Shown here: positions 1 through 19,566 of the stretch, piece after piece
How positions within the stretch are numbered: the first letter of the stretch is position 1
Layout: each line of letters opens with the position of its first letter
Notes under the pieces: model-generated
The model's input: only the letters and a program-made list of their open reading frames with translations
Told to the model about the DNA's origin: nothing
Database searches by the model: none
Translations under genes and position numbers: made by a program
DNA from: an uncultured bacterium
GTDB taxonomy: Bacteria; Lernaellota; Lernaellaia; Lernaellales; Lernaellaceae
Assembly (NCBI GenBank): GCA_964534375.1
Contig: CAZHPN010000119.1
Span: 1 to 19,566, forward strand
Direction: 5' to 3'
DNA: 19,566 nucleotides

Positions 1-53
1 TAAGTATGCGAATTTACAGAATCACGACCCCTGAACTGGCGAAGTTGGGCTAG
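1..53. mobile_element. Probable end of a multicopy insertion sequence or repeat (left window end), finishing in CTAG
   Basis: Bases 1-52 are the exact reverse complement of 19514-19565. GC is 24/52, lower than the flanks. The junction is CTAG here and CTAA at the other copy, resembling YTAR target sites. No transposase lies in the window. Confidence 0.55.
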
Positions 54-81
54 CGTTCAGGCGGCGCCGTAACCCTCGACG

Positions 82-999
82 CTACAGGTAGTACAGCAGC
101 ACAAGAATCGCGACGAACCACATCCCGATGTCGATCAGAATCGGGGCGTCGGTCAAGAGCGTCTTCGTCGGGCTGCCGCCGCTGTCTTTTTGATGCACCA
201 GGTACAAGTAGCGGAAGATCCCATACAGCACGAAGGGGATGGTCAGCGGCAGGTATTTGCCGCCGCGGCCGACGTGTTTGAGCGTCTCTTCGCTGGTCGT
301 GTAAAGGCTGTAGGCCAGCACCGTCGACGCCGTAACGACCGCGATCATCTGGTCGAGGAACGTGGTGTTGTATTCGCTGAGAATCTTGCGATGGCTGGCC
401 GCGTCGTCGTTGAGCAGCGTTAATTCGTGCCGGCGCTTGCCGAAGCCGAGGAACAACGCCAGCAATGTCGTGCAGACGATTACCCACAAACTGACGGGAA
501 TGCCCAGCAGCGCGCCGCCCGCCCAAACGCGCAGGTCGAACCCGAGGGCGAGGCACATCACGTCGAGAATCACGACGTGCTTGAGCTTCTGCGAATAAGC
601 GATTTGCAGCGCCAGATACGCCAGGCAAACGAGCGGAAATAGCCAGCCCGCCGCATGATTGAGCAGACTGAGCGCGACCGCCAACGCGAACGCCCCGCCG
701 ATGATCAGCCAGACGGCCCGGGCCGCGATCGCCTCGGGCAGCGCGCCCGACGCAATCGGCCGCAGCCGTTTGGTCGGATGCTTGCGGTCGCGCTCCACGT
801 CGGCCAGATCGTTGTACAGATACACCCCGCCGGCGAGCAGGCAGAACGTCGCAAAACAGCCCGTCGTGAGCAGCAGGTTGCGGGCGACGAGAAATCCGCC
901 GGAAAACAGCACGGCGGGGAAGACCATGAAGTTCTTCACCCATTGTTTCGGACGCATCGACAGCAATATTTCGCGGGCGTAACCCAGGAAAACGCTCAC
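82..999 (-). CDS. UbiA-family prenyltransferase, decaprenyl-phosphate phosphoribosyltransferase (DPPR synthase)-like
   Basis: 305-aa polytopic membrane protein with RPKQWVKN, NDLADVERDRKHPTKRLRPIASG and KRRHEL motifs typical of this subfamily. The GTG start overlaps the pilT stop (GTGA, 996-999). Confidence 0.88.
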   Translation of the reverse strand: MSVFLGYAREILLSMRPKQWVKNFMVFPAVLFSGGFLVARNLLLTTGCFATFCLLAGGVYLYNDLADVERDRKHPTKRLRPIASGALPEAIAARAVWLIIGGAFALAVALSLLNHAAGWLFPLVCLAYLALQIAYSQKLKHVVILDVMCLALGFDLRVWAGGALLGIPVSLWVIVCTTLLALFLGFGKRRHELTLLNDDAASHRKILSEYNTTFLDQMIAVVTASTVLAYSLYTTSEETLKHVGRGGKYLPLTIPFVLYGIFRYLYLVHQKDSGGSPTKTLLTDAPILIDIGMWFVAILVLLYYL

Positions 1000-2225
1000 T
1001 CCGAGAACCTCTCCAACAGATCGCCGAAGCCGCCGCCGGCGCCGCCCTGGCCGCCCTGGCCGCCTTCGCCGCCGGGTTTCTTTTTCGGCTGGCCTTGCCG
1101 GTATTCGTCGTACCGGGCCTCGTCAATGCCGGACACCCCGCGCAGGCGCAGTTTGAAATCGCCCGGATTGGACGCGTTTTCCAGCGCGGCGTCGATAGTG
1201 ATAATGTTGTTTTGCACGAGCTGCATCAGGCTCATGTCGAAAGTTTGCATGCCGTAGGTCGTGAAGCTCTGGGCGATGATGTCGGGGATTTCGCCGGTCT
1301 TTTTGGCGTCGCGGATGCAATCGTGGACGCGGGCGTTGTTGACCAGCACCTCGACCGCCGGCGCGCGGCCCCGGCCGTCGGCCCGGGCGATCAACCGCTG
1401 GCAGACGATGGCCCTGAGGCAACTGGCCAGTTGGAACCGGATCAGATCCTCCTGGTGGGTCGGAAACACCGCGAGCACGCGGGAGATCGTCTCCATCACG
1501 TCCGTCGTGTGCAGCGTCGAGAGCACCAGGTGGCCGGTCTCGGCGGCCTGCAGCGCGGTGGTCATCGTTTCGAAGTCGCGCATTTCGCCGACGAAGATGA
1601 CATCCGGATCCTGGCGCAACGCGACGCGCAACGCCGAACCGAAGCCCTTCGTGTCGAAGCCGACTTCCCGCTGGCTGATGATGCTCTTCTTGTCGCGAAT
1701 AAGAAATTCGATCGGGTCTTCGATCGTGATGATATGACAAGTGCGCGTGCTGTTGATCGCCTCGACCATCGACGCCAGCGTCGTCGATTTGCCGGAACCC
1801 GTCGAGCCCGTGACCAGCACCAGGCCGCGCCGCTCCAGGCAAATCTTGTGCAGCGCCGGCGGCAAGCCCAGGTCGTCGAAGTTCCTGATCTGATAGGGAA
1901 TCGACCGCATGGCGATCGCGATCGAGCCGCGCTGGCGATAGATGTTGACGCGAAACCGGCCGACGCCCGGCAGGCTGTAGGCGAGGTCGACTTCGTTGTT
2001 CTCCTTGAACAGCGCGACGAGCCGTTCGTCGAGCATCGTCTCGGCGGTGTGCGCGACGTCCGGCGCGGTGAGCTTCGGGTGCTTGGCCAGATCGACGAGT
2101 TCGCCGTTGATCCGGAACACGGGGCAGCGCCCCGGCTTGAGATGGATGTCCGACGCATTGCTCTGCATCGCGGCTTGCAGCAGCCCGGGCAGATCGAGTC
2201 CGACGCGCGGCGGCGCCTCCGCCAT
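996..2225 (-). CDS. pilT: Type IV pilus retraction ATPase, PilT/PilU family
   Basis: ASDIHL, GRFRVN, Walker A GSTGSGKST, Asp box TIEDPIE, Walker B LRQDPDVIFVGEMRD and His box AAETGHLVLSTLH. The AIRNLIRE motif is replaced by RVHDCIRD, so this may be a paralog. Confidence 0.9.
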   Translation of the reverse strand: MAEAPPRVGLDLPGLLQAAMQSNASDIHLKPGRCPVFRINGELVDLAKHPKLTAPDVAHTAETMLDERLVALFKENNEVDLAYSLPGVGRFRVNIYRQRGSIAIAMRSIPYQIRNFDDLGLPPALHKICLERRGLVLVTGSTGSGKSTTLASMVEAINSTRTCHIITIEDPIEFLIRDKKSIISQREVGFDTKGFGSALRVALRQDPDVIFVGEMRDFETMTTALQAAETGHLVLSTLHTTDVMETISRVLAVFPTHQEDLIRFQLASCLRAIVCQRLIARADGRGRAPAVEVLVNNARVHDCIRDAKKTGEIPDIIAQSFTTYGMQTFDMSLMQLVQNNIITIDAALENASNPGDFKLRLRGVSGIDEARYDEYRQGQPKKKPGGEGGQGGQGGAGGGFGDLLERFSE

Positions 2226-2228
2226 GGC

Positions 2229-3308
2229 CTATTGCTCCTCCGCCGGCCCTTCTTCGGCGACGGGCTGGACGAAGATCTCGACGTTTTTCGCCGCGGCGAT
2301 CAGCTTCTCGCGCACCGCGGCCATGATGTCGGGATTGGCCTCGAGAAAGGCTTTCGCGTTTTCGCGGCCGTGGCCGATGCGGTTTTCGTTGAAAGTGTAC
2401 CACGCGCCGGTTTTTTCGAGCACGTTGGCTGCGGCCCCCAGGTCGATCAACTCGCCGGCCAGGCTGATGCCCCGGCCGAAGAGGATGTCGAATTCCGTTT
2501 GGCGAAACGGCGGCGCGACTTTGTTCTTCACGACCTTGACCCGCGCCCGGTTGCCCACGGCGTCCTGCCCCATTTTGATCGTGCTGATGCGCCGGATGTC
2601 GAGGCGCACCGAACTGTAGAATTTCAGCGCATTGCCGCCCGGCGTGGTTTCGGGGTTGCCGAACATCACGCCGATCTTCATGCGGATTTGGTTGATGAAG
2701 ATCAGCAGCGCGTCGCTCTTATGAAGAATCGCGGCGAGCTTGCGCAACGCCTGGCTCATCAGCCGCGCCTGCAGGCCGACGTGTTGATCGCCCATCTCGC
2801 CCTCGATCTCCGCCCGCGGCGCCAACGCGGCGACGGAATCGATAACGATAATGTCGATCGCGCCGGAACGCACGAGCACTTCGCAAATCTCCAGCGCTTG
2901 CTCGCCGGTGTCCGGCTGGGACAGCAGCAGGTCGTCGACTTGCACGCCGAGCTTGCGGGCGTAAACCGGGTCGAGCGCGTGCTCGGCGTCGATGTACGCC
3001 GCGACGCCGCCTTTTTTCTGACATTCGGCCACCGCGTGCAACGCGAGGGTCGTCTTGCCCGACGATTCCGGCCCGTAAATCTCGACAATGCGGCCGCGCG
3101 GCAGGCCGCCGACGCCCAGCGCCAAATCGAGCCCGATCGAACCGGTGCTGATCGCCTCGACGAGCTCGATCGGTCCGCTGTCCCCCAGGCGCATGATCGC
3201 GCCTTTGCCGAACTGTTTCTCGATCTGGCTGATCGCCTGCGTCACCGCCTTGTGCCGTTGCTCCGCATGCTTCTCCGATCGCTGTTCTTCGCTTTTCGCC
3301 TCACCCAT
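2229..3308 (-). CDS. recA: Recombinase RecA
   Basis: [68 protein letters not shown] and [20 protein letters not shown] at 3316-3321. Confidence 0.99.
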
Positions 3309-3344
3309 CGTAAAGCTCCTTTGGCCGGTTAGGAAGGTTCGCGG

Positions 3345-3373
3345 ATTCTACCAAGGCCGCGCCGCGGACGCAA
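3345..3373 (-). promoter_or_regulatory. Putative sigma70 promoter of the recA-pilT-ubiA operon
   Basis: Minus strand reads TTGCGT-N17-TAGAAT with an extended -10 (TGG TAGAAT), about 36 nt upstream of the recA ATG. Confidence 0.65.
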
Positions 3374-3449
3374 ACATCGCGCGACCGCATTATGACGGGG
3401 CGCGGAATCGAGCGCGGCGCCGGTCGCTCGCCGGCTCCGCGCCAGCTTC

Positions 3450-3484
3450 AAAAAAAAACAGAGCGGAACGACCGCTCTGTTTTT
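3450..3484 (-). terminator. Intrinsic terminator after HU, possibly bidirectional
   Basis: Stem ACAGAGCGG/CCGCTCTGT with a 5-nt loop. The A9 run gives U9 on the minus strand, and T5 lies on the other side. Located about 22 nt after the HU stop. Confidence 0.85.
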
Positions 3485-3506
3485 CGATCTTGCCGTCTGC
3501 GCGTGT

Positions 3507-3812
3507 TTACTTGCCGCCGGGCGCCACGATCTCTTTGAAAGCCTTGGACAGGCGCGCCTTGACCACGGTCTTGGCCGGGATCTTGATGGTGGCGCCGGTC
3601 GCCGGGTTCCGGCCCATGCGGGCTTTGCGTTTCGCCTTCACCAACTTGCCGACGCCGGGCAGCGTGAACGCGCCGATTTTCTTGGTTTCGGCGGCGGCCA
3701 GCGCGGCCAGCTCGTCGAGCACTTCGACCGCGACCTTCTTCGGCAGAGCGAATTTCTCCGCGAAGTGGGCGGCGATCGCCGATTTCGTCATCGGTTTTTT
3801 AGCAGTCGCCAT
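3507..3812 (-). CDS. hup: HU-family DNA-binding protein
   Basis: 101 aa from ATG 3812 (MATAKKPMTKS) with an AAGGAG RBS. FTLPGVGKL and RKARMGRNPATGATIKIPA match the HU arm motif. The ORF-track extension to 3878 is unlikely. Confidence 0.93.
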   Translation of the reverse strand: MATAKKPMTKSAIAAHFAEKFALPKKVAVEVLDELAALAAAETKKIGAFTLPGVGKLVKAKRKARMGRNPATGATIKIPAKTVVKARLSKAFKEIVAPGGK

Positions 3813-4001
3813 CGGTTTTTCTCCTTTTGTTGAACCAGGGGTTGATTTTCGATAGCACCGTTTGCGGTCCGCGGTCAAGAAAATAATTCGCCTCGGTGCA
3901 TTTTTTTGCTTATTTCACAGGCTTTCCCGCGCGCGAAGGCCCGCAAAGGCCCGTCCTGCAACGCCGCGCGCCGTCGGCGGGACGAGATTTTCCGTCGCCG
4001 G

Positions 4002-5411
4002 TCAGGTCGACGGCCGGCGAAACATGCGCCGGCTGAAGGCCTTCGCCGCCGCCAGCAACGCCGCGCGCGCGACCGGCTGGCGCAGGCGCCGCAGGTAACG
4101 CAGCATCACGTCCGCGCGCAGGTAGAACCGCCGATACAGCCGCCGCCGCGCCTGCCGCAATTTCTGCGGCGTGAACCCGGTCGGCACGAAATTGACGAGC
4201 CACTCGCTGCGCGCGCCGGGCCCGTTGTAGATTTGCCCGAGACCGCGCAGCCCGTCGGCGATTTCCGCGCCCGGGTACGGCGTGAAATAGCCCAGCGCCA
4301 CATCGTCGAGCGGCGCGCGGCGCAGGAAGTGGCGCGTCGCGCGCAGCGTGGTCCGGGTTTCGCCGGGCCCGCCGACCAGCAGGCGCACCTGCGCGCCAAT
4401 GTTCGCCGCCCGCGTCGCCTTCAACGCCGCCAGCGCCTGCTCGACGGTGAACCGCGCGCCGAACCGCTTCAACATGCCCGGTTCCGCCGCCGCGAGGTGG
4501 AAGACGATCTGCCAGCAGCCGCCCTTGGCCAATTCGCGCCAGCCGAAGGCCGAGAGGCTCTGATCGGGCCGCGCCTGACAGGAAAACGACAACGGCAGGC
4601 CGCTGCGCTGAATCAGCCGGCACAACTCGACAAGCCGGCCTTCGTCGATCAGCAGGCTCTCGTCCATCAGGGCGAAATCGACGATCGCCTCGCGGCGGTA
4701 GAGGAATTCCATCATTTCGAAAATCCGCGCCGCGCCGTGCAGCCGCAGTTTCCGGCCGAAGACGCTTTGATCGCGGTAGCCGTCGGCGTACGGATCGCCG
4801 CGGGAGGTCACCAGAATCGTCGAGGGCAGGCGATACGTCGATTGCGGGCTCGGCTCGTATTCCGTCGGCGTCGGCCGCAAGACGTGCCACGCCGGCAGGG
4901 GCAACTCATCGAGGTCGGCGATCGGCGGCCGCGGCTTGCTGCGGCGGATCACGCCGCCGTCGCGGAACGCGACGCCGCGGACCGCGCCGGGTTCGCCCCG
5001 GCGTTCGAGTTCCTGGTGAATCTCCCAGGCCGTGACCTCGCCTTCGCCGATCGCGATGTAATCGATCGAGCGGTAGGTGTCGAGAACTTCCTCGGGGCGC
5101 GCGCTGGGGTGCGCGCCGCCGACGACGATCGTGCAGTCCGGCATCAACTGCTTGAGCTTGGCGGCGGTTTCGGCGGCGGTCGGCAGCGCCGGCGTCGGCA
5201 CGGTCAACCCGCAAATCAGCGGTGCGCTCTCGGCCGCCTTCAGCGCGGCGCGCGTCGGGTCCAGGCTCAGCGCGGCGGCGTCGAGGACCGTCGCGTCCAC
5301 GCCCTGCCGCAGCAGGAACGCGGCGATGCTCAGCAGGCCCAGCGGCGGCAGGTAATTCGGCATCTGGGTGCCGGGCGGCAGCGGTGGATTGATGAGCACG
5401 AAGTCGGCCAC
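4002..5411 (-). CDS. Cobalamin-binding radical-SAM-superfamily protein lacking the CxxxCxxC motif
   Basis: N-terminal B12-binding motifs LINPP, PPLGLLSIAA, GGAHPS, GEGE and DLDELPLP; then TSRG-DPYADGYR where TSRG-CPxxCxFC is expected; later GGPGET and FTPYPGA. GTG start at 5411 with AGGAG at 5417-5421. Confidence 0.82.
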   Translation of the reverse strand: MADFVLINPPLPPGTQMPNYLPPLGLLSIAAFLLRQGVDATVLDAAALSLDPTRAALKAAESAPLICGLTVPTPALPTAAETAAKLKQLMPDCTIVVGGAHPSARPEEVLDTYRSIDYIAIGEGEVTAWEIHQELERRGEPGAVRGVAFRDGGVIRRSKPRPPIADLDELPLPAWHVLRPTPTEYEPSPQSTYRLPSTILVTSRGDPYADGYRDQSVFGRKLRLHGAARIFEMMEFLYRREAIVDFALMDESLLIDEGRLVELCRLIQRSGLPLSFSCQARPDQSLSAFGWRELAKGGCWQIVFHLAAAEPGMLKRFGARFTVEQALAALKATRAANIGAQVRLLVGGPGETRTTLRATRHFLRRAPLDDVALGYFTPYPGAEIADGLRGLGQIYNGPGARSEWLVNFVPTGFTPQKLRQARRRLYRRFYLRADVMLRYLRRLRQPVARAALLAAAKAFSRRMFRRPST

Positions 5412-5419
5412 GCGCGCTC

Positions 5420-6430
5420 CTAGGCCCGCTGCGGCGCGGCGCAGGCGCAGCGGGCGGCCGCTTCGCAGCACGCGCGTTCGCGGCCGGCGACGTCGGCGAG
5501 CAGCGCCGCCGCTTCGTCAAAGCCGCTCGGCGACGGCGCTTCGCTGACGGCCCGCAGGCGCTGCGCCAGTTGCGTCCAGCCCGCGGCGATTTCCGCCATG
5601 CGCTCGGCCAGGCCCAGCCGCACAATGTCGGCGCAATGCGGGGCGGCCTCACGCAGAAACGCCGCATACATCTTGCGGAAGAACCCGCCGCCCGTGCCGC
5701 GTTTTTCGATCACCTGATAGGCGAACCGCGCGCACCACTGCCAATCCGGCGCCGCGCCCCAGCGCGGCAAATCGGCCGCCGCCGCGGCGAGCGCGGCGAC
5801 CCCGAAACTCGGGCCGCGGTCGGACAGCATCCGGCGCGCCATCGCGGCGATCGTCGCCGGCGTCGCCTGCGCCAGCGGCGTCAGCCGCGGCGGCACGCGC
5901 ACGTCGAACCAATCGTTCTCCAGTTGGAACGGCAGGCCGTCGGCGCGGCGCGCGCGGGCGAGGCTCGCCAGCGGCAGTTCCTGCATCTCGGCAAATTCGT
6001 TGTCGCTGAGCAGCGCGGTCTGTTTATCCTCGTCGTAGCCGACGACCAGCACGCGATGGCCGGCGAAGTGCGTCTGCGTGCGATAGTAATCGAGCCAGCG
6101 GATGTCGACGCCGATCAGCGCCGGCCGTCCGGCGTCGATTTCGTCTTTCACCCAGCGCCAACCCTCGGCGTCGTCGCGCGTGCGGCGAATCTCGCACGTC
6201 ACGCCGAGCGCGGCGAAGCAATCGATTTCCAGCAGCGCGCCGCGCCCCATCCACCAGTGCGTCGGGCTCATCGTCGGGTCGGCGAGGTACACGAAATCCG
6301 GCCCCTGGCCCAGCCCCAGGCACATCGGTTCCGAATAATTGTGGCCGTAGAAACGCAGCAGCCGGCTGACGGCCGACGAGCCGCAATGCTGCCCCGTCTG
6401 GTGGACAAACGCCCGAACGATGTTTTGCAT
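5420..6430 (-). CDS. BtrH N-terminal domain / DUF4872 protein (papain/C39-like Cys-His-Asp fold)
   Basis: GQHCGSS...SEPMCLGLGQG...LDYY...HFAGHRVLVVGYDE...LSDN; C-terminal IEKRGTGGGFFRKMYAAFL is typical of this family. Confidence 0.8.
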   Translation of the reverse strand: MQNIVRAFVHQTGQHCGSSAVSRLLRFYGHNYSEPMCLGLGQGPDFVYLADPTMSPTHWWMGRGALLEIDCFAALGVTCEIRRTRDDAEGWRWVKDEIDAGRPALIGVDIRWLDYYRTQTHFAGHRVLVVGYDEDKQTALLSDNEFAEMQELPLASLARARRADGLPFQLENDWFDVRVPPRLTPLAQATPATIAAMARRMLSDRGPSFGVAALAAAAADLPRWGAAPDWQWCARFAYQVIEKRGTGGGFFRKMYAAFLREAAPHCADIVRLGLAERMAEIAAGWTQLAQRLRAVSEAPSPSGFDEAAALLADVAGRERACCEAAARCACAAPQRA

Positions 6431-6589
6431 GCCGCTCCGACCCGTTCGCAGAACGCCTCACATTGCCTTGCGCGGGCCGGGCAGGTCAAGACGGTTCGAA
6501 TGAACCTCAACCACGGAGTCACAGAGAATGAATTAATGAGGAACTCTGTATTGCCGGCCGCGAAGTTCTTCGCGTAAGAAAAAGATTTC

Positions 6590-6735
6590 CACTTAAACCG
6601 CCGAGGACGCAGAGGACGCAGAGGTTTGGGTTCGGTTTGATTAAGAAAACCTCTGCGGCCTTTGCGTTGAAAAAACAAACAAAGTCATTAATCCTGCCGA
6701 CCTCTGCGACCTCTGCGACCTCGGCGGTCTAAGTG
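6590..6735. repeat. Palindromic intergenic element made of 9-bp tandem units, with 36-bp inverted arms
   Basis: Left arm 6590-6625 (CACTTAAACCGCCGAGGACGCAGAGGACGCAGAGGT) matches the reverse complement of 6700-6735 with 3 mismatches. A degenerate third arm lies at about 6646-6668. Confidence 0.8.
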
Positions 6736-6817
6736 TGACCCATGCGGTTGCGGCCGACGGCCGCGCTGTGTTCCTTGTGCGCTGTGGTCAAATCAAAAAT
6801 CAACATCCCGCGGATCG

Positions 6818-7846
6818 TCAACTTTGCCGCGAATCCCTCAGCCGCGCGGCATACATGCGCTCGTAGTAGTCGCGATACGCGCCGCTTTGGATGTCTTCCC
6901 ACCACGAACGGTGGTCGCGATACCACTCGATCACGCCGGCGAGGCCCTGACGAAAATCGACCTGCGGCCGCCAGCCGAGTTCGCGGCGGATTTTCGCTGA
7001 ATCGATGGCGTAGCGGCGGTCGTGGCCGGGCCGATCGGTCACGTGGCGGATCAAGCTCTCGGGCCGGCCGAGCAATTCGAGGATGAGCCGGGTGATCTCG
7101 AGGTTGGCGCGCTCGTTGCCGCCGCCGACGTTGTAGACCTCGCCGGGCCGGCCGCCTTCGAGCACCGCCCACAGCGCGCGGACGTGGTCGTCGACGTGAA
7201 TCCAATCGCGCACGTTGCGACCGTCGCCGTAGAGCGGCAGCGGCTGATCGGCCAGGGCGTTGGCGATGAACAGCGGAATCAGTTTTTCCGGAAACTGAAG
7301 CGGGCCGTAGTTGTTCGAGCAGCGCGTGACGATCGCGGGCAGCCCGAAGGTGCGGTGCTGGGCCAGCGCCAGCAAGTCGGCGGCGGCTTTGCTGGCCGAA
7401 TACGGGCTCGACGGCTGCAACGGGCTTTCCTCGGTGAACAGCCCCGTCGGGCCGAGCGAGCCGTACACTTCGTCGGTGCTGACCTGCACGAATTTTTGCA
7501 AGCCGACGCGCCGCGCTTCGTCGAGCATCGTCTGCGTGCCGGCGACGTTCGTGCGCACGAACAACGCGGCGCCGTCGAGCGAACGATCGACGTGGCTCTC
7601 GGCGGCGAAGTGCACGGCGGCGTCGCAACCGGCCATCGCCGCCGCGACGTCGGCCGGCTGCGCCACGTCGCCTTTCACGAAGCGGTAACGCGGATCGCCG
7701 GCGACGTCCGCCAGGTTGGCCAGGTTCCCGGCGTAGGTGAGCGCGTCGAGGTTGACGATGCGCCACTCGCTTTTTTGCGCGAGGGAGTAACGGATGAAGT
7801 TGGCGCCGATGAAGCCGCAGCCGCCGGTGACCAGCAAAGTCTTCAT
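6818..7846 (-). CDS. rfbB: dTDP-glucose 4,6-dehydratase
   Basis: LVTGGCGFIGANF, LDALTYAGN, HFAAESHVDRS, VSTDEVYG, PYSASKA, SNNYGPLQFPEKLIP and DRPGHDRRYA (RmlB/RfbB). Confidence 0.96.
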   Translation of the reverse strand: MKTLLVTGGCGFIGANFIRYSLAQKSEWRIVNLDALTYAGNLANLADVAGDPRYRFVKGDVAQPADVAAAMAGCDAAVHFAAESHVDRSLDGAALFVRTNVAGTQTMLDEARRVGLQKFVQVSTDEVYGSLGPTGLFTEESPLQPSSPYSASKAAADLLALAQHRTFGLPAIVTRCSNNYGPLQFPEKLIPLFIANALADQPLPLYGDGRNVRDWIHVDDHVRALWAVLEGGRPGEVYNVGGGNERANLEITRLILELLGRPESLIRHVTDRPGHDRRYAIDSAKIRRELGWRPQVDFRQGLAGVIEWYRDHRSWWEDIQSGAYRDYYERMYAARLRDSRQS

Positions 7847-7889
7847 GGAGCCTCGTCGGCGATCGTGGGTGGTCGGGCGCGCCGCCGCT

Positions 7890-8276
7890 TCAGCGCGCCG
7901 CCGCGACGTGCTTTTCGACCATGTCCATCATTTCCGACAGGTCGAACGGTTTTTTGAGATAATCCACGGCGCCTTTTTCCATCGCCCGCCGCTTCTCGCT
8001 GGAAAATTGGATCGTGGTGTACGCCGTCATGAAAATCACCGGGATCGCGGCGGTGCGCGGGTCGGCGCGCAGCGCGGCCAGCACGTCCCAGCCGTCCATC
8101 TTCGGGAGCATGATGTCGCAGAGAATCAGATCCGGCAGGTGCTCGCGGGCCGCTTGCAATCCCGACTCGCCGTCTTCGGCGATCACGACGTCGTAGCCGG
8201 CGAAGTTCAGCTTCGTTTTGATGATGTCGCTGTTCTCTTCCACGTCGTCGATCACCAAAATCTTTTTCCCGGCCAT
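7890..8276 (-). CDS. Single-domain response regulator (receiver only)
   Basis: KILVIDD, PDLILCDIMLPKMDG, PVIFMTA and YLKKPF. ATG at 8276 with a GGAGG RBS; 128 aa; no output domain. Confidence 0.92.
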   Translation of the reverse strand: MAGKKILVIDDVEENSDIIKTKLNFAGYDVVIAEDGESGLQAAREHLPDLILCDIMLPKMDGWDVLAALRADPRTAAIPVIFMTAYTTIQFSSEKRRAMEKGAVDYLKKPFDLSEMMDMVEKHVAAAR

Positions 8277-8299
8277 GTGCGGCGCCTCCCCTCGGTCGT

Positions 8300-9931
8300 T
8301 CACTGCAGCCGTGCCTCATTCAGCGAATCGAGCCGTTCGATCAATTGCTCGCGGCGAAACGGCTTGGTGATATATCCGCTCACGCCGTACCGTTCGCCCA
8401 ACGCCCGATCGTCGGTGACCGTCAACACGATCACCGGAATGCCCGCCAGTTCGGGGTCGCGCCGCAGTTCTTCGAGAATCGACCACCCGTCGCGCACCGG
8501 CAGCCGGATGTCGAGCGTCACGGCGTACGGCCGCAGTTCGCGCGCCTTCGCCAGCCCGAGGTCGCCGTCCGTGCACGCCACCACGCGGTAACCCGCCGGC
8601 TCCAGCGACGCGGCCAGCACTTCCAGCAAATCGGGGTCGTCGTCGATCGAGAGCACGATCTTCGGCGCCGTCGCCGGCCGTCCCGCCGGCACGAGCGAGA
8701 CGACCGCCGGCAGCGCGACGCGGAACACGCTGCCGCGGCCCGGTTCGCTTTCGACCGCGATGTCGCCGCCCAGCAATTCGACCAATTGCCGCGTCAACGA
8801 CAAGCCGATGCCGGCGCCGCCGGCCTCGCGCGTCGTGGAGCCGTCGAGCTGCCGGAAACTTTGGAAGAGGCGCGGCAGTTGGTCCGGCGCGATCCCCGGG
8901 CCGGTGTCGGCCACTTCGAACGTCAGCCAGCCGTCGCGCGGCCCCACGCCGGCGCGCAACGCCACCGAGCCAGCCGGCGTGAATTTCAGCGCGTTGGCCA
9001 GCAGGTTGTAGAGCACGATCTGCAGCTTGGCGCGGTCGCTCTGCATCGGCGGCAGGTCCGGCGCCAGTTCGCCCGCAAACGCCAGGCCCTTGGCGGCAAA
9101 GAGCGGCCGCAACGTGCTCATGATCGACTCGATCGTCTCGCGCGGATCGAATTCCTCGATCGACAGGCTCAAGCGGCCGGTCTCGGCGCGCAGCAGGTCG
9201 ACGATGTCGTTGATCAGCCGGCGCAGAATCTGCGCGTTCGCGCGAATCTTCCCCAACGCCGCGGTCTGGCGGCCGGCCAACGGGCCGTACACGCCGTCGG
9301 CGAGCAACTGCGCATAGCCGAGCACGACGTGCAGCGGCGTGCGCAGTTCGTGGCTGAGGTTGGCCAGGAATTCGCCTTTCAATCGCACCGATTCCTCGGT
9401 CTTGGCCGTCGCCGCGCGCAGTTGCAGGTTCGTCATTTCCAGTTCGGCGGTGCGCTGCGCAACGCGGTGCTCGAGCGCCGCGTTGGCCTGCTCCAGCCGG
9501 TGTTGCGCCTCTTCGAGCTGATCCGCCATGCGATTGAACCCGGCGGCCAGCGCGCCAAACTCGTCGCGGCGCGTCGTTTGCAGCCGGACGCCGAAATCGC
9601 CCTTGGCCAGGGTATTGGTCGTTTGCAGCAGCGTGTCGATCGGCCGCGTGAACAGCCGCGAAAACACCAGCGCTGCGAACACCACCAGCACCACGCCGAT
9701 GAGCAGGATCATCGCCATCAGCAGGTAGGCTTCGCGCGTGGCGTCGGCGACGCGCCCGCCGACGTAGGCCGGCATCCCCGGCGGCGCGTTGGCGACGGTT
9801 TCGGTTTGGACCTTGACGGTCATTTCCTGATAATTGGAAACGAGCAAACCCGTCGTCACGAGCAACGGCACGATAGCCAGGGCGCAAAAGGCGAGGAAGA
9901 GCTTCGCAAAGATGTTCAACCGCGATGTCAC
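8300..9931 (-). CDS. Membrane hybrid histidine kinase (2 TM - HAMP - HisKA - HATPase - receiver)
   Basis: GTG start at 9931 with GGAGG, overlapping the upstream stop. Two hydrophobic helices, HAMP (RRDEFGALAAGFNRMA), H-box FLANLSHELRTPL, NLLANALKFT, DTGPGI, GGAGIGLSL and a C-terminal receiver (IDDD...TLDI...TKPF). Confidence 0.92.
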   Translation of the reverse strand: MTSRLNIFAKLFLAFCALAIVPLLVTTGLLVSNYQEMTVKVQTETVANAPPGMPAYVGGRVADATREAYLLMAMILLIGVVLVVFAALVFSRLFTRPIDTLLQTTNTLAKGDFGVRLQTTRRDEFGALAAGFNRMADQLEEAQHRLEQANAALEHRVAQRTAELEMTNLQLRAATAKTEESVRLKGEFLANLSHELRTPLHVVLGYAQLLADGVYGPLAGRQTAALGKIRANAQILRRLINDIVDLLRAETGRLSLSIEEFDPRETIESIMSTLRPLFAAKGLAFAGELAPDLPPMQSDRAKLQIVLYNLLANALKFTPAGSVALRAGVGPRDGWLTFEVADTGPGIAPDQLPRLFQSFRQLDGSTTREAGGAGIGLSLTRQLVELLGGDIAVESEPGRGSVFRVALPAVVSLVPAGRPATAPKIVLSIDDDPDLLEVLAASLEPAGYRVVACTDGDLGLAKARELRPYAVTLDIRLPVRDGWSILEELRRDPELAGIPVIVLTVTDDRALGERYGVSGYITKPFRREQLIERLDSLNEARLQ

Positions 9932-10668
9932 GCGTCCCTCCGCCTGCGCACCATCTGCATCGACGCATCGGCGGGTTGCGCCGTCCAGAACGTAATCAGC
10001 GCCGCGACGAGGTGGCTGGTGCGAATCAAGAGCAGTTGCCAGCCGCCCCAGACGCCGCGCACGTCGACCACTCCGACGGCGGCGTAGAGCAGGAGCGCCG
10101 CCAGCGCCGGCGCGGTTTGTCGCGCGCGCCCCCGCGGATTGCGGCGGACATCTCCCACTTCGCGAATCATCGCATAAAGGACCAGAAAAAGCGATAGTCC
10201 GTAGGCCGGAAGAAAGCAGCGGAAAGTCGTCGCCGACAGCAGGTGCCGGCTCGCCCAGGGCGTGCTGATCGTGCGTTCGACCCCGCCCCAGAACAGCGAT
10301 ATCAGAAACGCCGCCAGCGACGCGCCGACGACCGCCGCGACCGCCCGCACGGCCGGCGCCCGCCAATAGAGCTGGCCGACGAACATGACGATGAACAAGA
10401 CCTGGCCGGCCAGCGCGATCTCGTTGGCGTAAAAAAACAACCGGTCCAGGCCGAAGAAGACGGACGCGGCGGCGCGCAGATAGCAGAAATACGCCGCCAG
10501 GCGCAACGCCGCGAAGAACCAGAGCAGGGCGGCGCAATCCCACGACCGGGCGAGACTGCGCCAGGCCGGCGACGGGTCCGCCGTCTTGCGCAAAGCGCGC
10601 GCCGCAAACCAACTGATGACGGCGATCATCAGGCAGACGAACGAATTGTAAAACACCGCGTAATTCAT
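9928..10668 (-). CDS. Stand-alone integral membrane protein with about 7 TM helices, putative receptor
   Basis: 246 aa from ATG 10668 (MNYAVFYNSFVCLM), the 3' end of ORF 9928-12246. Seven hydrophobic stretches counted by eye. Start and stop each overlap a neighbouring kinase gene by 4 nt. Confidence 0.8.
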   Translation of the reverse strand: MNYAVFYNSFVCLMIAVISWFAARALRKTADPSPAWRSLARSWDCAALLWFFAALRLAAYFCYLRAAASVFFGLDRLFFYANEIALAGQVLFIVMFVGQLYWRAPAVRAVAAVVGASLAAFLISLFWGGVERTISTPWASRHLLSATTFRCFLPAYGLSLFLVLYAMIREVGDVRRNPRGRARQTAPALAALLLYAAVGVVDVRGVWGGWQLLLIRTSHLVAALITFWTAQPADASMQMVRRRRDA

Positions 10669-12716
10669 GACGGCGCCGCGGGCCCGGTCAGGCGCAGTTG
10701 CCGCAGCGCCTCGCGCACGACCTCGCGCACATCGTACGGTTTCGCGAACGAACGGACGACCTCGTAGGCTTCGGCGAGGTCGGCCTGCACGTTTTCCGAA
10801 ACCAGAATCACCGGCAGCTTCGCGAAACGCGCGTCGGCCCGCAGTTCGCGCAAGGTGTGCCAGCCGTCCTGAAAGCGCATCAGCGGGTCGATGAGCAGCA
10901 GATCGGCCGCGCTGCTGTCGATCGCCGACAGCACGGCCCGCCCGTCGTCGCAGACCTCGGCGCGCAGCCCTTCGGCCTCGAGCGAAAGGCGCAGGAAATG
11001 GGCGTCCTCCAGGTTCGAATCGGCCACCACGACCGTACGCAGGTTGCGCCCGGCGTCGAGATACGGCGGATTCTCCTCCGGCGCCGTTTCCGGCGCGCCG
11101 GCCGGCCGCGTCGGCAGCGACACCGTGAAGACCGTGCCGATGCCGGGCCGGCTGCCCACTTCGATCGAGCCGCGCAGCAGATCCACCAGCTTCTTGGTGA
11201 TATTCATGCCCAGACCGATTTCCGCCGCCTGGTGTCCGGCGCGGCCGACGCGGGCGAATTCCTCGAAGAGCAGCGGCAGATCGCTCTCGGCGAAGCCGCC
11301 GCCGGCGTCCTCGATCGAGAACGACACGAACGCCGGATCGGCGGACGCGGCGCGCAGGGTGATCCGCCCGCGGTCGGAACATTTGACCGCGTTGGCGAGG
11401 AGATTGAGCAGCACGTTTTGCAACTTGGCCTGGTCGGTAAAGAGCCGGACCGGCGTTTCCGGGTCGATTTCCAGCCGCAGTTCGAGTTTTTTGTCGGCGG
11501 CCAGCGGCGCGACCGTCGCCAGCGTTTCCTCGAGCATTTCGCGCACGGGCACGGCTTCGCGCGTCGCGGTCATCTTGCCGGCCTGCAACTGCGAGAGGTC
11601 GAGCAGGTCGTTGATGATGCGCAGCAGGACGCGGGCGTTGAGCGAAATACGCTCGCAGGCGTCTCTCTGCCGCTGACTCAGTGCGCCGTAAATTTCGGAC
11701 GACAGCAGGTCGGCGAACCCGGCGACCGAAGTGATCAACGTCCGCAGTTCGTGCGACAAATCGGCGAGAAACTCGCCGCGCAGGCGGCTGCGGCGCTCGA
11801 GTTTCGCGGCCATTTCGGCCAGCCCGCGGTTGGCCTTTTCCAGTTCGGCGGTGCGGTCGGCGACCATCTGCTGCAGGTTGGCGGAGACGTGCTGCAACTG
11901 CGCGTGCATCGCTTCCATGTCGCGCAGGTCTTTTTCCAGGCCGGCCACGGTTCCCGTCAGCGCGTCCTGGTTGGGGAAAACGCCCTTCAGCAGCCAGCGC
12001 GACGACCGCTTTTCCCACGCGACGTGAAACAGCGTGCCCGTCGCGCCGTAGGTGACGCCGTTGAGCGCGAACGAGCCATCGGGTTCGAGGCGGCCTTCGC
12101 GGCGCCGCTCGGCCGGCTCCGCCGGCGCGACGCTGAAGACCTCGCCGTCGGCGGCGATTTCGTAGGTGCGGCCGTCGATCGGCGAACACGCCGCCGCGGA
12201 GAGCTCGTACTGCAGAATCCCGACCTGCGCCATCGGCTGGTCCCACAGCAGCGGCAGGCCCGCCAGCAGGCCGCGGACGAAGTTGATGTCGTGGTAGGCC
12301 GCGGGGCCGACTTGCGCCGCGTGCAGTTCGAGCGACGCCGAGGCGGCGCCCAGCCGCGCGGTCTTGATCTCGTGGAAATTGCTGAAATACCGCGTGATGA
12401 TTTCGGTGCGTTGCAGCGCCCGCGGCATCGAACCGAACAGCCGAAAGATCGTGCCGACGGCGCCCAGCAGGTTATTCTTGACCGCGAAGAGGCCGACTTC
12501 GGCAGCGATGTCGCGATTGTCCGTCGCGGCGGCCAAGCGCTCCCAGAGGAGTTGGCCGATCGACCAGTCGACCCAACCGCGCTCGGCGGCCAACTGCGCG
12601 CGGCTGGCCGGCAAGCCGTCGCACAACTCCGCGGCATTCAGCCCGCGCGACTCGGCAAACCGCAGAATCGCCGCCGTCACCCGCCCGCTGATTTTCGGAG
12701 TGAACGATTCGCTCAA
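10665..12716 (-). CDS. Soluble hybrid histidine kinase with an N-terminal H-NOX/V4R/AraC-N-like sensor domain and a C-terminal receiver
   Basis: H-box FLADLSHELRTL, NLLANAVK, DAGGGF, LFEEF, IGLGM and receiver LLLID...FAKPY; no clear TM segment. Start uncertain: TTG 12716 after GGAGAAGGGG, or ATG 12749/12752. The sensor-domain call is by resemblance only. Confidence 0.85.
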   Translation of the reverse strand: MSESFTPKISGRVTAAILRFAESRGLNAAELCDGLPASRAQLAAERGWVDWSIGQLLWERLAAATDNRDIAAEVGLFAVKNNLLGAVGTIFRLFGSMPRALQRTEIITRYFSNFHEIKTARLGAASASLELHAAQVGPAAYHDINFVRGLLAGLPLLWDQPMAQVGILQYELSAAACSPIDGRTYEIAADGEVFSVAPAEPAERRREGRLEPDGSFALNGVTYGATGTLFHVAWEKRSSRWLLKGVFPNQDALTGTVAGLEKDLRDMEAMHAQLQHVSANLQQMVADRTAELEKANRGLAEMAAKLERRSRLRGEFLADLSHELRTLITSVAGFADLLSSEIYGALSQRQRDACERISLNARVLLRIINDLLDLSQLQAGKMTATREAVPVREMLEETLATVAPLAADKKLELRLEIDPETPVRLFTDQAKLQNVLLNLLANAVKCSDRGRITLRAASADPAFVSFSIEDAGGGFAESDLPLLFEEFARVGRAGHQAAEIGLGMNITKKLVDLLRGSIEVGSRPGIGTVFTVSLPTRPAGAPETAPEENPPYLDAGRNLRTVVVADSNLEDAHFLRLSLEAEGLRAEVCDDGRAVLSAIDSSAADLLLIDPLMRFQDGWHTLRELRADARFAKLPVILVSENVQADLAEAYEVVRSFAKPYDVREVVREALRQLRLTGPAAPS

Positions 12717-12747
12717 CCGACGCCCCTTCTCCCACCCGACGTTCGGC

Positions 12748-12776
12748 ATCATAGCCAAGCCAAATCCGGGCGTCGA
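12748..12776 (-). promoter_or_regulatory. Putative sigma70 promoter of the signalling cluster
   Basis: Minus strand reads TCGACG-N17-TATGAT, about 31 nt upstream of TTG 12716. Confidence 0.45.
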
Positions 12777-12882
12777 GGTCGGTCTGCGTCAGAATCGGGG
12801 TTTTCGCGAATCGCCGATTAAACCACCAGTCAAGAGCCGCGCAACGCGGCCTGAAGGGGCAGCCAAAGCAGTATTTTCACCG

Positions 12883-13527
12883 CTAGCCATAGCAGGGCGC
12901 GGCGCATTCATAGTAGGAGATCCCGCACGCGTTGAGGCATAAATCGGCCGTTTGCTCGTCAGGCGAACCACTCAGGCACGTCGTTTTGCAATCGCCGTCC
13001 GTCGTGTCGCACGCCAACAGGCAATTGCCCGGGTACCACGTGCCGCACGCCGCCCGCTCGTGGCCGCAGTCGACGCCGCACGTGTTGAAGCTGTCGCTGC
13101 AGTCGCCCTCGCAATTCACATCGCTGCCGCACGCGTTTTTGCAATTGACGAACGTTGTCTCGCAGGGATCGTTGCAGGCGATCCCGCTCGCCAGGCAACT
13201 GTCGCCGCACTGCGTGGCGCAGGTTTCGCCGGCCTGCGTCGCCGTCTGCATGCACGTCGACACCTGGTCCTCGCAACTGACCTTGCAACTCTGGTACGGC
13301 GTGCCGCACGCGGTCAGGCACGTGCGTGCGGTTTCCACGCAAGCCTCGTACCCGGCGTCCAGTGCGGACAGGCATTCGAGATTGCAGTTCCCGCCGCCGC
13401 TGCTCTTGCTGCTGCTCGACGAGGCGCAACCGCCGCCCGCCGCCAACATTGCGGAAATGCTCAACAAAACAACCGTCGCGCTCAACAGAAAAATACCGGG
13501 TCGGAAAACGCTGGAGCTTCGGGTCAT
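12883..13527 (-). CDS. Cysteine-rich secreted, putative lipoprotein (paralog A)
   Basis: 214 aa with a GGGAGG RBS. Hydrophobic N-terminus ending at Cys34, Ser/Gly linker, then 28 Cys in CX3C/CX6C/CX10C spacing. Confidence 0.85.
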   Translation of the reverse strand: MTRSSSVFRPGIFLLSATVVLLSISAMLAAGGGCASSSSSKSSGGGNCNLECLSALDAGYEACVETARTCLTACGTPYQSCKVSCEDQVSTCMQTATQAGETCATQCGDSCLASGIACNDPCETTFVNCKNACGSDVNCEGDCSDSFNTCGVDCGHERAACGTWYPGNCLLACDTTDGDCKTTCLSGSPDEQTADLCLNACGISYYECAAPCYG

Positions 13528-13700
13528 CGTATCCTCCCATGTGCTGTCGCCGTCGAAACCAGATGACGGCCTCGCCGCAAGTTAAGAATCGGTTCGGCGA
13601 GGCGAAAGTCTCCTATTTCAATATTTCGACAGAACCGGCCGCGGGCGGCTGGGCATTGCATGTTGAGGGTTCGGAACGGAAAACGCATTCCCGGCGGACC

Positions 13701-13740
13701 ATTCCGCAATCCGCAATCCGCATTCGGCATTCCGCATTCC
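13701..13740. repeat. 7-bp-period tandem array (CCGCAAT/CCGCATT-like)
   Basis: ATTCCGCAATCCGCAATCCGCATTCGGCATTCCGCATTCC, immediately after the paralog B stop. Confidence 0.7.
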
Positions 13741-13753
13741 CGAATCCCGCGTC

Positions 13754-14404
13754 TCACCCAAGACACGGGTCGTTGCAGTTGAAGTACGTTACGGCGCAGG
13801 CGATGAAGCATTGGTCCGCGGTGCGTTCGTCGGGGGAACCGTTGAGGCACGCCGTTTCACAGGCGCCGGAGGTTTCCCCGCACGCCAGCAGGCACACGCC
13901 CGGATACCACGAGCCGCACGTCGCCCCTTCTTCGCCGCAGCCGTCGTTGCACGTGCCGAGATTATCGTTGCAGGTTGACTCGCAGGTCAGGTCGCCGGCG
14001 CAGTTGTCGTCGCAAGTGGTGAACGTGGCGTCGCAGGCGCCGATGCACGCAATCGAGTTCTTCAAGCAATTGTCGCCGCACTGCGTGGCGCAGGTCTCCG
14101 CGGCCTGCACCGCGGCCGTCGCGCACGTCAACGACGTCTGCGTACAACCCGTTTTGCAGCTCTCGTACGGATTGCCGCAGGCCGCGTAGCAAGCGCCTTC
14201 GGTTTTCGCGCACACCTCGAACGCGTCGTTCATGGTTTTGAGGCACGCGAGTTGGCAGTTCGTCCCGCCGCCGTTGCTGGCGTTGCTGCCGCCCCCCGGA
14301 AAACAGCCGTCCTGCATGGCGAGCAACGCCGCCGACATCGACAGCAAAAGGGTCGCGCTCAACAGAAAACCATCGCGGCGCAGGGTTGCGATCAGCCGCG
14401 TCAT
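13754..14404 (-). CDS. Cysteine-rich secreted, putative lipoprotein (paralog B)
   Basis: 216 aa with a GGGAGG RBS, Cys34 after a hydrophobic segment and the same 28-Cys ladder as paralog A. Confidence 0.85.
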   Translation of the reverse strand: MTRLIATLRRDGFLLSATLLLSMSAALLAMQDGCFPGGGSNASNGGGTNCQLACLKTMNDAFEVCAKTEGACYAACGNPYESCKTGCTQTSLTCATAAVQAAETCATQCGDNCLKNSIACIGACDATFTTCDDNCAGDLTCESTCNDNLGTCNDGCGEEGATCGSWYPGVCLLACGETSGACETACLNGSPDERTADQCFIACAVTYFNCNDPCLG

Positions 14405-14567
14405 CTCCGCCTCCCATCGTGCGTTATCGCCGAAGCCGGCTCAAACCTTTTGTTAATCGTAATAATCGGCTCGCGGCCGGGGAAGTCCGGTTCCTATTTT
14501 TCCCGCCGAGACGTTCCTCGACATCGCCCGGGGCAGACGCCGGGCGCCGAGGTTTACCGCCGGCATT

Positions 14568-15419
14568 TCAGCGAACGTCGTCGCGTTCCCGTTCTCGTTC
14601 CCGCTGCCGCCGCCGTTGACGTTCGAGGCGTTCCTCGCGCGCGGCGATGCGGGCGTTGTCGGCCGCGACGATGTCCGCCGCCACGTCGGCGAGGTTGCGC
14701 TTGCGCGTCGCGTGCATGGGTCGGCCGTCGTCAAATCTGGGCTCCACGCCGCCGAACTGCATTTCGAGCGGCAACCCGTAATACGCCTCCAGCGAGCCCA
14801 GGTACCGCGCGCGTTGGAGGCGTTGCAATTCGTGAAGGGCCTTGTAGAGGCTGCGCTCGAGCGCGGCTTCATAGCGGGAGAGCCGGCCGAAGGCGTCGCC
14901 GTTCTTGGCGTTGTTGCGGAAGGCCAGGCCCAGCGTCGCGGCCAGAAAGTTCGCCTTGTCGCGCGTCTCCCGGGCGGCCTCGACGGACTCGCGCAGTTCC
15001 GGGTCGATCGCGGCGGTCGTCTCGCGCACGGCGGGAAGTCCAGGCGCCGCTTCGCCCGGGTCCTCCGACTTCGCGGCGTGGCCGGCCTCTGCCGCGGCGC
15101 GATCTGCCAGAATATCCGCGTGTTCCACGGCGAAAAGCCCGGTTTCCACGTTCATCGCCCGGCGAAGCCGCCAGGCGCAGGAAATGATCCGGCCCACGAG
15201 AATCCACTCCAGATCCCCGACGGCCCGCAAGAGCCAGCAGAGGCGCGTCTCGAAGGCGGCATACTCGGTCTCGTCCTCGGTCGGCAGGATGGCTTGAACT
15301 GCCAGGAGACCGTGCCGTACGGCGTTGCAACTGACGGCCGCCTTGCCCGCGGCCGTAGTCGGCCCCGTGCTTTTCAGGGCGTTTTCGCGGTTGGCGGCGA
15401 CTTGTTTCTCGGTGGTCAT
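14568..15419 (-). CDS. Conserved hypothetical protein of the 'QxxANRxNAxxSTGPxTxxGK...NAxxHG' type
   Basis: 283 aa from ATG 15419 (MTTEKQVAANRENALKSTGPTTAAGKAAVSCNAVRHGL), with WRLRR and LSRYEAALERSLYKALHEL motifs that I recognise from a widespread uncharacterised family. Confidence 0.75.
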   Translation of the reverse strand: MTTEKQVAANRENALKSTGPTTAAGKAAVSCNAVRHGLLAVQAILPTEDETEYAAFETRLCWLLRAVGDLEWILVGRIISCAWRLRRAMNVETGLFAVEHADILADRAAAEAGHAAKSEDPGEAAPGLPAVRETTAAIDPELRESVEAARETRDKANFLAATLGLAFRNNAKNGDAFGRLSRYEAALERSLYKALHELQRLQRARYLGSLEAYYGLPLEMQFGGVEPRFDDGRPMHATRKRNLADVAADIVAADNARIAAREERLERQRRRQRERERERDDVR

Positions 15420-15603
15420 GTTTCCACTCTCTTTCCGCGCACGCCGGCGTGCGACGTGGGCTGTTGGCGCGCAGCGCAAATCTGCCGCGCGAGCGATCGG
15501 CGTTTATTGGACAGGAATGCCTGTTTATCGCGTTGCAGGGGGGTTAAATGGCGAAGCCGGGCGGCGCCCCGCTCGGCTCTCAACACTCAAATCAGTTTAG
15601 CCA

Positions 15604-15633
15604 ATTATAGGCCGTACGTTGCCAAATTGTCAA
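15604..15633 (-). promoter_or_regulatory. Consensus sigma70 promoter
   Basis: Minus strand reads TTGACA-N18-TATAAT (both hexamers perfect), pointing toward 15419. Confidence 0.8.
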
Positions 15634-15700
15634 GAGATTTTTTGGGGGAGGAGGCAGAAAACAGAAGGCGGACGGCAGGGGCGCCGCCGCGCAAGCGAAA

Positions 15701-15735
15701 GCGGAATTGTTGAGTGGCGAATGGCGAATGGCGAA
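15701..15735. repeat. 7-bp-period tandem array (TGGCGAA x3, preceded by GCGGAAT)
   Basis: GCGGAATTGTTGAG-TGGCGAA-TGGCGAA-TGGCGAA. A further degenerate heptad run (GGCAGAA-like) lies at about 15653-15679. Confidence 0.6.
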
Positions 15736-15775
15736 ATTCAGGCGCCGCCGCGTTTATCCGCGGCCGCGGGGCGGT

Positions 15776-17689
15776 TCAGCGGGTCGGCGAGAAGCGCCAG
15801 ACCGAACTGGTCTCGCCGTCGGAGGCGAACAGATCGCCGCTGTCGTCGAACGTTAGGCCCAGCGCATAGTCGAACTGGTCGGCGAAGACCGACGTTTTCC
15901 CGGGCGCGTACGGCGGCGAGGCGTGCAGCACGCGCCGGTCGCAGGCGACGTAGATTTCGCCGCGCGGGTCGACGGCGAAGCTGTTGATCGCCGGGCACAT
16001 CGCCGCTTTTTCCGGGCCGAGCGCGTCCGCGCCGTTGAAGACGATCTGCGACCGCCAGGCGCCGGCCTCGCGCGTCAATTTGAGAATGGCGTCGCTCCAC
16101 GGCAGGCCGGCGAAGCTGCGTGTCTGCGCCAGGCTCACGCCGACGAAGATGTCGCCGCCGGAGGTCGTCGCCAGGCCCAGTGGAAAGAGCAGCGACGGAA
16201 GCTGCGCCCGGTCCGCCCAGACCGCCGCGGCGCCGTTCTTGTCCACGCGCAGCAGTTGGTCGTCGGGCCGCAGATTGGTGACCGCGAGCGCGCCGTCCGG
16301 CAGCAGCGCGACCGAGCCGGGCCACAGCGCCGGCAGCGTTTGGCGGTCGAGCAGCACGCGCGGCGCGCCGCTGGCGGGATCGACCGCCACGACGCCGAAC
16401 TTGTTTTCGAAACCAGGCGCGTTGATCGCGAAGAGAATTGCGCCGGTCGATCGGTCGACCGCCATTTGCGAACCCACGTGACTGTAGTTGACGATCTCGG
16501 AAATCGTCGCCGGCGGCCGTCCCGGCCCCGGCGCGCGCAGCAGCCGGCCGGTTTCGCCGTCGCTGATCACGAGCGCCGGCGGGCGATTCGGCGCGCCGGG
16601 ATCCCAACTCAGAATCTGCGGCACGGCGACCCCGTTGCCGGCAATCAGCCGGTAATCGGCATGCGGTTCGAGCCGCTGCAACGGCAGGCGATAGAGGTCG
16701 CCCGACCGGCGGCAGACGCCGAAGAGCGCCTCTTGCTGCTGCCGCCGCGCGCCGGCGGCGGCGAAAAAGATGCCCTGAAAACCCGGGCCGATGGTGTCGT
16801 AGATCGCGATCGCCTCTTGTTTCCCGGCCTCGCCGGAAACGACCTTGTATAATCGGCCGTTGTCGGCCCAGTCGCCCGTCGCGACGAAGAGTTCGCCGTT
16901 GGCGCCCGCCGCCAGGCCGCCGTACGAGATTTCGGCGGGGAAATTCGCCAGCAGCGGCTGCGGCCGGCGCGCCGTCAGATCCATCTCGTAAAGGCCGCGC
17001 GCCAGCCCCACGCACACCCGCCGGCTGCGCGGGCGCCAGGCCAGCGCCTTGACCGCTTCGTCGAAGCCGGTCAGGCGCGCGAGGCTTTTCGCCGCCGGGT
17101 CGAATTGGTAAAGATCCGCCCGCGCGCCGCCGTCGGGCCGCGGCCGATTGACGGCGAGCAGCACGCGGCCGTCGGGCCCGAGCGCCGCGACGCTTTCGTC
17201 GGTGGTGAACAACTCGTCGAAGTGCAACGTGGCGACATCGTACAGCCCGCTTTTGTTGCGCGTCAGCTTGCTCAGGTCGCCCTTGGTGAAATTGTAACCC
17301 CAGAGCGCATCGTGATCGTCGACGACCAGCGAATAAACGCGGAGCTTCTTTTCCGGCTCCGGCCCGTCCGGATTGCCGACGATGTTGCGGGCCCGCCATT
17401 TGTTTTCGTGAAACTCGACGCGGCGCACCGTGTCCCACGCGGCGGCGACGAAGATTTCGCCCTGTGAATTGACGGCGACGGACGCGGCGGCAGTTAACTC
17501 ATTGGGCGGCAGCCACGGCGTGACGAGCCACCGCGGATCGCGGGCGACCGGCCGGAAATTGCGGTTGGTTGACCAGGCGCCGGCGGCGGGCGCCGGATCG
17601 TGCCGCGCGCGCCGCGCGCAGACGACCGCAAGCGCGACCGCAAGCGCGGCCACCGCGAAAATACTGCATACCCGGCGCCTGGCGGTCAT
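15776..17689 (-). CDS. Secreted or membrane-anchored beta-propeller protein (NHL/SMP-30-like repeats)
   Basis: 637 aa. Basic plus hydrophobic N-terminus, then repeated blade motifs: VAVNSQGEIFVA, ALGPDGRVLLA, GLAAGANGELFVA, VALLPDGALAVT, FAVDPRGEIYVA and GLTFDDSGDLFAS. Confidence 0.75.
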   Translation of the reverse strand: MTARRRVCSIFAVAALAVALAVVCARRARHDPAPAAGAWSTNRNFRPVARDPRWLVTPWLPPNELTAAASVAVNSQGEIFVAAAWDTVRRVEFHENKWRARNIVGNPDGPEPEKKLRVYSLVVDDHDALWGYNFTKGDLSKLTRNKSGLYDVATLHFDELFTTDESVAALGPDGRVLLAVNRPRPDGGARADLYQFDPAAKSLARLTGFDEAVKALAWRPRSRRVCVGLARGLYEMDLTARRPQPLLANFPAEISYGGLAAGANGELFVATGDWADNGRLYKVVSGEAGKQEAIAIYDTIGPGFQGIFFAAAGARRQQQEALFGVCRRSGDLYRLPLQRLEPHADYRLIAGNGVAVPQILSWDPGAPNRPPALVISDGETGRLLRAPGPGRPPATISEIVNYSHVGSQMAVDRSTGAILFAINAPGFENKFGVVAVDPASGAPRVLLDRQTLPALWPGSVALLPDGALAVTNLRPDDQLLRVDKNGAAAVWADRAQLPSLLFPLGLATTSGGDIFVGVSLAQTRSFAGLPWSDAILKLTREAGAWRSQIVFNGADALGPEKAAMCPAINSFAVDPRGEIYVACDRRVLHASPPYAPGKTSVFADQFDYALGLTFDDSGDLFASDGETSSVWRFSPTR

Positions 17690-17764
17690 GGTTTCCGCTT
17701 GATCATCAATAAGGGCGCGAAAATTGTATCGGCCGCGCCGCGGGTTGGCAATCGGCGGCGGAAA

Positions 17765-17865
17765 TGGGATTCCTGGGAAATCTGGGAGTTCTGGGAATTA
17801 TGGGAATCACGAGACGCCCGAAGTCGCATAGCGCCCAGGATTCCCAGACTTCCCAGAATTCCCAT
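17765..17865. repeat. Palindromic intergenic element made of 9-bp tandem units
   Basis: TGGGAnnnn x5 at 17765-17808, followed by the inverted counterpart CCCAGGATT-CCCAGACTT-CCCAGAATT-CCCAT at 17834-17865. Confidence 0.8.
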
Positions 17866-17895
17866 CGCCCGCCGCGCCGTTTTTTCAAGCAGGCG

Positions 17896-17911
17896 GGCAT
17901 GGTACCATGCC
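17896..17911. promoter_or_regulatory. 16-bp perfect palindrome, possibly an operator or a symmetric extended -10
   Basis: GGCATGGTACCATGCC lies between the divergent genes and contains TGGTACCAT on both strands. Confidence 0.4.
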
Positions 17912-17937
17912 GTCATGATTTCCCGACCGGCGCATCG

Positions 17938-19482
17938 ATGAGCGGCGTGGCCAGCGAGCCCAGTCGCGAACCCGCCTGGGCGGCGGCGCTTTTCGCTGCG
18001 GCCGTGCTGCTCGCCGCAGCGCTGCACCTGATTTTTTTCCACGCTCCGCCGTATGTCGACGAAGGCGATTTCGCCAACACCGGCCGCATTTTGCTGCGCG
18101 GCGGCGCGATGTACCGCGACGCCTTCAACGAAAAAGGTCCCGGCATTTATTGGCTGACGGCGGGCCTGTTCGCCGCATTCGGCGACCGCTTCGGCGTCGT
18201 GCGCGGCGCGGCGTTCGCGGCCAATCTGGCGACGCTCGGCGCGCTGTGGGCGGCGGGCGTCCGCCTGCGGCGCCGGCGCGCCGCCGCGCTCGCCGCTTTG
18301 CTGTTCGCCGCCGCCCTGATTTTTCTGCAAGGGACGTTCTGGCGGCCGGAATCGCTGCTGACGCCGCTGTTGCTGGCCGTGTTCGCGCTGCTGGCGGGCG
18401 AGACCGACGCGCGACGCGCGGCGGCGGCCGGCGTCGCCGTGTTCGCCGCGACGCTGATCAAGCAGACCGCGTGGGCGCCGGCGGCGGCGATTGCGGCGCT
18501 GCTCGCGCTCGACGCGGCGCGCCGCCGCGGGCCGGCGATCTGGGCTTTCGCGGGCGGCCTGTGTCTGCCGTGGGCGGCCGTGCTGGCAGCGGAAGCGGCG
18601 CGGGGCGGGTTGGGGATATTTCTCGCCGGCTACCTCTTTCCGGTCACGGGCTTCGTCGCCGGCAGTTACGCGCACCTGCCGCGGCCCGAGCAGTTTTTCC
18701 AACAACTGCCGATCTGGTGGACGATCGCCGCGGCGTGGCTGATCGCCTGGCGCTCGTCGCTCGATCAACACGACAAACGCCTGTGGACTGCCGTGCTCGC
18801 GGGCCTCGTGCTCATGACCCTGCCGGCGTTTTTCACCTATCATTTTCTGCCGGCGCTGGCGTTGGCCGCGTTTGGGCTGGCGCTGCCGGCGACGGAACCC
18901 GCCGCGCCGCGGCTGCGCCGGCTGGCGGCCGTCGCCGCGGCCGGTCTGGTCGCGACCATCTTCATCGCCGCGCGGTTCGACCCGCTGCTGGACGTGCGCG
19001 AGCATCTGCGGCCCGCGGGCAATCGCGCGATGTTCGAGGCGGCGGCGGCGGCCCGCGCCGTGTCCGCGCCCGGCGAGCCGATTTTCGTGTTGCCGCACAA
19101 TTCGCTTTACTACTATCTGGCCGACCGTCGCGCGCCGGGGCGTTACGGGTTCGTGCTGCCGTGGGTGACGCCGCCCGCCGCGGTGCGCGAGGTCGTCGCG
19201 GCGATGCAGGCGCAGCCGCCGAAAGCCATCCTCTATAATTACTTCGAATTTTGCATGACCAACGGCATTCGGCCGAAGGAATATCTGGCGCCGTTGCTGG
19301 CATGGATCGCCGACCGCTACCGCGTCGAGCGGCTGTTCGCGAATCGCGTCGTGCTGCTGGTTCCGGCCGATCCGCAGTCGCCGACCGCGGAAAACGACCG
19401 CCGGGCCGTGCGCGCGTTGCTGTTCTCCGATCTCGACTGCCGCGGCGTCGACGCCGGCCGGATCGCGCAGTTGCTGAAATGA
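17938..19482 (+). CDS. GT-C fold membrane glycosyltransferase (ArnT/PMT-like)
   Basis: YVDEG after TM1, MYRDAFNEKGPGIY, LIKQT, many TM helices and a C-terminal soluble domain (PIFV...LYYYLADR). Likely start is ATG 17938; the longer ORF merely reads through the repeat element. Confidence 0.82.
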   Translation: MSGVASEPSREPAWAAALFAAAVLLAAALHLIFFHAPPYVDEGDFANTGRILLRGGAMYRDAFNEKGPGIYWLTAGLFAAFGDRFGVVRGAAFAANLATLGALWAAGVRLRRRRAAALAALLFAAALIFLQGTFWRPESLLTPLLLAVFALLAGETDARRAAAAGVAVFAATLIKQTAWAPAAAIAALLALDAARRRGPAIWAFAGGLCLPWAAVLAAEAARGGLGIFLAGYLFPVTGFVAGSYAHLPRPEQFFQQLPIWWTIAAAWLIAWRSSLDQHDKRLWTAVLAGLVLMTLPAFFTYHFLPALALAAFGLALPATEPAAPRLRRLAAVAAAGLVATIFIAARFDPLLDVREHLRPAGNRAMFEAAAAARAVSAPGEPIFVLPHNSLYYYLADRRAPGRYGFVLPWVTPPAAVREVVAAMQAQPPKAILYNYFEFCMTNGIRPKEYLAPLLAWIADRYRVERLFANRVVLLVPADPQSPTAENDRRAVRALLFSDLDCRGVDAGRIAQLLK

Positions 19483-19512
19483 CGCTACGAAAGAAAACGA
19501 GTTTAATCTCTC

Positions 19513-19566
19513 TTAGCCCAACTTCGCCAGTTCAGGGGTCGTGATTCTGTAAATTCGCATACTTAG
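19513..19566. mobile_element. Probable end of a multicopy insertion sequence or repeat (right window end), inverted relative to 1-53
   Basis: 19514-19565 is the exact reverse complement of 1-52. The junction is TTAG (CTAA on the minus strand). Confidence 0.55.

Follow-up and report, generated by a model that had tools for sequence, protein, structure and literature searches.

The gene at positions 5411-4002 (minus strand) of the window, the whole 19,566-nucleotide stretch of DNA analyzed here, encodes a 469-aa protein, P0001, which combines a B12-binding domain with the radical-SAM fold but lacks the cluster cysteines. P0001 is very probably a protein maintained by selection and dead for radical chemistry. 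The gene is the only copy in its genome and has lost the cluster cysteines and the SAM pocket, yet is selected; a second task that needs no catalysis, perhaps that of holding vitamin B12, is therefore probable. The loss of catalysis in this single-copy gene is solid, has happened repeatedly and can be resolved by region.

An intact frame with a replaced cluster motif

The radical SAM superfamily is defined by three cysteines, which ligate the [4Fe-4S] cluster needed for reductive SAM cleavage. In P0001, the former cluster loop (4773..4796, minus strand) carries D206-x3-D210-x2-R213 in place of CxxxCxxC: residues 206-213, directly after TSRG and encoded at 4796-4773, read D-P-Y-A-D-G-Y-R, and the orthologues have C-P-Y-x-C-x-F-C. 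The codons are GAT, GAC and CGC, compared to TGC, TGC and TGC at the same positions in the orthologues, and both Cys-to-Asp changes involve two base changes each. A preliminary description of the window had reported this replacement within an intact frame, and the letters and the orthologue codons bear it out. P0001 cannot carry a three-cysteine [4Fe-4S] cluster, and it follows from established knowledge that it performs no radical SAM chemistry. As also described earlier, the five remaining cysteines (67, 93, 264, 278 and 299) are scattered and the GxES region has drifted to FHLAAAEP. Among the 120 homologous proteins listed, only P0001 and its sister P0002 lack the three-cysteine motif, with P0056 and P0106 carrying a spaced variant, CX4CX2C.

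The frame begins with GTG and, in line with the preliminary description, contains no stop or frameshift over 469 codons and is preceded by a good ribosome-binding site, AGGAG at 5421-5417. This site overlaps the TAG of the upstream btrH-like gene; the 11 bases concerned (5412..5422, minus strand) are identical in the sister locus L019, and translational coupling of the two genes appears likely. The earlier statement that the B12 motifs are well preserved agrees with a Pfam B12-binding match (PF02310) of 72.2 bits (cut-off 32.1); the Radical_SAM match, at 25.6 bits, falls below its cut-off of 29.5. The structure prediction that had been proposed as a check, an AlphaFold2 model built on 120 sequences, returned the B12/radical-SAM fold (pLDDT 95.4, pTM 0.93), with the partial TIM barrel present by both the model and the fold search, which suggests that the fold of P0001 is intact. 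The window contains no Rfam match and hence no cobalamin riboswitch, and no promoter or terminator above chance was found in 3800-6850.

The source genome (G000) is in 381 contigs, and the motif letters were checked in assembled contigs, not raw reads, which leaves some room for an assembly or consensus error at the three codons. However, contigs of the DNA runs X3 (3743-5206) and X4 (4689-5070), two runs not flagged as the assembly source, span the motif with 0 differences, locus L020 has identical letters at the motif codons, and L019 encodes the same motif residues by different codons. This comparison covered four of the eight listed runs, the small-share runs X5 and X7 being left out. The sister sequence P0002/L019 refutes such an error, the probability of which is practically nil. 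No contig is listed for the RNA run X8; the RNA run X6 contributes two short contigs from inside the gene, which match it with 0 differences and weakly hint at transcription.

The only copy of a class-wide orthologue

Each of the 7 other genomes of the family contains a single match at E 1e-60, 51-58% identical to P0001, with CxxxCxxC and with btrH upstream. In G000 itself (94% complete), the next-best protein scores 192 bits vs 1048 for P0001, and there is no intact close copy. P0001 is thus the orthologue itself rather than a spare duplicate, and a spare-paralogue explanation is ruled out. In the class as a whole (17 genomes), the best match is open with cysteines in 12 (G001-G009, G012, G013 and G015; in the class tree, a quick tree, the orthology of G008 is less sure) and open without cysteines in three (G000, G010 and G011). 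The orthologue of G016 (L050, G016:C7:59158-62634) retains its cysteines; several single-base shifts, which may be assembly indels or mark a recent pseudogene, divide it among three frames. No orthologue was found in G014 (90% complete). The intact homologue P0013 comes from Candidatus Lernaella stagnicola, and P0224, a more distant homologue of 490 aa, has only the first cluster cysteine, a shortened loop and an intact GIESG.

The cysteine loss is shared with a sister lineage and under selection

P0002, encoded at L019 in another organism, is 60-62% identical to P0001. The two have in common D-P-Y-x-D-x-Y-R-D, with both two-base Cys-to-Asp changes, FHL for FGxE, MDES for HDES, a shortened N-terminal loop, btrH upstream and HU downstream. 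In the tree, they form a DxxxDxxR clade with support of 95.6/96; with the fragment P0148 included, the support is 96.3/99, and the intact P0003, 58% identical to P0001, branches beside the clade. The clade rests on two independent full-length sequences, P0148 being a fragment without the motif region.

Pairwise dN/dS between the window gene and L019 is 0.019 (F61) or 0.134 (F3x4), figures that are rough given the near saturation of synonymous sites in this pair; the likelihood ratio against dN/dS = 1 is 202 (F61) or 174 (F3x4). A branch model run with our own GY94 code was uninformative, with synonymous sites saturated, and the pairwise tests were used instead. In neutral simulations, both frames remained stop-free in 1 of 400 runs at 66% identity and in 0 of 400 at 55% identity. 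Judging from the tree and the codon tests, the cysteine loss is shown to be old and common to the sister lineage, and the gene to be under purifying selection. The preliminary description had proposed a maintained pseudoenzyme rather than a decaying gene and, as a check, had asked whether DxxxDxxR marks a clade under such selection; the clade, the selection and the confirmed codons support the proposal. It had also named two observations that would tell against it jointly: the first, that the closest other orthologues keep CxxxCxxC, is indeed what we see, and the second, neutral decay, is contradicted by dN/dS and the simulations. P0001 can accordingly be called a pseudoenzyme in the sense that catalytic residues are lost while frame and fold are kept under purifying selection.

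The window gene evolves faster than its live orthologues. Its product is 60% identical between the sisters vs 69% for btrH, the reverse of what live pairs such as G004-G006 show (70% for the orthologue vs 54% for btrH), and the end branches measure 0.41 and 0.31 for the dead sisters vs 0.19 for the live sister. Branches about twice as long as the live one would suit a dispensable relic in slow decay, held open through selection against misfolding or through operon coupling to btrH, as would the failure to find the gene in G014 and the lower number of B12-radical-SAM domains in G000 (37, three of them dead) than in its relatives (46-65 counted). We regard slow decay as highly improbable, however, in view of dN/dS far below 1, a stop-free survival near zero under neutrality, and constraint that tracks functional regions. 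Moreover, the window gene is the last of the pair, so that its loss need not harm btrH, and a second dead clade has no adjoining btrH.

Constraint is retained in the cobalamin domain and released in the SAM half

The sites scored were those that at least 10 of 11 intact members of the family conserve, and a site counted as kept if both sisters retained it. The cobalamin-binding Rossmann domain (PF02310; residues 22-176; 4884..5348, minus strand) kept 41 of 52 sites, including the PxLGL, GLT, GGxHxS and GEGE motifs, and the segment from barrel helix 1 to strand 3 (residues 214-287; 4551..4772, minus strand) kept 40 of 49. From barrel helix 3 to strand 6 (residues 288-385; 4257..4550, minus strand), the SAM adenosyl-binding half, 22 of 48 were kept (Fisher p 0.0009 relative to the cobalamin domain), compared to 45/49, 38/54 and 48/50 in three live control pairs. 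The C-terminal helical region delimited with the AlphaFold2 model (4005..4256, minus strand) kept 23 of 31, the N-terminus 6 of 12 and the cluster loop 2 of 6; the N-terminal loop (residues 10-21; 5349..5384, minus strand) is ~4 residues shorter than in intact orthologues and has lost RYG..A.GN. The sisters are 65% identical in the cobalamin domain, 85% in residues 214-287 and 54% in residues 288-385, compared to 51-69%, 73-88% and 72-76%, respectively, in four live family pairs. At the level of sequence, these counts show conservation on a par with live enzymes in the cobalamin domain and barrel helices 1-2, whereas the SAM-adenosyl half and the N-terminal loop have been released.

All five residues that we take, by analogy with the MetH motif, to line the cobalamin tail pocket (G25, G68, T70, G98 and G99) are kept in P0001, and 32 of 39 universal sites are kept in the clade. 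The relaxed half, on the other hand, carries the replacements G305H, E307A, K319A, K341Q and F343R. Three of these positions, G305, E307 and K319, are 99-100% conserved in 97 distant homologues, and we presume, on a mapping of our own, that they belong to the SAM motifs. At the SAM ribose Gly/Glu and at K319, the replacing residues differ from one member of the clade to the next. G347 and E351 are kept in P0001, as are D250 and E251; the latter two and R281 are kept in P0001, P0002 and P0148 alike. Residues 288-385 are the part of the protein with the ribose, GXIXGXXE and beta-6 motifs, which PMC9692996 lists as SAM motifs.

Helices 1 and 2 carry charged residues that hardly vary among live or dead members, less than in the other outer helices, suggesting that these two helices, within the segment of residues 214-287, form a candidate partner-binding surface. 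At the other end of the protein, residues 414-469 contain 18 Lys/Arg vs 1 Asp/Glu, a basic stretch that could possibly touch the membrane.

The same orthologue has lost its cysteines a second time

In two further genomes of the class, the best matches found by sequence search are cysteine-less (G011:C127:11127-12509 and G010:C238:4779-6161; L014/L016). With P0251, they make up a second form without the cysteines, which falls among the intact genes of a different family. A single clade of G010/G011/P0251 with P0001 was rejected (AU p 1.3e-5), indicating that the same orthologue lost its cysteines independently in two families. G010 and G011 differ at 21 amino-acid vs 133 synonymous-only codons, with dN/dS of 0.02 (0.04-0.06 in live close pairs). 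The cobalamin motifs of this clade are changed too (G25R, G68V, G98E and H101F), as is R281. Since the clade is nevertheless still selected, cobalamin is not what keeps every cysteine-less copy, and G010/G011/P0251 would be the cleanest case of a cofactor-free role. P0012, in which the cysteines are present and the GxE context and the N-terminal loop are lost, possibly represents an earlier stage of loss; its placement as sister of the dead clade was neither favoured nor rejected (AU p 0.28, 2000 replicates).

The second clade, having lost all three motif sets under such low dN/dS, points to an alternative in which P0001, too, is free of cluster, SAM and cobalamin alike and survives solely through a contact with protein or membrane, its cobalamin motifs persisting as a fold constraint or awaiting the last step of a decay from SAM pocket to cysteines to cobalamin pocket. 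The unusual conservation of helices 1-2 in the family would fit this alternative, and P0012 and P0350, with cysteines and without GxE, look like its earlier stage; a paralogue in G000 described below (C36) has three cobalamin-pocket glycines replaced. What weighs against it is that the cobalamin domain is as similar between the sisters as between live family enzymes, and that so many universal sites survive after 0.3-0.4 substitutions per site on each dead end branch. On balance, we consider a cofactor-free P0001 unlikely.

Other cysteine-less B12-radical-SAM genes

The three-cysteine motif is missing from 3 of the 37 B12-radical-SAM domains of G000, where the whole genome was covered, and from 1 of 65 in G001, 1 of 47 in G011 and 0 of 49 in G004. 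For G003 (0 of 46) and G009 (0 of 31), the count covers the best-scoring domains, a sampling that undercounts dead copies. In total, 5 of the 275 domains examined over the six genomes lack the motif. With 34 of the 37 domains in G000 keeping it, a genome-wide loss of B12 or Fe-S use is ruled out. A link to oxygen was also considered, with a COX1-family match (CcoN-like, under cut-off) in G000 and in one of seven family relatives; it is unsupported because G009 and G016 have several COX1-family matches yet keep the cysteines. The B12-radical-SAM sets of G001, G003, G004, G009 and G011 are very large, at 48-71 matches per genome, and include proteins of 1,500-2,600 aa with up to four tandem B12-radical-SAM units.

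The second cysteine-less gene of G000 (C36; G000:C36:14859-16241 = L055:1501-2883, plus strand; P0339) reads C-Q-Y-G-G-V-A-N. Its orthologues are intact in six family genomes (G001-G006; 48-56% identical), its sister P0342 is cysteine-less as well (support 99.6/100), and P0350 of the same family is the protein that retains the cysteines without GxE. The gene lies downstream of a gyrB-like gene recognised by eye. The third (C65; G000:C65:16578-18332 = L145:1501-3255, plus strand; 585 aa) has intact orthologues in G002-G007 and a cysteine-less one in G001 (L152). The two dead C65 copies group together (support 84.7/76), so that their independence does not follow and the support for a predisposition of certain families to die is only partial.

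Genomic context

The window gene sits between a BtrH_N/DUF4872 gene (5420..6430, minus strand; Pfam) and an HU gene. The former encodes a BtrH-like acyltransferase fold with invariant Cys16 and His125 and lies directly upstream of the orthologue in 8 of 8 family genomes as well as in L019. It is single-copy in 16 of 17 class genomes, carries a CARFxYQxIExRGTGGG block and lies outside any obvious biosynthetic cluster; it is a core gene. Elsewhere in the window, all on the minus strand, a receiver protein and two hybrid histidine kinases are encoded at 7890-12758, flanking a 214-aa membrane protein that has no Pfam match; 12883-13527 and 13754-14404 are tandem paralogues whose Cys-rich products of ~215 aa begin like lipoproteins and match nothing in Pfam; and the 303-aa protein at 14568-15479, also without Pfam match, has a NRENALKSTGPTT motif near its start and is possibly of mobile origin.

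A possible role for P0001

The best reading of P0001 is, in our opinion, a radical-dead and SAM-dead pseudoenzyme in which the binding of cobalamin and of a partner persists, and to this reading we give an even chance. The ancestor would have been a class-wide, single-copy cobalamin-dependent radical-SAM enzyme that probably already had a second role, which would be why the gene survives the loss of catalysis. In P0001, productive binding of SAM and of the ancestral substrate would have been lost, D206 and D210 would pair with R213 and close the empty cluster site, cobalamin would still be bound base-off, and the protein would dock on its partner through helices 1-2. It could hold, donate or sense cobalamin on behalf of the 34 intact B12-radical-SAM domains of G000 or, alternatively, act as the non-catalytic subunit of a complex with the co-translated BtrH-like protein. 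Of the roles offered in the preliminary description, the cobalamin carrier or sensor and the partner subunit fit the split constraint. The Asp-ligated site fares less well, because only two independent sequences show Asp and other cysteine-less lineages display no convergence on it.

A bolder version of a cluster-free cobalamin protein can be envisaged, with one divalent metal held by D206, D210, D250 and E251, or with cobalamin being loaded, methylated or handed on to the dozens of B12-radical-SAM enzymes of the genome. We consider it decidedly unlikely. If true, it would be the first dedicated cobalamin chaperone or non-radical catalyst derived from a class B radical-SAM scaffold, and several orthologous families in the phylum would be repeatedly converting to such roles.

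Databases still label cysteine-less proteins of this kind as radical SAM or cobalamin-dependent enzymes, and the fraction of motif-less domains given above provides a rough size of this annotation error. Furthermore, since a single-copy orthologue has died twice and is yet strongly selected, a second, so far unrecognised function is probable in the live enzymes as well. The dead and live sisters P0001 and P0003 would allow this function to be isolated at the bench, and the pair bears on the practical question of how B12-radical-SAM enzymes are loaded with cobalamin.

Comparison with known systems

None of the 15 listed NCBIfam families, including BchE, HpnJ, HpnR, AprD4, ApyD and PhpK, reaches its cut-off with P0001, the best match being BchE (133.6 bits, cut-off 481) and the profile being BchE/HpnJ-like; the intact orthologue P0003 reaches no named-subfamily cut-off either, and ESM Atlas returned only generic B12-radical-SAM clusters. 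The fold search gave Z scores of 32.3 for AprD4, 30.1 for MgmA, 29.6 for OxsB, 28.9 for CysS, 26.9 for TsrM and 22.8 for TokK. P0001 resembles OxsB (5UL3/5UL4), TokK (7KDX), CysS (9N1D) and MgmA/QCMT (9CCB) in domain order, fold (Z 22.8-30.1) and B12-domain motifs and differs from these class B enzymes in lacking CxxxCxxC and GxES. Class B enzymes bind cobalamin base-off, according to PMC13331322. In the literature searched, subscription papers and supplements aside, the sources (PMC8992657, PMC5682303, PMC9324843 and bioRxiv 10.1101/2021.07.10.451909 included) describe no natural cysteine-less B12-radical-SAM protein.

Among the closest known systems is the engineered AxxxAxxA mutant of TsrM, which, like P0001, combines B12 and the radical-SAM fold without a cluster; according to PMC4632189, it has no measurable iron and still efficiently forms methylcobalamin and SAH. 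TsrM further resembles P0001 in working without 5'-deoxyadenosyl radical chemistry and in its Glu273, described in PMC8992657 as an iron ligand at the position of OxsB Glu363, with which E251 of P0001 aligns. These parallels, together with the retention of D250, E251 and R281 throughout the clade and of both two-base Cys-to-Asp changes in the two sisters, would favour non-radical chemistry in P0001, either as a SAM-to-cobalamin methyltransferase or with a single divalent metal at D206/D210/D250/E251, in the old cluster site beside cobalamin. Such chemistry is improbable, given that each member has its own substitutions at the SAM ribose Gly/Glu and K319 and that this barrel half is relaxed. 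In addition, 7 of 9 identical loop residues are unremarkable at 60% identity, and the other cysteine-less lineages (M-P-G-R-R, T-P-N-A-G, C-Q-Y-G-G, N-P-H-A-G, G-L-P-G-S and S-P-F-E-D) share no Asp pattern. Even TsrM needs the cluster to methylate tryptophan, according to PMC4632189 and PMC5682303. Natural TsrM keeps CX3CX2C, binds SAM and requires the cluster for its product, whereas P0001 has a relaxed SAM-adenosyl half and, of the TsrM-type features (a cluster with Glu on the unique iron and bound SAM), retains only the Glu position. P0001 is neither a functional radical SAM member, nor a TsrM-type methylase, nor a member of any named subfamily.

The top fold match is AprD4 (6FD2; rmsd 3.0, 409 aligned), in which, according to PMC12931638, a cobalamin-type domain is present and cobalamin is not bound. 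The fold alone is therefore no proof of cobalamin binding in P0001, and AprD4 adds a precedent for the cofactor-free alternative discussed above. Both proteins have two domains, with one cofactor site out of use, and they are mirror cases of each other: AprD4 keeps the cluster and has no cobalamin, whereas P0001 has lost the cluster and keeps the cobalamin motifs.
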